A stretch of 64,000 nucleotides of DNA, taken from contig CBDCPC010000002.1 in NCBI GenBank assembly GCA_965220035.1, forward strand, positions 1,021,821 through 1,085,820. Direction: 5' to 3'. Of the stretch, positions 1-64,000 are shown piece by piece. Made by a program: the position numbers and the translations under genes. Below the pieces are notes generated by a model, which was not told the DNA's origin, made no database searches, and saw nothing but the letters and a program-made list of their open reading frames with translations. Every line of letters begins with the position of its first letter. The stretch's first letter is position 1. The DNA is from Acidimicrobiales bacterium (lineage in GTDB: Bacteria; Actinomycetota; Acidimicrobiia; Acidimicrobiales; CATQHL01).

Positions 1-133
1 AGTGGCGCATCGCATCTACGTCTTCCGCGACGGGCGCCTGGTCGGGGAGTTCGCCGCTGCGGACGCCACGAAGTCGTCACTGCTCGCCAGCGCTTTCGGC
101 ACCATCGCCGGCTCCCGGGGCGACACGGGATGA
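1..133 (+). CDS. ABC transporter ATP-binding protein, C-terminal fragment (continues upstream of window)
   Basis: In-frame coding tail ...VFRDGRLVGEFAAADATKSSLLASAFGT ending in TGA at 131-133. It overlaps the permease ATG (ATGA), which is the typical ATPase-permease arrangement. Confidence 0.45.
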   Translation, partial: VAHRIYVFRDGRLVGEFAAADATKSSLLASAFGTIAGSRGDTG

Positions 134-1146
134 CCTCGATGCCACGGTCATCGCCGCCCGACCGCACGGGACCTGCAACGACGCTCCGATCCGCCGCGCT
201 GCGCGGCCTCAGCCGCTACGGGATCGTCGTGGCCTTCGTCCTGCTGATCGTCGCCGTCGCCGCCCAGAGCGACCGCTTTCTCACGAAGCAGAACTGGCTC
301 AACCTGCTCGACCAAGCGGCGCCTCTCGGACTCATCGCCGTGGGCGTGACGTTGTGCATCGTCGCCGGGATCTTCGATCTCTCGACCGGCGCCATCTTCG
401 CGGTGGCCGCCGTCACCGCTGCCAAGGTCGCCGCCATCGACCCGTGGCTCGGCATCGTCGTCGGCGTCGGCGTCGGCGCGGTCGCCGGCCTTGTGAACGC
501 CGCGGTGATGCTCACAACCGGCGTCAACTCGTTCATCGGAACACTCTCGACCAGCATCGTCTTCCGGGGTATCGCGCTGCTGACGACCAGCGGCCTCATC
601 GTCTCGGTGGCCGATGCCGACTACAAGATCCTCGGGACTCGGACATTCGCTGACGCCAAGCTCACGGCCTGGATCTTCGCGGCGGTCGCCGTGACCGGTG
701 GGCTCGCTCTGGCACGAACGACCCTCGGGCGCTCGCTGTACGCCATCGGCGGGAACGCCCAGGCGGCTCGCCTCGTGGGGATCCGGGTCGGCGCGGTACA
801 GACGATCGTCTACGCCTTCTCGGGTACGTGCGCGGGTCTCGCGGGGGTTCTCACCTCGAGTCGCACCGGCTCGGCACAGGCCGACATCGGCATCGGGCTC
901 GAGCTCTCGGCCATCACGGCGGTGGTGGTTGGGGGCACCAGCATCTTCGGCGGCGAGGGAGCCGTCTGGCGAACCGTCGTGGGCGTGATGCTCCTGCAGA
1001 CCATCGGCAACGCCTTCAACCTGCTCGGGATGGACCCCACCTACAAGCAGGTGGTGCAGGGGATCCTCGTGCTCCTCGCCGTTTCCATCGACCACTTCGG
1101 GCAGCGGCGCGGCTTCCGCGCCGGCAGGAGGAAGTCCGATGACTGA
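130..1146 (+). CDS. ABC transporter permease (RbsC/sugar-type, ~10 TM)
   Basis: 338 aa, hydrophobic throughout. The conserved permease segment reads ...LDQAAPLGLIAVGVTLCIVAGIFDLSTGAIFAVAA... The start overlaps the upstream stop. Confidence 0.8.
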   Translation: MTSMPRSSPPDRTGPATTLRSAALRGLSRYGIVVAFVLLIVAVAAQSDRFLTKQNWLNLLDQAAPLGLIAVGVTLCIVAGIFDLSTGAIFAVAAVTAAKVAAIDPWLGIVVGVGVGAVAGLVNAAVMLTTGVNSFIGTLSTSIVFRGIALLTTSGLIVSVADADYKILGTRTFADAKLTAWIFAAVAVTGGLALARTTLGRSLYAIGGNAQAARLVGIRVGAVQTIVYAFSGTCAGLAGVLTSSRTGSAQADIGIGLELSAITAVVVGGTSIFGGEGAVWRTVVGVMLLQTIGNAFNLLGMDPTYKQVVQGILVLLAVSIDHFGQRRGFRAGRRKSDD

Positions 1147-2245
1147 CGATGTTCTCCGGCAACGATGGAACGGAGTCCGCCGGCGCGCCGCCGGCGCGGG
1201 TGCAGACGCCATCCTGCTCGCCGGGGGCTCGGACCTCGCCTACCTGACGGGCTACGAGGCGATGCCCCTAGAGCGGATCACGGCATTCGTCGGGCTGGTA
1301 GGAGAAACCGAGGAGACACCGGGGCTGATCGTGCCCACCTTCGAGATCCCGCGGGTGCGGTCGAGGCCGGATCTCTTCACGATCCTCGGGTGGGACGACA
1401 CGACCGACCCCGTCGCGGTCATCGCACGCCGCCTGCCCGAAACGGGCACGGTGCTCGTCTCCGACGACCTGTGGGCGATGCACGTGCTCAACCTCGGACT
1501 GCGGTCGCCCGGGTTGTCGCTCGTGGCTCTGGGCGACACTCTCGGGGGACTCCGGTCCGTCAAGGCGCCCGCCGAGCTGGCTGCCATCGCCGCGGCGGGC
1601 GCGCTGGCCGACGAGGTTGCGGGGCAACTTCAGGACGGCGCCATCCCGCTGGTAGGACGCAGCGAGTCCGACGTGGCGGCCGACATCGCCGGTCGGCTCC
1701 TAGCGGTCGGGCACGACCGTGTCGAGTTCGTGATCGTTGCCTCCGGACCCAACTCTGCCAGCCCGCACCACCACCCGGGAGAGCGTGTGATCGGGCCGGC
1801 TGAGATGGTGCTGTGCGACTTCGGCGGCAAGCACAAGGGTTACTGCAGCGACGTGACGCGCTGCGTCTGGACCGGCCCGGCGCCGGCTGACGTAAGCGCC
1901 GCCTACGACGCGCTGCACACGGCCCAGGAGCGCGCTGTGCGAGCCGTTCAGGTCGGGAATCGACTCTGCAACGTTGACTGTGCAGCGCGCGACGTCCTAC
2001 GGGCGGCGGGCTACGGCGAGTACTTCACTCACCGTACGGGTCACGGAATCGGCACCGAGGTGCACGAACACCCCTACGTCACCGAGCACAACACCGCGCC
2101 GATCGAACTCGGCCACGCCTTCAGCGTCGAGCCCGGGATCTATGTGCCCGGCCGGTGGGGAATGCGCATCGAGGACATCGTCGTGGTGGAGCCCGGCGGT
2201 GCCCGGCGGTGCAACAACGCCAGCCGTGAGCTCGCCGAAGTCTGA
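1139..2245 (+). CDS. M24 family Xaa-Pro aminopeptidase/dipeptidase
   Basis: 368 aa. It carries the metal-ligand motifs of the M24 (pita-bread) fold: ...DFGGKHKGYCSDVTR..., HRTGHGIGTEVHEHPY, SVEPGIY. Its start overlaps the permease stop (ATGACTGA). Confidence 0.8.
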   Translation: MTDDVLRQRWNGVRRRAAGAGADAILLAGGSDLAYLTGYEAMPLERITAFVGLVGETEETPGLIVPTFEIPRVRSRPDLFTILGWDDTTDPVAVIARRLPETGTVLVSDDLWAMHVLNLGLRSPGLSLVALGDTLGGLRSVKAPAELAAIAAAGALADEVAGQLQDGAIPLVGRSESDVAADIAGRLLAVGHDRVEFVIVASGPNSASPHHHPGERVIGPAEMVLCDFGGKHKGYCSDVTRCVWTGPAPADVSAAYDALHTAQERAVRAVQVGNRLCNVDCAARDVLRAAGYGEYFTHRTGHGIGTEVHEHPYVTEHNTAPIELGHAFSVEPGIYVPGRWGMRIEDIVVVEPGGARRCNNASRELAEV

Positions 2246-2345
2246 CCCGAGCGGGGCAGGACGGTTCGCGCTCGAGACGAGCGAACCAACCGACCGGGGG
2301 AACAACCCGACCGGTGATCCGCTGGCCGCCCTCGCCGGGCGCGCC

Positions 2346-5300
2346 GTGGAGCAGGTGGGGATATGGCTCGAGGCGGCCCGCCGCACCGAGACCCCGGCCG
2401 AACGGGACGCCATCGACCGCCTGTCCGGGCTCGTGGCCGACGATGAGGGGCTCCGCTTCGCCATGCGGTTCGTGGACAGGGTCGCCAGACCGGAGAGCCG
2501 CCGGGCTGCGGCGCGTCAACTGACCGATCTCGTGAGCGAGCAGCCGCTGCCCCGCTTCCTATCGCCCGTCGACAGGGCGCTCCTGCGCGCCGGAGCGCAT
2601 CTCGCGCCGATCCTGCCGGGAGTCGTCATGCCGCTCACAGAGCGCCGCCTCCGGGGATTGGTGGGCCACCTGGTCGTGGATTCGGCCCCAGGAACGATGG
2701 CCGCACACCTGCGGGGCCGGCGTCACGAGGGATTCCGGCTCAACGTGAACCTCTTGGGCGAAGCCGTTCTCGGGGAGGCCGAGGCGGATCGCCGTCACAA
2801 CGAGGTGCTGCGGCTACTGGAGGTACCCGACGTCGACTACGTCTCGGTCAAGGTCTCGGCTGTCGCCAGCCAGCTCAACTACTGGGATGACGATGGAAGC
2901 CTGAAGCGCGTGGTCGATCGGTTGCGACCGCTGTTCACCAAGGCCGCCGCTACCCGCCCGGCGACGTTCGTGAACCTCGACATGGAGGAGTACCACGACC
3001 TCGAACTCACGATGGCCGCCTTCATGGCGGTGCTGGACGAGCCGGAGTTGCACTCGCTCGACGCCGGAATCGTGCTGCAGGCCTACCTTCCGGACTCGTT
3101 CGAGGCTCTCCAGAGGTTGCAGGCGTGGGCTTCGGAGCGTCAGCGCCGGGTCGTCGGCGGCCGGCGCGGGGGGACGACCAAGATCCGTCTCGTCAAGGGG
3201 GCGAACCTGGCGATGGAGCAGGTGGACGCGGCGATGCACGGCTGGGAGCAGGCCACCTACCCGACCAAGGCCGAGACGGACGCCAACTACAAGCGCTGCC
3301 TCGACTGGGTGCTCACCGCCGAACGAACCCTGGGCATCCGGGTGGGCATCGGCAGCCACAACCTGTTCGACGTGGCGTTCGCCGGCCTGCTGGCCGCCGA
3401 CCGGGGCGTTCGGGACAGGGTCGAGTTCGAGATGCTCGAGGGGATGGCGCCGGCGCACGCCCGGGTGGTGCGAGACGGCGCCGGCGGGCTGCTGCTGTAC
3501 ACGCCGGTCGTGGCCCCGGCCGACTTCGACGTCGCCATCAGCTACTTGTTCCGGCGGCTGGAGGAGAACGCCACCGACGAGAACTTCATCCATCGCCTGT
3601 TCGGAATGGCCCCGGACAGCGAGTCGATGCGACTGGAGGCAGCACGGTTCCGGGCCGCGGTGCGTGGCCGCTGGGCGGTGAGTTGTGGTCCTCGCCGGAC
3701 GCAGCGGCGCGACGAGAACGGCTCGGCAGTCGCCCCTGGCCGAGGTGGAACACCAACCGGCGGTACGTCGAGTGCCGCCCCGACCCAACACGGCCGTGGG
3801 GGAACGGAGCACAGCCCATTTTCCAACGAGCCCGACACGGACCCTTCCCTGCCTGCCAACCGGGCCTGGGCGCGGCGGGTCATCGCGAGGCTTCCGGGAC
3901 CTCCACGAACGCCGATCGTGGACGACATCGGCGTCGTCGACGCGGTGCTCGCAGCGGTGGTGGCCGGCGCGACGGCCTGGCGCGGCCGCTCGACCCAGCA
4001 GCGCAGGTCGACCCTGCGGAGCATCGCGACCGAACTCGCCCATCGCCGGGGGGACCTGATCAGCGCGATGGTCCATGAGGCGAACAAGACTTTCGCCGAA
4101 GCCGACGCGGAGGTGTCTGAGGCCGTCGACTTCGCGCGCTACTACGGCGATCGTGCGCTCGACCTCGACGGCGTACCTGGGGCCCGCTTCGAACCACTGG
4201 GCGTCGTGGCCGTCGTCCCCCCTTGGAACTTTCCCGTGGCCATACCCGCCGGCGGAGTGGCCGCCGCGCTCGCCGCGGGCAATGCGGTCGTGCTCAAGCC
4301 TGCACCGGAGACGCCACGATGCGCGGAGATCGTGGCCGAGTGCTGCCAGGCCGGCGGTGCCGACACCGACGTCGTCCATTACCTCCGCGTTCCGGACAGC
4401 GAGACCGGACGCCACCTCATCGGCCATCCCGATATCGGCGGCGTCATCCTGACAGGTTCACTCCAGACCGCCGACCTGTTCGGATCCTGGCGCCCGGACC
4501 TCCGCCTGTTCGCCGAGACTTCCGGTAAGAACGCCCTCGTCATCACCCCCAGCGCCGACATAGATCTTGCTGCGGCCGACCTGATCACCTCGGCGTTCGG
4601 TCACAGCGGCCAGAAGTGCTCGGCCGCGAGCCTTGCCATCTGCGTCGGCGAGGTCTACGAGTCGCCGCGCCTCAGGCGTCAGCTCGTCGATGCTGCCAGG
4701 AGTCTCGAGGTGGGATCGGCCGCACGCTTGTCGACGGTGCTCGGCCCGACGATCCTCGAACCCTCGGGCAAGCTGTTGCGAGCCCTGACACAACTCGACG
4801 ACGGTGAGGAATGGCTGCTGGAGCCGCGGCGGCTCGGGCCGGGGCTCTGGTCGCCGGGCATCCGGGTGGGCGTCCGGCCCGGCTCCTGGTTCGGCCGGAC
4901 CGAGTGCTTCGGACCCGTGCTGGGCATCATGCGGGCGGAGACGCTCGCCGAGGCGGTGGGGTTACAGAACGGCTCACCGTACGGTCTCACCGGCGGCATT
5001 CACTCGCTCGACGACGGGGAAGTGGATTACTGGCTGGAACGGGTGGAGGTCGGCAACGCCTACGTGAACCGACCGATCACCGGTGCGATCGTGCGGCGCC
5101 AGCCGTTCGGCGGATGGAAGCGTTCCTCGGTCGGACCGGGAGCGAAGGCCGGCGGCCCCAACTACGTGGCGCAACTGGGCACCTGGCAGCCGAGCGATCC
5201 GGATCCGGACGACGAGACGTGGCTCGCTCGCGCCGAGGACGCCGACGAGGAGGCGTGGGGGGTCGAATTCGATCGCGGGCACGACCCCACGGGACTGTTC

Positions 5301-5663
5301 TGCGAGTCCAACGTCTTCCGCTACCGCCCACTGTCACGTGTCGCCGTCCGCATAGAGGCTGCGCTGCGTCCGGCCGACGTCGCCCGCACGCTCAGTGCAG
5401 CCAGTCGTTGCGGCTGCGAGGTGATCGTGTCCGACGCCGGTGACGAGAGCACCGGGGAGTTCGCCGGGCGGCTAGCCGACCTCGGTGTCGAGCGCGTGCG
5501 GGTGGTCGGCCCTGCCCCCGAGTCCCTCCGGGCCGCCGCGCGTGCCGCCAGGGTCCACCTCGCTGACGATCCTGTGACGAGATCGGGTCGCGTCGAATTG
5601 CTCCACTACCTGCGCGAGCAGACCATCAGCCGCACCACGCACCGCTACGGCAACCTGGTCTAG
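2346..5663 (+). CDS. putA: Bifunctional proline dehydrogenase / 1-pyrroline-5-carboxylate dehydrogenase PutA
   Basis: The maximal ORF 1974..5663 overlaps the peptidase gene. The protein has a PRODH domain (..VNLLGEAVLGEAEADRRH.., ..RLVKGANLAMEQ..) followed by an ALDH domain (..FNEPDTDPSL.., ..VPPWNFPVAI.., ..GHSGQKCSAAS..). The start was placed at the first in-frame GTG after the upstream stop (2346; 2355 is an alternative). Confidence 0.8.
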   Translation: MEQVGIWLEAARRTETPAERDAIDRLSGLVADDEGLRFAMRFVDRVARPESRRAAARQLTDLVSEQPLPRFLSPVDRALLRAGAHLAPILPGVVMPLTERRLRGLVGHLVVDSAPGTMAAHLRGRRHEGFRLNVNLLGEAVLGEAEADRRHNEVLRLLEVPDVDYVSVKVSAVASQLNYWDDDGSLKRVVDRLRPLFTKAAATRPATFVNLDMEEYHDLELTMAAFMAVLDEPELHSLDAGIVLQAYLPDSFEALQRLQAWASERQRRVVGGRRGGTTKIRLVKGANLAMEQVDAAMHGWEQATYPTKAETDANYKRCLDWVLTAERTLGIRVGIGSHNLFDVAFAGLLAADRGVRDRVEFEMLEGMAPAHARVVRDGAGGLLLYTPVVAPADFDVAISYLFRRLEENATDENFIHRLFGMAPDSESMRLEAARFRAAVRGRWAVSCGPRRTQRRDENGSAVAPGRGGTPTGGTSSAAPTQHGRGGTEHSPFSNEPDTDPSLPANRAWARRVIARLPGPPRTPIVDDIGVVDAVLAAVVAGATAWRGRSTQQRRSTLRSIATELAHRRGDLISAMVHEANKTFAEADAEVSEAVDFARYYGDRALDLDGVPGARFEPLGVVAVVPPWNFPVAIPAGGVAAALAAGNAVVLKPAPETPRCAEIVAECCQAGGADTDVVHYLRVPDSETGRHLIGHPDIGGVILTGSLQTADLFGSWRPDLRLFAETSGKNALVITPSADIDLAAADLITSAFGHSGQKCSAASLAICVGEVYESPRLRRQLVDAARSLEVGSAARLSTVLGPTILEPSGKLLRALTQLDDGEEWLLEPRRLGPGLWSPGIRVGVRPGSWFGRTECFGPVLGIMRAETLAEAVGLQNGSPYGLTGGIHSLDDGEVDYWLERVEVGNAYVNRPITGAIVRRQPFGGWKRSSVGPGAKAGGPNYVAQLGTWQPSDPDPDDETWLARAEDADEEAWGVEFDRGHDPTGLFCESNVFRYRPLSRVAVRIEAALRPADVARTLSAASRCGCEVIVSDAGDESTGEFAGRLADLGVERVRVVGPAPESLRAAARAARVHLADDPVTRSGRVELLHYLREQTISRTTHRYGNLV

Positions 5664-5690
5664 GGCCCGCACCCAGACCCCAGGGGGTGC

Positions 5691-6248
5691 TCAGCCGCGC
5701 TCGGGCCCCCTGGCGATGAGGACGCGCGAGTCGAGGGACGCGCCAAGGACGTGCCGGGCGACACGCTCGGTGTCGAGGGTGTCGCCTCCCTCCAGACGCA
5801 CCTCGGCACCGTCTGCGACCACCCGGATATCACCCTCGAGGGAATGGACGAGAACGTCGGCAAGAGCCGGATTATCGATGACGTGGATCCCGTCACCGGG
5901 GAGATGCACCAACTCGATCCGGAGTTCGAGTTCCGGATGGGAGAGCACTATCGAGGTACCCGGCTGCACCCCGGCAATGGAGCCGCCGCGAACGTGATGG
6001 CCGCCGATGCGCGGCAGCAGTTCGGTGATCGTGAGATCCAGAGCCCGCACAATCCGCAGCAGGACCGGCAGGGAGACCTGGCAGACGCCGTTCTCGATGT
6101 CGCTGAGGTGGCTGGTCGACACCTCTGCCTCGACGGCGACCTCGCTCAGCACCTTGCCCAGTTCGTTGCGCCGCTCCGCGAGCCGTACGCCGACCTCGTG
6201 GCTGATCCGGCGGAAGGAGTCCCGCGCATCTACCGGCTGGGCCATCAC
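5691..6248 (-). CDS. XRE-family transcriptional regulator with C-terminal cupin domain (PuuR-like)
   Basis: 185 aa. The N-terminal HTH_3 reads (..LSEVAVEAEVSTSHLSDIENG..LPVLLRIVRALD..) and the C-terminal cupin β-barrel reads (..VIDNPALADVLVHSLEGDIRVVADGAEVRLEGGDTL..). Confidence 0.7.
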   Translation of the reverse strand: MMAQPVDARDSFRRISHEVGVRLAERRNELGKVLSEVAVEAEVSTSHLSDIENGVCQVSLPVLLRIVRALDLTITELLPRIGGHHVRGGSIAGVQPGTSIVLSHPELELRIELVHLPGDGIHVIDNPALADVLVHSLEGDIRVVADGAEVRLEGGDTLDTERVARHVLGASLDSRVLIARGPERG

Positions 6249-6261
6249 TCTCAGACCCTCG

Positions 6262-6834
6262 CTAGAAGATTGCCGGGCTGACGACCCACAGGACCGCAGC
6301 CTCGGTCGGACTCGTCACTTCGATCGTGTGCTCCTCGTGCGATCCGTAGTGCAGCCAGTCGTTCACATCCAGTTCGTGCGGCTCGCCGCCCAGCGTCAGG
6401 CGCACCGAGCCGGCGAGCACGAGGCCGAACCGCTCGCCGAAGTGGCGGAAGCGCTGCGGCGGCTCGCCCGGCGGGAGGCGGTGCACGAGCGCCGTGTAAG
6501 CCCCCTCGTTGCCGTGCGCGCCAAGGATCGTGTAATGGTGCGAGGGCTCGTCGCTGCTCGACAACCCGGTGCGCAACCCCAGGCGCTCCTCCGATCGCGT
6601 GATGTGCAGCCGCGGCCCGGCGGCCTGCTCGAACAGCACCGCCATCTCCACACCCAGCGCCGCCGCCACAGTGGCGAGCCCGGACAATGACGGCACCGAC
6701 TCGCCCCGCTCGATCTGCGACAGGTACGAACTCGTGTAACCCGTGACGTCGGCGAGGCGCCGCAGCGTGAGACCACGGGCGGCTCGCAATTCGGCCAGAT
6801 TGCGCCCGACGACCTGGAGTTCGACCTCCTCCAC
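6262..6834 (-). CDS. XRE-family regulator with cupin domain (tandem paralog)
   Basis: 190 aa with the same architecture: (..LRRLADVTGYTSSYLSQIERGESVPSLSGLATVAAALG..) plus a cupin (..HHYTILGAHGNEGAYTALVHRLPPGE..GLVLAGSVRLTLGGEPHELDVNDWLHY..). It sits immediately upstream of the other copy on the same strand. Confidence 0.7.
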   Translation of the reverse strand: MEEVELQVVGRNLAELRAARGLTLRRLADVTGYTSSYLSQIERGESVPSLSGLATVAAALGVEMAVLFEQAAGPRLHITRSEERLGLRTGLSSSDEPSHHYTILGAHGNEGAYTALVHRLPPGEPPQRFRHFGERFGLVLAGSVRLTLGGEPHELDVNDWLHYGSHEEHTIEVTSPTEAAVLWVVSPAIF

Positions 6835-7253
6835 CCCGGCGAGTCTATTGATCGCCGACAGAGCAGCAGGCCCGCAGCGCCCGTCACGGACCGCAGGATG
6901 CGCCGCTCATCAGGATCGCCTCGGCCACAGAGGACGACCAGATCCTCCGGGCTGATGACCTGCGAAGCGCGCAGACTCACGCGGATGACGCCATGGCAAT
7001 CGGCGTGGAGATCTGCTCTCGGGACTTGCCGGACCTGCCATGGCTGGGGCGTGGCTTCGGCTGTTTCGTGGAGCGCCGTCTGGAGGGTCGTCGAAGTGGC
7101 GCCCCAATGGCGTGTCATGTGCATCTCGGCGGCACAGCCCCGGACGAACCCGAACCACGCGAATCCGGGAACTGCGCCTGTCCGTCGAGGACGCAGACGA
7201 CGAGCGTCGTCTGACGCTGCGCCTCGAAAGGACGGAGCCGGAAGAGCCGTTCG

Positions 7254-7637
7254 CTACAACCCCACGACTACAACGTCCTGGGAGTATTCGGCGAGAGCGC
7301 GCAAGTCGCCGGAATCTGACGTGAGCACCGAACCACCCGGCTCGGCCACAGCGACGACCAACGCGTCGACCGCTGACCCCCGCCGAGCCAGTGAACGAAG
7401 ACGGGCTGCCCGCCTGGCAACCCGCTCGCCGATCCCTTCGAGAACGTCGCAGGTCTTGAGCAGCCGATTCGTCGGCGCGTCCCTGGCCGGGTCACCCTGC
7501 AAGCACTCGATGAGTACGGGAGATGGTACGACGGGCGGCCAGAGCCCGTTCCGCCGAAACTCCTCCATCAAAGCAACTGCCCGGCTGGTCCGGGCGGCCA
7601 GGAAGGAGACAGCCCCCGAATCGAGGACTAGTGCCAA
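7254..7637 (-). CDS. vapC: PIN-domain toxin VapC
   Basis: 127 aa, MALVLDSGAV...; the acidic residue spacing fits PIN. Its start is adjacent to and overlapping the stop of the upstream small RHH gene. Confidence 0.7.
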   Translation of the reverse strand: MALVLDSGAVSFLAARTSRAVALMEEFRRNGLWPPVVPSPVLIECLQGDPARDAPTNRLLKTCDVLEGIGERVARRAARLRSLARRGSAVDALVVAVAEPGGSVLTSDSGDLRALAEYSQDVVVVGL

Positions 7638-7886
7638 TCAGCTCGCAATCCGGTCGGCGCGGCCAACCAGCCGCCTAACCAACTCCTGTGCCCAGGCGGT
7701 GTCCGCCGGATCAAGCGTTCCCACTTCCGCCAGCAACTCCGTGAGGTAGTCCTCTCCGGCTTGGGCGAGCCGCCGACGCTTGAGTTCCACCCGCACAGCC
7801 TCCTGCAGCAATTCGGACGCGGGGAGACCCTGAGCCTTCACCTCGGCGTATAGATCGTCCGGTAGATACACCTGCATCCGCGGCAT
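7638..7886 (-). CDS. vapB: VapB-like ribbon-helix-helix antitoxin
   Basis: 82 aa, MPRMQVYLPDDLYAEVKAQGLPASELLQEAVRVELKRRRL. This is an RHH/CopG-like fold, immediately upstream of and contiguous with vapC. Confidence 0.6.
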   Translation of the reverse strand: MPRMQVYLPDDLYAEVKAQGLPASELLQEAVRVELKRRRLAQAGEDYLTELLAEVGTLDPADTAWAQELVRRLVGRADRIAS

Positions 7887-8044
7887 ACGTCTAACTATAC
7901 ATACAGAGGCTCACGACGACGACGGCACCTCCTCCGATCAGACCGGCTCGGACCCGAGCGGGGAACGCTGACCGGGGACATCCGGCGACGAGTTCACGAT
8001 CCGGTTCGCTCTCGATTCCGGACCCCGCCCGGAAGGATGGCTCT

Positions 8045-10783
8045 TCAGGACTTGGCGGCGGCCCAGGTGGTGCCGAAGGCGAGATCCACGACCAGGGGTA
8101 CGCGGAGGTCGCAGGCGGTGGACATCTCGTGGCGCACCAGGTCGGCTGCGGCGGCGCGCTCGGGTGCGGGCACCTCCAGGATGACCTCGTCGTGGACCTG
8201 CAGGATGAGGCGGCTGCGCATGTCGCCGGTCTCGAGGGCGCCGTCGATGTTCACCAGCGCCACCTTGAAGATGTCCGCCGCCAGACCCTGGATGCCGGCG
8301 TTCTTGGCCTGGCGCTCGCCCGCCTGGCGCACCCGGAAGTTGTCCGAGCGCAGTTCGGGAATGGGTCGGCGCCGCCCGAAGAGCGTCTCGGTGTAGCCCA
8401 GTTCGCGGGCTCGGGCGACCGCGGCGTCCATGTAGTCCTGCACCGCCGGGAAGGCCCCGAAGTAGGCGTCCAGGATGACCTGGGCCTCCTCGGTGGGGAT
8501 CGACAGGCGCTGGCCCAGCCCGTAGGCCTCCATGCCGTAGGCCAGGCCGTAGGAGACCATCTTGGCCCGCGAACGCAGTTCGGTGTTCACCTCCGCCAGC
8601 GGCACCCCGAAGACCCGCGCCGCGGTGGACGTGTGGATGTCCTCCCCCGCCTCGAAGGCCGCTATCAGGCCCGGATCGTCGGCCAGGTGGGCGATGCACC
8701 GGAGTTCGATCTGGTTGTAGTCGGCGATCAGCAACTCCGTGCCCGGCTCGGGCACGAACACCTTGCGGAACGCACGGCCCGCCTCCGTGCGCACCGGGAT
8801 GTTGTGCAGGTTGGGGGCGTCGGAGGAGAGCCGGCCCGTGCGGGCGACCGTCTGGTTGAAGGTGGCGTGGATCCGGCCGGTGACGGGGTTCACCTCCGCC
8901 AGCAACCCTTCCCCGTACGTGGAGCGCAGCTTCTCCACCTCGCGGTACGCCAGGAGGTGCTCCACGACGGGGTGCTCGCCGCGCAGGCGCTCGAGCGTTG
9001 CGGCATCGGTGGAGTAGCCGGTCTTGGTCCGCTTCTGCGGCGGCAGCCCGAGCCGGTCGAACAGCACCTTCCCGAGCTGCTGCGGCGAGTTGACGTTGAA
9101 CTCATCGCCGCCGGCATCGGCGACGACCTGGGCGCGCAGCCGCTCGGCATCGTCGTTGAACTCACGCCGCAGAGCCTCCAGACCGGCGACGTCCACACCG
9201 ACCCCGAAGTGCTCCATCCGCGCCAGCGCCCGCACCAGCGGCACCTCGACGGTGTCGTGCAGCGATTCGGCCCCGCCGTCGCGCAACGCCTCCCGCAGCG
9301 GCTCCGCCAGACGGGCCGCTGCCAGCGCCTCGAGAGCCGTGGCGGTCCTGAGGGCTTCGCCGGTCTCGGCGAACAGCAGCCGGCCCTGCGTCTCGGCCTC
9401 GACCTCGTCGCCGAGGAGGGCGCAGCCGGCGTAGCGCGCCAGGAGATCGCCGACGGGATAGTCGGACTGTGAGGGATCCAGCAGGTAGGCCGCGATGGCG
9501 GTGTCCAGGTGCAGCGACCGGACATCGATGCCGATCGAGAGCAGACCCCGCATCAGGGCCTTGGCATCGTGCGCGACCAGGGCGGGGGCAGCCTCGCCGA
9601 AAAGCCGCCCGAGCGCCTCGCGCAGCGTGGCGTCCTCGAGGAACTCTCCGGGCAACCAGACCGCTCCGCCGGGCGGTCCCGATCCGTCGGCCCCACGCGC
9701 TCCGAGGGCGGACGGCGAGCCGGCGGCGGACCCGCCGATGAGCGCCAGGCCTCCCAGGGGCGAGCGGCCGGGCCGGTCGGCCCACGCTGCGGAGGCCGCC
9801 AGCGACGCGCCTGCCGCCAGGTCGGCGACGCGGGCCACGGCGTCGGCCGGAGAGGCGGCTTGCTCGACGGCGACCTCCAGCACCTCGACCGCTGCCGCGG
9901 GCGCGAACTCCACGCCCAGCGCTTCACCGAGGCGCCCCAGGAGTGAGCCGAACTCCAGGAAGTCGAAGAGCCGGCGGATCTCGTCCACATCGGCGGGAGT
10001 GACGGAGAGGTCGGCCACCGACACACCCAGAGCCACATCGCGGCGCAACTCCATGAGCTCGCAGTTGAGATGGACGACGTCCTCTGACTCCTCGAGCGAC
10101 GACCTGAGCTTCGGGGAGTGCTCCTCGAGGTGCGCGTAGATGCCGTCGATGCCGCCGAAGGTGTTGATGAGCCGGGCTGCGGTCTTCTCCCCCACGCCCG
10201 GCACGCCCGGGAGATTGTCGGAGGGGTCGCCGCGGAGCGCCGCGTACGCCACGTAGTCGGCGGACTTCACACCCGTGCGTTTCTCGACGGCGGCATCGTC
10301 GTAGACATCGTGGTCGGACATGCCCCGCCGGGGGTAGAGCACCGTGACGCCTTGCAGCGCCACCAATTGAAAGGCGTCCCGATCGCCGGTGACGATCGCC
10401 ACCTCCAGTCCTTGCTCGTCGGCCTGGAAGGCCAGCGTGGCCAGCACGTCGTCCGCCTCGAATCCGGGAGCCTCCACCGTGTGCACGCCGAGCGTGCGCA
10501 GGACCTGCCGCAGGAGCCCCAGCTGCTCCCGGAAGATCTCCGGTGGGGCGGAGCGATTGGCCTTGTAGCTGTCGAGTCGCTCGTGGCGGAACGTCCCCCC
10601 CGGCAGGTCGAACGCCACCGCGACACGGTCCGGCTGGTGATCCCGCAGCAGGTTGATCAGCATCGAGGTGAAGCCGTACACGGCGTTGGTCACCTGACCC
10701 GAGGCCGTTCGCATCTCCTCGGGGAGCGCGTAGAAGGCCCGGTACGCCAGGGAATGGCCGTCGATGAGCAGTAGGTCGGTCAC
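8045..10783 (-). CDS. polA: DNA polymerase I
   Basis: 912 aa. It starts with the 5'-3' exonuclease N-terminus MTDLLLIDGHSLAYRAFYAL, and has the Klenow-like polymerase motifs (..RRRAKMVSYGLAYG.., ..LQVHDEVILE..). Confidence 0.95.
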   Translation of the reverse strand: MTDLLLIDGHSLAYRAFYALPEEMRTASGQVTNAVYGFTSMLINLLRDHQPDRVAVAFDLPGGTFRHERLDSYKANRSAPPEIFREQLGLLRQVLRTLGVHTVEAPGFEADDVLATLAFQADEQGLEVAIVTGDRDAFQLVALQGVTVLYPRRGMSDHDVYDDAAVEKRTGVKSADYVAYAALRGDPSDNLPGVPGVGEKTAARLINTFGGIDGIYAHLEEHSPKLRSSLEESEDVVHLNCELMELRRDVALGVSVADLSVTPADVDEIRRLFDFLEFGSLLGRLGEALGVEFAPAAAVEVLEVAVEQAASPADAVARVADLAAGASLAASAAWADRPGRSPLGGLALIGGSAAGSPSALGARGADGSGPPGGAVWLPGEFLEDATLREALGRLFGEAAPALVAHDAKALMRGLLSIGIDVRSLHLDTAIAAYLLDPSQSDYPVGDLLARYAGCALLGDEVEAETQGRLLFAETGEALRTATALEALAAARLAEPLREALRDGGAESLHDTVEVPLVRALARMEHFGVGVDVAGLEALRREFNDDAERLRAQVVADAGGDEFNVNSPQQLGKVLFDRLGLPPQKRTKTGYSTDAATLERLRGEHPVVEHLLAYREVEKLRSTYGEGLLAEVNPVTGRIHATFNQTVARTGRLSSDAPNLHNIPVRTEAGRAFRKVFVPEPGTELLIADYNQIELRCIAHLADDPGLIAAFEAGEDIHTSTAARVFGVPLAEVNTELRSRAKMVSYGLAYGMEAYGLGQRLSIPTEEAQVILDAYFGAFPAVQDYMDAAVARARELGYTETLFGRRRPIPELRSDNFRVRQAGERQAKNAGIQGLAADIFKVALVNIDGALETGDMRSRLILQVHDEVILEVPAPERAAAADLVRHEMSTACDLRVPLVVDLAFGTTWAAAKS

Positions 10784-10838
10784 GGGGTCCCGCTCGGGGC
10801 GGCGGCGGCAGTCGCCGGGTCCGGCGTGCCGCGGTGTC

Positions 10839-11465
10839 TCACCGAGTTCTCTCGCCGGGTGGTGATGCCACCGACAGCGTGCCCGCCAGGAGGTCGTCGG
10901 CCACCGAGCGCATCGGGCGGCGCTGGTTCATGGCGGTCCTGCGCATGAAGGCGAAGGCGTCGCCCTCGCGGAAGCCGTACTTGTCCATCAGCAGACCCTT
11001 GGCGCGCTCGACGACCTTGCGGGTCTGGAGTTGCTCGGCGTAGTCGGTGACCTCGGTCACCAACGCCTGTGTCTCACCGAAGCGGGCGAGGGCGATCTCG
11101 ATGGCCGCCACCAACTCGCCGGCGGCGAAGGGCTTCACCAGGTAGGCCAGGACACCCGACTGGGCGGCCTGGGCGACGAGTTCCCGCTGGCTGAAGGCGG
11201 TGAGCACGAGCACCGCGCACAGGCGCTCGTCGCTGATGGCGCGGGCCACGGCGAGGCCGTCGTTGCCCGGCATCTTGATGTCGAGGATGGCCACGTCCGG
11301 ACGCAACTCGCGCACCAGCGCCAGCGCCTCGTCACCGCGCCCGCTGTCCGCCACCACCTCGTACCCCTCGTCTGTGAGGGTCTCCTTCAGATCCAGGCGG
11401 ATGATCGCCTCGTCCTCGGCGATGACGATCCGCGTGCGCGATCCGATGGCTCTGTCACTCATCAT
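10839..11465 (-). CDS. pdtaR: Response regulator with ANTAR RNA-binding output domain (PdtaR-like)
   Basis: 208 aa with a REC domain (IVIAEDEAIIRLDL...ILDIKMPGNDG) and an ANTAR domain (..LQTRKVVERAKGLLMDKYGFREGDAFAFMRRTAMNQRRPMRSVADDLL). It lies adjacent to polA, as in mycobacteria. Confidence 0.85.
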   Translation of the reverse strand: MMSDRAIGSRTRIVIAEDEAIIRLDLKETLTDEGYEVVADSGRGDEALALVRELRPDVAILDIKMPGNDGLAVARAISDERLCAVLVLTAFSQRELVAQAAQSGVLAYLVKPFAAGELVAAIEIALARFGETQALVTEVTDYAEQLQTRKVVERAKGLLMDKYGFREGDAFAFMRRTAMNQRRPMRSVADDLLAGTLSVASPPGERTR

Positions 11466-11773
11466 GGGACCCTCCGGCTCGAGAGGCGGTCGAGCAGCTC
11501 GTCGAGGCGTTCCTCGAGCGCGGCGATCTCGGTCCGCAGGCGATCCCGGTGGGTCGCCATCGCCTCGGCGTGCCGGGCGGCATCACGGAACTCGCGGTCG
11601 GCGAGGGGCGTCTCGGAAACCAGCGACCGCAGGTGGGCGTCGGATTCGGAGTCGCTGAAGTGCCCCAGCTGCTCCTCGGCGACCTGCAACTCATGGCGGC
11701 AGCGAGACAGGCGGCGTGATACCTCGGTGATCCGCCGCCGGATCACGGCACCGGGCAGGACGGCGAGGGTCAC
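11462..11773 (-). CDS. Hypothetical small coiled-coil protein
   Basis: 103 aa with a GTG start. It overlaps the pdtaR start by 4 bp. It is helical/charged (..RLRTEIAALEERLDELLDRL..) and has no recognisable domain. Confidence 0.35.
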   Translation of the reverse strand: MTLAVLPGAVIRRRITEVSRRLSRCRHELQVAEEQLGHFSDSESDAHLRSLVSETPLADREFRDAARHAEAMATHRDRLRTEIAALEERLDELLDRLSSRRVP

Positions 11774-11782
11774 ACCGGCAGT

Positions 11783-13635
11783 CTAGGTGGCTGGTGTTTT
11801 TCTCGGCGTTTGGGGTGTTGTGGTCTGGTAGAATTACAGGTGTGTGGTTCGGTGTTGTGGGGAGGTTGGTGTTGTGACGGTTGGTGTTGAGCCGTGTCAG
11901 GCTGATTTGTTCAAGGGGACGCGGTTTGTGGGCGAGCGGGTGGGTCCTGGTTCGATTTTTGCGGTGTTGTTCGGTGAGGGTGCCCGGTTGTTTCCCGAGG
12001 GGATGTTCGATGATTTGTTCTCGTCGCGGGGGCGGCGCAGTGTGCCGCCTCGGGTGGTGGCGACGGTGATGGTGTTGCAGCGCTGGTTCGGTTTGTCGGA
12101 CCGTGAGGCGGTGGCGGCGTTCGAGTTCGATGCGCGTTGGCGTTACGCGTGCGGGGGTTTGGACGTCGACGGCGGCGGGTTCTCCCATACGGTGTTGGTG
12201 GGGATGCGGGCCCGGTTGGCGGCGTCGGGTGCGCCGCGGCGGATCTTCGACGCGACCCTCGAGGTGGCGCGCTCGGCGGGGGCGCTGTCTCAGCGGCGGG
12301 TGCTGGACTCCGCGCCGATCTACGACGCGGTCGCGACCCAGGACACCGTCACGATGCTGCGCGCCGCGATCCGCGGCGTGTTCGAGGCCGCGGATCGCGA
12401 TCTGGGGGCCATTGTGCGGGGCGCCGTCGCCGGCGGCGACTATGCGTCGCGGTCCAAGCCGGCGTGCGACTGGGACGACGCGGCGGCGCGGGAGGCCCTC
12501 GTGGCGACCATCGCCGGCGACGCCGTGGCGGTGCTCGAAGCCCTCGAGGGTCGCGCGCTGAGCGTCGAAGTCGCGCAGGGCGGGGAGTTGTTGGCCGCCG
12601 TTGTGGGCCAGGACCTCTGCGAGGACCCCGAGGGGCGCCTGGTGATCGCGCGGCGCGTGGCGCGGGACCGGATCATCTCGGTGGTGGACCGCGACGCCCG
12701 CCACGGCCACAAAACCGCAGCACGAGGCTTCGACGGCTACAAGGGCCACATCGCCACGGACCCCGACTCCGAGCTGATCACCGCCACCGCGGTCACCGCC
12801 GCCAACGCCCCCGACGCCCGACCCGCCCCCGAACTCATCGCCGACCTGCTCACCGCCGACACCGCCGCCGCCGCCGCCGCCGCCGACACCACCACCACCG
12901 ACACCACCACCACCGACACCACCGGCACTGCCGGCGACGCCGGGGAGGTTGTGGAGGACTTCGCGGGCAGGCCCACCGTCTACGGCGACTGCGCCTACGG
13001 CAGCGGCGACTTCCAGAGCCTCCTCGGCGAGCACCGCATCAACTCCAAGTGCCGCACCCAAGCGCCGCAGGCGCCCGCGGGACGCTTCACCAAGGACCGC
13101 TTCAGCGTCGACCTGGCCGCCGCGACGGTCACCTGCCCCGCCGAGGTCACCGTCGCCATCAACTACCGCCCCGACGGCGCCGGCACCGCCCGCTTCGGCG
13201 CCGACTGCGCCGACTGCGAACTCCGCGGCGACTGCACCGACGCCAAAGCCGGCAGAACCATACGCATCGGCGCACACGAAACCGCCCTCGCCGCGTCCCG
13301 AGCGCGCCAACAGAACCCGGCCTGGCGCGACGACTACCGCGCCACCCGCCCCAAAGTCGAACGCAAACTCGCGCACCTCATGCGCCGACACCACGGCGGC
13401 CGCCACGCCCGCGTGCGCGGCCAACCCAAAGTCGACGCCGACTTCAACCTCCTCGCCGCAGCCGCCAACATCGCCCGCCTCGGCGCGCTCGGACTGCACA
13501 CCCGCGCCACCCACTGGGCACTCACCTGAACCCCCACCCACCCCCAACACCCCAACCACACCCGCCGGGAACACATCACCAGTATGAGTGCGAAGAGCCA
13601 CCAGACAACAACCCATTCCACACCAGCCACCTAGG
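11783..13635. mobile_element. IS1182-family (IS5 superfamily) insertion sequence, ~1.85 kb, 15-bp perfect TIRs
   Basis: The left end CTAGGTGGCTGGTGT (11783-11797) matches the reverse complement of the right end ACACCAGCCACCTAG (13621-13635). GT-rich subterminal repeats (GGTGTTG-like) sit at the left, with their complement (CCCACCCACCCCCAACACC) at the right. A single transposase ORF lies inside. The element is intergenic, 20 bp past the stop of the VWA gene. Confidence 0.75.
11844..13529 (+). CDS. IS1182-family DDE transposase
   Basis: 561 aa. The N-terminal InsH-like segment reads (..LSDREAVAAFEFDARWRYACG..) and the DDE region reads (..RDARHGHKTAARGFDGYKGHIATD..). It contains an in-frame low-complexity insert AADTTTTDTTTTDTTGTAGDAG encoded by a 15-bp tandem repeat. 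The precise start (11844 vs 11874 GTG) is uncertain. Confidence 0.8.
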   Translation: MVRCCGEVGVVTVGVEPCQADLFKGTRFVGERVGPGSIFAVLFGEGARLFPEGMFDDLFSSRGRRSVPPRVVATVMVLQRWFGLSDREAVAAFEFDARWRYACGGLDVDGGGFSHTVLVGMRARLAASGAPRRIFDATLEVARSAGALSQRRVLDSAPIYDAVATQDTVTMLRAAIRGVFEAADRDLGAIVRGAVAGGDYASRSKPACDWDDAAAREALVATIAGDAVAVLEALEGRALSVEVAQGGELLAAVVGQDLCEDPEGRLVIARRVARDRIISVVDRDARHGHKTAARGFDGYKGHIATDPDSELITATAVTAANAPDARPAPELIADLLTADTAAAAAAADTTTTDTTTTDTTGTAGDAGEVVEDFAGRPTVYGDCAYGSGDFQSLLGEHRINSKCRTQAPQAPAGRFTKDRFSVDLAAATVTCPAEVTVAINYRPDGAGTARFGADCADCELRGDCTDAKAGRTIRIGAHETALAASRARQQNPAWRDDYRATRPKVERKLAHLMRRHHGGRHARVRGQPKVDADFNLLAAAANIARLGALGLHTRATHWALT

Positions 13636-13656
13636 AGTCAGCCCGCCGCCGGCGCC

Positions 13657-15129
13657 TCAGAACGTCTTCTCCACGAACCGCTCCAGGTGGCGGAGCGTGC
13701 GCACCTCGAACGTGCCGTCGCAGTGGGTGCTGTAGTCGCTCATGATCGAGTCGCCGGTGTCCCAGTACGAGCGCGGCTCGGGGTTGAGCCAGAAGACCCT
13801 CCGGGCCTTGCGGTTCAGCTCGCGCATGACCCAGGAGCCCGAGGCGTGGTAGTTGTTGCGGGCGTCGCCCAGGATCAGAACCGTGGTCCTCGGCCCGACC
13901 GACGGTCCGTAGCGCTCCCAGAAGACCCCGAAGGCGTGGCCGTAGTCGGAGTGGCCGTCCACCCAGACCACGTCCGCGGAGGTGTTCACCCGGTGGACCG
14001 CCTCGGTGATGTCCTCGCTCGTCTCGAAGAGGTTGGTGACCTCGTCCAGACCGTCGATGAACACGAACGAGCGGACCTTGGAGAAGTGGCTGCTGATGGC
14101 GTAGACGAGGTGCAGGGTGAAGCGGGCGAACGCCGCCACCGAGCCGCTGATGTCGGCGACGACCATGATCTCGGGCTTCGAGGGGCGCTTGTAGCGGAAG
14201 CGCGGCTCGGCCAGCACGCCGCCGTAGCTCAACGACTGGCGGATGGTCCTGCGGAAGTCCAGCACGCCCCGGCTGTTGTGGCGTCGCCGCCGGGACAGCC
14301 GCGCCGCCAGCTTGCGGGTGAGCGGATGGATGGCCTTGCGCAGCGCCTCCATCTCCTCGCGGGTGGCGTGCATGAACTCCACGTCCTCGGGAAGGGGCTT
14401 GCGAAGCGTCCTCGCCATCGCCTCGGTGCCGCGGTCGGCCACGAGGCGGCGGCGGATCTCGGCCTCCACCTCCTTGCGGAGTTGGTCGATGCGTGACTCC
14501 ATCTCATCACGCTCCAGGAGCTCCTCCAGCGGGGTGAGCGGGCGTCCCGCCTCCTCGCGGATCGTCTCGAGGAGACGCTCCAGCAGATCGTCCAGCCCGA
14601 GGTTGCGCAGTGTCCGGTAGAGGTAGTACGTGCCGCCCACGGGCCGGCCCGGCTCCATGCCGGCGTAGCGCTGCACAGCCCGCCACGCCACCGCCCGCAG
14701 TTGCGCCTGATCCCCTCGCAGCAGAGCCGCGAACAGGAGCCGGGCGAGTTCGTCGTCGCTGAGCGGCTCTCCGCCACCCCCGTCGCTGCGTGGATCCAGC
14801 AACTCCGCCGGATCCACGTCGTCGGCCCAGGCATCGCCGTCGGGTTCGTACTCCGCGCCGCGCAGCGAGAAGTACACCTCGAAGACCGTCTCGAAGGCTC
14901 GCCAGTGGGCGTGGTGCTTCACCAGCGTGGCCGCCAGGGCGAACTTGAACGCCGCTCGGTCGTCGAGGGGAACGTGCCGCACCGCCTCCATGGCGTCCAG
15001 ATGCTCCGTCAGACTCACCGGCAGACCCGAGCGGCGCAGCTCCGCGATGAAGCCACCGAGCAGCCCCAGCAGAGGGGAGTTCGACGCCCCGGCGCCACCG
15101 GTGGTGGCTTGGGGTGCCGGCACGCTCAT
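13657..15129 (-). CDS. VWA-domain protein, CoxE-like (MoxR partner)
   Basis: 490 aa with a C-terminal VWA/MIDAS region (..VVADISGSVAAF.., ..LILGDARNNY.., ..FWLNPEPRSYWDTGDS..), located directly downstream of the MoxR ATPase. Confidence 0.8.
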   Translation of the reverse strand: MSVPAPQATTGGAGASNSPLLGLLGGFIAELRRSGLPVSLTEHLDAMEAVRHVPLDDRAAFKFALAATLVKHHAHWRAFETVFEVYFSLRGAEYEPDGDAWADDVDPAELLDPRSDGGGGEPLSDDELARLLFAALLRGDQAQLRAVAWRAVQRYAGMEPGRPVGGTYYLYRTLRNLGLDDLLERLLETIREEAGRPLTPLEELLERDEMESRIDQLRKEVEAEIRRRLVADRGTEAMARTLRKPLPEDVEFMHATREEMEALRKAIHPLTRKLAARLSRRRRHNSRGVLDFRRTIRQSLSYGGVLAEPRFRYKRPSKPEIMVVADISGSVAAFARFTLHLVYAISSHFSKVRSFVFIDGLDEVTNLFETSEDITEAVHRVNTSADVVWVDGHSDYGHAFGVFWERYGPSVGPRTTVLILGDARNNYHASGSWVMRELNRKARRVFWLNPEPRSYWDTGDSIMSDYSTHCDGTFEVRTLRHLERFVEKTF

Positions 15130-15179
15130 GGCCGACCCGCCACGGCGATCGGTGGCACCGTCCGCACGGGGGATGCGCC

Positions 15180-16064
15180 TCAGCCAGGCAGGCCGGGGCG
15201 CCGGGCCTCGCCGGTGGAGAACTCCTTGAGGACCTTCTCGATGTCGCTGCGATGCTTGAGCAGCGTGTGCACCGTCTCGGCCGCCGTGTCGGCGTCGACG
15301 TGCTCGGTGCCCAGCAGGACGAGCGTCCGCGCCCAGTCCAGGGTCTCGGAGACCGACGGCGCCTTCTTCAACTCCAACTGCCGGACCGATCGGACGATGC
15401 GAGCCACCTCGTCCGCCAGGCTCTCGGTGATGTCCGGCACCTTGGTCAGCACGATCTGGCGTTCGCGGTCCACGTCCGGATAGTCGATGTAGAGGTAGAG
15501 GCAGCGGCGCTTCAGGGCCTCGGACAGCTCGCGGGTGTTGTTCGAGGTGAGGAAAACCAGGGGGATCTGCACCGCCTCGACGGTCCCGAGTTCCGGGATG
15601 GACACCTGGTAGTCGCTCAGGATCTCCAGCAGCAGCGCCTCGGTCTCGACCTCCACGCGGTCCACCTCGTCAACCAGCAGCACGACGGGTTCGGTGGCCC
15701 GGATGGCCTCGAGCAACGGTCGCGTCAGCAGGAACTCCTCGGAGAAGATGTCATCGGACACCTCGTCCCATGTCTGGGACTCCGCTTGGATGCGCAGCAA
15801 CTGCTTCTTGTAGTTCCACTCGTACAGCGCCTTGGACTCGTCGATGCCCTCGTAGCACTGCAGGCGGATGAGCCGGGCGCCGCACATCTCCGCCACGCTC
15901 TTGGCCAGCTGCGTCTTGCCGGTGCCGGCAGGGCCCTCCACCAGGATCGGCTTGGCCAGCCGGTCGGCGAGGTAGACCACCCCGGCGATACCCTCGTCGG
16001 CAAGGTAGTGGACGCCGTCCAGAGCCTCACGCACGGCGCCGACGCTGGCGAAGCGATGAGTCAT
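15180..16064 (-). CDS. MoxR-family AAA+ ATPase (CoxD-like)
   Basis: Walker A VEGPAGTGKTQLAKSVAE and Walker B VLLVDEVDR. The start was placed at ATG 16064 (MTHRFASV) rather than the ORF maximum 16133, so that it does not overlap the murJ stop (16112). Confidence 0.85.
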   Translation of the reverse strand: MTHRFASVGAVREALDGVHYLADEGIAGVVYLADRLAKPILVEGPAGTGKTQLAKSVAEMCGARLIRLQCYEGIDESKALYEWNYKKQLLRIQAESQTWDEVSDDIFSEEFLLTRPLLEAIRATEPVVLLVDEVDRVEVETEALLLEILSDYQVSIPELGTVEAVQIPLVFLTSNNTRELSEALKRRCLYLYIDYPDVDRERQIVLTKVPDITESLADEVARIVRSVRQLELKKAPSVSETLDWARTLVLLGTEHVDADTAAETVHTLLKHRSDIEKVLKEFSTGEARRPGLPG

Positions 16065-16111
16065 GACGTGCCAGGCTACGGGGCGCCGGCGCGAGCCCGG
16101 CAGGGGCAGCC

Positions 16112-17917
16112 TCAGCCGCTCCGCCGGCGCCACAGATAGCGGCGCAAGGGAAGCACCAGGTCCCTGGCCGCCGGCTGCCCGCAGAGATTGGCCAGCAGCA
16201 GGTAGAGGGCGCCGGTCACGGCCAGGCAGATCGGAGCCGACAGCAGATAGGGCACGCCCTCGAGGGCTCGTACCAGCAGCACGCCCGCCGCCGCTGCCGC
16301 GGCGGCGCCGGGCAGCAGCCGCCCCGCCAGTCGGCCGAACGGTGGACGCAGCCCCAGGGTGCGGTTGATGCGCTTGCGCAGCAGTCCCAACTCCAACCAG
16401 GCGGCCACCGCGGCGGCCAATGCCAGACCGACCGCACCCAGCCGGCGGATGTCACCCGTCTGGCGGATCTCGCCGTCGAGGAGCCAGAACGCCGGCAGCC
16501 CGCCCAGACGCTGGAGTTCGCCGTCGATCACGCCCACGCGGTCGAGCTGGATCATGAGCACCAAACCGCCGAGGGCGGCGAAGACCAGTCGCCCGGCGGC
16601 GATCCGGGCGGGGCCCTTCACGTCGCCGGCGGCGTAGCACGTGTTCTGCATCAGGCGGGAGAGACCGGCCGCCACGATGCCCAGGCTGTAGGCCGCCAGG
16701 ACCAACCAGACCACGTACGTGTCATCGGCGGTGAAGTTCACCCGCTGGTACAGGGCGCCCACGATGGGACGCCCGATCACCACGAAGGCGACCACCGCAT
16801 AGACCAGGAACAGCAGCACCCTGGCCGCGGCGACGACGAGGCGCTCGTGCATCCGCTCGACGCTGTCCTGCTCGCGTGCCAGCTCGGGGAGATCGGCGGC
16901 GGCCACCGACACCGCGAAGACGCTGATGGGCATCAGGTACAGCACCTGGGCGCGGTCCAGATAGGCGATGGCGCCCGTGGCCAGCAGCGACGCCAGGATC
17001 ACGTCCACGTAGCTCGAGAGCGTCACGACCCCCCTGCCGGCCACAGCCGGTCCGAACCGGCGCGCCACCTCGCGCACGCCGCGCAGCCGCATCCGCAGGC
17101 TGATCCGCAAACGCGGTACCAGCGACACGACGGCCGGAACCTGGACGGCGAACTGCAGAGCACCACCGACCAGCACACCCCAGGCCGCCGCCTCGGCGAT
17201 GCCGGTCTCGACCGCGCCGGCGATGCCGGCCGCGGCGACGGCGGCGATGATGGCGACGTTCCAGAGCACCGGCGCCACGTAGGACAGGAAGAAGCGGCGG
17301 TGCGCGTTGAGCACGCCGAGACACCACGCGGCCAGGACGATCAGGCCGATGCCGCCCGCCATGATGCGGATGAGGACGACGGTGAGTTCGTGGCGGGTAC
17401 CGGCGAATCCGGGAGCCACGAGCCAGGTGAGCGGCTCCGCCAGGACGATGGCGAGTAGCACCAGCCCACCCGTGAGGACGGCCAGCAGCCCGGCGACCGC
17501 TCCGGCGAGGCGGCCGGCCCGCTCCTCGTCGCCCTCCTCCAGCACCTGCGCGTACACGGGTATGAACGAGGCCGAGAGCGCACCCTCCCCCAGTAGGTTC
17601 TGCAGCAGCTTGGGGATCCGCAGAGCCGCACCGAAGGCGTCGGCGGAGGCCCGCGTACCGAGGAATGCACCGAGGATCACCTCGCGGGCAACACCCGAGA
17701 GGCGCGACAGCACCACGCCCCCACCGACGACGGCGGCGCTCCGCCCGCTGCGCCTTCGGCGCGCGCTGAAACCGCCGGTTCCCGGCGCCCCGTCGCCCGC
17801 GAACGACCGCCGGTAGAATCCGCGCACGGCAAGCAGCGTAATCAGCGCTGTTCCGGGCACTTGGGAGGCACACCGTGGAGGGATCCGGGGCGGGTGCAGC
17901 CGCCAATGGCGACGCAC
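16112..17917 (-). CDS. murJ: Lipid II flippase MurJ (MviN)
   Basis: Polytopic membrane protein with the MurJ N-terminal signature ..VLSRLSGVAREVILGAFLGTRASADAFGAALRIPKLLQNLLGEGALSASFIPVY.. The true start is probably internal (a GTG around 17731); the maximal ORF is given. Confidence 0.8.
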   Translation of the reverse strand: MRRHWRLHPPRIPPRCASQVPGTALITLLAVRGFYRRSFAGDGAPGTGGFSARRRRSGRSAAVVGGGVVLSRLSGVAREVILGAFLGTRASADAFGAALRIPKLLQNLLGEGALSASFIPVYAQVLEEGDEERAGRLAGAVAGLLAVLTGGLVLLAIVLAEPLTWLVAPGFAGTRHELTVVLIRIMAGGIGLIVLAAWCLGVLNAHRRFFLSYVAPVLWNVAIIAAVAAAGIAGAVETGIAEAAAWGVLVGGALQFAVQVPAVVSLVPRLRISLRMRLRGVREVARRFGPAVAGRGVVTLSSYVDVILASLLATGAIAYLDRAQVLYLMPISVFAVSVAAADLPELAREQDSVERMHERLVVAAARVLLFLVYAVVAFVVIGRPIVGALYQRVNFTADDTYVVWLVLAAYSLGIVAAGLSRLMQNTCYAAGDVKGPARIAAGRLVFAALGGLVLMIQLDRVGVIDGELQRLGGLPAFWLLDGEIRQTGDIRRLGAVGLALAAAVAAWLELGLLRKRINRTLGLRPPFGRLAGRLLPGAAAAAAAGVLLVRALEGVPYLLSAPICLAVTGALYLLLANLCGQPAARDLVLPLRRYLWRRRSG

Positions 17918-17934
17918 AGTCCAGACGGCAGGCG

Positions 17935-19167
17935 ATGACAGAACTCGGCCGGCGCGCCAAGGCGGTCGCGCCGGTGCTGGCCGCCACGCCGACGGAGGTC
18001 AAGAACGAGGCACTCCGGGCCGCGGCGGCGGAGTTGCTGGCCGGTAGCGACGACCTGCTGGCGGCCAACGAGGGCGATCTTGCCGCGGCAAAGGAGGCCG
18101 GCATCTCGTCGACGCTGCTCGACCGCCTGCGCCTCACACCGGCGCGTATCTCCGGCATGGCCGGCGGCCTGCGCCAAGTGGCCGAACTACCGGACCCCGT
18201 GGGCGTGGTCACGTCCAGCGACGTACGCCCCAACGGCCTGCGCATCCAGCAGGTACGGGTGCCTCTCGGCGTCGTCGCGATCGTGTACGAGAGCAGACCC
18301 AACGTCACCAGCGACGCCGCCGGCCTGTGCCTCAAGTCGGGCAACGTGGCCTTCCTCCGCGGCTCCTCGATGGCCATCCGCTCCAACAAGGTGATCGCCG
18401 AGGCCCTGCGCCGCGCCTACGTCGCCCACGGCGTGCCGGCGGACGCCCTTGTCCTCGTGACCGACACCAGCCGGGAGGCGGCGGTGGAGTTCATGCGCCT
18501 CACCGGTTACGTGGACTGCCTGATCCCCCGTGGCGGGCCCGCCCTCATCCGCTCGATCCTGGAGAACGCCACCGTGCCGTTCATCTTGGACGGCGACGGC
18601 AACTGCCACGTGTTCGTGGACCGCACCGCTGACCTGGACATGGCCGAGTCGATCGTGGTGAACGGCAAGACCCAGCGCCCCTCGGTGTGCAACGCCACGG
18701 AGTCGCTGGTCGTGCACACCGCCGTGGCGGCGGACTTCCTGCCGAGACTGGTCCGGGCGATGCCCACGGTGGAGATGGTCGGCGACGACGCCTCCCGAGC
18801 GCTCGCGCCAAGCATCGAGGTGGCCAGCGAGGCCGACTACGCGACCGAGTTCCTGGACTACAAGCTGTCGGTGCGCGTCGTGGACTCGGTCGATGCGGCC
18901 ATCGACCACGTCAACCGGTACGGCACGGGGCACTCGGAGGTGATCGTGACGTCCGACGAGGCCGCCGCCGGGCGCTTCTGCGCCGAAGTCGACGCCGCCG
19001 CCGTGCTCGTGAACGCCTCGAGCCGGTTCGTCGACGGCGAGGAGATGGGCTACGGCGCCGAGATCGGCATCAGTACCCAGAAGCTGCACGTCCGCGGGCC
19101 GATGGGCCTCGTGCACCTCACCGCCATCAAGAACGTCATCCGCGGCGACGGGCAGATCCGCGGCTAG
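17935..19167 (+). CDS. proA: Gamma-glutamyl phosphate reductase
   Basis: The ALDH fold and catalytic region read ..LIPRGGPALIRSILENATVPFILDGDGNCHVFVD.. The start is at ATG 17935 (MTELGRRAKA..), downstream of the ORF maximum 17875. Confidence 0.9.
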   Translation: MTELGRRAKAVAPVLAATPTEVKNEALRAAAAELLAGSDDLLAANEGDLAAAKEAGISSTLLDRLRLTPARISGMAGGLRQVAELPDPVGVVTSSDVRPNGLRIQQVRVPLGVVAIVYESRPNVTSDAAGLCLKSGNVAFLRGSSMAIRSNKVIAEALRRAYVAHGVPADALVLVTDTSREAAVEFMRLTGYVDCLIPRGGPALIRSILENATVPFILDGDGNCHVFVDRTADLDMAESIVVNGKTQRPSVCNATESLVVHTAVAADFLPRLVRAMPTVEMVGDDASRALAPSIEVASEADYATEFLDYKLSVRVVDSVDAAIDHVNRYGTGHSEVIVTSDEAAAGRFCAEVDAAAVLVNASSRFVDGEEMGYGAEIGISTQKLHVRGPMGLVHLTAIKNVIRGDGQIRG

Positions 19168-19169
19168 CG

Positions 19170-19278
19170 GTCGGGAAACTCCGGTCACCATCCGATTCGG
19201 TCGGGACCCCGGAGGTTGCAGGTTCGAACCCAGCCCGCTATGTCGGGAAACTCCGGTCACCATCCGATTCGGTCGGGA
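19170..19278. repeat. Perfect 37-bp direct repeat x2 flanking a 35-bp spacer
   Basis: GTCGGGAAACTCCGGTCACCATCCGATTCGGTCGGGA occurs at 19170-19206 and 19242-19278, 37/37 identical. The spacer CCCCGGAGGTTGCAGGTTCGAACCCAGCCCGCTAT contains a GGTTCGAACC palindrome resembling a tRNA T-arm. The element begins 3 nt after the proA stop. Confidence 0.6.
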
Positions 19279-19352
19279 GCGGCCTCGAGCGCCTGGCCGT
19301 GTCGGCCGGCTGCTGGGCGGCCGCTGCGTCAGACGACGAGCCGCCTGTCCAC

Positions 19353-19400
19353 GTCATTCCGGCGACTTGCCTTCCCTGTCATTCCGGCGTAGGCCGGAAT
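19353..19400. repeat. GTCATTCCGGCG duplicated motif ending in a perfect hairpin ATTCCGGC-GTAG-GCCGGAAT (bidirectional terminator-like)
   Basis: Two copies of GTCATTCCGGCG lie at 19353-64 and 19378-89. The second forms an 8-bp stem with a 4-nt loop at 19381-19400, between convergent genes. The same stem (ATTCCGGC-CTCC-GCCGGAAT) recurs at 32760-32779 between the convergent flotillin and antiporter genes. Confidence 0.5.
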
Positions 19401-19437
19401 CCACTACCCAGCAGGTCCGATCCGGACTCCCGGATGA

Positions 19438-19665
19438 TTACTCAGCCGCCTCGCAGGGCCGGTCACTCTCCCGGAACGGGGGCGGGATGAGATCCTCGTA
19501 CATGGCGGGGTCGGGGGCGACGACCGCCACCTTGCCGTTGCGCCGTGTGACCACACCCGTGCCGGTCTGATATGCCACTAGGTGCGCATCCTTGGCCGCC
19601 AAGATCAGCGAGCGCATCACCGCCTCACTGAAGTCCTCGCCGCGCAGAACCCGCGGGGCGTCCAC
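19438..19665 (-). CDS. Small Phd/YefM-like putative antitoxin (start uncertain)
   Basis: The C-terminal ..GVVTRRNGKVAVVAPDPAMYEDL.. resembles the Phd/YefM core (ITRRGxPVAVxVSxxxYExL). Upstream, ..LRGEDFSEAV.. resembles the Phd N-terminus (ARGNLSEV). ATG 19617 has a GAGG RBS; an alternative GTG start at 19665 or 19650 would overlap the upstream P-loop gene. Confidence 0.35.
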   Translation of the reverse strand: MDAPRVLRGEDFSEAVMRSLILAAKDAHLVAYQTGTGVVTRRNGKVAVVAPDPAMYEDLIPPPFRESDRPCEAAE

Positions 19666-19717
19666 AGCATCGGGACCTCTGGTCACAAGTGTCCCTCCAC
19701 TTGGGGTATCCCCGCGT

Positions 19718-20281
19718 TCAGGAGCGGCGCGACCAGCGTCGGCACGTTCTCGCTCGATCATGGTTTTCGCCCTGCTCGAGCAACACCGGCACCGGACCGG
19801 TGTTGTCGTACAGCCTCCACTCATCGACTCTAGCGGCGTAGTGCTCGCGCAGGTTCCGCAGGCCGGCCACGAAGCGCCTGCGAATCACATCCTCGGACAC
19901 CCGATGCCCGCCTTGCCGAACACGCGCGTCGACCCGGCGGACGGCCTCGTCCGCACCGTCGAGCGACAGGAACACCAGCATCACCCGGTAGCCGTCGAGC
20001 CGCCATCGCTCGATCCGCCTGAGGTAACCACGGCCCGACAACGTGGTCTCGAACGCGAAGCTCCGGCCCGCTGCGGCCAAGCGATCGATCTCGGCGAGCA
20101 TCAGGCGGCCGGCCGCCACCCCGACGCCTGCCCCCCGGTCGAGCGGTGAGAGCCCCCCGGCGATGAGGTCGGCGTTGACGAAGTGCAGACCCGGCGCCTC
20201 GCCGCTCAGATGCCGCATCGCGAACGTGGTCTTGCCGGCGCCGTTGGGCCCCGCGATCACGATGATCTGCTTATCTGCCAT
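19718..20281 (-). CDS. Zeta-toxin/AAA_33-like P-loop kinase family protein
   Basis: 187 aa, MADKQIIVIAGPNGAGKTTFA (Walker A) ... the kinase-like fold family that includes zeta toxins. Confidence 0.6.
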   Translation of the reverse strand: MADKQIIVIAGPNGAGKTTFAMRHLSGEAPGLHFVNADLIAGGLSPLDRGAGVGVAAGRLMLAEIDRLAAAGRSFAFETTLSGRGYLRRIERWRLDGYRVMLVFLSLDGADEAVRRVDARVRQGGHRVSEDVIRRRFVAGLRNLREHYAARVDEWRLYDNTGPVPVLLEQGENHDRARTCRRWSRRS

Positions 20282-20619
20282 GCACTATCCCGGACGGGGC
20301 GACCCGGAGTCGAGAACGGGGCGGTCCGGTTCATGCTACGGGCGCGAGAGCGCCGTGGGCGACCGCTGGGGCAGGACAAGCCGCTGGACGGTGGGATCGG
20401 GATCCTGATCGGGTCAGGGGCAGACTCTCCGCGGGTCGTCCGCTGCGGTGATGGAGTGCGCCGCGACCTGAACGTGGGGGCGCGATGTGCGGGACCACCG
20501 CCCTTTGCGGTGCCCCGGGCGCGCGACAGACCGCGCGCTCGTCGCGGGAGTGCTAACTTGCTGCACCGCTGAACTGTTCGCGCCGGGTCTTGGTCGGATC
20601 CGGACTGGAGGCTCTCACA

Positions 20620-21952
20620 ATGTCCACAAAGACCCCCCCCCGCAGATGCCTTTGAACTGAAACTCACACGGCGCCGCCGCCGGCGGCGGCGCGCCGGTGC
20701 GGCGATCGCGGCCGTCCTGATGGTGACCACCGGCGTCTTCGCGACCACAGCAGCCACCGGTCAGGACACCACGGACAGTTCGGGCGAGGTGCGCATCATC
20801 GCTCGCAAACTCGAGAGCGGGCGCATCGAGTTCGGCCTCCAGCAACGCCAAGCCGACGACACCTGGGGCGCCCGCCAACTCCCCCGCGTCCGCTTCTTCC
20901 CCACCACCGCCCGCACCGGACGCTGGCTCGCCAGCTCCCCCCTCGCATTGACCGCCGGCGAGGTGCGCATCATCGCTCGCAAGCTCGAAAACGGCAAGGT
21001 CGAGTTCGGCCTCCAGCAACGCCAAGCCGATGATTCCTGGAGCGACCGCCAACTGCCCCGGGTCCGCTTCTTCCCCACCACCGCCCGCGTCGGACGCTGG
21101 CTCGCAAGCTCCCCACTCACCCTCACCGCGCCCGGAGCAACCCGCCAATACACCGCCAGCACCGCCGCCGACACCTACACGTGCACACTGAGGGGCGGCG
21201 ACACGCTCACCTGTGTCGGCCAGAGCCTGCTCGCGGACCCCCAAGCGCCCGCCGGTCCGTACACCGCTCTCGCCTCCGGCAACGCCCACGTGTGCGGGCT
21301 ACGCACGGCCGGCACCATCACCTGCTGGGGCGGCAACTGGGAAGGGCAGACCGACGCGCCCGCCGGGCGCTACACCGCCATTAGCGCCGGCAACTACCAC
21401 ACATGCGCGCTGCGCACCGACGGCGCCGTCACCTGCTGGGGCGAGAACAGTGCCGGGCAGACCGAGTCGCCCGCCGGGCAGTACACGGCAATTGCCGCCG
21501 GCGCAGGCCATGCGTGCGGGCTGCGCAACGACGGCGCCGTCACCTGCTGGGGCGATGCGGTCTACGGGGCGACCGACGTGCCCGCCGGGCGCTACACCGC
21601 GATCGCCGGCGGCGTACACGACGTCTGCGGGCTGCGCGCCGATAGCACCATCACCTGCTGGGGCAGCCGCTGGACCGGTAGTGGTGGCATGGACGACATG
21701 GGCGGGCCTCCCGCCGGGCAGTACACCGCCATCAGCACCGGCAACAACCACACGTGCGCGCTGCGCACCGACAGCGGTGTCACGTGTTGGGGCGAAGACT
21801 TCACCGGGGCGACGTGGGTGCCCGCCGGGAGCTACGTTGCAGTCGCCGCCGGCGGCACTCACACGTGCGCACTGCGCACCGACGACACCCTCACGTGCTG
21901 GGGTGACGAGTACGTCGGCGGACCACCACCGGTGGACGCGCCATCCGGGTAG
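20620..21952 (+). CDS. Secreted RCC1-repeat β-propeller protein with two N-terminal ~58-aa repeat domains; apparent frameshift at a C9 tract
   Basis: The body (ORF from ATG 20720) has about 7 RCC1-like blades (..YTAISAGNYHTCALRTDGAVTCWG.. repeated). Upstream ATG 20620 gives MSTKTPP, then a C9 run (20633-41) shifts frame. With one fewer C the reading continues ADAFELKLTRRRRRRRRAGAAIAAVLMVTTGVFATTAATG (a signal-peptide-like N-terminus) in frame with the body. Confidence 0.6.
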
Positions 21953-22123
21953 ACGCCAGGTGGCCGAACGGCTCCTCGTCCCCGGAAGGGACTACGGCGG
22001 GTTGCCGTGGTCGGGGGATTCCTCGCGGTCGTGGGCTGTCACCACCGCCCCGTCGTGGCGGGCGGGCGGTGCACACCCGGCCGCGCCGAACCGCTTCGCG
22101 GCGCACCGAGGTCACCGGCGCCG

Positions 22124-23455
22124 GTGAGGGGTGGCACGGCTCGGCGCCTGCGGACACTTGCAGTGGTCCTGGCCTGCGTGGCCGGTGTCCTCGCCGGGCC
22201 GGCCGCCGTGGCGCAGACCGGCGACGGGTGGCGCATTCTGGCCATGCCTCTCGCGGACGGTCGCGTCGAGGTGGCGTTGCAGCAACGCGACGGCGGCGGC
22301 GAGTGGAGCGAGCGGATCCTGCCCCAGCAGCGGTTCGTGGCCCCGGACACCCCGGTCGGGCGCTGGCAGGCCGGCTTACCGGTCACGATCCGCAGCAGCG
22401 GCGGAGTGCGGGACTTGTGCATCGCGGCGCGCCGCCTCGCCGGCGGGGGCGTGGAGTTGGCATTGCAGCAGCGCCACGGCGGCGGCGAGTGGGGCGAGCG
22501 GATCCTGCCCCAGCAGCGGTTCGTGGCCGCCGACGCCCCGGTTGGGCGCTGGCTGGCGAGTTCTCCGGTCGCCGTCGCGGGACCGGTGACCACCACCGCC
22601 GGCGATCCGCCCGAGGGATCCGCCGGCGGCACTCCCCGCGGCCTGCTCACCCCGACCGGCGTTCCGGTCGCCGTCATCGAGCGGACAGGCTGCGGCTACC
22701 TGGTGCGCGCTCCGTGGGGCGACACCGTCGAGATCGCCACCGGCGAACCCATCGAGGGCGTGCGGGTCGTGATCGACCCGGGTCACGGCGGCCGCTGGGA
22801 GTCCGGCGCGGTCGGCGGCAACGGCCTTGCCGAACGCGACCTGAACCTCACGCTCGGCCGCGCCGTCGTCGCCGAACTCGCCGGTCGCGGCATCGGCGCG
22901 GTGCTGACCCGCACCGGGGACTACGGGACGCCGCTGGCGGTGCGCGCCGCCTTCGCTGACGCGCTGGGAGTCGACGCGCTCATCTCCATCCACCACAACG
23001 CGCCCACGACAACGCTGAGCGACACCCCCGGCACCGAGTTGTACGTCCAATCGACCTCCCCGGGCGCGCCGCGGGCATCCTCGGCGCGCCTCGGAGCCCT
23101 TCTCTACGAGGAGATCACCGCCGCGCTCACCCGCTTCGAAGGCATCCGCTGGTCCCGCCTACCCAACGCCGGCGTCCTGCGAGTGCTGTCCCCCTACGAC
23201 GGCGGCGACGTCTACGGCATGATCCGCCGACCCGCCACCCCCGCCGTCCTCGTCGAGTACGGCTACCTCTCCAACCCCGCCGAGGCCAGGCTGTTCGCCA
23301 CCGACGCATACATCCGCGCAGCCGCCACCGCCACCGCCGACGCCGTCGAGGCCTACCTCCACAGCGACCGCCAAGGCACCGGACACATCCACCGCCCACG
23401 CGTCTTCGACCCGGCCACGCCACCCTTCAGCTACGACGAGTTCCCACTCGAATAG
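22124..23455 (+). CDS. N-acetylmuramoyl-L-alanine amidase (Amidase_3) with signal peptide and two N-terminal ~58-aa repeat domains
   Basis: A GTG start gives RRLRTLAVVLACVAGVLAGPAAVAQT (signal peptide). The amidase_3 core reads ..VVIDPGHGGRWESGAVG..DLNLTLGRAV.. ..DALISIHHNA.. The N-terminal repeats (..GRVEVALQQRDGGGEWSERILPQQRFVAPDTPVGRWQAG..) are homologous to the repeats in the adjacent RCC1 protein. Confidence 0.8.
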   Translation: MRGGTARRLRTLAVVLACVAGVLAGPAAVAQTGDGWRILAMPLADGRVEVALQQRDGGGEWSERILPQQRFVAPDTPVGRWQAGLPVTIRSSGGVRDLCIAARRLAGGGVELALQQRHGGGEWGERILPQQRFVAADAPVGRWLASSPVAVAGPVTTTAGDPPEGSAGGTPRGLLTPTGVPVAVIERTGCGYLVRAPWGDTVEIATGEPIEGVRVVIDPGHGGRWESGAVGGNGLAERDLNLTLGRAVVAELAGRGIGAVLTRTGDYGTPLAVRAAFADALGVDALISIHHNAPTTTLSDTPGTELYVQSTSPGAPRASSARLGALLYEEITAALTRFEGIRWSRLPNAGVLRVLSPYDGGDVYGMIRRPATPAVLVEYGYLSNPAEARLFATDAYIRAAATATADAVEAYLHSDRQGTGHIHRPRVFDPATPPFSYDEFPLE

Positions 23456-23650
23456 CCGCCGCGGCAGTGCATCCTGGTCGCCGGAGCGGGTCCGGGGCCG
23501 TGCCTGATTCCAGCCTCCACCGTCCCGGGCCGTGGGGCCGCGCCTCGGGGTGGGTCATGCGGATCGGACGCAACCTGGTTCCAGTTGCCACCGTCGCGGT
23601 ACGGCCGGCTGGACGGGGCGGCGGAGTTCCGGCGGCAGCGCTCCGAGGCC

Positions 23651-23955
23651 ACTGTCACACCCCCCTCGTAACATCACAAACATGGCAGCGGAAGCACCCC
23701 ACGGGTCCGGATCCCGGCCCGCCTGCCCGGCAATCCCCAACCCCACCGCCGGCACGACCCGCACCCGCCGAACCGCCCCCGGAACACTGTCACACCCCCC
23801 TCGTAACATCACCGTCATGGAGCAGGTAGTGCCCGAAGGACCGGATCAGCGACCGGCGACGCCGACAGCGCCGGAGGGTGTCGCCGCCGGGATGCGCGCC
23901 GGGAGTGACGCTCGGAGAACGCTGTCACACCCCCTTCGTAGCATCACCGTCATGG
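23651..23955 (+). promoter_or_regulatory. Triplicated 34-bp motif CTGTCACACCCCCCTCGTAACATCAC(N3)CATGG at ~135-bp spacing
   Basis: Copies at 23651-85, 23786-820 and 23922-55 are nearly identical; the third has one fewer C. Each contains TAACAT (or TAGCAT) 7 nt before an ATG that is in frame with the DUF222 ORF. This is the geometry of leaderless mycobacterial-type promoters. Confidence 0.5.
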
Positions 23956-25418
23956 AACGCGCGGACATGCACGAAGCGGCACCGGTGTCGACGATCGATG
24001 CGGGTTACTTGGGCTCCGGGCAGGCCTCAGGAGGTGTCATGGCCGAGCGCGGTACTGGCCGCGGCAACGAGGATCGCAGGGGTCCGGACCTCCCACTGGG
24101 AGCGTTGGCGGTCCTGGGGAGCAACGCGGATGCCCTCGATGCGGAGGGCCTGGGCGGGTTCCTGGCGGCAGTGCGAGCGGTGCGGTCGTGGGTGGACGCG
24201 CGGGAGGCCGCGGCGCTGGCGGTGGCAACTCGCCGCGGTGTTGCCGCAGCGGCGGGCGCGGCGGACACGGCGGCCTGGTTGAGCGGGCACACCGGTGTCG
24301 GCCGCCGGGAGGCGCTGGCGCGAACGCGCACCGCGTCAGGTCTGGAGGACCTGCCCGAGGTGGCTGAGGCTCTCGCCGATGGGCGCATCACCCGCGGGCA
24401 CGTGCAGGCGCTGGCGACCTATGCGGCTCCCGATGGCGTGGACCTGAGTGTCGATCCGGACTTGGACTTCCCCGATGCGGCGCGTGAGGCGGCCCGCCGG
24501 GTGGCCCTGGCGGTGCGCGGGCGGCAGGAGAAGTTGATCGCCGCCGCGGAGGCCATGAGCGTCGACGCCTTCCGGCGGTTCCTGCGCCGCTGGGCGGACC
24601 GCGCCGCGGGCGACGATGGCGCCGGGCGGGACGTGGCGCAGCGACGGCGGCGCAGCGTCACCACATTCACCACCGACGACGGCCTGTGCGGCGTGCGCGG
24701 CCTGCTACCACCCGATCAGTTCGCGTTCTTCGAGAACGAACTGCGGCGCCTGGCCGAGGCCCGCTGGCGTGCCGACCACCCCGACGCCGACAACGTGCCC
24801 GCCAAGGAGCTGACCTGCCCCCAGCGCAACGCCGACGCCCTGGTGGACATGGCGCGCCGCAGCCGCCAACTCGGCGACAACGCCGACGAACCGCTCGGCT
24901 CACACGTCGACGTGATGGTCCTCATCGACCACGAGACCCTCACCGGGGGCTTCCACGACGACACTCGTTGCGAACTCGACGACACGACGCCCCTGTCGCC
25001 GGCGGCGGCGCGACGCCTGCTGTGCGACGCCGATGTCCTCACCGCCATCCGTCACCGCAAGCCCTTCAAGCTCGACCTGGGCTACAGCCGGCGGGCCGCC
25101 AACCGCAAGATCCGCAGAGCCCTCATCGCCCGCGACCGCACCTGCACCGCTCCCGGATGTGAGCGGCCCCACTGGATGTGCGAGATCCACCACATCGTGC
25201 CCTGGGTCGAAGGGGGACGCACCGACCTGGACAACCTCACTCTCCTCTGCAGCCGCCATCACCACATCCACCACGCCAACGAGGCACGGAAGATCGAGGG
25301 GGCACGCCGAGCCGACGGCAACCGCACGACAACCGACACAACCGATCCCCCACCCGACCGAAGTCCCGCCCGCGACGGGCCGGACCGCTCGATTGGCATT
25401 GAGCCCTGCGCACACTGA
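23952..25418 (+). CDS. DUF222 domain protein with C-terminal HNH endonuclease (REP13E12-type)
   Basis: The N-terminal DUF222-like region reads (..LGALAVLGSNADALDAEGLGGFLAAVRAVRSWVDAREAAALAV..). The C-terminal HNH motif reads (..RTCTAPGCERPHWMCEIHHIVPWVEGGRTDLDNLTLLCSRHHHIHH). The start was taken at the ATG of the third repeat unit; the maximal ORF begins at 23532. Confidence 0.8.
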   Translation: MERADMHEAAPVSTIDAGYLGSGQASGGVMAERGTGRGNEDRRGPDLPLGALAVLGSNADALDAEGLGGFLAAVRAVRSWVDAREAAALAVATRRGVAAAAGAADTAAWLSGHTGVGRREALARTRTASGLEDLPEVAEALADGRITRGHVQALATYAAPDGVDLSVDPDLDFPDAAREAARRVALAVRGRQEKLIAAAEAMSVDAFRRFLRRWADRAAGDDGAGRDVAQRRRRSVTTFTTDDGLCGVRGLLPPDQFAFFENELRRLAEARWRADHPDADNVPAKELTCPQRNADALVDMARRSRQLGDNADEPLGSHVDVMVLIDHETLTGGFHDDTRCELDDTTPLSPAAARRLLCDADVLTAIRHRKPFKLDLGYSRRAANRKIRRALIARDRTCTAPGCERPHWMCEIHHIVPWVEGGRTDLDNLTLLCSRHHHIHHANEARKIEGARRADGNRTTTDTTDPPPDRSPARDGPDRSIGIEPCAH

Positions 25419-25596
25419 CAACCGAAGAGGGCTCCGGTGCGACCCTCGAGCCGGCCCGAACGGCAGCCGAGGACCTCCGGGCGACCCCGAGGTCAGCCTT
25501 GCCGCCGTGGGCGAGTTGGGGCAACGGCAGGCGCGGCGGCGCGGTCCGAGCGACCCCGACGTCAGCGACCGGGACATCGGCGCCCTCGACGTCAGC

Positions 25597-25722
25597 AGCC
25601 CCGACATCAGAGTCGAGCGCTTGGGGGCGGGATCCGGGCGGCGGCGAGCGCTACGGCACAGTCCAAGCAGCCCCGACATCAGAGTCGAGCGCCGGCGGGC
25701 GGGATCCGGGCGGCGGCGAGCG
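25597..25722. repeat. ~54-bp tandem direct repeat (period ~72 bp) spanning the 3' end of ppx and the adjacent intergenic region
   Basis: AGCCCCGACATCAGAGTCGAGCGC(N6)GGCGGGATCCGGGCGGCGGCGAGCG occurs twice (25597-25650 and 25669-25722). Shorter CCCCGACGTCAGC-like repeats lie upstream. Confidence 0.5.
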
Positions 25723-27292
25723 GATCCCCGGGGCTCGGGGTCTCGGCAAGCACGCGGACCGGCAGCCCGGTGGCGGCGGCCAGCAACTCGCTGCGCTGGT
25801 TGGCCGTGTACAACTCCACCGAGGCGTCGGCGCCGGGCGAGGTACCGCAGGCGATGACGAGCGCCTCGCCCGCCCTCGCCGTCACATTACGCACCGCCCC
25901 GCTGCGCGTGCGATCGAGGGCGATGGCGATCCGCAGGATCCCTGCCAGCAGCTGCACCCGGGCGCGATCGGCGACGTTCAGCGCGGCGAACTCGGGATGG
26001 TCCGTCCGCGGCAGGGCCTTGCGCTGGTAGCGGGCCACCAGGGCGATCAACTCCACCTCGCGCTCGGTGAACCCCAGCAGCCGGTCGCTGCTGCGGATCA
26101 CGTAGTAGCTGTGCTTGTGGTGAGCGCCGCGCGAGATGTAGCGACCCACGTTGTGCAACATTCCGGCGGCCTCGAGCAGGTCCCTCTCGTAGAGGCCGAA
26201 GCGGTGGATGTCGGCCAGCGCGTCGAAGAGTTGCAGCGCCAGGTCGGCCACCTGCTGGACGTGCGGCCGCTCCTCCTCGTAGTCCTCCGCGATGCGCAGC
26301 ACCGACTCCCGCCTGATGTCACTGAGATGCCAAAAGGCGTCGCCACCTCCACCGGCGTGGACGCCGTCCAGCAGAACGCCCTCGCGCAGGGCGTAGCCGG
26401 AGACGGTGATCGCCGGTATCCCGAAGCACTCGAACACGCCCTCCAGCAGGAGGGCGCCCGCCACGATCACGTCGGCCCGCCGCTCGTCCAGACCGCCGAG
26501 GGATCGGCGCGCCTCCGGCATCGGCGCCGCGATCACGGCATCGGTGACCTCGGCCAGTTCGGCGCGGGTGAACGAGACGTTGTTGACCCAGCGGTCCCCG
26601 GGGCCATTGCGCCGGTGCTCGGCCATCTGGGCGATGGTAGCGATCGTCCCGGAACTGCCCACCGCCAGCTCGTAGCCCAGCGGACTCAGGTCATGACCCA
26701 CCGGGGCCAGGAACGACCGCACGTAGGCACGGCATTCCCTCACGGCGGTCGCATCGGCCACCCCGCCGGGGAAGAAGCGCTCCGTGAGGCGGACGTGCCC
26801 GAGCTTCACGCTGCGCGCCGCCAGCGGCCTGTCCCCCCACCCGATGAGCAGTTCGGTGCTGCCGCCGCCGATGTCGACCAGAAGGATGCGCCGGTCGTAG
26901 ACGGAGAGGGCCTGCACCACACCGAGGTGGATCAGCCGCGCCTCCTCGGTTCCCGACACGACCTCGACGTCGATGCCCGCCTCCGCAGCGGCACGGTCGA
27001 GGAACTCGCGGCGATTCTCGGCCTCGCGGACGGCGCTCGTCGCCACGGCCCGCACGGTTGCGCCGAAGGAGGCGGCGGTCTTGACGAGCCCGCGCAGCGC
27101 ACCGATCCCACGGTCGATGGCCTCCGCCTGCAACAGGCGCATGTCGCCCGACCCGGATCCCAGACGCACCACCTCCTTGTCCCGGCAGAGGATCTCGAGG
27201 CCGCCGGTCTCGCTGACCCTGGCGACCACGAGGTGGAACGAGTTGGTTCCGACGTCGATAGCGGCATGGACCTCGCCGGCCGCACCATTCAC
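25679..27292 (-). CDS. Ppx/GppA family exopolyphosphatase with C-terminal HD domain
   Basis: ..AAIDVGTNSFHLVVARV.. (ASKHA phosphatase N-terminus), then ..LLVDIGGGSTEL.., and a C-terminal HD region (..MLHNVGRYISRGAHHKHSYY..). The start was placed at GTG ~27292 (VNGAAGEVHAAIDVG); the ORF maximum 27760 is implausible. Confidence 0.75.
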   Translation of the reverse strand: MNGAAGEVHAAIDVGTNSFHLVVARVSETGGLEILCRDKEVVRLGSGSGDMRLLQAEAIDRGIGALRGLVKTAASFGATVRAVATSAVREAENRREFLDRAAAEAGIDVEVVSGTEEARLIHLGVVQALSVYDRRILLVDIGGGSTELLIGWGDRPLAARSVKLGHVRLTERFFPGGVADATAVRECRAYVRSFLAPVGHDLSPLGYELAVGSSGTIATIAQMAEHRRNGPGDRWVNNVSFTRAELAEVTDAVIAAPMPEARRSLGGLDERRADVIVAGALLLEGVFECFGIPAITVSGYALREGVLLDGVHAGGGGDAFWHLSDIRRESVLRIAEDYEEERPHVQQVADLALQLFDALADIHRFGLYERDLLEAAGMLHNVGRYISRGAHHKHSYYVIRSSDRLLGFTEREVELIALVARYQRKALPRTDHPEFAALNVADRARVQLLAGILRIAIALDRTRSGAVRNVTARAGEALVIACGTSPGADASVELYTANQRSELLAAATGLPVRVLAETPSPGDPLAAARIPPAGARL

Positions 27293-27318
27293 CACGGGAC
27301 TGAAGCTACCGGCGAGCT

Positions 27319-28572
27319 CTAACCGGCACTCACCGCGCGGCGCAGCAGCCGTTGGCGGAACTCGTTCAGGATGCCGATCGTCGTGAACTGGCGCGTTCGC
27401 TCCCGGTCGAACGGGAACACCTGGCGGTGCGCCACGATCTCGCCGTCGACCGACGTGGCCATCCAGACCGTTCCCGGCTCCTCGCCGTCGGCGGAGGCGG
27501 GGCCGGCCACACCGGTCACAGCCAGCGAGCAGTCGGCGCCCAGCCGCTCGCAGGCCCCCTCGGCCATCGCCCGCACGGCCTGCTCCGATACGACGGGACC
27601 CGCCGGAACGCCCAGCAGGCGCCGCTTGGCCTCGCCGGCATAGGTCACCAGCGAGCCTAGGAACACGTCGCCGGCGCCCGGCACCGCGACCAGGCGCGCC
27701 GCGATCATGCCGCCGGTGAGCGACTCCGCGGTCGCCAGGGTCAGACCGGACCGCCGGCACAGGTCCAGCACCGCCGACTCCATCGTCTCGTCGTCGGTCC
27801 CGAACACGAGATGGTCACCGATGGCGGCACGCACCGTCGCCTCCTCTTCATCGAGGATGGTCGCCGCTTCCGCCTCCGTTGCGGCCTTGGCCGTGAGGCG
27901 CACCTTCAGCCCCTCCATCCCCGAGGCCAGGAACGCCACCGTGGCGCGCCCGGAGGCGTCGAGACGCTCGATGACACCGCTGAGTTGTTCGGCAAGTCCC
28001 CCCTCGGATTCGCCCCACGTGCGCAGCGTCCGGCTCTGGATCACCGAGGAGACACCTGCCCGGCGCCGCATGTCGTCGGAGATCCACCCGGTCATCATCT
28101 CCTTCATCTCCCAGGGCACGCCCGGCACGGCGTAAATCACCGTGTCTCCCACCGGGCAGACCAGGCCGGGTGCGGTGCCCGGAAAGGTCGGCACGAAGGC
28201 AGCCCCCTCGGGCACGTCCGCCTGCCGGAGGTTGTTGGCCGGCATCGGACGCCCGCGGCCCCAGAACTTCTGCTGGATGCGGTCGACGAGTTCGGGGTCC
28301 CGCCGGAGTTCGGTGCCCATGACGGCGGCCAGCGCGTCACGCGTGATGTCGTCGTGGGTTGGGCCCAGGCCGCCGCAGACCACCACGAAGTCGCTGCGCG
28401 CCACGGCGGTCTCCAGCACGGTTCGGATCCGCTCGAGATTGTCCCCGACCTTCGTCTGGTAGTACGAGTCGATTCCCAGCGTGGCGAGATGCTCGCCGAT
28501 CCAGGCCGAGTTGGTGTCGATCACCTGCCCGAGCAGCAGCTCGGTGCCGACCGCCACGACCTCACACCTCAC
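27319..28572 (-). CDS. cinA: CinA-family competence/damage-inducible protein (NMN deamidase)
   Basis: VRCEVVAVGTELLLGQVIDTNSAWIGEHL.. (MoCF-biosynthesis-like N-domain) plus a CinA C-domain. The GTG start overlaps the pgsA stop (GTGA). Confidence 0.8.
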   Translation of the reverse strand: MRCEVVAVGTELLLGQVIDTNSAWIGEHLATLGIDSYYQTKVGDNLERIRTVLETAVARSDFVVVCGGLGPTHDDITRDALAAVMGTELRRDPELVDRIQQKFWGRGRPMPANNLRQADVPEGAAFVPTFPGTAPGLVCPVGDTVIYAVPGVPWEMKEMMTGWISDDMRRRAGVSSVIQSRTLRTWGESEGGLAEQLSGVIERLDASGRATVAFLASGMEGLKVRLTAKAATEAEAATILDEEEATVRAAIGDHLVFGTDDETMESAVLDLCRRSGLTLATAESLTGGMIAARLVAVPGAGDVFLGSLVTYAGEAKRRLLGVPAGPVVSEQAVRAMAEGACERLGADCSLAVTGVAGPASADGEEPGTVWMATSVDGEIVAHRQVFPFDRERTRQFTTIGILNEFRQRLLRRAVSAG

Positions 28573-29180
28573 GTCGTACCCCCGGTGGCGGCTCCGTTCA
28601 TGCTGGTCGCACGGCGACCGTCGGCAAGGTAGAGGACACCGGTGATCGTCGTTGCGGCGACCGCCAGCCACCAGACGGCGAGAATGAGCCCCTCGCGCGC
28701 CGGCGAATCCTCCGCCGCCAGGGGCGGGACGAGGCTCAGAATGACGGCCAGACCCTGCAGGATGACCTTCCACTTGGCCGAGCGCCGAGCCGGCACGGAG
28801 AGACCGCGGCGCGCCGAGTGCACGCGGAACCCGCTCATCCACACCTCCCTAGCGGCGATCAGCGCAACCGGGATCCAACTCACCCTGCCGATGGTGGCGA
28901 GGCACGCCATCGAGCCGAGAACCACGATCTTGTCGGCCAGCGGATCCAGGAAGGCGCCGGAGCGCGTCACCGTGCCGGTGATGCGCGCCAGGTGGCCGTC
29001 CCAGGCATCGGAAGCGGCGAACACCACGGCAACCGCCGCAGCCACCCATGACGCCCCGCCGTCGTCGTCGGCCCGCAGGATCAACCAGAAGAGCACCGGG
29101 GAAGCGCCGATGCGCCCCAGCGTGATGAGGTTCGCGGCGCTGGACAGCCCGAGTCCGATGTCCGGCGCCGGTGCCGTCAC
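28569..29180 (-). CDS. pgsA: CDP-diacylglycerol--glycerol-3-phosphate 3-phosphatidyltransferase
   Basis: CDP-alcohol phosphatidyltransferase motif ..DAWDGHLARITGTVTRSGAFLDPLADK.. The GTG start at 29180 overlaps the rimO stop (GTGA). Confidence 0.8.
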   Translation of the reverse strand: MTAPAPDIGLGLSSAANLITLGRIGASPVLFWLILRADDDGGASWVAAAVAVVFAASDAWDGHLARITGTVTRSGAFLDPLADKIVVLGSMACLATIGRVSWIPVALIAAREVWMSGFRVHSARRGLSVPARRSAKWKVILQGLAVILSLVPPLAAEDSPAREGLILAVWWLAVAATTITGVLYLADGRRATSMNGAATGGTT

Positions 29181-30487
29181 GCAGCCTCCCCGGCGGGCGT
29201 TCCGACCGGCACGAGGGGCGCCGCCACCAGGTCGACGCCCGCAGCGCCGGTGATCTCGACCTCGACGAACCGGCCCGGTGCCAGATCGCGGGGCACCTCC
29301 ACGAGGCCGTCGATCTCGGGCGCCTCCCGGTGGCTGCGCGCCCATCCCGGTTCGTCCACCAGGACCGTCGTGCGGCTGCCGACGAGGCTCCGGCGACGCT
29401 GCTCGGTGATCGCATCGCAGACCTCGCGCAACTCGGCCATGCGCTCGGCCACGAGCGGCCCGGGAACCCGACCGTCCAGGTCCGCCGAGTACGTTCCCTC
29501 CTCCTCCGAGTAGGCGAACACCCCGACCCAGTCCAGTTGCGCCTCCGTCACGAAGGCCAGCAGCTCGTCGTGGTCCTCCTCGGTCTCGCCGGGATAGCCC
29601 ACGATGAAGTTGGAGCGGAAGACCGCGTGCGGCGCCTGCCGGCGGATCGCGGCGATGCGTGCCAGGAAGCGTTCACCATCCCCCCAGCGCCGCATCCGTC
29701 GCAGCAGCGGGCGGGAGGCGTGTTGCAGGGAGAGGTCGAAGTACGCCACGTCTGTGGCCAGGACGGCGGCGATCAACTCGCCGGTCAGATCGGAGGGGTA
29801 CAGGTAGAGCAACCTCACCCATGGCACGAGCCGGCGCGCCGCCTCCACGAGTGGCACGAGCCGGCGCTCGCCGCGACCCCCGTCGCGGCCGTAGGACGCC
29901 AGATCCTGCGCGACCAGCACGACCTCGGACACACCCAGTATCTCGATCTCGGCCAGGATCGCCTCGGCCGTGCGCGAACGCTGCGGCCCTCGGAAAGTGG
30001 GGATGGCGCAGTAGCCGCATTTCCGGTCGCAACCCTCGGCGATCTTCACGTAGGCCCACGGGGCCTGTGCCGGTGGGCGCGGCAGGTTCAGCAGATCCAT
30101 GCGAGGCACCGCAGGTCCGGCGGACTCGACCTTGAGGCGGCGGCTCCCGCGCCGGGTTGGCCCCAGCGTGAGCGGCTCGCCGAAGCCCGCCACGGCGTCG
30201 ATCGTGGGACGCTCCTCCCGCAATTGAGCCCCCGTGCGTTCAGCCAGGCAGCCCGTCACCACGAGTCGAGATCCAGAGCGGCGTCGCGCCGCCAGGCTGT
30301 CGATGACCTCCAGTGACTCGCGCCTGGCATCGGCGATGAAGGCGCAGGTGTTCACGACGACGAGGTCAGCCTCGCCGGCATCGCCGGCCGGGCTGTAGCC
30401 GTCCGCGGCGAGCTGCCCGGCGATCTTGTCGGAGTCGACCTGGTTCTTCGGACACCCGAGTGTCTCCAGCCAGTACCGCCTCCCCAC
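29177..30487 (-). CDS. rimO: Ribosomal protein S12 methylthiotransferase RimO (MiaB-like radical SAM)
   Basis: MTTase N-domain ..YWLETLGCPKNQVDSD.., radical SAM CxxxCxxC motif ..EGCDRKCGYCAIP.., and a C-terminal TRAM domain. The start was placed at GTG 30487; the 717-aa maximal ORF overlaps the NfeD gene and is rejected. Confidence 0.8.
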   Translation of the reverse strand: MGRRYWLETLGCPKNQVDSDKIAGQLAADGYSPAGDAGEADLVVVNTCAFIADARRESLEVIDSLAARRRSGSRLVVTGCLAERTGAQLREERPTIDAVAGFGEPLTLGPTRRGSRRLKVESAGPAVPRMDLLNLPRPPAQAPWAYVKIAEGCDRKCGYCAIPTFRGPQRSRTAEAILAEIEILGVSEVVLVAQDLASYGRDGGRGERRLVPLVEAARRLVPWVRLLYLYPSDLTGELIAAVLATDVAYFDLSLQHASRPLLRRMRRWGDGERFLARIAAIRRQAPHAVFRSNFIVGYPGETEEDHDELLAFVTEAQLDWVGVFAYSEEEGTYSADLDGRVPGPLVAERMAELREVCDAITEQRRRSLVGSRTTVLVDEPGWARSHREAPEIDGLVEVPRDLAPGRFVEVEITGAAGVDLVAAPLVPVGTPAGEAA

Positions 30488-30688
30488 GGGTTCAGAGCGT
30501 ACCGCTGGTGCGCGCGCCACAGATGATGGCGACCCCGCGGTGGAACCGCCGCGACTCGGTTCGGCGCGGCCCCGGTGCGTCGAGCGGGGCTCGCGACCAT
30601 GCCCGCGCCGCAGTTCCCCGGTAGCCTGAAGGGTGCGGAGCCGCTCAGCAGACGGCGCCGCGCCGAACCGACCGGGGGGAACGCTTCG

Positions 30689-31246
30689 ATGGCCGAGTGG
30701 TGGGACGCCCTGACGGGCGATCTGCAGGTCTTCTACCTGATCGGCATCGTCTCGGGCGCCTTCCTGATGCTGCAACTCGTCTTGATGACGGTTGGCATCG
30801 GTCTGGATTTCGACTTCGATTTCGAGAGCAGCGATGCCGACGTGGGTTTCCTGTCGCTGCGCAGTCTCACCGCCTTCTTCTTCGCCTTCGGCTGGACGGG
30901 CGTGCTCATGAAGCAGGGCGAGAACTCCACCGCGGTGTCGGTGATCGTGGCGGTCGCCGTGGGCCTCGCCGTGTTCTTCGTGGTGGTTCTGATCTGGCGG
31001 CGGTTCGCCCAGATGAACGAGAGCGGCTCCCTCGACTACCGCAGCGCTGTGGGCGTCAACGGCACCGTCTACCTTCCGATCTCGGCCAACCGCGCCAAGG
31101 CGGGGAAGGTGGAGGTGATGGTGCAGGGACGCATGAAGGTGATCGACGCCTTCACGACCGCCGGCAAGGACCTGCCCGCAAAGACCCGCGTGAAGGTGAG
31201 CGACGTGGTGGACCCCACCACCGTCCTCGTCGAGCCGCTCACCTGA
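30689..31246 (+). CDS. NfeD-family membrane protein (flotillin partner)
   Basis: ATG 30689 is preceded by a GGGGGGA RBS. There are two TM helices, then an OB-fold C-terminus (..GTVYLPISANRAKAGKVEVMVQGRMKVIDAFT..). It lies immediately upstream of the flotillin gene. Confidence 0.7.
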   Translation: MAEWWDALTGDLQVFYLIGIVSGAFLMLQLVLMTVGIGLDFDFDFESSDADVGFLSLRSLTAFFFAFGWTGVLMKQGENSTAVSVIVAVAVGLAVFFVVVLIWRRFAQMNESGSLDYRSAVGVNGTVYLPISANRAKAGKVEVMVQGRMKVIDAFTTAGKDLPAKTRVKVSDVVDPTTVLVEPLT

Positions 31247-31292
31247 CACCTCGTAGCCGAAACTCTCCGAGTCCCCTCCGAAAGGACCCCAC

Positions 31293-32708
31293 ATGGCAAT
31301 CATCGCCCTAGTCGTCGGCCTCGTCGCCATCCTCCTGATCGCCCTGCTGTGGGTGGCGTCCCGCTACAAGCGCTGCCCGTCGGATCGCATCCTCGTCATT
31401 TACGGCCGCGTCGGCGGCGAGGGCGCTTCGGCACGCTGCCTGCACGGCGGCGGCGCCCTGGTGTGGCCCATCATCCAGGGCTACGCCTTCCTGGATCTCA
31501 CGCCCATTTCCATCGATATCAAGCTGCAGGGCGCGCTCTCGCAGCAGAACATCAGGGTCAACACACCGGCCACCTTCACCGTCGGCGTCTCCACCGAGCC
31601 CGGCGTGATGCAGAACGCCGCCGAGCGGATGCTGGGCCTGAGCCTGGCGGAGGTGGAGAACCTGGCCCGCGACATCATCTTCGGGCAGATGCGCGTGGTC
31701 ATCGCCACCATGCCCATCGAAGAGATCAACACCGACCGCGAGAAGCTCATCACCAACATCACCGAGTCGCTGGAGACCGAGTTGCGCAAGGTTGGTCTGC
31801 GGCTCATCAACGTCAACATCCAGGACATCACCGACGAGTCGGGATACATCGACGCCCTGGGCCGGGAGGCGGCGGCGCGGGCCATCAACGAGGCCAAGAT
31901 CAAGGTCTCCCAGCAGGAGCGCGACGGTGATATCGGCTCCGCCGAGGCGCAGCGGGAGCGCCGCATCAAGGTGGCGTCGGCCAACGCCACAGCCACCGAG
32001 GGTGAGAACGAGGCCAAGGTCACCGTGGCCCGCTCCGACAGCGAACGGCGGCAGCAGGAGGCCGAGGCCGAACGTGCGGCCAACGCAGCCGAGCGGGTCA
32101 CCCAGGCGCGCGTCGAGCAGGAGTCCTTCGCTGCCGAAGCCACCGCCGAGGTCGCCCGCGCCGAGCGGGAGAAGGCCTCCCAGCACGCCGACATCGTGGT
32201 GCCCGCCGAGGTGGAGCGCGAGCGGGTGCGCACCTTGGCCGAGGCCGAGGCCGACCGCATCCGGTTCATCCAGGGCGGCGAGGCCGACGGGCAGCGTCTC
32301 CGCATGGAGGCCGAGGCAATGGGCATCCTGGCCCTGCTGACCCGCCGGGCCGAGGGCCTGGGCGAGCTGGTGGACCGCACGGGCGGTGAAGCACAACTTG
32401 CCGCCCTGATGCTCATCGCCGAGCAGCTCCCCGTCCTGGTTGCCGAGCAGGTCAAGGCCATCTCCAACCTGAAGATCGACCAGGTGACGGTGTGGGACTC
32501 GGGCGGCGGCAACGGAGGCGGCGGGAGCACCGCCAACTTCCTGTCGGGTCTCATCGGCGCCCTTCCCCCGCTGCAGGATCTGGCCGCCCAGGTGGGCGTG
32601 AAGCTCCCGACCTTCCTCGGCGAGCTGGACGGTACGGCCACGCCGGAGACGCTGCGGAAACTCGCCGAGGTGATGGAGGCCGAGGCCGACGACGCCGTTG
32701 ACCAGTAG
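31293..32708 (+). CDS. Flotillin-like SPFH/band-7 protein (FloT/YqiK-like)
   Basis: 471 aa with an N-terminal TM, an SPFH domain (..DTPATFTVGVSTEP..INVNIQDITDESGYIDALG..), and a long EA-rich coiled coil. Confidence 0.85.
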   Translation: MAIIALVVGLVAILLIALLWVASRYKRCPSDRILVIYGRVGGEGASARCLHGGGALVWPIIQGYAFLDLTPISIDIKLQGALSQQNIRVNTPATFTVGVSTEPGVMQNAAERMLGLSLAEVENLARDIIFGQMRVVIATMPIEEINTDREKLITNITESLETELRKVGLRLINVNIQDITDESGYIDALGREAAARAINEAKIKVSQQERDGDIGSAEAQRERRIKVASANATATEGENEAKVTVARSDSERRQQEAEAERAANAAERVTQARVEQESFAAEATAEVARAEREKASQHADIVVPAEVERERVRTLAEAEADRIRFIQGGEADGQRLRMEAEAMGILALLTRRAEGLGELVDRTGGEAQLAALMLIAEQLPVLVAEQVKAISNLKIDQVTVWDSGGGNGGGGSTANFLSGLIGALPPLQDLAAQVGVKLPTFLGELDGTATPETLRKLAEVMEAEADDAVDQ

Positions 32709-32822
32709 GGCTCTGCCAAGTGATCCGCCGGCGGCGCCGGTCGGACCGCTGGGAAGTGGATTCCGGCCTCCGCCGGAATGACGGGGCAGAGCGTCCGCGG
32801 CAGCGCGCCGGGCGCGCCCGGC

Positions 32823-33833
32823 TCAGGAGACCAGAATGAGCGGCAGGGCAACCGCGTAGGCGACCAGCAGGGCGCCGCCCTCCCAGCGTTCCAGGCGTCG
32901 CTCCCGCCGGTTCGTAGCCAGGAACACCATTGCCAGCAGGATCATGCCGAACATGGCACCGGCGGCGACCCAGGGCACGCCGTCGCCTCCAAGCCCGCCC
33001 GGGCGGACCAGCGCGATGACACCCCCGATGGCCAGGCTGTTGAAGATGTTGCTGCCCAGCAGGTTGCCGAGGGTGAGCAGGGGCTGGCGCCGACGAATCC
33101 CGGCGAGCGCGGTGGCGAGTTCGGGAAGCGAGGTGCCGATCGCCACGAGGCTGAGGCCGACGAGGCCCGTGGCGAGTCCGATGCGCTCGGCGATGCCTGT
33201 GAAGCCGTCGACGGCGAGCTGCGCACCCGCCACGATCGCCACCAGACCCAGAGCCAGCCGCCAGAACTCACCGCGGCTGCGGGGGGATAGGCGCCGTACC
33301 GCGTCATCGATCCGCCGGTCCATCCTGTTCGGCGCGGAAATGTCCGGTCCCGGGGCGTCGCCGTGCTGCTCGTCGCGTGCGTGCGGGTCGCGCAACAGCC
33401 ACCAGGTGGCGCCGGCCATCGTCGCGAGGAGCACGCCGCCCTCCCAGCGCTCGACGACCCCACCGCCGGTGACCAGGAAGACCGCCAGCAGCAGGACCGC
33501 GCCGATGGCCAGCGGGACCCGGCGCCAGGCGGCGCGGTCGGCGGCGATGGGAACGGCAAGGGCGGCGACGCCGAGCACGAGGCCCATGTTGGCGGCGTTG
33601 GACCCGACGATGCCGCCAAGGCCGAGGGACGAATCGCCCCCGGCCGCGGCCGCCAGACCCACGACCAACTCCGGGAGGCTCGTGCCGAACCCCAGGATCA
33701 CCGCGCCGACCACGATCGGGGGAATCCCCCGGCGCGCCGCCAGCCGGGAACCCCCGGCCACCAGCCAGTCGGACCCGACCAGAAGGAGCACCAGCCCGAC
33801 GAGAGCCAGCACGATGTCGACAGCCATCCTCAC
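32823..33833 (-). CDS. Ca2+/Na+ antiporter (CaCA/YrbG family)
   Basis: 336 aa with two alpha-repeats (..GTSLPELVVGLAAAAGG.. and ..AIGTSLPELATALAGI..). Confidence 0.8.
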   Translation of the reverse strand: MRMAVDIVLALVGLVLLLVGSDWLVAGGSRLAARRGIPPIVVGAVILGFGTSLPELVVGLAAAAGGDSSLGLGGIVGSNAANMGLVLGVAALAVPIAADRAAWRRVPLAIGAVLLLAVFLVTGGGVVERWEGGVLLATMAGATWWLLRDPHARDEQHGDAPGPDISAPNRMDRRIDDAVRRLSPRSRGEFWRLALGLVAIVAGAQLAVDGFTGIAERIGLATGLVGLSLVAIGTSLPELATALAGIRRRQPLLTLGNLLGSNIFNSLAIGGVIALVRPGGLGGDGVPWVAAGAMFGMILLAMVFLATNRRERRLERWEGGALLVAYAVALPLILVS

Positions 33834-33886
33834 CCGCTTCCCGTCACCGGGCCGAGCACCGCGTTCGACTCACCGGCGCAGGTCCG

Positions 33887-34975
33887 CTACGGCGCCAGCA
33901 GCACCAGGTCGTCGCGATGGATCAACTCCTCGGGCGTTCCGGCCTCGTGTTCGTCGGTGCGCCGGCCGATGACGGCGTCGAGGCGTGCCGAGGGCAGCCG
34001 CACGAGTCCCTTGGCGAAGACCTCCCCATCGGGTCCGGCCACCCCCACCGCGTCGCCGGCCACGAACTCGCCGCTCACCGACCTCACACCCACCGCCAGC
34101 AGGGATTTCCCGCGATCCACGAGCGCGCGACGCGCCCCCTCGTCCACCGTGAGCATGCCGACGGATCGGACCGCGAAGGCGATCCACAGCTTGCGGGCGC
34201 CCAGCCGCTGCGGTCGCGGGCGAGCCAGGGTGCCCACGTTCTCCCCGGCCACCGCACCACGGAGCACGCCGGGACGGCGGGACGAGGCGATGACCGTGGC
34301 GACCCCGGCCCAGCTGGCGATCTTGGCCGCCGACAGCTTCGACGCCATGCCACCACGGGCATCCGCGTTGCCGATGCCGCCGGCCGCAGCCTCGAGCTCG
34401 CGGTCGATCTCGCGGATCTCGGCGATGAGCGACGCCTCGGCGGAGATGCGCGGGTCGGCTGTGTGCAGCCCCTCGGTGTCGGTGAGGATCACCAGCAGGT
34501 CGGCCTTCACCAGTTGCGCCACGAGGGCGGCGATCCGGTCGTTGTCACCGAACTGGATCTCGTCGTCGGCGACCGCGTCGTTCTCGTTGATGACGGGGAT
34601 CACGCCGAGCGACAGCAGGCGCTGGAGCGTGTCGCGGACGCGCAGATACCGGTTCCGCTCGAAGAAGTCCAGAGGCGTCAGGAGTATCTGCCCCGCCACG
34701 AGGCCGAGCCCGGCGAAGGCCTCGTTGTAGATCGCCATGAGGTGTCCCTGGCCGACCGCCGAGGAGGCCTGCAGGAGTACCGGATCGCTGGGGCGCGTCC
34801 GGAACCCGAGCAGCCAGCGGCCCGCGGTGATGGCAGCCGAGGTGACCAGCAGGACCTGGTGGCCGCCTGCCCGCAACTCCGCCAGCATCCCGCAGAGTCG
34901 CCCGATCTCCGCGGTGTCGACGTGACCCGAATCGTCGGTGAGCGACGAGGTGCCGATCTTGACGACGACGATCAT
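33887..34975 (-). CDS. proB: Glutamate 5-kinase
   Basis: MIVVVKIGTSSLTD.. (amino-acid kinase family) plus a C-terminal PUA domain. The start overlaps the obg stop (ATGA). Confidence 0.9.
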   Translation of the reverse strand: MIVVVKIGTSSLTDDSGHVDTAEIGRLCGMLAELRAGGHQVLLVTSAAITAGRWLLGFRTRPSDPVLLQASSAVGQGHLMAIYNEAFAGLGLVAGQILLTPLDFFERNRYLRVRDTLQRLLSLGVIPVINENDAVADDEIQFGDNDRIAALVAQLVKADLLVILTDTEGLHTADPRISAEASLIAEIREIDRELEAAAGGIGNADARGGMASKLSAAKIASWAGVATVIASSRRPGVLRGAVAGENVGTLARPRPQRLGARKLWIAFAVRSVGMLTVDEGARRALVDRGKSLLAVGVRSVSGEFVAGDAVGVAGPDGEVFAKGLVRLPSARLDAVIGRRTDEHEAGTPEELIHRDDLVLLAP

Positions 34976-36279
34976 GTCCCGGTACTCCCGGATCGCGAGC
35001 TGCGGGGGGCCGGACCGATCGCCTCGTCGGGTTCGTACTCGAAGCTCAACCCGCCGATGCGCACCTCGTCACCGGCACGCGCTCCGGCACGCGCCAGATC
35101 CCGGTCGACGCCGAGCGCCCGTAGCCGCTCGGCCACGTAGTCCTGCGCCTGCAGGTCGGTTAGGTCGGAAACGGCCACGGCCCGGGCGGCCGGGCGGCCG
35201 AGAACCCGCCACGCGGCTCCCTCGCGCCGCACGCTGGTGGCATCGGATCCCCTGCCGGCCACGGGGCGGTGGACCACCGGTGCCCGATCAGCCACCGGTG
35301 GTGGATCGTCTTGCCTGGCTTCTCGCACGAGTCCGCTGAGGCGACCGGTGAGTTCGGCGATGCCGGCGCCCGTCACCGCTGAGACGACCATGTCGGCGCC
35401 CGGAAGGTTCTGGGTGGCCACGTCCGCCTTCGACCCGACGAGCAGGCGCCGGCGCTCCAGCAGATCGGGCCGGTAGGCGCCGAGTTCATCGGTCAGGACG
35501 CGCAGCTGGGCTTCGGGCGGCGCCTCCGCGCCGGGCCCGAGATCGATCAGCAGCACCAGGGCACGGGCCCGCTCGATGTGGCGCAGGAAGCGGTGACCGA
35601 GGCCCCGGCCCTCGCTCGCCCCCTCGATCAGCCCCGGAACGTCAGCGACCACGAACTCCTCCCCGTCTCCGGTGACCACGACGCCCAGATTCGGCACGAG
35701 GGTCGTGAAGGGGTAGTCGGCGATCTTCGGTCGGGCGGCTGAGAGACGGGAGATGAGCGTGCTCTTGCCCACATTCGGCAGCCCCACGAGCGCAACGTCG
35801 GCCAGCAACTTCAGCTCGAGCCGCAGCCAGCGCTCCTCGGTCGCTTCGCCCTGTTCGGCGAAACGCGGCGCGCGGCGCCTGTTGGAGAGGAACCGGGCGT
35901 TCCCCCGACCCCCCGCGCCGCCCGGCGCCGCCGGCCACCGCTCGCCGTGCGACGTGAGATCGGTGAGGCGCTCTCCGTCCGCTGAGAGCACGACCGTGCC
36001 CTCGGGCACCTTCACCAGCAGGTCGGCGCCGGAGACACCGTGCCGGCCCTTGCCGGATCCGTGTGTGCCGGCGGTGGCGCGACGGTGGGGATGATCACGA
36101 AACGCCAGCAGCGAGGCGATGTTGCGGTCGGCCACGAGCCACACGTCGCCGCCCCGGCCGCCGTCGCCCCCGTCAGGGCCACCGCGGTCCACGTGCGCCT
36201 CGCGGCGGAAGGACACACATCCCGCGCCGCCGTCACCACCGCGCACGCATAGCGAGCACTCGTCGACGAACTCCGACAC
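34972..36279 (-). CDS. obg: GTPase Obg/CgtA
   Basis: Obg fold N-terminus (FVDECSLCVRGGDGGAGCVSFRRE), G-domain (GLPNVGKSTLIS.. DVPGLIEGAS..). Confidence 0.9.
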   Translation of the reverse strand: MSEFVDECSLCVRGGDGGAGCVSFRREAHVDRGGPDGGDGGRGGDVWLVADRNIASLLAFRDHPHRRATAGTHGSGKGRHGVSGADLLVKVPEGTVVLSADGERLTDLTSHGERWPAAPGGAGGRGNARFLSNRRRAPRFAEQGEATEERWLRLELKLLADVALVGLPNVGKSTLISRLSAARPKIADYPFTTLVPNLGVVVTGDGEEFVVADVPGLIEGASEGRGLGHRFLRHIERARALVLLIDLGPGAEAPPEAQLRVLTDELGAYRPDLLERRRLLVGSKADVATQNLPGADMVVSAVTGAGIAELTGRLSGLVREARQDDPPPVADRAPVVHRPVAGRGSDATSVRREGAAWRVLGRPAARAVAVSDLTDLQAQDYVAERLRALGVDRDLARAGARAGDEVRIGGLSFEYEPDEAIGPAPRSSRSGSTGT

Positions 36280-36338
36280 GGGCCAAGGATACGGCGGCGC
36301 CCCCGCCGGAGCGGTGCTGCCCGATCGACGGCCGGCTG

Positions 36339-36590
36339 TCAGTCGGTGAGAATGTCCACCAACCGCCGGCGGCCGCGGGAACCGAACGCCACGCGACCGT
36401 CCGCCGTGGCGAACAGCGTGTCGTCCCCGCCACGACCGACGTTGTGGCCGGGATGGAACTTGGTGCCGCGCTGGCGCACGATGATCGAACCCGCGGTCAC
36501 CCAGGTTCCGTCGAACACCTTCACGCCGAGCCGCTTGGCGTGAGAATCTCTGCCGTTGCGGGTCGAGCCCCCGCCCTTGGTCTTGGACAT
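36339..36590 (-). CDS. rpmA: 50S ribosomal protein L27
   Basis: [24 protein letters not shown].. Confidence 0.95.
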
Positions 36591-36592
36591 GA

Positions 36593-36901
36593 CTACGCCA
36601 TCCCGATCTCGGTTATCTCGACCAGCGAGTGCCGCTGGCGGTGCCCCCAGCGCCGTCGCTGGTTGGTCTTGGACTTGTAGGTGAAGCCCCTGATCTTGGG
36701 GCCCTTGGTCTCGTCGATGATCCGGCCCTTGACCGCGACCGCCGTCAACTCCGCCGGCGTGGCCAGGACCCGGTCGCCCTCCACGAACAGCACGGGACGC
36801 AGCTCCACCACCGAGCCGGCCTCACCGAGCAACTCGGTGGTGATGACCTCACCCTCGCTGACGCGGTACTGCTTGCCACCGGTCGCCACGACTGCGTACA
36901 T
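36593..36901 (-). CDS. rplU: 50S ribosomal protein L21
   Basis: [19 protein letters not shown].. Confidence 0.95.
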
Positions 36902-36906
36902 AGCCT

Positions 36907-38613
36907 CTACACGCTATCGCCACGCCCGGAGCCGCCCAACAAGGACTCGTCGAGTTCGAGTCCCCAGCCGCTGCACGTGTCGCACTTTCCGGACAGGGAC
37001 TCCAGCAGCCCCTCACCGATCCGCTTCCGGCTCATCTCCACCAGCCCCAGGTTGGAGATGTCGCTGACCCGTGTGTGAGTCTTGCTCTGGGCCAGGGCAT
37101 CGCGGAGGGCACCCATGACCTTCTGGCGGTTGGCCTTGCTCTCCATGTCGACGAAGTCGACCACGATGATCCCGCCGATGTCCCGCAGACGCAGCTGGCG
37201 GGGAATCTCGGCGGCCGCCTCCAGGTTGTTCTCGAGAATGGTCTGCTCGAGACTCGTCGAACCCACGTTGCGGCCGGTGTTCACGTCGATGACGGTCATC
37301 GCCTCGGTGTGCTCGATCACGAGGGAGCCCCCGGACGGGAGCCAGACGGAGCGGTCCACGGCCTTGCGGAGCTGGCTGTAGACGTGATAGCGCTCGAACA
37401 GGTCGAGGTTCTCCTCGGAGCGGTCGTAGAAGGAGACGCGCTCGGCCAGCGCAGGAGCGACGCCCTCGACGTACCTCGAGACCGATCCGTAGAGGTCGGC
37501 GTCGTCGATCATCACGCTCCGGTAGTCGGTGGTGAACTCCTCACGGATGACCCGCAGCGCCACGTCGGGCTCGCGATACAGCAGCGACGGCGCCTTGGAG
37601 CGCTTGGCCAGCGCGTCGATCTGGTCCCACTGCGACACCAGCCGCAGCACGTCCTGGCGGATCTCCGCGGAGGTGACGCCGTCGGCGGCGGTCCGCACGA
37701 TGACGCCGTGTTCGGGCGGCTTGACGTTGTCCAGGATGCGCCGCAGGCGGCGGCGCTCCTTGTCGGCGAGGCGCTTGGAGATGCCGTAGGCGTCGCTGTT
37801 GGGGACGAGGACGACATAGCGGCCCGCCAGGGACACCTGCTGCGTGAGCCGGGCGCCCTTGTGGGCAATCGGGTTCTTCGTGACCTGGCAGAGGACCCGC
37901 TGGCCGACTTTCAGGGCCTGCGAGATCTGGGGGCGGCTGGAGCGTTCCAGATCCTCGGCATCGAATTGGACGTCGCCCCGGTACATGATGGCGTTCTTGG
38001 GCGTCCCGATGTCGACGAACGCCGCCTCCATGCCCGGCAACACGTTCTGGACACGGCCGAGGTAGATGTTCCCGTAGATCTCGGTGGTGTCGTTGGCGGG
38101 GCGTGACACGTAGTACTCCACGAGCGCCCGACCCTCCAGGACCGCCACGTGGGTGGCGTCGGCCGTGACGTGAATGGCCATGAGGTAGCGGCCCACCGGG
38201 CGACCCTTGCGAGCTCGCCCTCGTCGCTTGGCCAGCGTCTCGGCGTCCAGTTCGACCGGCTCACCGGTGGTCAGCGCCTCGACGGGCTTGTGCTTCTGCC
38301 CACCGCGAGAGCCCGAACCGCGGCCGCCCCGGCGGCGGCGACGGCCGCCGGACCGCGACCCGCTCCGGTTGCCGCCGTCACGCGTGGGGCTCTGGGATCC
38401 CGAGGGTGGCTTCTGGGGGTCCGGCGACGCAGGAGCCGGCCGGCTGTCGCCGATACGGGGCTTGCGACTTGATGCGCCAGCGGCACCGGCAGGCGCGCCG
38501 GTCCGTTCTCCGCCGGCGGGGGAACCGGCGCCGGCCGCTCGACCGTTCCCCGGTTTGGTTGATTCAGTACGGCGTTTGGAGGACTCGGCGTCCGTCTTGG
38601 GGGACGATGACAT
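36907..38613 (-). CDS. rne: RNase E/G family ribonuclease
   Basis: Disordered R/S/G-rich N-terminus, then an S1 domain and the catalytic DNase-I-like region (..LVIEHTEAMTVIDVNTG..). It sits upstream of rplU-rpmA as in other actinobacteria. Confidence 0.85.
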   Translation of the reverse strand: MSSSPKTDAESSKRRTESTKPGNGRAAGAGSPAGGERTGAPAGAAGASSRKPRIGDSRPAPASPDPQKPPSGSQSPTRDGGNRSGSRSGGRRRRRGGRGSGSRGGQKHKPVEALTTGEPVELDAETLAKRRGRARKGRPVGRYLMAIHVTADATHVAVLEGRALVEYYVSRPANDTTEIYGNIYLGRVQNVLPGMEAAFVDIGTPKNAIMYRGDVQFDAEDLERSSRPQISQALKVGQRVLCQVTKNPIAHKGARLTQQVSLAGRYVVLVPNSDAYGISKRLADKERRRLRRILDNVKPPEHGVIVRTAADGVTSAEIRQDVLRLVSQWDQIDALAKRSKAPSLLYREPDVALRVIREEFTTDYRSVMIDDADLYGSVSRYVEGVAPALAERVSFYDRSEENLDLFERYHVYSQLRKAVDRSVWLPSGGSLVIEHTEAMTVIDVNTGRNVGSTSLEQTILENNLEAAAEIPRQLRLRDIGGIIVVDFVDMESKANRQKVMGALRDALAQSKTHTRVSDISNLGLVEMSRKRIGEGLLESLSGKCDTCSGWGLELDESLLGGSGRGDSV

Positions 38614-38628
38614 TCAGTAGTTCCCTTC

Positions 38629-39396
38629 TCATCGCGCGCAGACCTCGGGCTGCGCAGCGGGAGCGGCCCGGCACCCGGCCGCGGCAAGTGCTTCACCGGC
38701 CGGCTTCAGCACGCCGGCCTGGGGAGCAAGCGGCTCGCACCGTTCGCCGTCCCGCATGATCCATTGGTGCAGCCGCCGGACACGTCCGGCAGGCAGCGGG
38801 GGGGCGGTGAGGCGCAGGAATTCTGCGGGCCGCACCGCCCGGGGTTTCGTGCCGAGTTCGGCAACGAGGACGCTCCCGGAGGGGGCGTCGGTCAGTCGTA
38901 AGGAGCCGACGGCCGGTCGCACGTCGGAGGTGATGCTTCGGCCTTTGCGCTCGCGCTGCAGCGGGAGGCTCTCCGCCGAACGCACCCGCTCGACCCAGCC
39001 GGCGGCGAACCCACGATCCGCGCCGGCCAGCGCGAACTCCCAGGTGCAACTCGTGACCGCCTCCTGCAGCGACGCGGTTCCGGGGACCAACGGGTAGGCG
39101 TCGGTGACCGCCATGCCGTCGGGCAGCGTGGCCGTGAGCCGTTCGGGCAGGTCCACGGCGCAAGCGGCAACCTCCTCGGGCGACAGCCGCAGATCCACGT
39201 CGAGGTACTCGGCGACCGACTCCTGCCCGGTCGCGAGGGCGAGACCGAAGGAGATCCGCGGCCGCGGGGTGAACCCCTGCGTGTAGGACACCGGCAACTC
39301 CGCGCGCCGCACGGCGCGTTCCCAGATCCGGGCGGAGTCGCGATGACCGCAGAAGCGGATCCTCCCCTGCTTGGTCCAGCGCAGACGCACTCTCAC
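38629..39396 (-). CDS. TIGR03936-family (DUF2344) radical-SAM-linked protein
   Basis: VRVRLRWTKQGRIRFCGHRDSARIWERA.. The GTG start overlaps the stop of the upstream radical SAM gene (GTGA). The maximal ORF 38629..40554 is rejected. Confidence 0.7.
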   Translation of the reverse strand: MRVRLRWTKQGRIRFCGHRDSARIWERAVRRAELPVSYTQGFTPRPRISFGLALATGQESVAEYLDVDLRLSPEEVAACAVDLPERLTATLPDGMAVTDAYPLVPGTASLQEAVTSCTWEFALAGADRGFAAGWVERVRSAESLPLQRERKGRSITSDVRPAVGSLRLTDAPSGSVLVAELGTKPRAVRPAEFLRLTAPPLPAGRVRRLHQWIMRDGERCEPLAPQAGVLKPAGEALAAAGCRAAPAAQPEVCAR

Positions 39397-41375
39397 GACA
39401 CACCTGCCAGCGGCGCGGCGGCCCGCAGGCGCACCGGCACCGGCCCGGGCTGCAGGAGATTCTGGCCCGTGCCCTGAGAGCCCCCGGCCGGCGGCACCGC
39501 CGACGCCACGACGTGCTCGATGCCGTAGCCCGTGCAGGCCCCGCAGTCGTAGCACGGCGTCCAGCGACAATCCTCCAGACCGGACTCGGCCAGTGCGTCC
39601 TGCCAGTCCTGCCAGAGGAAGTCCTTGTGCAGGCCTGCCGAGAGGTGGTCCCAGGGCAGCGCCTCGCCGCCGTCCCGATGCCTGTAGGCGTAGTCCTCGA
39701 CGGACAGCCCGTGCCGGCTCATGGCGTCCAGCCACAGGTCGTAGTCGAAGTGTTCCGACCACTCCTGGAAGGTTCCGCCGGCTCGCCAGACCTCCTCGAC
39801 GACCGCACCGAGCCGGCGGTCGCCGCGACTGGCCAGACCCTCCACGAGCGTGGCCTCGGGGTCGTGCCACTTCAGCTTGACGCCCCGGTCGCGGCGCAGG
39901 TCGTCGGCCAGCAGCGCCACCTTGCGGCGGAGTTCGGCGACGGTGTTCTGGCCGAACCACTGGAACGGCGTCTGCGGCTTGGGGACGAAGCCCCCGACCG
40001 AGACCGTCACCGATGCGCCCCGGACATGGCGGCGGCCCAACTCGACACAGCGCCGCGCCAGGGCGGCGATGCCCAGGACGTCCTCGTCGGTCTCGGTCGG
40101 CAGGCCCACCAGGAAGTACAGCTTGACCCTCCGCCATCCCTGGGAGTAGGCGCCCTCGACCGCCGCGTCGAGGTCGTCGGTGCTGATGAGCTTGTTGATC
40201 ACCTGGCGGAGGCGCCACGAGCCGGCCTCGGGGGCGAAGGTCAGCCCGGTGCGCCGCGCTCGCTGCAGCTGAGCGGCGAGACCCACGGTGAAGGCGTCCA
40301 CGCGCAGGCTCGGCAAGGACACCGAGACGGCCGGACAGCCCGCACCGCCGGCGCTGTCGGCGGGTCCCACGGTGTCCGCCACGAGTTCCTCGATGCCGCT
40401 GAAGTCGGCGGTCGACAGCGACGTGAGGGCGACCTCGTCGTAGCCGGTCCGTTGCAGGCCATCGGCGATCATGGTTCGGACCTGTGCCGCCGGGCGCTCG
40501 CGCACGGGTCGGGTGATCATGCCTGCCTGGCAGAAGCGACAGCCCCGCGTGCACCCGCGGAACACCTCCACGTTGAGGCGATCGTGCACCACCTCCGTGA
40601 GGGGGACCAACTGCCGCTTCGGATACGGCCAGTCCCCGAGCGAGGCGATCGTCCGCTTCTGGACGGTCTCGGGCGCTTCCGGCCAGCGGGGCGTCGCCGT
40701 CGTCGACAGCCCACCGAAGGTCACCTCGTAGGCGGCCGGCACGTAGACCCCGTCGATCCTCGCGAGAACTCCGAGAACCTCCCGGCGCCCTCCGGCGCGA
40801 TGGCCCGCCACAGCTTCGGTGATCTCGCTGACCACCTCCTCGCCGTCACCGAGCACGAAGAAGTCCACGAAGTCGGCGAGCGGCTCCGGGTTGAACGCAC
40901 AGTGCCCTCCGGCCCCGACCAGCAGGTCGTCCCCCGCGCGGTCAGCGGCACGCACGGCGACACCTGCCAGGTCGATCAGGTTCAGCACATTCGTGTAGAC
41001 GAGTTCGGAGGACAGATTGAACGCCAGGATGTCGAAGTCAGCGGCCGCCCGATGCGTGTCAACCGAGAAGAGGGGCAGACCATCCCGGCGCATCAGCGCT
41101 TCGAGATCCACCCAGGGGGCGTAGGCCCGCTCGGCCACCGCGTCGGGACGCTCGTTGAGGATCTCGTAGAGGATCTGCAGGCCCTGGTTGGGCAGACCGA
41201 CCTCGTAGCTGTCCGGGTAGCACAGGAGCCACGCCACCTTGCCGGGACCGTACTCCGCCGGACGGGCACCCTCCTCGCCGCCGATGTAACGCGCCGGACG
41301 CTGGACCTGATCGAGGAGAGGCTCCAAAGACGGCCATAACGAATCCACGACGTTCAGGCTACCTGCCCTGCCCAT
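39393..41375 (-). CDS. TIGR03960-family B12-binding-domain radical SAM protein
   Basis: ..VFRGCTRGCRFCQAG.. (CxxxCxxC), with a B12-binding-like N-terminal region. It is conserved upstream of rne. Confidence 0.8.
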   Translation of the reverse strand: MGRAGSLNVVDSLWPSLEPLLDQVQRPARYIGGEEGARPAEYGPGKVAWLLCYPDSYEVGLPNQGLQILYEILNERPDAVAERAYAPWVDLEALMRRDGLPLFSVDTHRAAADFDILAFNLSSELVYTNVLNLIDLAGVAVRAADRAGDDLLVGAGGHCAFNPEPLADFVDFFVLGDGEEVVSEITEAVAGHRAGGRREVLGVLARIDGVYVPAAYEVTFGGLSTTATPRWPEAPETVQKRTIASLGDWPYPKRQLVPLTEVVHDRLNVEVFRGCTRGCRFCQAGMITRPVRERPAAQVRTMIADGLQRTGYDEVALTSLSTADFSGIEELVADTVGPADSAGGAGCPAVSVSLPSLRVDAFTVGLAAQLQRARRTGLTFAPEAGSWRLRQVINKLISTDDLDAAVEGAYSQGWRRVKLYFLVGLPTETDEDVLGIAALARRCVELGRRHVRGASVTVSVGGFVPKPQTPFQWFGQNTVAELRRKVALLADDLRRDRGVKLKWHDPEATLVEGLASRGDRRLGAVVEEVWRAGGTFQEWSEHFDYDLWLDAMSRHGLSVEDYAYRHRDGGEALPWDHLSAGLHKDFLWQDWQDALAESGLEDCRWTPCYDCGACTGYGIEHVVASAVPPAGGSQGTGQNLLQPGPVPVRLRAAAPLAGVS

Positions 41376-41391
41376 AGCCGATGTCGACCGG

Positions 41392-42552
41392 TCAGGTGGC
41401 GCGCACGAGGTGACGCCGCATCGAGACGTTCAGCACGATGCCCAGGGCCATCATCGTGGTCAGGATCGAGGATCCGCCGTAGGACAGCAGCGGCAGCGGG
41501 ATACCGATCACCGGCATGATGCCCGCGGCCATTCCCACCGTCTGGAACACCTGGAACAGGATCATGCAGAGCACCCCGGTGGACAGGAGTGAGCCGAAGA
41601 GGTCGCCCGCGACACGCGCCGAGCGCCAGATCCGCCAGAGCAGGACCGCCAGGAGCCCGAGAACCACAACGCTGCCCAGGAAACCCAACTCCTCGCCCAG
41701 GACGGTGAAGATGAAGTCGGTTTCCTGAGCCGGCACCAGCCCGCTGCGGGTTTGCGTTCCCTGACCGTAGCCCTGACCGGTCAGACCACCGTTCCCGATG
41801 GCGATCTGAGCCTGCTCGATATTGAACGTGTCGCCGGCGTCTCCACCGGGGTTCATGATCGACTTGAGGCGCTCCCGCTGGTACTCCCGCACCAGATCCG
41901 AACCCAGGACCAACCCCAGACCGACCAGCCCGAGGGCGGTCGCCACCAGAATGTGGCGCGCCTGGGCGCCCGCCACGAGTAGGACTCCCATGGCGATGAT
42001 CGCGAACACGACGGCAGTCCCGGCATCGGGCTCCATGAGGATCAGCAGCGCCGGGCCGGCGATCAGAACCAGGGCCGTCAGGAGCTGGCGCAGGCTCATG
42101 CGCCCCCCGCAGCGTGCCGCGTAGTGGGCCAGTACCACGATCATCGCAAGCTTGGCGAACTCCGAGGGTTGCACCTGGTAACCGCCGAGCACGAACCAGG
42201 CGCGCGCGCCCTGGCGCACCGAGCCGAGCGGTGTCAGAACCAGGACGAGAGCCAGCAAGGTAACCCCGTAGAGGGGCCAGATCAGTGGTCGCAGCCGCCG
42301 GTAGTCGACGACGGCGGCAACCGTTCCCAGCAGCGCGCCGACGACGGCGAACAGCGACTGGCGCTGGAGGTAGAAGCGGCTGTAGACGTCCGGATCGATG
42401 CCGCGCGTGGCGCTGTAGATCAGCGCGATCCCGCACAGGGTGAGGGCGGCCGTCGCTGCCAGCAGGATCACGTCGACGTGAACCCACGAGGCCAGAGGAG
42501 TGACTCGCGGCAACAGGCGCCGCTTGGGCCTCACGCCGTCGGAGATGCTCAT
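41392..42552 (-). CDS. rodA: Rod shape-determining protein RodA (SEDS family)
   Basis: FtsW/RodA/SpoVE polytopic membrane protein (..QPSEFAKLAMIVVLA.. ..GIPLPLLSYGGSS..). ATG 42552 overlaps the mrdA stop. Confidence 0.85.
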   Translation of the reverse strand: MSISDGVRPKRRLLPRVTPLASWVHVDVILLAATAALTLCGIALIYSATRGIDPDVYSRFYLQRQSLFAVVGALLGTVAAVVDYRRLRPLIWPLYGVTLLALVLVLTPLGSVRQGARAWFVLGGYQVQPSEFAKLAMIVVLAHYAARCGGRMSLRQLLTALVLIAGPALLILMEPDAGTAVVFAIIAMGVLLVAGAQARHILVATALGLVGLGLVLGSDLVREYQRERLKSIMNPGGDAGDTFNIEQAQIAIGNGGLTGQGYGQGTQTRSGLVPAQETDFIFTVLGEELGFLGSVVVLGLLAVLLWRIWRSARVAGDLFGSLLSTGVLCMILFQVFQTVGMAAGIMPVIGIPLPLLSYGGSSILTTMMALGIVLNVSMRRHLVRAT

Positions 42553-44672
42553 AGCGTCCCCACCGTCAGCAGCTCCGGGAATGCCATGTCCTGGCGCGGG
42601 ATCTCCGTGGGGGCCTCCGGCACCCGATCCAGGCCGACCGCCTCGAGCACGCGACGCACCACCGGCGCCGCCCCCTCGCCGCCGAATCCGGCCTCCTCGA
42701 GCAACACCGCCACGACGTAGCGCGGCTGGGGCAGAGGCCCGAACCCTACGAACACCGCCGAGTCCGCCTTGCCCGGCACCTCGGCCGTGCCGGTCTTTCC
42801 CGCCACCGGCCACTCGTTGTGGGGGAAGCCCTCGAAGGAGTTGTAGGCGGTGCCGAGACGCTCGCTGGTGCGGAGAGTCGTGGCGCCCCGCATACCGTCC
42901 AGGATCGGCGCCAGCACGTCGGTAGGCGCATAGATGCGGGAGGATTCGCGCGGGAGAATCTCGTTGACCACCTCGCCGCTGATCGGATCGATCATTGCGA
43001 TCGCGATGTTGGGGAGATAGAGCTTGCCGCCGTTGGCGAACGGCGTGAACGAGTTCGCCAACTGCAGCGGCGTGACACCCAGGTCGCCCTGGCCGATGGA
43101 GATGTTGATCGTGTCACCGGTCCGCCAACCGGGGTCGGGGAAGGCTTCCGGATTGCTCTCGTGGCGGGCGCGCTTGATCTCGGCATCGGGCACGATCCCG
43201 GCGTGCTCGAACGGCAGGGCGACACCGGTCGTCCGGCCGAAGCCGAAGTCCCGAGCCGTGTGCTGGATCTGGTCGTCGACGTAGCCGAGGCGGTGCGCGA
43301 ACTGCTCCGCCAGTTTGTAGAAGTAGACGTCGCTGGAGACCGTGATCGCCATGCGAAGGTCGACATCGCCGTTGGGCGCGCGGTCGGGATTCTCGAACTC
43401 GCACTCCCCGATGCAGTCCGCCAGCACGTGGAAACCGGGGTCCTGCGTGGTCTGGTTGACCCCGAGGAACCCGTTGGGGCCGATCAGGCCCGTGGACAGA
43501 GCCGCGTAGGTGGTGATGGGCTTCATGGTCGACCCGGGCGAATAGACGCCCTGGATCGCCCGGTTGTTGAGGGGCGCGTGGCTCGCCGGGTGCAGGAACG
43601 CGGCGAACTCGTCCTCGCTGATGCCGCCGATGAAGGTGCGCGGGTCGTAGTCCGGGTAACTGGCCATCGCCAGGATGTTGCCGGTGCGTGGATCCAGCAC
43701 GACGACGGCGCCCGCCGGTGCCGGATAGGTCGCGAAGCGGTCCTCCACCGAATCATCCTGACGTTCACGGGCCTCGAGCAGGCCCCGCAGGAGTTCGTCC
43801 TCCACGACCTTCTGGAGGTCCGCGTCGATGGTGAGCACGACGTCGGTACCGGGTTGGGGCGGCCGGTAACCGCGCTCGCGAACGACATTGCCGACGTTGT
43901 CGACCTCGATCTCCCGCCATCCGGGGCTGCCGCGCAGGATGTCCTCGAACGCCAACTCCACACCCGACTTGCCGATCTCGTCCACCGTGCTGTACCGCTT
44001 CGGATGGTTCGGGCGCGCCTCGAGTTCCTCGGCGGTGACGGTGTCGATGTACCCCAGAACGTGGGCCGCCAGATCACCGTAGGGATAGACCCGCTGGGTG
44101 CGCTGGACGACTTCCACCCCGGGGAACTCCTCGTTGCGCTCCGCCAGGAAAACCTTGATGGCGTCGGAGACGCCGACGGCCAGGGGAATCCGGTCGAACG
44201 GACCGTAACTGCGGTCGGCCAGGGCCTCGGTCAGCTGCAGAGACTTGGTGAGCACGCCCGAGCGGGAGAGTTGCCGCGCCAGTTCGAGTGCCAAACGCTC
44301 CCTCTGGGCCCTGCCGATCTGATCCCGCAGGATGAACGCGTCCATGGTGACCACATTGACGGTGCGGTTTCCAACCAATTCCCTTCCCCGCACGTCGAAG
44401 ATGCGGCCTCGGGGTGCGGGCTCGGGAACCGTGCGGATGACGTTCCCGACGGCCCGTGCCACGAATTGCTCCGACACCACCACCTGCAGGTACCAGAGGC
44501 GCACCACCAGCGTGGTGAGAAGGGCCATGCCGATCACGCCCATGATGCTGAGCCGCAGCATGCGCGAGTCGAAACGGCTGAACCGTCCCCGCCTGCCGGC
44601 GGCTTCCTCCCGGTCCGGGTCGCCGCGCCCGTAGGGGGGACGGCCGGCGCCGGGCGGGACGACGGCGCTCAT
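42549..44672 (-). CDS. mrdA: Penicillin-binding protein 2 (class B transpeptidase)
   Basis: PBP dimerisation and transpeptidase domains (..GSTMKP.. SxN ..KTGTA..). The start was placed at ATG 44672, overlapping the mreD stop; the ORF maximum is 44747. Confidence 0.85.
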   Translation of the reverse strand: MSAVVPPGAGRPPYGRGDPDREEAAGRRGRFSRFDSRMLRLSIMGVIGMALLTTLVVRLWYLQVVVSEQFVARAVGNVIRTVPEPAPRGRIFDVRGRELVGNRTVNVVTMDAFILRDQIGRAQRERLALELARQLSRSGVLTKSLQLTEALADRSYGPFDRIPLAVGVSDAIKVFLAERNEEFPGVEVVQRTQRVYPYGDLAAHVLGYIDTVTAEELEARPNHPKRYSTVDEIGKSGVELAFEDILRGSPGWREIEVDNVGNVVRERGYRPPQPGTDVVLTIDADLQKVVEDELLRGLLEARERQDDSVEDRFATYPAPAGAVVVLDPRTGNILAMASYPDYDPRTFIGGISEDEFAAFLHPASHAPLNNRAIQGVYSPGSTMKPITTYAALSTGLIGPNGFLGVNQTTQDPGFHVLADCIGECEFENPDRAPNGDVDLRMAITVSSDVYFYKLAEQFAHRLGYVDDQIQHTARDFGFGRTTGVALPFEHAGIVPDAEIKRARHESNPEAFPDPGWRTGDTINISIGQGDLGVTPLQLANSFTPFANGGKLYLPNIAIAMIDPISGEVVNEILPRESSRIYAPTDVLAPILDGMRGATTLRTSERLGTAYNSFEGFPHNEWPVAGKTGTAEVPGKADSAVFVGFGPLPQPRYVVAVLLEEAGFGGEGAAPVVRRVLEAVGLDRVPEAPTEIPRQDMAFPELLTVGTL

Positions 44673-45208
44673 CGCCCCGCGTCGGTTTGCATGGTTCGCG
44701 CCGAACGTGGTGGCGGGATCGTGGTCACCGTCTGGCTCCAGGCCCATCGCACGAGTCGCAGCGTCACCGCCGCCAGGACGACCGACCAGAGTTCGACCAC
44801 ACCGAGGGTCACCAGGAAGCGATCGGTGTAGAGGTGATCCTGGCCGACCACCTCACCGGCGAGGACGTAGAGGCACAGACCCAAGGCGCTGAACGGTGGC
44901 ACCAACCACCACATTCTGACCATGTAGCCCTGCAGGAGCCCGGAGGCGGCAGCCACGAGGGCGTAGGCGAAGGCGGCGAGACCGAGGGGAGTGCCCGCCA
45001 CGAGGTCGTAGAGCAGGCCGGCCGCGAACCCGAGCCGCAGGCCCCGCCACGAGCCTCCCACCAGACCGCCGGCCACCGCCAGCACCAGCAGCGGCTCCGA
45101 GGCTCGACCGTAGATCCGCAGGCCGTCGAGGACGCCCACCTGCAGGACGAACACGGAGAAAAGCACGAGAGCCGACCGGAACACGAGCCGGATCTTCTCG
45201 GCGGTCAC
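44669..45208 (-). CDS. mreD: Rod shape-determining protein MreD
   Basis: 179-aa polytopic membrane protein located between mreC and mrdA. Confidence 0.7.
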   Translation of the reverse strand: MTAEKIRLVFRSALVLFSVFVLQVGVLDGLRIYGRASEPLLVLAVAGGLVGGSWRGLRLGFAAGLLYDLVAGTPLGLAAFAYALVAAASGLLQGYMVRMWWLVPPFSALGLCLYVLAGEVVGQDHLYTDRFLVTLGVVELWSVVLAAVTLRLVRWAWSQTVTTIPPPRSARTMQTDAGR

Positions 45209-45236
45209 CGCGAACCCCGGCCGTCACAGGGCATTG

Positions 45237-46061
45237 TCACAGCGCATTGTCGTACAGCAGGATCGTCACGAAGCTCAGCGAATCCAGGGACGCCGCCGGC
45301 TGCACGAACAGGACCTGATTGAGCCCCGGATCCACCTCCACCTCGGCCACCAGACCGACCGGGACATCGGGGGGATAGACGCTGCGGTCGATCCCGCTGG
45401 TCGTCACGAGCATCCCGACGGCCACCGGCGTCGTGATGTCGATGCCCTCACTCACCACCAGCGGCTGACCGCGACCCGTCCCCCGGGCGATGGCCACGGC
45501 CTCGCCTCCCACGAGGCGGATGCCCAGCTCGAACTCCGGATCGCTGATCAACCGGATGCGCGAGCGCCCCGGGGCGACGTCGACAACCCGCCCCACGAGG
45601 CCGGCACTGGTGACGGCGGGCATGCCCATCTTCACGCCCGCCGAAGAGCCCTTGTCGACATCCACGGTGAATCCGGGGAAGTTGCCGAGTTGGCGAACGA
45701 CCCGCGCCGCGGTCGAGGGGATATCGGTCACGTACTGGATCCCTGTCTCGGCGAGGTACTCCTGGAGGACCACAGTGGCGTTGGCGTTCGCCAGGTCCCG
45801 ACCGCGTTCGATCTCCAACTCGGCGCGCAGCCGCTCGTTCTCGCGCTCGAGGTCGTCGTATCCCGTCACGGACTCCCACGCGTCGCTCAACGGGCCTCCC
45901 GCTCGCCGCGCCCCCGACACGACGGGGTCCAGAGCGGCCTCGACGGCGCTCTTCGCCCGCTCGAACGGGCCGACGTTGCGCACGTCGAGGGTGACGAGCG
46001 TGACCGTGACGAGGACAAGGATGACGAGCGTCAGGCGGGAGCGGCCTGTGCGGCTGGCCAC
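45237..46061 (-). CDS. mreC: Rod shape-determining protein MreC
   Basis: N-terminal TM, a coiled coil (..DLERENERLRAELE..), and β-domains. Confidence 0.85.
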   Translation of the reverse strand: MASRTGRSRLTLVILVLVTVTLVTLDVRNVGPFERAKSAVEAALDPVVSGARRAGGPLSDAWESVTGYDDLERENERLRAELEIERGRDLANANATVVLQEYLAETGIQYVTDIPSTAARVVRQLGNFPGFTVDVDKGSSAGVKMGMPAVTSAGLVGRVVDVAPGRSRIRLISDPEFELGIRLVGGEAVAIARGTGRGQPLVVSEGIDITTPVAVGMLVTTSGIDRSVYPPDVPVGLVAEVEVDPGLNQVLFVQPAASLDSLSFVTILLYDNAL

Positions 46062-46096
46062 GACTGCGGGGACCGCTCCCCTATGCGATCGGCCGG

Positions 46097-47140
46097 CTAC
46101 TCAGCGACCGGCGAATGCAGCACGCCTCTCAGTGCTTCGAACTCCTCGAGGGAATATCCCGACCCGTACGCCACGACGTACTGAGGGTTCTTCACGAGGT
46201 TGACCTTGATGGCGGTCTCCGCCGCCAAACGCTCTGCGAGGCCGAGGAGTCGGGAGCCGCCGCCGGCGAGGTGTATCCCGCTCTCCATGATGTCGGCCGT
46301 GAGTTCCGGCGGTGCGGCATCGAGAGTCGCCTGGACCCCTGCGATGATCTCGTTGAGCGGTTCCTCGATTGCCTCGCGCAGTTCGATCGTGTTGATGCTG
46401 ACACTCTTGGGCAGCCCGGTCACCAGATCCCGCCCCGGGACCTGGATGAACATCTCCTCGGTCAAGGGCCACGCCGAGGTGTACTTCACCTTGATCTGCT
46501 CGGTGGTCTGCTCCCCCACACCGAGGCTGTACTCCTTGCGGACGTAGTCGCTGATGGTCTGATCGAAGTCGTCACCCGCGACGCGCACGGAGCGGCTCAC
46601 GACGATCCCGCCGAGCGAGATGACGGCGATTTCCGTCGTCCCGCCGCCGACGTCGACGATCATGCTCCCGGAAGGCTCCTGCACGGCGATACCGGCACCG
46701 ATCGCCGCTGCCATGGGCTCCTCGATGATGAAGACCGGCCGGCGCGCCCCTGCGAACTCGGCGACCTCCTGGACCGCTCTCTGTTCGACGGGGGTGATCC
46801 CGGACGGCACGCAGATGACCATGCGGGGTTTGGCGAATCGGTTGCTGTGCACCTGCTGGATGAAGTAGCGGAGCATCTTCTCGCACACGCCGAAGTCGGC
46901 GATGACGCCTTCCTTCAGGGGGCGCACGGTGCGGATGTTGGCGGGCGTCCGGCCGATCATCTCCTTGGCGGCACGGCCCACGGCCAGGAGACGGTCCGTG
47001 CGCGCGTCCAGTGCCGCCACGCTGGGCTCCTCGAGTACGACACCCTCGCCTCGCACATAGACGACGGTGGTGGCGGTTCCCAGATCCACCGCGATGCCGC
47101 GGCCGACCGCGCTACTGATGTTGTTGCGGATTCGTGGCAT
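46097..47140 (-). CDS. mreB: Actin-like rod shape-determining protein MreB
   Basis: ..GIAVDLGTATTVVYV.. ..MIVDVGGGTTEIAVISLGG.. (actin/Hsp70 ATPase fold). Confidence 0.9.
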   Translation of the reverse strand: MPRIRNNISSAVGRGIAVDLGTATTVVYVRGEGVVLEEPSVAALDARTDRLLAVGRAAKEMIGRTPANIRTVRPLKEGVIADFGVCEKMLRYFIQQVHSNRFAKPRMVICVPSGITPVEQRAVQEVAEFAGARRPVFIIEEPMAAAIGAGIAVQEPSGSMIVDVGGGTTEIAVISLGGIVVSRSVRVAGDDFDQTISDYVRKEYSLGVGEQTTEQIKVKYTSAWPLTEEMFIQVPGRDLVTGLPKSVSINTIELREAIEEPLNEIIAGVQATLDAAPPELTADIMESGIHLAGGGSRLLGLAERLAAETAIKVNLVKNPQYVVAYGSGYSLEEFEALRGVLHSPVAE

Positions 47141-47254
47141 GTTTGTTCGTCAGAATCTGGTTGGAGCTTGGTGGAGCGGCCCCCGGATCCCCGGGAGGAT
47201 ATTGCATCGCCGGGCGGCAACCAAATGGTAGCGCCAAGGATCGTCCCCGTGGGG

Positions 47255-47328
47255 TGGGCCGTGAGGGACTTGAACCCCCGACCCCTTGCGCGTCATGCAA
47301 GTGCTCTTGCCATCTGAGCTAACGGCCC
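47255..47328 (-). tRNA. tRNA-Val (GAC)
   Basis: On the minus strand: GGGCCGTTAGCTCAGATGGCAAGAGCACTTGCATGACGCGCAAGGGGTCGGGGGTTCAAGTCCCTCACGGCCCA. It has a 7-bp acceptor and an anticodon loop AT-GAC-GC. Confidence 0.8.
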
Positions 47329-47383
47329 CTCCAGGAGGCTACCGCATCGCCGATTCCGGCACATGGCCGTGGCCGCAATGACG

Positions 47384-47458
47384 AGCATCGGGCGGGATTC
47401 GAACCCGCGATAAGACGGCTTTGCAGGCCGCTCCCTTCGTCCGCTCGGGCACCGATGC
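47384..47458 (-). tRNA. tRNA-Cys (GCA)
   Basis: On the minus strand: GCATCGGTGCCCGAGCGGACGAAGGGAGCGGCCTGCAAAGCCGTC..GCGGGTTCGAATCCCGCCCGATGCT. The anticodon loop is CT-GCA-AA. Confidence 0.7.
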
Positions 47459-47527
47459 AGATTGTGGCTTCGGAGGCACGAGGCTTCGGACGCGATTCCT
47501 CGCGAGTCCGGCCTCCGCGAGCCTGCG

Positions 47528-47600
47528 AGCGGGCGACCGGGCTCGAACCGGCGACCTTCACCTTGGCAAGGTGGCGCTCTACCAACTGAGCTACGCCCGC
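47528..47600 (-). tRNA. tRNA-Gly (GCC)
   Basis: On the minus strand: GCGGGCGTAGCTCAGTTGGTAGAGCGCCACCTTGCCAAGGTGAAGGTCGCCGGTTCGAGCCCGGTCGCCCGCT. The anticodon loop is TT-GCC-AA. Confidence 0.8.
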
Positions 47601-47634
47601 AAGTCCGGGACAGTGTAACCGGGCGCCATATCGA

Positions 47635-48846
47635 TCATCCGAGCGTTGCGGGCGATCGAGCCTTCTCCACGTCCTCGAGGAACTCCGCCAAGGCGGCCGA
47701 AACAGCCTCGGTCTCGACGAGGAAGCCGTCGTGGCCGTGCGGACTCTCCACCAGCACGTACCGGCAGTCGCCATCGGCCGCCACGACGAGATCCCGTAGT
47801 TCGGTCTGCTGGCGGGGCGGGTAGAGCGCGTCCGAACTGATCGAGACGGTCAGCACGGGGGCCGCGATGCGCGCCACCGCCCGCTGCAGGCCGCCTCGAC
47901 CTCGGCCCAGGTCATGGGTATCCATGGACTTGTTCAGGAGGAGGTACGAGTTGGCATCGAAGCGCCGCACCAGCTTCTCGCCGTGGTAGTCGAGGTAGCC
48001 CTCGACCCCGTAGCGATCCCACAGCCCGAACTGCTCGTTGGGGCTGACGAGCGACCGACCGAAGCGCTCGGCGAACAACCCGTCGCTGCGGTAGGTGATC
48101 TGCGCCACGGCCCTCGCGAGCGCCAGACCCTCGTGGGGTCCCTCTCCCGGGGGTGCCGCGTAGTACTCGCCGCCGCGCCAGCGGGGATCCAACGCGATGG
48201 CGGCGCGGCCGACGGCACTCCAGCCGATCTGCCACGGGCTCGCCGCGCACCCCACGGCGAGCGGGGCGATGGATCGCACCCGCGCCGGGTACATCGCGCC
48301 CCACTCGAGCGCCTGCATTCCCCCCATGGAACCGCCGGCCACGCAGAGCCACTGCTTCACGCCCAAGTGGTCCGCCAGGCGCGCCTGCACCCGCACCATG
48401 TCTCGGACGGTGACAGGGGGGAACGTCGCCGCCCAGCGGCGTCCGGTCGCCGGATTCAGCGAGGCCGGACCCGTCGTTCCCTGACACCCTCCCAGCACGT
48501 TGGCGCACACCACGAAGTAGCGGTGCACGTCGAGGGCCTCGCCGGGGCCGATGACGCCCTGCCACCAGCCGCGCTTGCTCTGGTGCGGGTCGTAGGCGTG
48601 CGCGTCGCCCGTCAGGGCATGGCAGATCAGGACCGCGTTGGAGGCGTCGTCGTCCAGGGTGCCCCACGTCTCGTAGGCCACCGTCACGCTGTCGAGCGAA
48701 TCGCCACTCTCCAGGACGAAGGGCCGAGCGGTCTGCAGCGTGAAGAACTGACGCTCCTCAGGCGGATCACCCTCTTCCCAGGCCCCGGAGGCCGGTAGTC
48801 CGGCCGCCAACCGCGCCGGACGGGGCGCGCCGCGATCCTCAGCCAT
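47635..48846 (-). CDS. metX: Homoserine O-acetyltransferase
   Basis: α/β-hydrolase with ..VAGGSMGGMQALEW.. The start was taken at ATG 48846 (MAEDRGAP..). Confidence 0.85.
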   Translation of the reverse strand: MAEDRGAPRPARLAAGLPASGAWEEGDPPEERQFFTLQTARPFVLESGDSLDSVTVAYETWGTLDDDASNAVLICHALTGDAHAYDPHQSKRGWWQGVIGPGEALDVHRYFVVCANVLGGCQGTTGPASLNPATGRRWAATFPPVTVRDMVRVQARLADHLGVKQWLCVAGGSMGGMQALEWGAMYPARVRSIAPLAVGCAASPWQIGWSAVGRAAIALDPRWRGGEYYAAPPGEGPHEGLALARAVAQITYRSDGLFAERFGRSLVSPNEQFGLWDRYGVEGYLDYHGEKLVRRFDANSYLLLNKSMDTHDLGRGRGGLQRAVARIAAPVLTVSISSDALYPPRQQTELRDLVVAADGDCRYVLVESPHGHDGFLVETEAVSAALAEFLEDVEKARSPATLG

Positions 48847-49387
48847 CGACCCACGGCTCCGGGTCCGCCTCGCGCAGCGCCACCACATCCACCCGGTCAG
48901 TGAACCCGGGAATCTCCAGAAGTCCCACCACGTCGGCCTTGGTGTTCACCATCAAGTCGGACAGGAGGTCCCCCGGGGCCAGCAACTGTCCTGCTCGAGC
49001 CAGATCACAGAGATGTGCGGCAAGGTTCACCGCGTTGCCGATGTAGTCGTCGCCCTCGAAGAGGATGACCGGCCCGGCGGCCATGCCCGCCCGCAGGGGG
49101 AGGACTCCCTGGGCGACCACGACCTTCTTGAGATGCACGACGGCTTCCACGAGCGGCTCGTCCTCGACGCCGACGAGCATGGCCCCGTCGCCGAGCCACT
49201 TGGCGATCCGGACCCCGTGGCTTGCCACCACGGCGCGGACACCGGCGCGGAACTCGGCGAGGAGCGCCACCGCCTTGCGGTCGCCGTGATCGTCGGTGTA
49301 GCGCGTGAAGTTGCAGAGGTCGACGAAGGCGAAGCCTCGCTCCACGCGTGCGGGGCTGATGTCGGCGACAAGCGTCGAATCGTCCAC
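48839..49387 (-). CDS. Class III adenylate/guanylate cyclase catalytic-domain protein
   Basis: ..GFAFVDLCNFTRYTDDHGD.. ..IAKWLGDGAMLVG.. ..GNAVNLAAHLCDLA.. The GTG start at 49387 is uncertain; the N-terminal part of the maximal ORF is low complexity. Confidence 0.6.
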   Translation of the reverse strand: MDDSTLVADISPARVERGFAFVDLCNFTRYTDDHGDRKAVALLAEFRAGVRAVVASHGVRIAKWLGDGAMLVGVEDEPLVEAVVHLKKVVVAQGVLPLRAGMAAGPVILFEGDDYIGNAVNLAAHLCDLARAGQLLAPGDLLSDLMVNTKADVVGLLEIPGFTDRVDVVALREADPEPWVDG

Positions 49388-49391
49388 GGGA

Positions 49392-50421
49392 TCAGGCCGA
49401 GTGGATTCCGGCGGTCGACTCGTCTGCGCTGCGTGGCGCCTGCTCGTCGCCGGTCGCGTCCGGTTGGGGGTCAACCGCCGACTGTTCCGCGTTCGCGATT
49501 CCGTCCGGGTCGGCGCCGTCCGCCGGCACGGTGGCCCGCTCGGGCTCGTCGGGCCCGGGCGAATCCAGAGCCTCCTCGGCGTTCGACGCAGGCGCATCGG
49601 CCGGGTCCGGCGCCGCGGCCAACGCCGCCTCCGCGCGGCGGCGGCGCGGCGTCACCAGCAGCAGGAACAGGCCCGACAGCACAAGGACACCACCCATGAC
49701 CCAGATGTTCACCCGGACACCGGCGAGCAGGCTCGCAGGGTCGACACGCAGGGCTTCGATCCACAGGCGACCGGCGGAGTAGAGGAAGAGGTAGAGAACC
49801 AGGAAGTGACCTCGTGGCAGCCTGCCGCGGCGCTCCGTCCGCCACACGAGTCCGAACACGAGCATGCTCCACACCATCTCGTAGGCGAACGTCGGATGGA
49901 ACGTCTCCGATTCCAGGTATTCCCGTGGGCGGTGTTCGGGGTCGATTTCGAGGCCCCAGGGCAGGTCGGTCGGCCGACCGAAGAGTTCCTGGTTGAACCA
50001 GTTGCCCAGGCGGCCGAGGAACTGCCCGGCAGGGAATCCCACGGCGACCGTGTCCAGCATGGAGCGCAGCGGCATCCTGCGCAGCCGGATCACGATGAGA
50101 CCGCCGACCACCCCCCCCAGGATCCCTCCCGGGATGCCGAGCCCGCCTTCCCAGATCTTGACGACGTCGACCCAACGACCCTGGTAGCTCTTCCAGTCGG
50201 TCAGCACGTGGTAGGCGCGGGCGCCGATGAGGGCCAGCGGGACGCCGACGGTGCACCCCTGAACCGCCCACTCCGGATTGAGCCCGCGACGCTGCAGCAG
50301 GCGCGCGGCCGCGTACGCGCCGGCAATCACGCCGAGCGCGACCATGAGACCGTAGAGGCGGAGATTCAGCGGCCCCAGGGAGAGCGTGCCCACGTCGGGG
50401 CTGGGAATGGAAGCAATCAAC
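49392..50421 (-). CDS. lgt: Prolipoprotein diacylglyceryl transferase
   Basis: ..IPSPDVGTLSLGPLNLRLYGLMVALGV.. The TTG start at 50421 is preceded by GGAGAG with 6-nt spacing. There is a long Pro/Asp/Ala-rich C-terminal tail. The maximal ORF 49392..51221 is rejected. Confidence 0.8.
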
Positions 50422-50537
50422 TGGGACTCTCCGATGCAGGACTCTCCGGCGGCGGGGGTCCCGCCAGGAATGCTCACCGCCTCGGATAAGTCTAGCGGCG
50501 CGCCGCTGCGCCACCGGGCACGGTTATCGTCTGAGCG

Positions 50538-51419
50538 GTGTCCTCGGGCGCGGCGGCCGATCGGCTCGCCGACCTCAAGGGTCCTCGGACCGTCGCCGTC
50601 TGCCTGCCCGCCCTGAACGAGGAATCGACCGTCGGGACGATCTGCGCCGAGGTACGCAGCACGCTGATGGCTCCCACCGTCGGGCTCGTGGACGACCTCC
50701 TGGTGCTCGATGACAGATCCACGGATCGAACCCGCGAGGTGGCCGAGGCTGCGGGTGCTCGGGTCGTGGGCACCGAGGAGGTACTGCCCGAGGCCGGAGC
50801 GGGCGTCGGCAAGGGGAACGCCCTGTGGAAGAGCCTGGCCGCCACCGACGCCGACCTGATCGTGTGGTGCGATGCCGACCTCACGAGCTTCGAGGCCAAC
50901 TACGTCACCGCTCTGCTGGAGCCGCTGCTGACCGACGAGCGGATCGTCCTCGTCAAGGGGTACTACGAGCGGCTCCTGCACGGGCAGCCCGGAGGAGGTC
51001 GCACGACCGAGTTGATGGCGCGGCCGCTGCTGGCACAGTTCTTCCCCGAGCTGGCGCACCTCCGCCAGCCACTCGGGGGCGAGTACGCGGTACGGCGCGA
51101 CGCCGCCGTGCAGGTCCCGTTCGTCCAGGGCTGGGGGGTCGAGATCGCACTGCTGATCGACCTGTCCCGGCGCTTCGGGGCGGGCTGCATCGCCGAGGCC
51201 GACCTGCGCGTTCGCCGGCACCGCAACCGGACTCCCGAGGAGCTGTCCCCGCAGGCGCTGGCGATCCTGCAGACAGTGCTGCAGCGAGCCGGCGTGGACG
51301 TCCCGTCGGCCGCCGCCGGATGGAGCGCCGAACTCCGGACTCCCGGCTCCGAACCGTGCACGGTGTCGCTCAGCGAGCGCCCCCCGCTCGGCGATGTCCG
51401 CGCACCGTCACCCTCCTAG
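50538..51419 (+). CDS. gpgS: GT-A fold glycosyltransferase, glucosyl-3-phosphoglycerate synthase (GpgS)-like
   Basis: ..TVAVCLPALNEESTVGTI.. ..LWKSLAATDADLIVWCDADL.. ..VLVKGYYER.. ..RTTELMARPLLA.. ..QPLGGEYA.. ..GWGVEIALLID.. ..RRHRNR.. It is collinear with GpgS motifs and lies in the dapD/dapE neighbourhood as in mycobacteria. Confidence 0.65.
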   Translation: MSSGAAADRLADLKGPRTVAVCLPALNEESTVGTICAEVRSTLMAPTVGLVDDLLVLDDRSTDRTREVAEAAGARVVGTEEVLPEAGAGVGKGNALWKSLAATDADLIVWCDADLTSFEANYVTALLEPLLTDERIVLVKGYYERLLHGQPGGGRTTELMARPLLAQFFPELAHLRQPLGGEYAVRRDAAVQVPFVQGWGVEIALLIDLSRRFGAGCIAEADLRVRRHRNRTPEELSPQALAILQTVLQRAGVDVPSAAAGWSAELRTPGSEPCTVSLSERPPLGDVRAPSPS

Positions 51420-51607
51420 TGTCCTGAGCGATTAGTTCGTTTGGTATTCGGAGGATTGCTGCAGCGAGCTGGCCTGCGCAAATGCGAATAGCGGGGCCAT
51501 CGAAACGCCAGCGAACTTCCGACTCGGGACACTAGGGGACGGCCGCGGCTCAGGCGAACTCGACGATCGAGCGGACGACCTCGCCGGCGAGCATCGCCTC
51601 GTAGGGA

Positions 51608-54600
51608 TCAGCTGCAGCCGCTGGTGACGCCGCACGTTGCGCACGCATAGCACGACCCGGCTCGCACCATGCGCGTCCCGCACGACATGCACAGCGGCGA
51701 GGCGGAGTCCGTCAGGCCGCCATGGAATCTGTCGCGAGCGGGCTCGCCTGCCGTCGGAGCATCGGATCGGCGCAACACCGAAGGCGGGTCCGGAGCGACG
51801 TCGATCCCCTGCGCTGCGCCGACGGCCGCCTCGGCGACGCCGGGAAGCGTGGGCTCGAGCCGCTCGGAGGTTGCGAAGATGCTCATCTCGGCCCGTTCCT
51901 CCGGCGACAGGTACGTCAGCGCCAGCCGCCGGAACAGGTAGTCCATGAGGCTGGTCGCGATCCGAATGTCGGGATCGTCGGTCACACCGGCCGGCTCGAA
52001 GCGCATCCCGCAATAGGCGTCCACGTAGGCGCGCAGCGGGACGCCGTACTGCAGCCCGTGCGACACCGCGACCGCGAAGGCGTCCATGATTCCGGCCAGG
52101 GTGGAACCCTGCTTGGAGACCCGCACGAAGATCTCCCCGGGCCGACCGTCGTCGTATTGGCCGACGGTCACGAATCCCTTGCAATCGGCCACCCGGAATT
52201 CCATGGTGCGCGAAGCGCGGTGGCGAGGCAGCCGGCGACGCACCGGCTCGGAAGCGGGTGGCGCGACGTCCGCTGCCGAGGAGCCGGCGGTCTCGGCGGC
52301 GCCACCCGCCGCCGCGAGCGGTTGCTGCCACTTCGAATTGTCGCGGTAGACGGCGAGGGCCTTGACGCCGCTTCGCCAGGCCGACACGAACAGATCGCGC
52401 ACCTCGGCGACGGTGGCGTCGGCACCCAGGTTGACCGTCTTCGAGATGCCCCCGCTCAGGAAGGGCTGCACCGCCGCCATCATCTGCACGTGGCCGTCGG
52501 GGCTCACGGTGTTGTCACCGATGGAGCAGGCAAACACCGGGTAGTGCTCGCGCGCCAGGCCGGGAGCACCCAGAATCGAGCCATGACGCTCCACGTGCGC
52601 CACGATCCCGGGGATCTCGGCGGCGCCGTAGCCCAACCGCTCCAGGGCCGCCGGCAGCGAGCGGTTCACGAGCACCATCGAGCCCCCTCCGACCAGGGAT
52701 TTCGACTTGCGCAGGGCCAGGTCGGGCTCAATGCCCGTGGTATCGCAATCCATCATGAAGCTGATGGTGTTGTGCGATACGAAACCGTTGGCCACGTAGG
52801 TGACGTTGTCGGGAACGGACAAGTCATAGGTCCACTGCTCCTCGCCCAAACCGGCGCAACTGACCCGGTCGTAGAAGTAACCGAGCAGCCGGGCCAGTTC
52901 ATCATCACCAGTGCCCTGCAGCAGCTCCAAGGCCGATCGGCGCGACACCATGCCGTTTCGGGCCAGGGATTGCAGCATGGTGCGCCGCAAGCGGCCGTTC
53001 TCCGGCGCGAGTCGGTCGACAACGGAGCGGGGCACCGGAATGTGGTCGCGGCGTGCTGCCTGGGCGGTGGCCACCGAGACCAGGGCAGCCTGCTTGCGGC
53101 TGCTCATGAAACCGATTTCCTCGGCAAACTCCGTCGAGTACGACAGATTGAGGAGGCGTAGTACGGCCAGCCGCGAGCCACCCCAGCCGGTCCGATCAAT
53201 TTTTCGAGTCGTGGGATAGCCGATCGCCAGTAACAACGACTGCACGTCGCGGCTGAACTCGATCGAGGTGATCGACCAATGCGGATAGCCACCTCCCACT
53301 GTTCCATCGGCCTCGAAGAGTCCTCTGACGAAGGCCCGGTAAGTCTCAGGGCAATTTGTGGCAAGAACCGCATCGGGGATGTGAGGCCGCCATCCCTTTC
53401 CAGCATGGCCGTCTACGGGAGGCGTCTTGGCGAAACCGCATGCTTCCCACCACACGGTCAGCGGAACCGAGTGAAATGCCAGTTCGAGATAGCCGGCTTT
53501 TTCGGTGACGTGGGTCTCGAGATTGAAGAGTGCCTTCCCGAGCAGTCGAAGCCGCTCCACCACGTCGATGTCCCCAGCCGTCACGCAAAGGCGTAGACCC
53601 TTGGCATGCAGGGAACCATCTCCCATGAAGTATCCGACGAACTCGGCCAACTCCGGGCTCATAGCTCTTGGAGCCGTGGTGGTCCAATCACCTGTCCAGT
53701 ACATCTCTCCCAAGGAGGGCAGGGTCACGCTGCGGGAACCTCCCACCAACTGGTTCAGCTGCAGGGGCACGAGATCACCGGCTTCGATGTCTCTGAAGCG
53801 TTTCCATACCCAGTCGCCGGTCAGCGGATCGACAACCTTGATGCGATGGGTGGGCGTTCCTTCGATGCGGTAGCCACGGTGCGTGTCCACGGTCACCACC
53901 CGCTCCGCGCCGTTGACATAGAACTGCGTCGCGGTACGGGGTCCCTCGTCTGTTCCAGCTGAGACGCCAAGAGCCTGCCACCGGGCGCCTTGGGGATCGC
54001 CGAGCGACCGAAGTCGGATCAGTCCTCGCTCGGTGGGGATGAGAGAGCCACCCACCAGACATCCAGTGGGCGCCAGCACCGTGGCCTGGGCGTTGCGCAC
54101 GCCGGAGGCCGACGCTTGCTCACACGCCTCGTCCCACGACTCCCGGGCGGCGGCAACGAGCGCCGCGGGCGCCTGGCCGGAGTCGATGCCGGTCACAGCT
54201 CGGCGGTGCATGTCCAGGACGCGGAGCACGTCGTCGCGGTTGGCCGCGTACTGCTCGAATGGCCCCATGCGCGCCGCGATGTGTGCGGACGTGCGGTAGG
54301 CCTCGCCGCACATAACCGCAGTCACGGCGGCCGCCGTCGCCCGCCCGGCATCGGAGTCGTACGGCAGACCCATGGTCATCAGCAGACCGCCGAGGTTGGC
54401 GTAGCCCAGGCCGAGCTGACGGAAGGCGACGGCGTTGCGGCCGATCGCAGGCGTTGGATAGTGGGACCGTCCCACCAGGATCTCCTGCGCGCAGAACACC
54501 ACGCGGACCGCCGCCCGGACGCCCGCCACGTCGAACTGCCCGTCGGCGCCGAGGAACGCCAGCAGGTTCAGGCTGGCCAGGTTGCAGGCCGAGTTGTCGA

Positions 54601-55675
54601 GGTGGAGGTACTCCGAGCAGGGGTTGGAAGCCGTGATGCGGCCGGCCGCGGGCGTGGTGTGCCACCGGTTGATGGTCGTATCGAACTGCACCCCTGGATC
54701 GGCGCACTCCCATGCCGCCTCGGCGACCTGGCCGAGCAGACCGGCGGCATCGACCGTCTCGACGACCTCTCCGGTGGTGCGCGCCGTGAGATCCCATTGG
54801 CGTCCCGCCAGCGCTGCCTCCATGAACTCGTCGGTGACACGAACGGAGTTGTTGGCGTTCTGGTACAGCAGCGAGGTGCTGTCGACACCGTCGAAGCTGA
54901 GGTCGAACCCGGACTCACTGAGGACACGCGCCTTGCGCTCCTCACGGGCCTTGCACCAGACGAACTCGGCGATGTCGGGATGATCGGCGTCGAGCACGAC
55001 CATCTTGGCGGCACGCCGCGTCGTGCCTCCCGAGCGAATGGCCCCGGCCGAGGCGTCGGCACCCCGCATGAAGCTCACCGGCCCGCTTGGCCGGCCGCCA
55101 CCGGAGAGAAACTCCGAAGCCGAGCGGATGCGACTCAGGTTGACACCGGCACCCGACCCGCGCTTGAAGATCATCCCCTCCTCCGTGTACCAGTTCAGGA
55201 TCGACTCCATGGAGTCCTCCACCGCCAGGATGAAGCAGGCGGAGGACTGCGGCAGGGCGCCCGGAACCCCGATGTTGAACCACACCGGCGAGTTGAACGA
55301 CGCCTTCTGGGTGACGAGGAGATGCGTGAGCTCATCGGTGAACGCCGTCGCCTCATCCGCGCCGGCGAAATAACCGCCCTCGGCACCCCAGCGGCTGATC
55401 GTGCCGGCGACCCGGTCGATCACCTGACGGAGGGAACTCTCGCGATCGGTACTGCCGAGCCGGCCGCGGAAGTACTTCTGGGAGACGATGTTGACGGCGT
55501 TCTGCGACCACGAGGTCGGGAACTCCACGCCGTCCTGCTCGAAGACGACGTCGCCGCCGGTATCGGTGATGAGCGCACGCCGCCGGCTCCATTCCACCGT
55601 GTCGAACGGATGCACATCCTCGAGGGTGAAGAAGCGCTGGAGACCGATGCGGGTCTGCTCGGACAGGACGGTCAC
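51608..55675 (-). CDS. nrdJ: Class II (adenosylcobalamin-dependent) ribonucleotide reductase NrdJ, interrupted by an in-frame intein
   Basis: 1355 aa. It has the class II RNR N-terminus MTVLSEQTRIGLQRFFTLEDVHPFDTVEW.. and the catalytic Cys loop. The C-terminus carries a CxxC..CxxC cluster. An intein lies between APTG and TISFMMDCDTTGIEP. Confidence 0.9.
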   Translation of the reverse strand: MTVLSEQTRIGLQRFFTLEDVHPFDTVEWSRRRALITDTGGDVVFEQDGVEFPTSWSQNAVNIVSQKYFRGRLGSTDRESSLRQVIDRVAGTISRWGAEGGYFAGADEATAFTDELTHLLVTQKASFNSPVWFNIGVPGALPQSSACFILAVEDSMESILNWYTEEGMIFKRGSGAGVNLSRIRSASEFLSGGGRPSGPVSFMRGADASAGAIRSGGTTRRAAKMVVLDADHPDIAEFVWCKAREERKARVLSESGFDLSFDGVDSTSLLYQNANNSVRVTDEFMEAALAGRQWDLTARTTGEVVETVDAAGLLGQVAEAAWECADPGVQFDTTINRWHTTPAAGRITASNPCSEYLHLDNSACNLASLNLLAFLGADGQFDVAGVRAAVRVVFCAQEILVGRSHYPTPAIGRNAVAFRQLGLGYANLGGLLMTMGLPYDSDAGRATAAAVTAVMCGEAYRTSAHIAARMGPFEQYAANRDDVLRVLDMHRRAVTGIDSGQAPAALVAAARESWDEACEQASASGVRNAQATVLAPTGCLVGGSLIPTERGLIRLRSLGDPQGARWQALGVSAGTDEGPRTATQFYVNGAERVVTVDTHRGYRIEGTPTHRIKVVDPLTGDWVWKRFRDIEAGDLVPLQLNQLVGGSRSVTLPSLGEMYWTGDWTTTAPRAMSPELAEFVGYFMGDGSLHAKGLRLCVTAGDIDVVERLRLLGKALFNLETHVTEKAGYLELAFHSVPLTVWWEACGFAKTPPVDGHAGKGWRPHIPDAVLATNCPETYRAFVRGLFEADGTVGGGYPHWSITSIEFSRDVQSLLLAIGYPTTRKIDRTGWGGSRLAVLRLLNLSYSTEFAEEIGFMSSRKQAALVSVATAQAARRDHIPVPRSVVDRLAPENGRLRRTMLQSLARNGMVSRRSALELLQGTGDDELARLLGYFYDRVSCAGLGEEQWTYDLSVPDNVTYVANGFVSHNTISFMMDCDTTGIEPDLALRKSKSLVGGGSMVLVNRSLPAALERLGYGAAEIPGIVAHVERHGSILGAPGLAREHYPVFACSIGDNTVSPDGHVQMMAAVQPFLSGGISKTVNLGADATVAEVRDLFVSAWRSGVKALAVYRDNSKWQQPLAAAGGAAETAGSSAADVAPPASEPVRRRLPRHRASRTMEFRVADCKGFVTVGQYDDGRPGEIFVRVSKQGSTLAGIMDAFAVAVSHGLQYGVPLRAYVDAYCGMRFEPAGVTDDPDIRIATSLMDYLFRRLALTYLSPEERAEMSIFATSERLEPTLPGVAEAAVGAAQGIDVAPDPPSVLRRSDAPTAGEPARDRFHGGLTDSASPLCMSCGTRMVRAGSCYACATCGVTSGCS
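52769..54061 (-). other. Intein (431 aa) with LAGLIDADG homing-endonuclease domain inside nrdJ
   Basis: The extein junction is ..VLAPTG|CLVGGSLIPT.....YVANGFVSHN|TISFMM.. There is a Cys1 and a terminal HN followed by Thr+1. The LAGLIDADG-like blocks read FVGYFMGDGSL and AFVRGLFEADGTV. Confidence 0.85.
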
Positions 55676-55825
55676 GTGCTCACCTCGCCTTCCGGCGCCG
55701 CGCCGGAGCGCGCCGCAGCGGCCTCTGCTCCGTCCACTCTAAAGCGGAAGGGGCCGAGGTCAATCATCCGGTGGAAGCTACTCATTCGGCACGGGCCGGA
55801 TGGGCGTACTCAACGGGCGGATGAG

Positions 55826-55917
55826 GAATTCCCGGATATTTCCCCCGGGCGCGAAGGATTTTCCCCCAATGGCGCGCCGAGTTATCCCCCGGGCCGGCGA
55901 GAACTTCCCCCAGGGCC
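55826..55917. promoter_or_regulatory. Array of five TTCCCCC(G/A)GG-like motifs at ~21-bp periodicity in the nrdJ/ribD_C divergent intergenic region
   Basis: The motifs are AATTCCCGG, ATTTCCCCCGGG, TTTTCCCCCAAT, TTATCCCCCGGG and CTTCCCCCAGGG, at 55829, 55839, 55859, 55883 and 55904. Each can sit in the loop or stem of a short GC hairpin. A palindromic copy TTCCCCCGGGGGTG lies at ~57007-57020. Confidence 0.4.
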
Positions 55918-55987
55918 CCCCGCAGACGTTCTGTGGATACCTTGTGGAGGGGCGAACGGACGCCACCGGCCGCGCAGGAGGGCACCG

Positions 55988-56752
55988 ATGGTCGCAATGC
56001 AACAGGTCTGGCCACGATTCCGCCCGGCGGTCGATCACCTCGAGGTGTACGGGCAAGCGAGGCGCCTCCAGTCGCGCGACAGGCCCTGGGTGATGATGTG
56101 CATGATCACCACCGTGGACGGCTCCGTGAGCGTGAAGGGCCGCTCGGGCCCGCTGGGAGGGCCCACGGACTGGGCGGTGCTCAGCGCCTTGCGCGGTTGC
56201 GCCGATGCCATCGTGGTGGGTGCCGGAACCGCCCGCACCGAGGACTACGGCCCTCCCTCGCTGGAGGCGCAGGTCCGGGAACGTCGCCTGGCACGGGGTC
56301 AGGAGGCCCTGCCGCTGCTGGCCGTGGTGAGTGCACGCGGCGCGCTGGACCCGGCGGCCCGCCTGTTCGGCGGTCCGGAGCCGCCGCGGCTGTACCTCGC
56401 AGCGGCAGCACCGCCGGAGCGACGGGCAGCTCTGGCGACGGTTGCCGAGGTGCGCACGGCCGGTGGAGCGACGGTCGAGGCCGAAGAGGTCGTAGCCGAC
56501 CTCGCCGCCGAGGGCCGGACCCTCATCCTGCTGGAGGGCGGACCTCAACTCAACGCCTCCTTCGCGAGCGCCGACCTCATCGACGAGTTCTGCATCACAC
56601 GGTCGCCGCTCCTGGCGCCGGGTGGCCCGGGCCTCATCGAGGGCGACCCGCTGCCGGCGGCGCACGACCTTCGCCTGGATCGCCTGCTTGTTGCCGACGG
56701 CATGATCTTCGCCCGCTATCTGCGGCAGCGACAGCCTCACGAATCTGCCTGA
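55988..56752 (+). CDS. RibD C-terminal domain (DHFR-like) pyrimidine reductase family protein
   Basis: 254 aa from ATG 55988: ..WVMMCMITTVDGSVSVKGRSGPLGGPTDWAVLSALRGCADAIVVGAGTARTE.. ..LILLEGGPQLNASFASADLIDEFCITRSP.. The maximal ORF (53990..) is antisense to nrdJ and is rejected. Confidence 0.7.
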   Translation: MVAMQQVWPRFRPAVDHLEVYGQARRLQSRDRPWVMMCMITTVDGSVSVKGRSGPLGGPTDWAVLSALRGCADAIVVGAGTARTEDYGPPSLEAQVRERRLARGQEALPLLAVVSARGALDPAARLFGGPEPPRLYLAAAAPPERRAALATVAEVRTAGGATVEAEEVVADLAAEGRTLILLEGGPQLNASFASADLIDEFCITRSPLLAPGGPGLIEGDPLPAAHDLRLDRLLVADGMIFARYLRQRQPHESA

Positions 56753-56997
56753 GGTCCATCGACCACCGGGACGGGCGCGGTCCCGACGGCCGGAGCAACC
56801 AGATGCGCTCCGACGAACTCGCCCAATCGGAAGACGCCCCAGAGCGATGCCCAGAGGAGGAAGCCCAGCACCGCCAGAACCATGGCGCGCCGCCACAGGT
56901 AGATCCGCGCCGGACGGCGCCGCGCGGCGTCGAATCGGACTCCGCCGGCCGCGGCGCGGGGACCGGCCGGCGTCGCAAGTATTGCTGAGGACTCCAT
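56737..56997 (-). CDS. Possible small membrane protein (hypothetical)
   Basis: ATG 56997, 86 aa, with one clear TM helix (..AMVLAVLGFLLWASLWGVF..). It is convergent with ribD_C and overlaps it by 16 bp. There is no homology basis for it. Confidence 0.2.
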   Translation of the reverse strand: MESSAILATPAGPRAAAGGVRFDAARRRPARIYLWRRAMVLAVLGFLLWASLWGVFRLGEFVGAHLVAPAVGTAPVPVVDGPQADS

Positions 56998-57068
56998 GTC
57001 CTCCAGGATTCCCCGGGGGTGTGACACAGCCCTCGATGTCCCGAGGGTGACTCGATCCGAGGAGGATC

Positions 57069-57097
57069 CTTGACACCGATGCGTCGATGTGGCAACA
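57069..57097 (+). promoter_or_regulatory. Candidate sigma-A-type promoter (TTGACA-17-CAACAT) ~180 bp upstream of lexA
   Basis: A perfect -35 hexamer sits at 57069-74 with 17-bp spacing to CAACAT (57092-97). The -10 is weak. Confidence 0.25.
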
Positions 57098-57269
57098 TCC
57101 GTACCGACAGTGGATGGACATGTAGCAAACATAAACGAATGTGTTCCGGCAAGCGGTCCCACTGGGCTTCCGGCTGGTGATCGGCGGCGCATGACACCAT
57201 TGTAACTCGAAACACCTGTACATATCAAGTCCGCGGATCTCCAGATCCGCCCCCGCAAGGAAGGGCAGC

Positions 57270-57953
57270 ATGAGCAGCGAAACCACGGCTTACACGACCG
57301 AGGACACCGAGCCGCAGCCCACGGCCGTGGCCAAACTTTCCGAACGCCGGCAGGCGATCATCCATTTCGTGGCCGAGTACACCCGCGAGCGCGGCTACCC
57401 GCCGTCGGTGCGCGAGATTTGCAAGGCCGTGGGGCTCATCTCGCCGGCCTCGGTCCAGCGCCACCTGGTCATCCTCGAGCAGCAGGGTTTCCTGCGACGT
57501 GACCCCAGCAAGCCCCGAGCCCTCGAGGTGCACTACGACCCGGTTTCGGGCCACGCCGTGGATCGCCACCCGGTGAGCTACGTGCCCCTCGTGGGTGACG
57601 TGGCGGCCGGTTCGGGCGTCCTGGCGCAAGAGAACATCGAGGAGGCCCTGCCGCTGCCGACGGCGTTCGTCGGCCACCAGGACGCCTTCGTGCTCCGTGT
57701 GCGTGGCGACTCGATGACCGGCGACGGCATCTTCGACGGCGATCTGCTGGTGGTCCGGATGCAGCACCTCGCCGGCGAGGGCGACATCGTCGTGGCCGGC
57801 CTGCCGGGCGACGAGGCCGCCGTGAAGCGGTTCCACCGCGAGGGCGACGAGGTGGTGCTGGTGTCCTCGAACGCCGACTACCCGCCCCGGCGCTATCCGG
57901 CGAAGGACCTGCGCATCTACGGCCGGGCCATCACCGTCCTGCGCACCCTCTGA
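57270..57953 (+). CDS. lexA: LexA repressor
   Basis: N-terminal winged HTH, ..VAAGSGVLAQE.. (Ala-Gly cleavage site), and an S24 peptidase Ser/Lys dyad (..RVRGDSMTGDGI.. ..AVKRF..). An AAGGAAGG RBS lies upstream. Confidence 0.9.
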   Translation: MSSETTAYTTEDTEPQPTAVAKLSERRQAIIHFVAEYTRERGYPPSVREICKAVGLISPASVQRHLVILEQQGFLRRDPSKPRALEVHYDPVSGHAVDRHPVSYVPLVGDVAAGSGVLAQENIEEALPLPTAFVGHQDAFVLRVRGDSMTGDGIFDGDLLVVRMQHLAGEGDIVVAGLPGDEAAVKRFHREGDEVVLVSSNADYPPRRYPAKDLRIYGRAITVLRTL

Positions 57954-59050
57954 CCCCCGGCGCCGATGACGGTCGCCAGCGCGCTGTAGACCGTCTCGAG
58001 GGAGTCACGGCACACGTACTCCCCCGCCGTGTGCGCCAGCTCGCTGCGGCCCGGCCCGAAGTTCAACGCCGGGACGCCGCGCGCCGCGAAGAACGCCGCA
58101 TCGGTCCATCCGAGTTTGGCGCGCACCGCCGCCGGTCCCCCGCCGGCACGCACGATCGCCGCCAGGAGTGGGTGGTCGAGGTGCGGCGCCGCCGCGGGCG
58201 CCATCTCCACCACCTCCAGGCTGTCACCGTCGCCCAGGTGCGGGGCCAACATCGCTCGGACAGCCTCGGTGGCCTGCTGGGGCGTGCGATCCGGGGCGAA
58301 GCGATGGTTCACAGCCAGGACGGCCTCGTCGGGCACGACGTTGCCCGCAACGCCGCCGGAAACGGCGGTGGCCTGCAGCGCCTCGGCGTAGGTGCATCCG
58401 TCGATGACCGGGCGGCGCGGTTCGTACGCCCGCAGTACCCCCAGCACGTCCGCCAGGCGGTGGACGGCGTTGCTGCCCATCCAGGGCCGCGCCGTGTGCG
58501 CCCGCTCGCCGCGCAACGTGACACGGAGGTGCATCGTGCCCTGGCAGCCCACCTCGGGCACCGCGCCGGTGGGCTCACCGAGCACCGCCGCGTCCGCCCC
58601 CAGCAGGTCAGGACGCACCGCGGCCACCTCGCGCAGGCCGCTGTGCTCCATGGCGATCTCCTCGGCCGCGTACCAGACGTAGGTCATCTCCACCGCCGGG
58701 TCGGGGTGCGCCGCGGCGAGGGCCATCATGACGGCCAGCCCGCCCTTCATGTCCGCGGCGCCCAACCCCGCGACACGGTCCTCGCTGAGGAGCGGTTCGC
58801 TGTTGCCGTTGGGAGGCACCGTGTCGAGGTGCCCCGCCAGCAGCAGGCGCTGCGAGTTGTCCCCGGCCGTCCGCGCCACCACGTTGTCGCCGATGCGGTG
58901 GATCTCCAGCCACCGACGCCCGGCGCACCACTCCTCCACCCGATCTGCCAGCTCGCGCTCGGCGAGGCTGACCGACGGGATGCCGATCAACTCGGCGGTC
59001 AGCGCCAGCAGATCGACCGGTGGCGCGGTGATGTTCACGGCACGGACCAT
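57917..59050 (-). CDS. dapE: Succinyl-diaminopimelate desuccinylase (M20 peptidase)
   Basis: ..LLLAGHLDTVPP.. ..GAADMKGGLA.. M20 metal ligands. It is adjacent to dapD. Confidence 0.8.
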   Translation of the reverse strand: MVRAVNITAPPVDLLALTAELIGIPSVSLAERELADRVEEWCAGRRWLEIHRIGDNVVARTAGDNSQRLLLAGHLDTVPPNGNSEPLLSEDRVAGLGAADMKGGLAVMMALAAAHPDPAVEMTYVWYAAEEIAMEHSGLREVAAVRPDLLGADAAVLGEPTGAVPEVGCQGTMHLRVTLRGERAHTARPWMGSNAVHRLADVLGVLRAYEPRRPVIDGCTYAEALQATAVSGGVAGNVVPDEAVLAVNHRFAPDRTPQQATEAVRAMLAPHLGDGDSLEVVEMAPAAAPHLDHPLLAAIVRAGGGPAAVRAKLGWTDAAFFAARGVPALNFGPGRSELAHTAGEYVCRDSLETVYSALATVIGAGGQRVRRTVMARP

Positions 59051-59057
59051 CCGCCGC

Positions 59058-59891
59058 TCAGGTGGCCGCCCCGTGGTCGCGCAACACGTCGTTCAGCACC
59101 GACTTGTCGTGGCGCTCACCGGGGTTCAGGCGCTTCACCACCAGGACGCAGGGCAGACCGAACTCCCCGCCGGTGAACGTGCGAGGACGGGTGCCCGTCA
59201 CGGCCACGCACCACGGCGGCACGACCCCGCGCCCCAGTTCCTCACCGGTGGCGGCATCGATGACCGGGATGGACCCGGTGAGGATGCAGCCCGCGCCGAG
59301 CACGGTGCCCTCGCCGACGCGAGCCCCGTCGGCCACGATGCAGCGGCTCCCGATGAGGCACTCGTCACCCACGATGACCGGGACTGCCTGCGGCGGCTCG
59401 AGCACGCCACCGATGCCCACCCCGCCGGAGAGGTGCACGTTCCGACCGATCTGCGCGCAGGACCCCACCGTCGCCCAGGTGTCCACCATCGTGTTGGCCC
59501 CCACGTAGGCCCCGATGTTCACGTAGCTGGGCATCATCACGACCCCGGGCGCCTGGTAGCTCCCCCACCGGGCCGAGGCACCCGGCACCACGCGCACGCC
59601 GCGGTCCTGGTAGCGGGTCTTCAGCGGGATCTTGTCGGCGAACTCGAACGGCCCCAACTCGGTGGTCGACATCTCCGAGAGCTTGAAGAGCAGCAGGATG
59701 GCCTGCTTCAGCCACTCATGGACGACGACGTCACCACCCGGGGTGGTCTCGGCCACCCGCACCTCGCCGGCATCGAGCAGATCGATCACCTCGTGCACAA
59801 CTCGGCGGGCGTCGCTGTCGCCGGCGGAGAGCCCGGCGCGACCTGCCCACAGCTCACCGATCATGGCCTTGAGATCAGCACGGTAGGTCAT
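59058..59891 (-). CDS. dapD: 2,3,4,5-tetrahydropyridine-2,6-dicarboxylate N-succinyltransferase
   Basis: Hexapeptide-repeat LβH (..VNIGAYVGANTMVDTWATVGSCAQIGRNVHLSGGVGIGGVLEP..). Confidence 0.9.
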   Translation of the reverse strand: MTYRADLKAMIGELWAGRAGLSAGDSDARRVVHEVIDLLDAGEVRVAETTPGGDVVVHEWLKQAILLLFKLSEMSTTELGPFEFADKIPLKTRYQDRGVRVVPGASARWGSYQAPGVVMMPSYVNIGAYVGANTMVDTWATVGSCAQIGRNVHLSGGVGIGGVLEPPQAVPVIVGDECLIGSRCIVADGARVGEGTVLGAGCILTGSIPVIDAATGEELGRGVVPPWCVAVTGTRPRTFTGGEFGLPCVLVVKRLNPGERHDKSVLNDVLRDHGAAT

Positions 59892-59900
59892 GGGCGCAGG

Positions 59901-61142
59901 CTAGCGGGGCCCACCGGACCTTCCGGGGAGCGCCAGCCGCTCGGCCAGCAGCGCCAAGCGCTCGTCGGATGCCACCGCCGCCACCCGCACGTATCCGGCT
60001 CCTGCGGGGCCGTAGAACTCCCCCGGGCTTACCAGCGCCCCCGCCTCGGCGGCGATGCGCCTCGCCAGAGCCCAGGCGTCGCCCTCGGGTGCGGGAACCC
60101 AGAGGTAGAACCCCCCGCCGGATGATGGCGCCTCCAGGCCCAGTCCGCCGAACACACCCGACAGCAACTCCAGCCGGCGCCGGTAGCGCTCCCGCTGCGC
60201 CTCCACGTGGGCGTCGTCATCGAGTGCGGCGACCGCGGCGGCCTGGACCGGGCCCGGCACCATGAGTCCGAGGTGCCGGCGCGCCTGCGCCAGGAAGCCG
60301 ACCAACTCGGCGTCGCCGGTGTAGAACCCGACGCGCATGCCGGCGAAGTTGGAGCGTTTGGACAGCGAGTGGACGGCAAGCACCCCGTCGGAGCCATGCG
60401 AGAGGATCGTGCGGCCCTCCAGTGGAGGTGCCGTCGCAGCACGCCGCGGTTGGTCCCAGACGTACTCGGCGTAGCACTCGTCGCTGCACACCACCACGCC
60501 GCGCTCCCGCCCCCAAGTCGCCACCGTCCCCAAGTCCTCCAGCGCGCCGGTCGGGTTGCCGGGGGAATTCACCCAGAGGCAGAGCGCCCGGGCGGCGTCG
60601 GCCGCGGCGACGGACGCCAGGTCCAGCCGCCACTTCCCGTCGAGTGGCACCGGGACCGCCCGGAGGCCGGCCAGGGTGGCGCCCATGGCATAGCTCGGAT
60701 ACGCCACCGCGGGATAGAGGACGGTGTCCCGCTCCGGCCGGCGCAGCCGCAGCAAGTGCGGCAGCGAGGTCACGAACTCCTTCGTTCCCACGCAGGCCGC
60801 CAAGCGATCCGGCGCAACCGCGATCCCGAAGCGGCGCTCCAGCCAACAGGCGGCTGACCGGCGCACGGCGAGAGACCCGACAGAGGACGGGTAGGACCGC
60901 TCGGCGCCCGAGTCGGCCAGCGCCTCGACCGCTGCCGGGGGCGGCGGGTCCGTCGGGTCCCCCACCGAGAGATCCACGCAACCACCGGGATGCTCTGCCG
61001 CTACGGCGCGCAGGGACTCCAGACGGTCATAGGGGTAGGGCTCCAGCAGCAACCGTTGGTCGGCACCGGCCGATTCGCCCGCACAGCAATCCTGGCGCTC
61101 GCGTTCTGCCGCGTCGGATCTGTGCGGCGAGGTCACCACCAC
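59901..61142 (-). CDS. dapC: Class I/II PLP-dependent aminotransferase (N-succinyl-DAP aminotransferase DapC-like)
   Basis: ..LSKRSNFAGMRVGFYTGD.. (PLP Lys region), ..NSPGNPTGA.. It lies in the dap cluster. Confidence 0.7.
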   Translation of the reverse strand: MVVTSPHRSDAAERERQDCCAGESAGADQRLLLEPYPYDRLESLRAVAAEHPGGCVDLSVGDPTDPPPPAAVEALADSGAERSYPSSVGSLAVRRSAACWLERRFGIAVAPDRLAACVGTKEFVTSLPHLLRLRRPERDTVLYPAVAYPSYAMGATLAGLRAVPVPLDGKWRLDLASVAAADAARALCLWVNSPGNPTGALEDLGTVATWGRERGVVVCSDECYAEYVWDQPRRAATAPPLEGRTILSHGSDGVLAVHSLSKRSNFAGMRVGFYTGDAELVGFLAQARRHLGLMVPGPVQAAAVAALDDDAHVEAQRERYRRRLELLSGVFGGLGLEAPSSGGGFYLWVPAPEGDAWALARRIAAEAGALVSPGEFYGPAGAGYVRVAAVASDERLALLAERLALPGRSGGPR

Positions 61143-61190
61143 CCCTCCCCGGGGTTCGGCACATCCTCCGCGAGTCCCACGAGCGACTTC

Positions 61191-62864
61191 CTAGGGTTGG
61201 ATTTCAGGCTGGGAGCCCCCGCGGGTCGGGCGGGCGGACTTGGGCGGGCTGGCGAGGATCACCGCCACGGCGCTGAACACACAGACGGCCGCGGCCACGA
61301 TCATGGTGACGGCAAACGCGTGGCTGAAGGAGGCGGCGATCTCCGTTGTCGCGGTCTGTAGTTGCGCCGATGTCAGTTCCGCGGCCGCGTCGAGAGTGCT
61401 CGCTGTCTCCAGGGCAGCGCCGGGCGACTCGGCGGCCGATTCGGCGAGCGCAGAGGTGAACGCGTCCGTGTCGATGGTGCGACGGTAGACGACCGTGGAG
61501 ACGGTGCCGAGGATCGCGATACCGAGCGCGGCACCGATCTCGCGGGACGCGTCGTTGATTGCCGAACCGATCCCGGCCTTGGCCAGCGGGGTCGTGGCCA
61601 TGATGTCGTTGGTGGCAGGGATGGTCGCCAGGCTGAGCCCGATGCCCGCCAGAATGATCGGGCCGAGGAGGAACCAGTAGCTCGTGGTCGAATCGGCGAA
61701 TCCGAGGAGGCCGAAGCTCACCGCCAGCACGGCGAAACCGGCCGCCATGACTCGTGGCCGCCCGAAGCGGCTGCTCAGACTCGGCGTGACGGGTGCCACG
61801 AGCATCCCGGCCACCGCCTCGGGCAGCGTGGCCAGACCGGCCTGCAGCGCGCTGTAGCCCAGGGAGAACTGCACGTACAGGATCAGCAGGTACCAGTAGC
61901 CCAGTAGCGCGATGAACGACGTGGCGTTCACCGCCGCGCCGATGGTGAAGCGGCGGTTCGCGAACAGCGACAGCGGCAGCATCGGGGTCGAGGCTCGTCG
62001 CTCCCAGGCCACGAATCCGGCACCGACGACCAGCGAGATGGCGAGGGCGCCCAGGACTGCGGGCGACGTCCAGCCCCGCCCCGGACCCTCGATGATGCCG
62101 AACAGCAGAGCGCTGAGCGCCACGAGTGAGGTCGCCGCACCAAGCGGATCGAGCGGGGCCGAATCGGGATCGCTGGATCGGGGCAGCCACAGCGCGGCGG
62201 CCAGCAGGACCGCGGCCGCGACGGGGGGGTTGTAGAGGAGCGCCCACTGCCAACCGCCCGGCGGGATGATCCACCAGCCGGTGATGAGCACGCCGGTCAC
62301 GAGGGGTCCGATCGCCGCGCCGACTCCGGCGACCGCGGCCCAGATGGCGATCGCCTTCTCGCGCTCACCGGGAGCGAAAATGTTCGTGATCATCGACAGA
62401 GTCGTGGGCATGACGAACGCGGCGCCGAGGCCCATGACGGCTCGGGCGACGATGAGCACGAGGCTGCTGTCGGCGAGACCGCCGATCAGCGCGGCGACAC
62501 CGAAGATGGCAAGACCTGCCTCGAGCGCCCCCTTGCGGCCGAATCGGTCACCGAGAGCACCAGCGATCAGCAGCAACCCGCCGAACGTGACGGTGTAGGC
62601 GTTGGTGATCCACTGGAGGCCGGTCAGTCCGACACCGAGGTCGCGCTGCAGGCTGGCGAGCGCCACGTTGACGCCCGCAATCGACATGATCACCAGCAGT
62701 AGCCCGAGGCTCAGCACGCCGAGCAGCGCCCAGCGGCGCCGGTACACGTCGGGACGCCGGTAGAGTTCTACGGGTTCGAGTTGCACGGACGCGGGCGGGA
62801 CTCGGTCAGGTCTGACCGTCGCCGCCGTCGGCGTTCCCACCGCCGGTGTGGCGGAAGTCGGCAA
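61191..62864 (-). CDS. MFS transporter, DHA2 (14-TMS EmrB/QacA-like) family
   Basis: ..GALGDRFGRKGAL.. (motif A), 14 predicted TM segments. The start is probably internal, since the maximal ORF overlaps the hflX 3' end by 59 bp. Confidence 0.8.
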   Translation of the reverse strand: MPTSATPAVGTPTAATVRPDRVPPASVQLEPVELYRRPDVYRRRWALLGVLSLGLLLVIMSIAGVNVALASLQRDLGVGLTGLQWITNAYTVTFGGLLLIAGALGDRFGRKGALEAGLAIFGVAALIGGLADSSLVLIVARAVMGLGAAFVMPTTLSMITNIFAPGEREKAIAIWAAVAGVGAAIGPLVTGVLITGWWIIPPGGWQWALLYNPPVAAAVLLAAALWLPRSSDPDSAPLDPLGAATSLVALSALLFGIIEGPGRGWTSPAVLGALAISLVVGAGFVAWERRASTPMLPLSLFANRRFTIGAAVNATSFIALLGYWYLLILYVQFSLGYSALQAGLATLPEAVAGMLVAPVTPSLSSRFGRPRVMAAGFAVLAVSFGLLGFADSTTSYWFLLGPIILAGIGLSLATIPATNDIMATTPLAKAGIGSAINDASREIGAALGIAILGTVSTVVYRRTIDTDAFTSALAESAAESPGAALETASTLDAAAELTSAQLQTATTEIAASFSHAFAVTMIVAAAVCVFSAVAVILASPPKSARPTRGGSQPEIQP

Positions 62865-64000
62865 ACCGGGCCGCGGAGGCGGCGTCGATGCGGACGAGGT
62901 AGCGCATCCCGTCGCCGGTCGCCGTCTCCGACAGCACCTGCGACGAGCGGTGCAGTCCCGCCATCACCTCGCCGCGCGAGAACGGCACCACGAACTCCGC
63001 CGTCGAGGCCGCCGCCCGCAGCCGGTCGCCGATCACAGCCGTGAGATCCTCCAAGCCGGCTCCCGTTGCGGCCGAGACCGCCACGCTGCCCGGGTAGGCC
63101 GCCAGCAGGTGCTCGGCGCCGGCCGCGATGTCGAGCTTGTTGAGGACCAGAAGCTCGGGCACGTTGGCCGCGCCGATGACCCCCAGGACCTCCCGCACGG
63201 CCTCCACCTGGCCGCCGCAGTCGGCCGCCGATGCGTCCACGACGTGCAGCAGGAGGTCGGCATCGCCGACAACCTCGAGCGTGCTCATGAACGCCTCCAC
63301 GAATTCGTGCGGCAGCTTGCGAACGAACCCCACCGTGTCGACGAGGAGCACGGTCTCGCCGCCGGGCAGATCCAGGCGGCGGGTGAGAGCGTCGAGAGTG
63401 GCGAACAGCCGGTCCTCCACGTGGGCCTCGGCACCGCAGAGAGCGTTCAGGAGGCTGGACTTGCCGGCGTTCGTGTACCCCACGATGGCGACCGTGGGCC
63501 GCGCCGAGCGCTGCCGCCGCCGCGCCTGCACCCCGCGATGGCGCCGGATGTCCCGCAGCCTGCGCTCGAGGGTGTTGATGCGACGCAGCAGCCGGCGCCT
63601 GTCCACCTCCAGTTGGGTCTCACCGGGTCCCCGGGTGCCGATCCCGCCGGCCTGCTGGCTGAGCCGGTAGCCGGAGCCGCGCAGGCGTGGCAGCCGGTAG
63701 CGCAACTGCGCCAGCTCCACCTGCACCTTCCCCTCGGTGCTGGAGGCGTTCTGGGCGAAGATGTCCAGGATGACCGTCGTGCGGTCGATCGCCGTGCGGC
63801 CCAGAATGCCCTCGAGGTTGTACTGCTGCGCCGGACTCAACTCGTCGTCGAACACCACCGTGTCGGCGTCGTATTCCTCGGAGACATCACGGATCTCCAG
63901 CGCCTTCCCCCGCCCGACGTAGGTGGCAGCGTCGATGCGGTCCCGGCGCTGCACGACACGATGCACCGGATCCGCACCGGCGGTATCGGTGAGCCGGGCC
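62806..64000 (-). CDS. hflX: GTPase HflX (N-terminus continues beyond the window end)
   Basis: HflX N-domain (..ATYVGRGKALEI..), G-domain (..VAIVGYTNAGKSSLLNAL.. ..DTVGFVRKLPHEFVEAF.. ..LNKLD..). The frame stays open upstream of the listed GTG to position 64000. Confidence 0.85.
   Translation of the reverse strand, partial: ARLTDTAGADPVHRVVQRRDRIDAATYVGRGKALEIRDVSEEYDADTVVFDDELSPAQQYNLEGILGRTAIDRTTVILDIFAQNASSTEGKVQVELAQLRYRLPRLRGSGYRLSQQAGGIGTRGPGETQLEVDRRRLLRRINTLERRLRDIRRHRGVQARRRQRSARPTVAIVGYTNAGKSSLLNALCGAEAHVEDRLFATLDALTRRLDLPGGETVLLVDTVGFVRKLPHEFVEAFMSTLEVVGDADLLLHVVDASAADCGGQVEAVREVLGVIGAANVPELLVLNKLDIAAGAEHLLAAYPGSVAVSAATGAGLEDLTAVIGDRLRAAASTAEFVVPFSRGEVMAGLHRSSQVLSETATGDGMRYLVRIDAASAARFADFRHTGGGNADGGDGQT

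What the first reader, a model, noticed from the sequence alone, without database searches (positions are those of the whole stretch)
20620..20725. C9 homopolymer tract separates a signal-peptide-encoding start from the RCC1 protein body (frameshift, slippage or sequencing error)
ATG 20620 gives MSTKTPP, then nine consecutive C's (20633-20641). In the observed sequence the frame terminates after 11 codons. With 8 (or 11) C's the frame continues as ..ADAFELKLTRRRRRRRRAGAAIAAVLMVTTGVFATTAATG.. straight into the RCC1 ORF, a textbook secretion signal with an 8-Arg n-region. The upstream frame therefore encodes exactly the signal peptide the mature protein needs. So the gene is either frameshifted at a slippage-prone tract (phase-variable ON/OFF switching of a secreted protein), or uses programmed +1/-1 slippage, or the assembly has a homopolymer error.
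Basis: seen in the sequence. Interest (0 to 1): 0.6.

Follow-up and report, generated by a model that had tools for sequence, protein, structure and literature searches.

The report
Poly-C frameshift gate in secreted-protein gene
A run of nine C's just after the start codon puts the start of a secreted RCC1-repeat protein out of frame with its own signal peptide; the break is real and shared with sponge-associated relatives, and is most likely a slippage-prone on/off switch currently read as off.

Summary
ATG 20620 has a GGAGG ribosome-binding site 8 nt upstream. It is followed by a C9 tract (20633-20641), and frame 0 stops at TGA 20653. The +1 frame encodes a complete signal peptide running into the RCC1 ORF, but it has no ATG/GTG/TTG before ATG 20720.

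Assembly error is unlikely. Other homopolymers in the window lie in frame. Orthologous loci in independent assemblies, one documented as Illumina-only from the sponge Aplysina aerophoba, carry a poly-C tract at the same place: C9 in five and C12 in two. Every clean length is a multiple of three and needs the same +1 correction. Tract-less orthologues read in frame from ATG through a homologous signal peptide.

The mature protein is under purifying selection between tract-bearing lineages (dN/dS 0.33-0.36 in the N-terminal repeats, p about 0.001), so it is not a decaying pseudogene.

No in-frame (C8/C11) allele was found, nor any stimulatory RNA structure or conserved rare codon.

Best reading: a homopolymer contingency locus, switched by slipped-strand phase variation, seen in the OFF state (about 0.45). 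The main rival is rescue by ribosomal +1 slippage on CCC-C or by transcriptional slippage (about 0.25). This is a new member of a known kind.

The parts
20607..20611 (+). Shine-Dalgarno sequence GGAGG, 8 nt upstream of ATG 20620
   Evidence: Read directly. Identical in all tract-bearing relatives, and the context CCGGACTGGAGGCTC is conserved.
20620..20655 (+). Frame-0 mini-ORF MSTKTPPRRCL plus TGA. It holds the ancestral start codon of the gene, now out of frame with the body.
   Evidence: The ATG and the first codons are conserved in L002/L003. Orthologues without a tract start at the equivalent ATG.
20633..20641 (+). C9 homopolymer tract, the frameshift gate. C8 or C11 would be in frame.
   Evidence: The orthologous tracts are C9 in five assemblies and C12 in two. 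The count is >=13 or garbled in two more, and C10 in an error-prone 4x contig of the same strain.
20642..20761 (+). +1-frame coding for the rest of the signal peptide: ADAFELKLT, an eight-Arg n-region (20669-20692), the h-region AGAAIAAVLMVTTGVFATTAATG, and a predicted cleavage site before Q (20762).
   Evidence: Translation. Homology to the signal peptides of intact orthologues. Indels relative to L002 are multiples of 3. The cleavage site is inferred from the A-x-A/G pattern.
20653..20660 (+). TGAACTGA. It places TGA stops in both off-frames (20653-55 and 20658-60) and a main-frame CTG (20657-59), the only near-cognate start upstream of the Arg run.
   Evidence: Read directly. The CTG occurs only in tract-bearing leaders; the others have CGA, CCA or ATA.
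20720..21952 (+). RCC1-repeat ORF as callable from the first in-frame ATG (410 aa). From this start it lacks an n-region and half the h-region.
   Evidence: Pfam RCC1_2 matched in 5 stretches, E=9.8e-39. Gene callers in public assemblies also start here.
20783..21129 (+). Two copies of an unannotated beta module of about 58 aa (EVRIIARKL..GRIEFGLQQRQ..RFFPTTA..RWLASSPL).
21137..21906 (+). RCC1-like blade repeats with a 111-nt period
   Evidence: Repeat family D1; Pfam RCC1_2.
22163..23455 (+). Downstream N-acetylmuramoyl-L-alanine amidase gene. It carries the same N-terminal module twice and has an intact signal peptide. The pairing with the RCC1 gene is syntenic in relatives.
   Evidence: Pfam Amidase_3 E=1.5e-32. 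Synteny in L001-L015. Repeat D2.
19718..20281 (-). Divergent zeta-toxin/AAA_33-like gene. Its C6 run (20153-20158) is in frame here but reads C7 in contig L001.
   Evidence: This gene serves as an internal control for homopolymer accuracy.

Best explanation
The C9 tract is a real, inherited feature of this Acidimicrobiales genome and not an assembly error. It sits between the gene's true translation start (SD GGAGG plus ATG 20620) and the rest of the signal peptide, and it puts them one nucleotide out of register. In the sequenced state, ribosomes starting at ATG 20620 make an 11-residue peptide and stop. The secreted RCC1-repeat protein is made only when the register is restored. The most likely means of restoration is slipped-strand mispairing of the tract during replication (C9 to C8, or C12 to C11). 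That would make this a phase-variable contingency locus for a secreted or envelope-associated protein, captured OFF in every assembly available. Shown here: the tract, the frame break, the conserved start, the conserved signal peptide, inheritance across lineages, and purifying selection on the body. Inferred: that switching happens at the DNA level, and that the protein is surface-exposed.
For: 1) The tract and frame break are in the window.
2) The break is not an artefact. C8 at 50111, C7 at 10595 and two G7 runs in the window all lie in frame within open reading frames; the first two translate to recognisable lgt-like and polA-like sequence. Contig L001 is the same strain: 0 mismatches over 7.2 kb and only two differences, both +1 C in C runs. 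One of them breaks the P-loop gene that is intact in the window.
3) Relatives carry poly-C at the same site and in the same out-of-frame register. It is C9 in L002/L007, L004, L010, L011 and L012, and C12 in L003 and L008. MKWU, the record holding L002/L007, is an Illumina-only assembly of the sponge Aplysina aerophoba.
4) Tract length differs between the two paralogous copies (9 versus 12). The long copy ends the stored L006 sequence within the tract (>=13 C) and is garbled in L009. This is as expected for an unstable or heterogeneous tract.
5) More distant orthologues have no tract and read in frame from SD-ATG through a homologous signal peptide.
6) Downstream of the tract the +1 frame behaves as coding. 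It has no stops, and its only indels against L002 are 3-nt indels.
7) The mature protein is under purifying selection between tract-bearing lineages. dN/dS is 0.33-0.36 at dS about 0.28 in the N-terminal repeats (Fisher p=0.0011 and 0.0004), and p=0.0015 and 3.8e-5 for the whole mature part. These values match those between intact orthologues.
8) There is precedent in Actinobacteria. [quoted passage not shown] The 7C tract of M. tuberculosis glpK undergoes reversible frameshifts, includes an in-frame +3C variant, and sits in a species lacking a recognisable mismatch-repair system (bioRxiv 10.1101/717272).
Against: No ON allele (C8, C11 or C14) was seen in any assembly or protein cluster. All cluster members are called from the internal start. 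Exact look-ups of nine hypothetical ON proteins (one mistyped) and a search with a leader-only profile found nothing. These negatives are weak, because the window's own 410-aa protein is also absent from that collection. All three independent loci sit in the same OFF register (9, 9 and 12, all 0 mod 3), whereas unconstrained phase variation would also populate the other OFF register. The C9 copy reads C9 in all five assemblies, although several of these may derive from the same sponge material. Heterogeneity within a population could not be examined, because reads were not available.
Confidence: 0.45

Rival explanations
1. Rescue during gene expression, without any DNA change. The out-of-frame register (tract length 0 mod 3) is the fixed, functional genotype. 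A minority of ribosomes slip +1 on CCC_CCC_C, with P-site tRNA-Pro re-pairing on CCC. Alternatively, RNA polymerase slips on the C9-C12 template and makes some transcripts with one C fewer or two more. Either route gives constitutive low-level synthesis of the full pre-protein.
For: All three independent loci keep the same +1 register, and the only length difference is exactly +3, from 9 to 12. The gene body stays under purifying selection over dS of about 0.3 even though every observed allele is 'broken'. CCC-C allows re-pairing without penalty, and when it lies next to the start codon it gives about 1% +1 frameshifting in E. coli (PMC4519876). Here two tandem CCC-C sites sit at codons 6-7. 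From my own knowledge, not checked here: poly(A)-tract frameshifts in insect endosymbionts persist and are rescued by transcriptional slippage (Tamas et al. 2008).
Against: No stimulator was found. The next frame-0 codon is the common CGC in the window, at 42.8 per 1000. There is no SD-like element just upstream. The leader does not fold better than shuffled sequence (z=0.58), and there is no Rfam match at threshold. The Arg-run palindrome and the prfB-like CTT_TGA are not conserved in L002/L003. Documented transcriptional slippage concerns A/T runs (PMC3711429). With only three loci, two of them recent paralogues, the mod-3 pattern has roughly a 1 in 4 chance of arising among OFF states.
Confidence: 0.25
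2. Inactivated gene. A frameshift at a mutable tract has silenced the gene, and it is a young pseudogene, or one kept looking intact by concerted evolution of its repeats.
For: Every sequenced allele is out of frame, and no ON allele is known. The RCC1 part evolves fast, with dN/dS 0.6-0.7. The two N-terminal repeats within each gene homogenise; they are identical in P0003. That reduces the number of independent sites in the selection test.
Against: The break is shared by lineages separated by dS of about 0.3-0.4, yet 1.3 kb of ORF has no stop or further frameshift in any of them. dN/dS in the N-terminal repeats is 0.33-0.36, significantly below 1 and the same as between intact orthologues. 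The SD, the ATG and the +1-frame signal peptide are all retained, with only 3-nt indels.
Confidence: 0.12
3. Alternative initiation. The ATG mini-ORF acts as an upstream ORF, and the pre-protein starts at the main-frame CTG 20657. This would happen by re-initiation of ribosomes that terminate at TGA 20653, one nucleotide upstream, or at the overlapping C-TGA in the other register. The product, MKLTRRRRRRRR..., would still be a complete signal peptide.
For: CTG 20657 is the only near-cognate start upstream of the Arg run. It is present in all tract-bearing leaders and absent from the intact orthologues, which have CGA, CCA or ATA. Both off-frame stops abut it.
Against: There is no SD in front of the CTG. 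CTG initiates poorly in bacteria (my own knowledge). The pattern rests on a single codon in three related sequences. The TGA at 20653 is also present where the gene is in frame.
Confidence: 0.08
4. Homopolymer miscall in the window's assembly. The true tract is C8 and the gene is simply intact.
For: Long-read assemblies miscount homopolymers. The 4x contig L001 of the same strain reads C10 here and C7 instead of C6 at 20153. C9 is the longest run in the window, so no equally long run is available as a control.
Against: Runs of 6 to 8 bases in the window are all in frame. Independent assemblies of related genomes have the same out-of-frame register at the same site. At least three public contigs, two of them longer than 1 Mb, carry a gene called with exactly the truncated 410-aa product.
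Confidence: 0.04

Closest known systems
Homopolymer-tract contingency loci: slipped-strand phase variation of surface-protein genes, e.g. poly-G/C tracts in Neisseria, Bordetella, Campylobacter and Helicobacter
   Same: A long G/C homopolymer lies inside the 5' coding region of a gene for an exported protein. Tract length sets the reading frame. Length differs between copies and lineages. Off-frame reading terminates within a few codons.
   Different: The host is an uncultured, sponge-associated, 70% GC Acidimicrobiales bacterium and not a pathogen. No ON allele has been seen. All observed lengths share one OFF register. Only this one gene lineage in the large family carries the tract.
G/C homopolymeric tracts in Cutibacterium (Propionibacterium) acnes (PMC4746626)
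   Same: The organism is an actinobacterium. The tracts are almost exclusively G/C. [quoted passage not shown] Length variation follows clades, which suggests slow change and not rapid switching. That resembles the stable C9 seen here.
   Different: The genes are unrelated. In C. acnes both in-frame and out-of-frame variants are documented across 90 genomes, whereas here only out-of-frame variants are known.
Mycobacterium tuberculosis glpK 7C tract (bioRxiv 10.1101/717272)
   Same: It is a poly-C tract inside an actinobacterial coding sequence. Frameshifts at the tract are reversible. An in-frame +3C variant exists, parallel to the 9 versus 12 difference here. M. tuberculosis lacks a recognisable mismatch-repair system.
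   Different: glpK encodes a cytoplasmic enzyme, its tract is mid-gene, and its wild type is in frame. Here the tract is at codons 5-8 and the consensus is out of frame.
Spontaneous or programmed +1 ribosomal frameshifting by tRNA-Pro on CCC-C (E. coli reporters, PMC4519876); phage PSA CCC_UGA from my own knowledge
   Same: The same slippery motif is present, lies close to the start codon, and needs a +1 shift.
   Different: No stimulatory stop or rare codon, SD-like element or structure is conserved here. The efficiency expected without such elements is about 1%. No product evidence exists.
Frameshifted genes rescued by transcriptional slippage at long homopolymers (poly(A) in insect endosymbionts; Thermus dnaX A9; PMC3711429, PMC1088944)
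   Same: A long homopolymer maintains a 'broken' but still selected gene in a host-associated bacterium.
   Different: The known cases involve A/T runs. Slippage on C/G runs is not established.

Membership tests
Phase-variable contingency locus (slipped-strand mispairing at a homopolymer) | A hypermutable simple repeat (homopolymer of about 7 or more) within the ORF or promoter, placed so that a length change switches expression | tested here: met
   C9 lies at codons 5-8 between the start codon and the signal peptide. C8 or C11 restores the frame.
Phase-variable contingency locus (slipped-strand mispairing at a homopolymer) | Tract length is polymorphic between strains or copies | tested here: met
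   The tract is C9 in the window and in the zeta-adjacent copy, and C12 in the HNH-adjacent copy. It reads >=13 or is garbled in two assemblies. Some of these assemblies may be replicates of one sponge sample.
Phase-variable contingency locus (slipped-strand mispairing at a homopolymer) | Both ON and OFF alleles exist in nature, i.e. the switch is reversible | tested here: not met
   Only OFF lengths were seen. Cluster members are all truncated calls. Exact look-ups and a leader profile search found no ON protein. The sample is small and the negatives are weak.
Phase-variable contingency locus (slipped-strand mispairing at a homopolymer) | Length heterogeneity within a population, at a rate far above the base-substitution rate | not testable with these tools
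   This needs read pile-ups. The only hints are that the stored L006 sequence stops inside the long tract and that L009 is garbled there.
Phase-variable contingency locus (slipped-strand mispairing at a homopolymer) | The product is exposed or secreted | tested here: met
   A signal peptide is reconstructed in the +1 frame and is homologous to those of intact orthologues. The N-terminal module is shared with a cell-wall amidase. Export itself is inferred.
Programmed +1 ribosomal frameshifting | A slippery site that allows P-site tRNA to re-pair in the +1 frame | tested here: met
   CCC_CCC_C is present. CCC-C behaviour is described in PMC4519876.
Programmed +1 ribosomal frameshifting | The frame offset is conserved among orthologues | tested here: met
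   Lengths of 9, 9 and 12 all need +1. Only three loci are available, two of them recent paralogues.
Programmed +1 ribosomal frameshifting | A stimulator is present: a slow or stop codon in the A site, an upstream SD-like sequence, or a downstream structure | tested here: not met
   The next codon is CGC, which is common. No SD-like element was seen on reading the 12 nt before the tract. Fold z=0.58. The hairpin and the CTT_TGA motif are not conserved.
Programmed +1 ribosomal frameshifting | A trans-frame protein product is demonstrated | not testable with these tools
   This needs a reporter assay or mass spectrometry of the unprocessed precursor.
Programmed transcriptional realignment (slippage) | A long homopolymer, classically A or T of 9 or more, with cDNA length heterogeneity | tested here: inconclusive
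   The length criterion is met (9-12), but the base is C, for which slippage is not established. No cDNA data are available.
Sequencing or assembly homopolymer artefact | The frame break is confined to one assembly and accompanied by other homopolymer-linked breaks | tested here: not met
   Other runs in the window are in frame. The same register appears in independent assemblies of relatives, one documented as Illumina-only. The artefact pattern is seen instead in the 4x contig L001.
RCC1-like beta-propeller repeat protein | Multiple RCC1 blades recognised by the family profile | tested here: met
   Pfam RCC1_2, 130.6 bits against a cut-off of 22, 5 stretches.

The most novel reading that the evidence does not exclude
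The out-of-frame register may be the fixed, selected genotype. Expression of this secreted protein would then depend on +1 decoding of a poly-C tract, by tRNA-Pro slipping on CCC-C or by RNA-polymerase slippage on a C run. The arrangement would have been maintained across lineages through in-frame tract expansion from 9 to 12. That would be a recoding or 'impaired-and-rescued' gene based on a C homopolymer in a host-associated actinobacterium, for which there is no established precedent.
Probability: 0.22. Interest if true: 0.7.

Novelty: new member of a known kind. Interest (0 to 1): 0.45.

Why it matters
If the tract is a phase switch, it would be, to my knowledge, the first candidate contingency locus described in a sponge-associated Acidimicrobiales lineage. 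It controls a secreted protein built of eukaryote-like RCC1 repeats, and eukaryote-like repeat proteins in general are suspected of mediating symbiont-host or symbiont-phage interactions. Stochastic on/off expression of such a protein would bear on how symbionts persist in a phagocytic host. If expression instead relies on slippage at the RNA or ribosome level, it would extend recoding, or 'rescue by infidelity', from poly(A) to poly(C) tracts. For annotation, the finding shows that the 410-417-423-aa gene calls in public databases are N-terminally truncated and hide a signal peptide.

Tried and rejected
- **prfB-like site.** CTT_TGA at 20650-20655 looks like the prfB +1 site, but L002/L003 have CTG_TGA, so it is not conserved.
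- **Arg-run palindrome.** The perfect palindrome GCGCCGCCGCCGGCGGCGGCGC (20671-20692) could have been a stimulatory hairpin. It is specific to the window's eight-Arg run and is not conserved.
- **Leader RNA.** Folding gives z=0.58, no better than shuffles. Rfam gives only a sub-threshold ROSE_3 match at 19.6 bits against 43.
- **Promoter and terminator scan.** The sigma-70 and terminator consensus scan found nothing.
- **Family-wide tracts.** The other N-terminally short calls are not homopolymer frameshifts. P0009 is an in-frame gene called from a late start. P0028 has no homopolymer. P0023 is not on record. Neighbouring paralogues and the amidase have normal signal peptides.
- **Search for ON alleles.** Cluster member lists, exact look-ups of nine hypothetical ON proteins (one of which I mistyped) and a leader-only profile search found none. 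The control, the window's own 410-aa protein, is also absent from that collection.
- **Genome-collection scans.** A DNA pattern scan of the genome collection found nothing. A protein scan found only the tract-less Acidimicrobiales orthologue L016.
- **Upstream GTG ORF.** The ORF from GTG 20487 fuses with the RCC1 frame when the tract is C10. I judged this a chance open frame in 70% GC DNA, because it would place about 50 residues ahead of the signal peptide.
- **Hungry codon.** The window has the common CGC after the tract, so this is not supported.

Full report
**Observation**

- ATG 20620 is preceded by GGAGG (20607-20611) at a spacing of 8 nt.
- The codons ATG TCC ACA AAG ACC CCC CCC CGC AGA TGC CTT TGA give MSTKTPPRRCL and then a stop at 20653-20655.
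- The nine C's occupy 20633-20641 and are the longest homopolymer in the window. Only one C8, one C7 and two G7 runs come close.
- The +1 frame is open from 20573. After the tract it reads ADAFELKLTRRRRRRRRAGAAIAAVLMVTTGVFATTAATGQD... into the 410-aa ORF 20720-21952.
- That frame has no ATG, GTG or TTG before ATG 20720.
- A start at 20720 would leave only MVTTGVFATTAATG ahead of the likely cleavage site. That has no charged n-region and half an h-region, so it is not a plausible signal peptide (inference).
- A C/G 9-mer is not unlikely by composition alone: dinucleotide shuffles give 2.9 per window. The signal lies in where the tract sits and in its conservation.

**Is it an assembly error?**

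Three lines of evidence say probably not.

First, the other long runs in the window (C8 at 50111, C7 at 10595, and two G7 runs) all lie in frame within open reading frames. The first two translate to recognisable lgt-like and polA-like sequence.

Second, a public 13.9-kb contig of the same strain (L001, labelled 4x) is identical to the window over 7,233 bases except for two extra C's. Both lie in C runs: C7 for C6 at 20153, and C10 for C9 at the tract. The first extra C separates the P-loop from the rest of the zeta-toxin/AAA_33-like gene, which is intact in the window. The low-coverage contig therefore carries the homopolymer errors, not the window. Its C10 is not evidence of real heterogeneity.

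Third, and most important, related genomes have a poly-C tract at the orthologous position in the same out-of-frame register.
- The tract is C9 in L002/L007 (GenBank MKWU01004474), L004, L010, L011 and L012.
- It is C12 in L003 and L008.
- MKWU is the Illumina-only assembly of the Aplysina aerophoba sponge metagenome (PMC5649159).
- In two further assemblies the long tract either ends the stored sequence (L006, at least 13 C) or is garbled into two runs (L009).
- On the MKWU contig the two tracts belong to two paralogous RCC1 genes, one next to an HNH/DUF222 gene and one next to the zeta-like gene.
- The JGI samples may be replicate extractions of one sponge. I therefore count three independent loci, not nine.

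**What the frames encode**

The nearest tract-less orthologues start at an SD-ATG and run in frame through a homologous signal peptide.

| Locus | N-terminal sequence |
|---|---|
| L013 / P0003 | MTPRSNEPNLTPRRWRPTRRACAAIAVVLVAATSVFATTAVAGQD |
| L014 / P0006 | MAPRSGTCERNLTPRRCSPTRRVGAAIAVVLVAATSVFVTTAVAGQD |
| L005 / P0005 | MTSPQSNACAIDLTPRRRRSTRSAVAVLAVLVVAASVFATTAVAGQD |

The window's +1 frame (..ADAFELKLTRRRRRRRRAGAAIAAVLMVTTGVFATTAATGQD) aligns with these residue for residue. So do the +1 frames of L002 and L003 (DACELRLTRRRRRPARRAGAAIAAVLVVATGVFAATSAAAQD).

At the DNA level the tract-bearing clade has 7 or 10 extra nucleotides between the ATG and the conserved TGAAC. Both numbers are 3n+1. 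Downstream of the tract the only indels between the window and L002 are two 3-nt indels, as expected for coding sequence.

The ancestral gene was therefore in frame. The clade containing the window acquired the tract together with a one-nucleotide offset.

**Is the gene still alive?**

Between the window and the two tract-bearing relatives, the N-terminal repeat region has dN/dS of 0.33-0.36 at dS of about 0.28. Fisher tests of non-synonymous against synonymous change give p = 0.0011 and 0.0004.

For the whole mature protein, p = 0.0015 and 3.8e-5.

These ratios match those between intact orthologues (0.19-0.34). The RCC1 part evolves fast in all comparisons (0.5-0.7).

No further stop or frameshift occurs in about 1.3 kb in any lineage.

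One caveat applies: the two repeats within each gene homogenise, which reduces the number of independent sites.

On balance the gene is maintained by selection, so the protein must be made in some way.

**How is the frame restored?**

Nothing other than the tract itself looks like a recoding signal.
- The leader folds no better than shuffled sequence (z = 0.58).
- Rfam gives nothing at threshold.
- The eight-Arg palindrome and the prfB-like CTT_TGA are peculiar to the window.
- The frame-0 codon after the tract is CGC, which is common.
- The 12 nt just upstream of the tract show no SD-like sequence (read directly).

CCC-C is nonetheless an intrinsically +1-prone motif. It gives about 1% frameshifting near a start codon in E. 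coli (PMC4519876), and two such motifs stand here at codons 6 and 7. A low leak is therefore expected (inference).

Two points favour DNA-level switching:
- the classical architecture of a long G/C run at the 5' end of an exported-protein gene;
- different lengths in different copies, with instability of the longer tract in assemblies.

Actinobacterial precedents exist. [quoted passage not shown] The 7C tract of M. tuberculosis glpK has reversible frameshifts and an in-frame +3C variant, in a species that lacks a recognisable mismatch-repair system.

Two points count against it:
- no ON allele was found;
- all three loci are in the same OFF register (9, 9, 12).

The second point is what a fixed recoding genotype would predict. 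With three loci, two of them recent paralogues, it would arise by chance about one time in four among OFF states.

A further possibility is re-initiation at the main-frame CTG 20657. Both off-frame TGA stops abut it, and it is found only in tract-bearing leaders. It has no SD of its own.

I rank the explanations as follows.

| Explanation | Weight |
|---|---|
| Phase variation, seen OFF | 0.45 |
| Slippage during expression | 0.25 |
| Inactivated gene | 0.12 |
| CTG initiation | 0.08 |
| Assembly error | 0.04 |

**Context**

The protein has five RCC1_2 matches.

It also has two copies of an unannotated module of about 58 aa. The adjacent Amidase_3 gene carries the same module twice. Relatives fuse it to ankyrin, SLH and other domains.

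Relatives are named Acidimicrobiales, Acidimicrobiia or Candidatus Poriferisocius, and many come from sponge metagenomes.

The tract is confined to this one gene lineage. Other family members that look N-terminally short are late-start calls or otherwise damaged, not homopolymer frameshifts.

**Verdict**

The feature is a genuine, inherited poly-C frameshift gate at the start of a secreted RCC1-repeat protein gene. I file it as a new member of the known class of homopolymer contingency loci. There remains an appreciable chance, about one in five, that it is instead a poly-C-dependent recoding or rescue case, which would be new. Read-level and cDNA-level tract-length distributions, together with a simple reporter series, would settle the question.

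Noticed in passing
window 23612-23956: Three copies, 135 nt apart, of a repeat with the core CTGTCACACCCCC(C/T)TCGTA(A/G)CATCAC...CATGG. They lie upstream of, or in the 5' part of, the DUF222+HNH ORF (23532-25418). Each copy contains a C5-C6 run. Their function is unknown (family D4).
   Followed up: no
window 19170-19206 and 19242-19278: A perfect 37-nt direct repeat (GTCGGGAAACTCCGGTCACCATCCGATTCGGTCGGGA), with copies 72 nt apart, just downstream of the proA-like gene. ARAGORN finds no tRNA there.
   Followed up: partly
[not shown]
   Followed up: partly
L001 2432 (= window 20153) and L001 2913 (= window 20633): The public 4x contig of the same strain differs from the window only by one extra C in each of two C runs. 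One of them splits the zeta-toxin/AAA_33-like gene. This is a clean example of homopolymer over-calling in low-coverage long-read metagenome contigs. Several ENA family members also have frameshifted C-terminal tails, e.g. P0021, P0047 and P0053.
   Followed up: yes
L007 5032-5130 / L009 1331-1430 (MKWU01004474.1): In the Illumina-only A. aerophoba assembly, the long-tract copy reads C13, then about 40 nt of scrambled sequence, then C14. This is probably a mis-assembly caused by the tract. In another sample (L006) the stored sequence stops inside the tract.
   Followed up: partly
L003, L004, L008, L010 versus L002: Leaders and gene bodies of the two paralogous RCC1 genes occur in different combinations in different assemblies. 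For example, the C9 leader appears with the P0002-type body in L004 and L010. This indicates either recombination between the copies or chimeric assembly.
   Followed up: no
window 20440-20619: The 5' untranslated and promoter region upstream of ATG 20620 is 90% identical to that of L002 (161 of 179 positions). That is more conserved than synonymous sites in the gene (pS about 0.23-0.32). No known RNA family or sigma-70 consensus was found there.
   Followed up: partly
window 20487-20660: An upstream GTG ORF in the third frame would fuse to the RCC1 frame if the tract were C10, as in L001. I judged it a chance open frame in 70% GC DNA.
   Followed up: partly

Follow-up and report, generated by a model that had tools for sequence, protein, structure and literature searches.

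Copy-number-variable, in-frame cassettes of a putative PafBC-type leaderless promoter at DUF222-HNH genes of Acidimicrobiales

Three near-identical copies of a short cassette, each ending in a start codon, lie in one reading frame at the 5' end of a DUF222-HNH endonuclease gene (13E12-type) in the window, that is, the whole 64-kb stretch of DNA analyzed here, from an uncultured Acidimicrobiales bacterium known only from metagenome assemblies. The array probably consists of three in-frame modules, each of which would join a PafBC-type, DNA-damage-inducible, activator-dependent promoter to a leaderless start codon. This reading draws on comparison of the cassette within the gene family, at unrelated genes, and with the published mycobacterial promoters.

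The cassette follows the pattern CTGTCACACCCCC[C/T]TCGTA[A/G]CATCAC-N3-CATGG, and its three copies start at positions 23652, 23787, and 23922 of the forward strand. A near-identical triplication had been proposed in the original prediction, made on this DNA from its sequence, and the search for the 26-nt core, CTGTCACACCCCCCTCGTAACATCAC, confirms it: the core was found without mismatches at 23652-23677 and 23787-23812 and with two mismatches at 23922-23947, all on the forward strand, and had no further match within the 64 kb at up to three mismatches (100 shuffles gave none). The regular spacing proposed there also stands, the value of 135-136 bp being corrected to exactly 135 and 135 bp. Every copy reads TGTCAC-N10-TANNNT-N7-ATG. 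Cassette 1 (23652..23684, + strand) carries TGTCACACCCC at 23653-23663, the hexamer TAACAT at 23669-23674, and an ATG at 23682-23684 that would open the longest isoform, of 578 aa; cassette 2 (23787..23819, + strand) carries TGTCACACCCC at 23788-23798, TAACAT at 23804-23809, and an ATG at 23817-23819 (533-aa isoform), and cassette 3 (23922..23954, + strand) carries TGTCACACCCC at 23923-23933, TAGCAT at 23939-23944, and an ATG at 23952-23954 (488-aa isoform). The hexamer, predicted to lie about 7 nt before the ATG, is exactly 7 nt away in each copy and, as predicted, the ATGs at 23682, 23817, and 23952 are all in frame with the DUF222-HNH ORF that ends at 25418. An identical triple arrangement is present in an independently assembled metagenome contig of 13.9 kb (L002).

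The gene itself (23682..25418, + strand) runs uninterrupted from the ATG of cassette 1 to its stop codon, and both domains of the 13E12/DUF222-HNH family were found in its product with Pfam (PF02720, DUF222, 9.3e-22; PF01844, HNH, 3.6e-8). The protein search yielded about 55 close relatives with 58-100% identity. At least three paralogues are encoded in the source genome (2.37-Mb contig), including P0003 and P0049, and in the latter a duplicated cassette is visible from the protein sequence. In the scan of species-representative genomes, the close family was placed only in Acidimicrobiales metagenome-assembled genomes (MAGs), save one MAG titled 'bacterium'; the metagenome protein scan for the family gave two loci only. 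The strict pattern TGTCACNCCCCNNNCGTANCATCAC, which was too strict, had no match in the contigs of the species-representative genomes.

Both inter-cassette units, unit 1 (23685..23786, + strand) and unit 2 (23820..23921, + strand), are open in the gene frame. Unit 1 encodes an unconserved peptide rich in Pro, Ala, Thr, and Gly, and its GC2 exceeds its GC1, which is atypical for coding sequence. In an ungapped comparison, the DNA of the two units is 50% identical, versus 30 ± 5% for random segments of the region, so the window array is an old tandem duplication whose cassettes alone have stayed near-identical. The original claim of unconserved DNA between the motifs is only partly right, since units 1 and 2 are detectably homologous. 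Outside the cassettes, units are 35-50% identical, and the 26-nt core is 92-100% identical. Tandem Repeats Finder detected no 135-bp array, the period being no longer recognizable, and the copies are not alike over their whole length, as those of a simple tandem repeat or VNTR would be.

An upstream cassette was found at all 18 distinct loci of the close family, which comprise 10 Acidimicrobiales MAG contigs (L005-L014, one titled only 'bacterium'), the window, and contigs of ENA/Logan assemblies. Eight loci have a single copy (L001, L007-L012, L056), and the remaining ten have two (L004, L005, L013, L014, L053, L055), three (the window, L003, L052), or four (L006), giving 33 cassettes. The start codon, either ATG or GTG, stands exactly 7 nt past the hexamer in every one of them. 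The conserved positions are TGTCACACCCC, the pyrimidine-rich CYYCG, and T, A, and T of the hexamer, while the inner three bases of the hexamer (TAGTGT, TAATGT, and TATATT elsewhere) and the 7-nt spacer vary freely. Where a locus has a single copy, nothing but the cassette is conserved in the upstream DNA, the rest of which cannot be aligned. Since the T-A-NNN-T skeleton is kept while the residues encoded across the cassette differ widely (e.g., LSHPPRNIT vs LSHPFHILV), the constraint acts on the DNA and not on the peptide. The same variation over a fixed DNA skeleton, together with a dN/dS of about 1 in the units, makes it most improbable that the cassette is a peptide repeat (LSHPPRN-type) belonging to a longer N-terminal domain whose translation starts further upstream. 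Such a domain would fit the window, where the frame is open from 23532 and all three cassettes are translatable, but first or single cassettes with a closed frame upstream, e.g., in L006, are no less conserved.

Selection on the units concerns the frame and not the sequence. All 15 inter-cassette distances (81-222 bp) are multiples of 3; by array they amount to 135 and 135; 132 and 135; 138; 117; 135, 132, and 81; 108; 222; 135 and 180; 201; and 204 bp, and the length differences between orthologous arrays (132, 135, 117, 180; 201 vs 204) are multiples of 3 too. None of the 15 segments contains an in-frame stop, versus 7 of 15 with stops in frame +1, and a full-length ORF is opened by every cassette start codon, except for two frameshifted copies (L013, L014). 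The dN/dS ratios of the inter-cassette peptides are 1.3 and 0.98 over 55 and 31 codons, both small numbers of codons, versus 0.15-0.28 for the nuclease core (0.17 between the window and L001); with ratios of about 1, these peptides appear to evolve neutrally. An open frame without peptide conservation is the pattern expected if translation of the transcripts from upstream cassettes begins at their 5' ends and has to continue into the nuclease domain. It is not the pattern expected of tails with functions of their own. Therefore, of the N-terminal isoforms that had been predicted, production seems probable, whereas distinct functions are unlikely, given the neutral evolution of the tails.

Leaderless mRNAs that begin with ATG or GTG are efficiently translated. 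In the leaderless genes of Actinobacteria, for which PMC8635444 cites Cortes et al. 2013, a TANNNT hexamer stands a few nucleotides before an ATG or GTG that also forms the transcript 5' end, and no Shine-Dalgarno sequence is present. The cassettes show the same layout of hexamer and start codon, with TANNNT 7 nt before ATG or GTG, within the 6-8 nt typical of such genes, and no space for a Shine-Dalgarno sequence; because the start codon lies only 7 nt past the hexamer, there is no room for a leader. They differ from the known leaderless genes in that the window array would nest several starts in one frame, about 135 bp apart, each with a putative activator site of its own. The proposal of a leaderless-promoter-like cassette with three nested in-frame starts is supported comparatively by the invariant 7-nt distance (33/33), the spacing in multiples of 3 (15/15), and the lack of stops.

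A possible additional, leadered start is located at 24029..24041 (+ strand), where AGGAGG (24029-24034) is followed after 4 nt by an ATG at 24039. The public gene call (P0001, 459 aa) begins at this ATG, behind the strong AGGAGG, so translation in this strain may be partly or wholly leadered, and all three transcripts could use the element as a leadered translation start; in the orthologue L001, the element is not conserved. If only this ATG or the gene-proximal cassette were functional, the upstream copies would be roleless relics of duplication. The start of the public annotation, the weak coding composition upstream of about 24057, the neutral extension peptides, and the single copy in L001 all agree with this reading, which we nonetheless hold to be improbable: upstream copies are conserved as well as proximal ones (25-38 bits), a scan with a 22-column position-weight matrix derived from the cassettes found no decayed copy scoring 12-25 bits in any array, the core has kept its identity while the unit DNA has drifted, and neutral relics would not be required to preserve frame and openness in 15 of 15 intervals.

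Syntenic orthologues differ in cassette number. The window has three copies and L001 one, at 91% protein identity and with the same upstream amidase gene; the flank upstream of the single L001 cassette is 93% identical to that of window copy 1, and the sequence downstream of it resembles that after copy 3. The methyltransferase-linked orthologues L003, L005, L006, and L052 carry 3, 2, 4, and 3 copies, respectively. At unconstrained positions, copies within one array are more alike than copies of different loci, and in L053 the first unit has been homogenized towards the second; both observations point to recombination or gene conversion between cassettes.

Among paralogues in different contexts, blastn homology is limited to a stretch that begins about 160-290 nt past the last cassette and stops where the HNH domain ends. 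Since nothing upstream of the cassette is shared and homology resumes only at that distance downstream, the cassette does not mark the boundary of a larger mobile repeat, and a mobile-element boundary was ruled out by these limits. The family resembles REP13E12 of M. tuberculosis in its DUF222+HNH architecture, its multiple copies per genome, and its putative link to the DNA-damage response, but differs in that paralogues have only the coding core and the short cassette in common, the latter without a LexA box. A long DNA repeat like that of REP13E12, which measures about 1.4 kb, reaches beyond the gene, and contains a phage attB site, was not seen with blastn, the paralogues sharing no flanks. 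These results also bear on the reading of the array as something other than a promoter, namely a set of operators or recognition sites (for a repressor or as the target of the HNH nuclease), a mobile-element end, or a recombination site (att). It is suggested by the near-palindromic TGTCACA, by the multi-copy nature of the family within genomes, and by the description of M. tuberculosis 13E12 elements as insertion elements with phage attachment sites (PMC3381160). We consider it very unlikely, given that the second "half-site" is unconserved, the hexamer keeping its T, A, and T only, that all 33 cassettes have the same orientation and the same 7-nt distance to a start codon, that no repeat edge coincides with the cassette, and that the element precedes unrelated genes too. 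The repeated operator of TGTCACA/GTAACA half-sites proposed originally is therefore unsupported, "GTAACA" being the variable inside of the -10 hexamer, and nothing observed bears out the suggested link to prophage attachment. An RNA element was rejected as well, since Rfam gave nothing relevant in 22500-26500.

In mycobacteria, the in vivo PafBC motif is tGTCgg(N10)tA(N3)T. Its 5' part occupies -23 to -28, where PafB reads the GTC triplet in the -26 element, an ordinary SigA -10 element lies downstream, and a -35 element is lacking (PMC8635444). TGTCAC-10N-TA-3N-T is an accepted variant of this motif in M. tuberculosis (PMC8151990), and the 13E12 (DUF222-HNH) genes of that species are induced by DNA damage and have RecA_NDp and/or LexA sites (PMC3381160). 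The cassettes share with these promoters (RecA-NDp/P1) the GTC-containing -26 element, the N10 spacer, the TANNNT -10 element, the absence of a -35 element, the fixed orientation, and the location before DUF222-HNH genes and a lexA-divergent gene. They differ in having TGTCACACCCC instead of TGTCGGTG, in their Acidimicrobiales host, in the fusion to a start codon at a fixed 7 nt, and in forming in-frame arrays of up to four. The match of the upstream half of the cassette to this promoter skeleton had gone unnoticed in the original prediction.

All 33 family cassettes fit TGTC-N12-TANNNT, a bipartite motif with invariant GTC and fixed spacing, and the three window cassettes are its only matches within the 64 kb (0.37 expected); TGTCR-N11-TANNNT likewise matches these three only. 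The eight columns upstream of TGTC carry at most 1.1 bits, consistent with the lack of a -35 element, and a sigma-70 two-hexamer scan found no -35/-10 promoter in the cassette region. GGAAC, which would belong to an ECF-sigma site (GGAAC-N16-CGT), precedes some internal copies only, its columns carrying little information, and this candidate was rejected. The bases that follow GTC do not resemble the PafBC consensus, the cassettes having ACAC and a conserved C-run instead of GGTG. This weakens but does not exclude membership in the PafBC class, because the corresponding bases are in lower case (≤50% conservation) in the published consensus.

More distant DUF222-HNH genes (28-32% identity), from Aeromicrobium and three MAGs of uncultured Actinomycetota, carry a canonical or near-canonical motif, TGTCGGTG, TGTCGGAG, or TGTCCGAG, followed by N8 and TAGATT, with the SOS box TCGAACATACGTTC or a close variant of it directly after the motif. 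The presence of the motif at these distant genes suggests that a PafBC-type promoter before DUF222-HNH genes is the rule across the phylum, and by its layout the Acidimicrobiales cassette appears to be a variant of that promoter without the LexA box. SOS boxes (CGAAC-N4-GTTCG, up to two mismatches) number 59 in the window versus 45 ± 7 in shuffled sequences, and none occurs between 22524 and 25986; a LexA operator at the cassettes was thereby rejected.

The element is also found at other genes. A fourth exact TGTCACACCCC occurs in the window on the - strand (57026..57016 within 56995..57026), followed by N10, AATCCT (57010..57005), 7 nt, and ATG (56997..56995); its hexamer deviates from TANNNT. 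Behind it lies an 86-aa ORF (56737..56997, - strand), divergent from lexA (57270..57953, + strand; LexA_DNA_bind and Peptidase_S24), which shows the SOS repressor to be present in the genome. Homologues of the 86-aa ORF at 60-91% identity adjoin lexA in 6 of 6 recovered loci, and four orthologous lexA loci (L058, L060-L062) have kept GTGTCACACCCC, an nAnnCT hexamer, and the ATG amid diverging flanks. The ORF contains one hydrophobic, membrane-helix-like stretch, as judged by eye from the sequence. In other Gram-positives, the genes divergent from lexA include yneA and divS, which are under SOS control. In M. tuberculosis, the gene in this position is Rv2719c, driven mostly by RecA_NDp (PMC3381160). 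The 86-aa ORF is similarly placed relative to lexA and shares its putative promoter element with the HNH gene, but it has no detectable sequence relationship to these genes and no LysM domain; we regard it as a candidate for damage induction within this promoter class. In L005 and L006, neighboring N6/N4 DNA-methyltransferase genes are likewise preceded by the cassette, at a hexamer-to-start gap of 6 or 7 nt. The scan of viral contigs gave 29 matches to the element, a count near chance by a rough estimate; 22 of the 29 open ORFs of at least 60 aa, and the matches fall into groups of related phages, in which the 11-mer TGTCACACCCC and the hexamer are kept and the spacer varies (contigs of 51-73% GC). 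Judging from this distribution, the TGTCACACCCC cassette is not a repeat confined to the DUF222-HNH family and may mark a regulon; recA, uvr, and imuB/dnaE2 lie outside the window.

Within the same activator-dependent, leaderless, tandem architecture, a factor other than PafBC might read TGTCACACCCC, such as another WYL or HTH activator or a lineage-specific sigma-adaptor, in which case DNA damage would not necessarily be the signal; we rate this as unlikely, though less so than the other alternatives considered. The conserved element spans 11 nt and departs from TGTCGGTG after GTCR, and a different activator is possible because the published PafBC contacts leave this extended conservation past GTC unexplained. 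Action at -26 is known for other WYL activators too, e.g., SiwR, the element recurs in phage contigs with 51-73% GC, and Pfam scans found no PafB/PafC, WYL, or HTH_11 protein among the 42 window ORFs. On the other hand, the GTC triplet and the N10 distance to TANNNT are exactly those of PafBC promoters, with TGTCAC accepted in M. tuberculosis, and the gene set, consisting of the 13E12 family and the lexA-divergent gene, parallels that of mycobacterial PafBC/RecA_NDp. A SiwR-type site was rejected, since SiwR reads a palindrome containing a GGA triplet, which does not resemble TGTCACACCCC. A literature search for PafBC in Acidimicrobiia came up empty, the PafBC papers covering the class Actinomycetes.

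Under the favored PafBC-type reading, each cassette would combine a -26-type activator element, TGTCACACCCC with its invariant GTC, and a TANNNT -10 element at 10 nt, with no -35 element, and the ATG 7 nt past the hexamer would be transcription start and start codon at once. Most likely, the cassettes would be switched on by a PafBC-type WYL activator in response to DNA damage. Transcription of the DUF222-HNH gene would then begin at three starts, with each transcript translated from its own 5' end, so that the products of 578, 533, and 488 aa would have the whole nuclease in common and differ in a disordered N-terminal tail. The array may have arisen by duplication of a unit made of the cassette and the first ~45 codons, and may grow and shrink by recombination between cassettes, with selection presumably maintaining each cassette and the frame of the units but not their peptide sequence. 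Because the cassettes and the frame are kept and the peptide is not, the benefit likely lies in promoter dosage or inducibility rather than in distinct isoforms. As a general concept, promoters in series before one gene recall the tandem promoters P1/P2 of rrn, from which the window promoters would differ as near-identical activator-dependent modules with start codons of their own, in frame and variable in copy number.

More speculatively, the arrays could act as a copy-number-variable expression dial that tunes the dose of the damage-inducible HNH nuclease between strains, with TGTCACACCCC as a sigma adaptation of Acidimicrobiales and actinophages. Recombination would then add or remove an in-frame set of promoter, start codon, and disposable tail upstream of a potentially toxic HNH nuclease, and TGTCACACCCC might be read by a PafBC relative of altered specificity that phages also exploit. 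This extension is tentative.

The kind of promoter is already known, and RecA-NDp promoters have been described at 13E12 genes. In the literature, we found no description of the Acidimicrobiales form of the element, of the fixed fusion of promoter and start codon, or of copy-number-variable in-frame arrays. If the favored reading is true, the known range of the PafBC-type, LexA-independent class of DNA-damage promoters would come to include a deep, uncultured class of actinobacteria, and its distinct, longer -26 element would be usable for regulon prediction in MAGs. The architecture would be an unusual one, in which activator-dependent leaderless modules are repeated in frame with preservation of the reading frame but not of the peptide, and this preservation would amount to direct comparative evidence of real translation from leaderless starts. 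Gene starts in the family would be corrected as well, given that public calls begin at varying downstream codons, which would hide both the promoters and the true N-termini.

The bases immediately downstream of the start codon are conserved among the cassettes (a putative -26-type element, a -10 hexamer and a start codon 7 nt further on) of the family formed by close relatives of the DUF222-HNH gene in the window. The consensus, RTG-(G/C)A(A/G)-C(G/A)A-AC, encodes M-E/Q/N-R/Q/H-T and is also kept in methyltransferase genes; this conservation may reflect constraint from the initial transcribed sequence or from leaderless translation. In one orthologous group, a gene for an N6_N4 DNA-methyltransferase is located directly upstream of the DUF222-HNH gene, and at two of its loci the methyltransferase gene is itself preceded by a cassette with a GTG start (L005, 929-957; L006, 794-823). 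The family locus L003 contains the methyltransferase gene but lacks any cassette at 12 bits or more before it. Two other family copies, L013 and L014, both on CAXXMX010000010.1, carry two cassettes apiece and show 70-73% identity to the DUF222-HNH protein of the window over its full length, despite ORFs disrupted after 124-292 codons, which are either pseudogenes or products of long-read indel errors.

Distant DUF222-HNH genes of Aeromicrobium and uncultured Actinomycetota (L025, L031, L037, L038, L040, and L047) share a near-identical upstream block, GGAC(A/T)GTGTC(G/C)G(T/A)G-N8-TAGATT, behind which lies the SOS box TCGAACATACGTTC or a sequence very similar to it. Judged by its sequence, this block is a PafBC-type promoter with an overlapping LexA operator, conserved across genera.

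Within the window, the conserved 11-mer of the cassette, TGTCACACCCC, also precedes an 86-aa ORF (56737-57026, minus strand, including the module) that is divergent from the neighboring lexA gene (57270-57953), and its arrangement, TGTCACACCCC-N10-hexamer-N7-ATG, is the same as in the HNH-gene module. Both the ORF and its element are kept beside lexA in other contigs (L058-L063). The encoded protein contains a hydrophobic stretch that, by eye, resembles a single membrane helix, and by analogy with Rv2719c, the lexA-divergent gene of M. tuberculosis, as well as yneA and divS, it may be a damage-induced cell-division inhibitor.

Several other features were observed in the window. On the 3' side of the HNH gene, the intergenic DNA that separates it from ppx (25476-25722) contains two direct copies of a 57-nt sequence (25594-25650 and 25666-25722; 95% identical, period 72 bp) and several 15-nt GCGACCCCGACGTCAGC-like repeats. 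Upstream of the cassette array, genes for an RCC1-repeat protein and an Amidase_3 protein (20720-23455, plus strand) are found, the latter protein having a duplicated segment inside its N-terminal half (…LALQQR.GGGEW.ERILPQQRFVA.D.PVGRW…). An IS-type DDE transposase (11844-13529, plus strand; DUF772 and DDE_Tnp_1_6) has a response-regulator/ANTAR gene on one side and a VWA/AAA pair on the other. The class II (B12-dependent) ribonucleotide reductase gene (51608-55675, minus strand) has its coding sequence split by an intein that carries a LAGLIDADG homing-endonuclease domain; its counterparts in the related contigs L058 and L060 (921-924 aa) apparently lack the intein.

The module TGTCACACCCC-N5-TANNNT-N7-RTG was also found immediately before ORFs in IMG/VR phage contigs with GC contents of 51-73% (L064-L092), e.g., L065 at 5781 (minus strand), L075 at 9869 (plus), and L064 at 2316 (plus). 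Most of the matches (22/29, the total being near chance by a rough estimate) are followed by ORFs of at least 60 aa, and some of the 29 ORFs resemble RecB/Cas4-type exonucleases. The matches cluster into groups of related phages, with the element constant and the spacer variable. Phages may exploit this class of host promoters.
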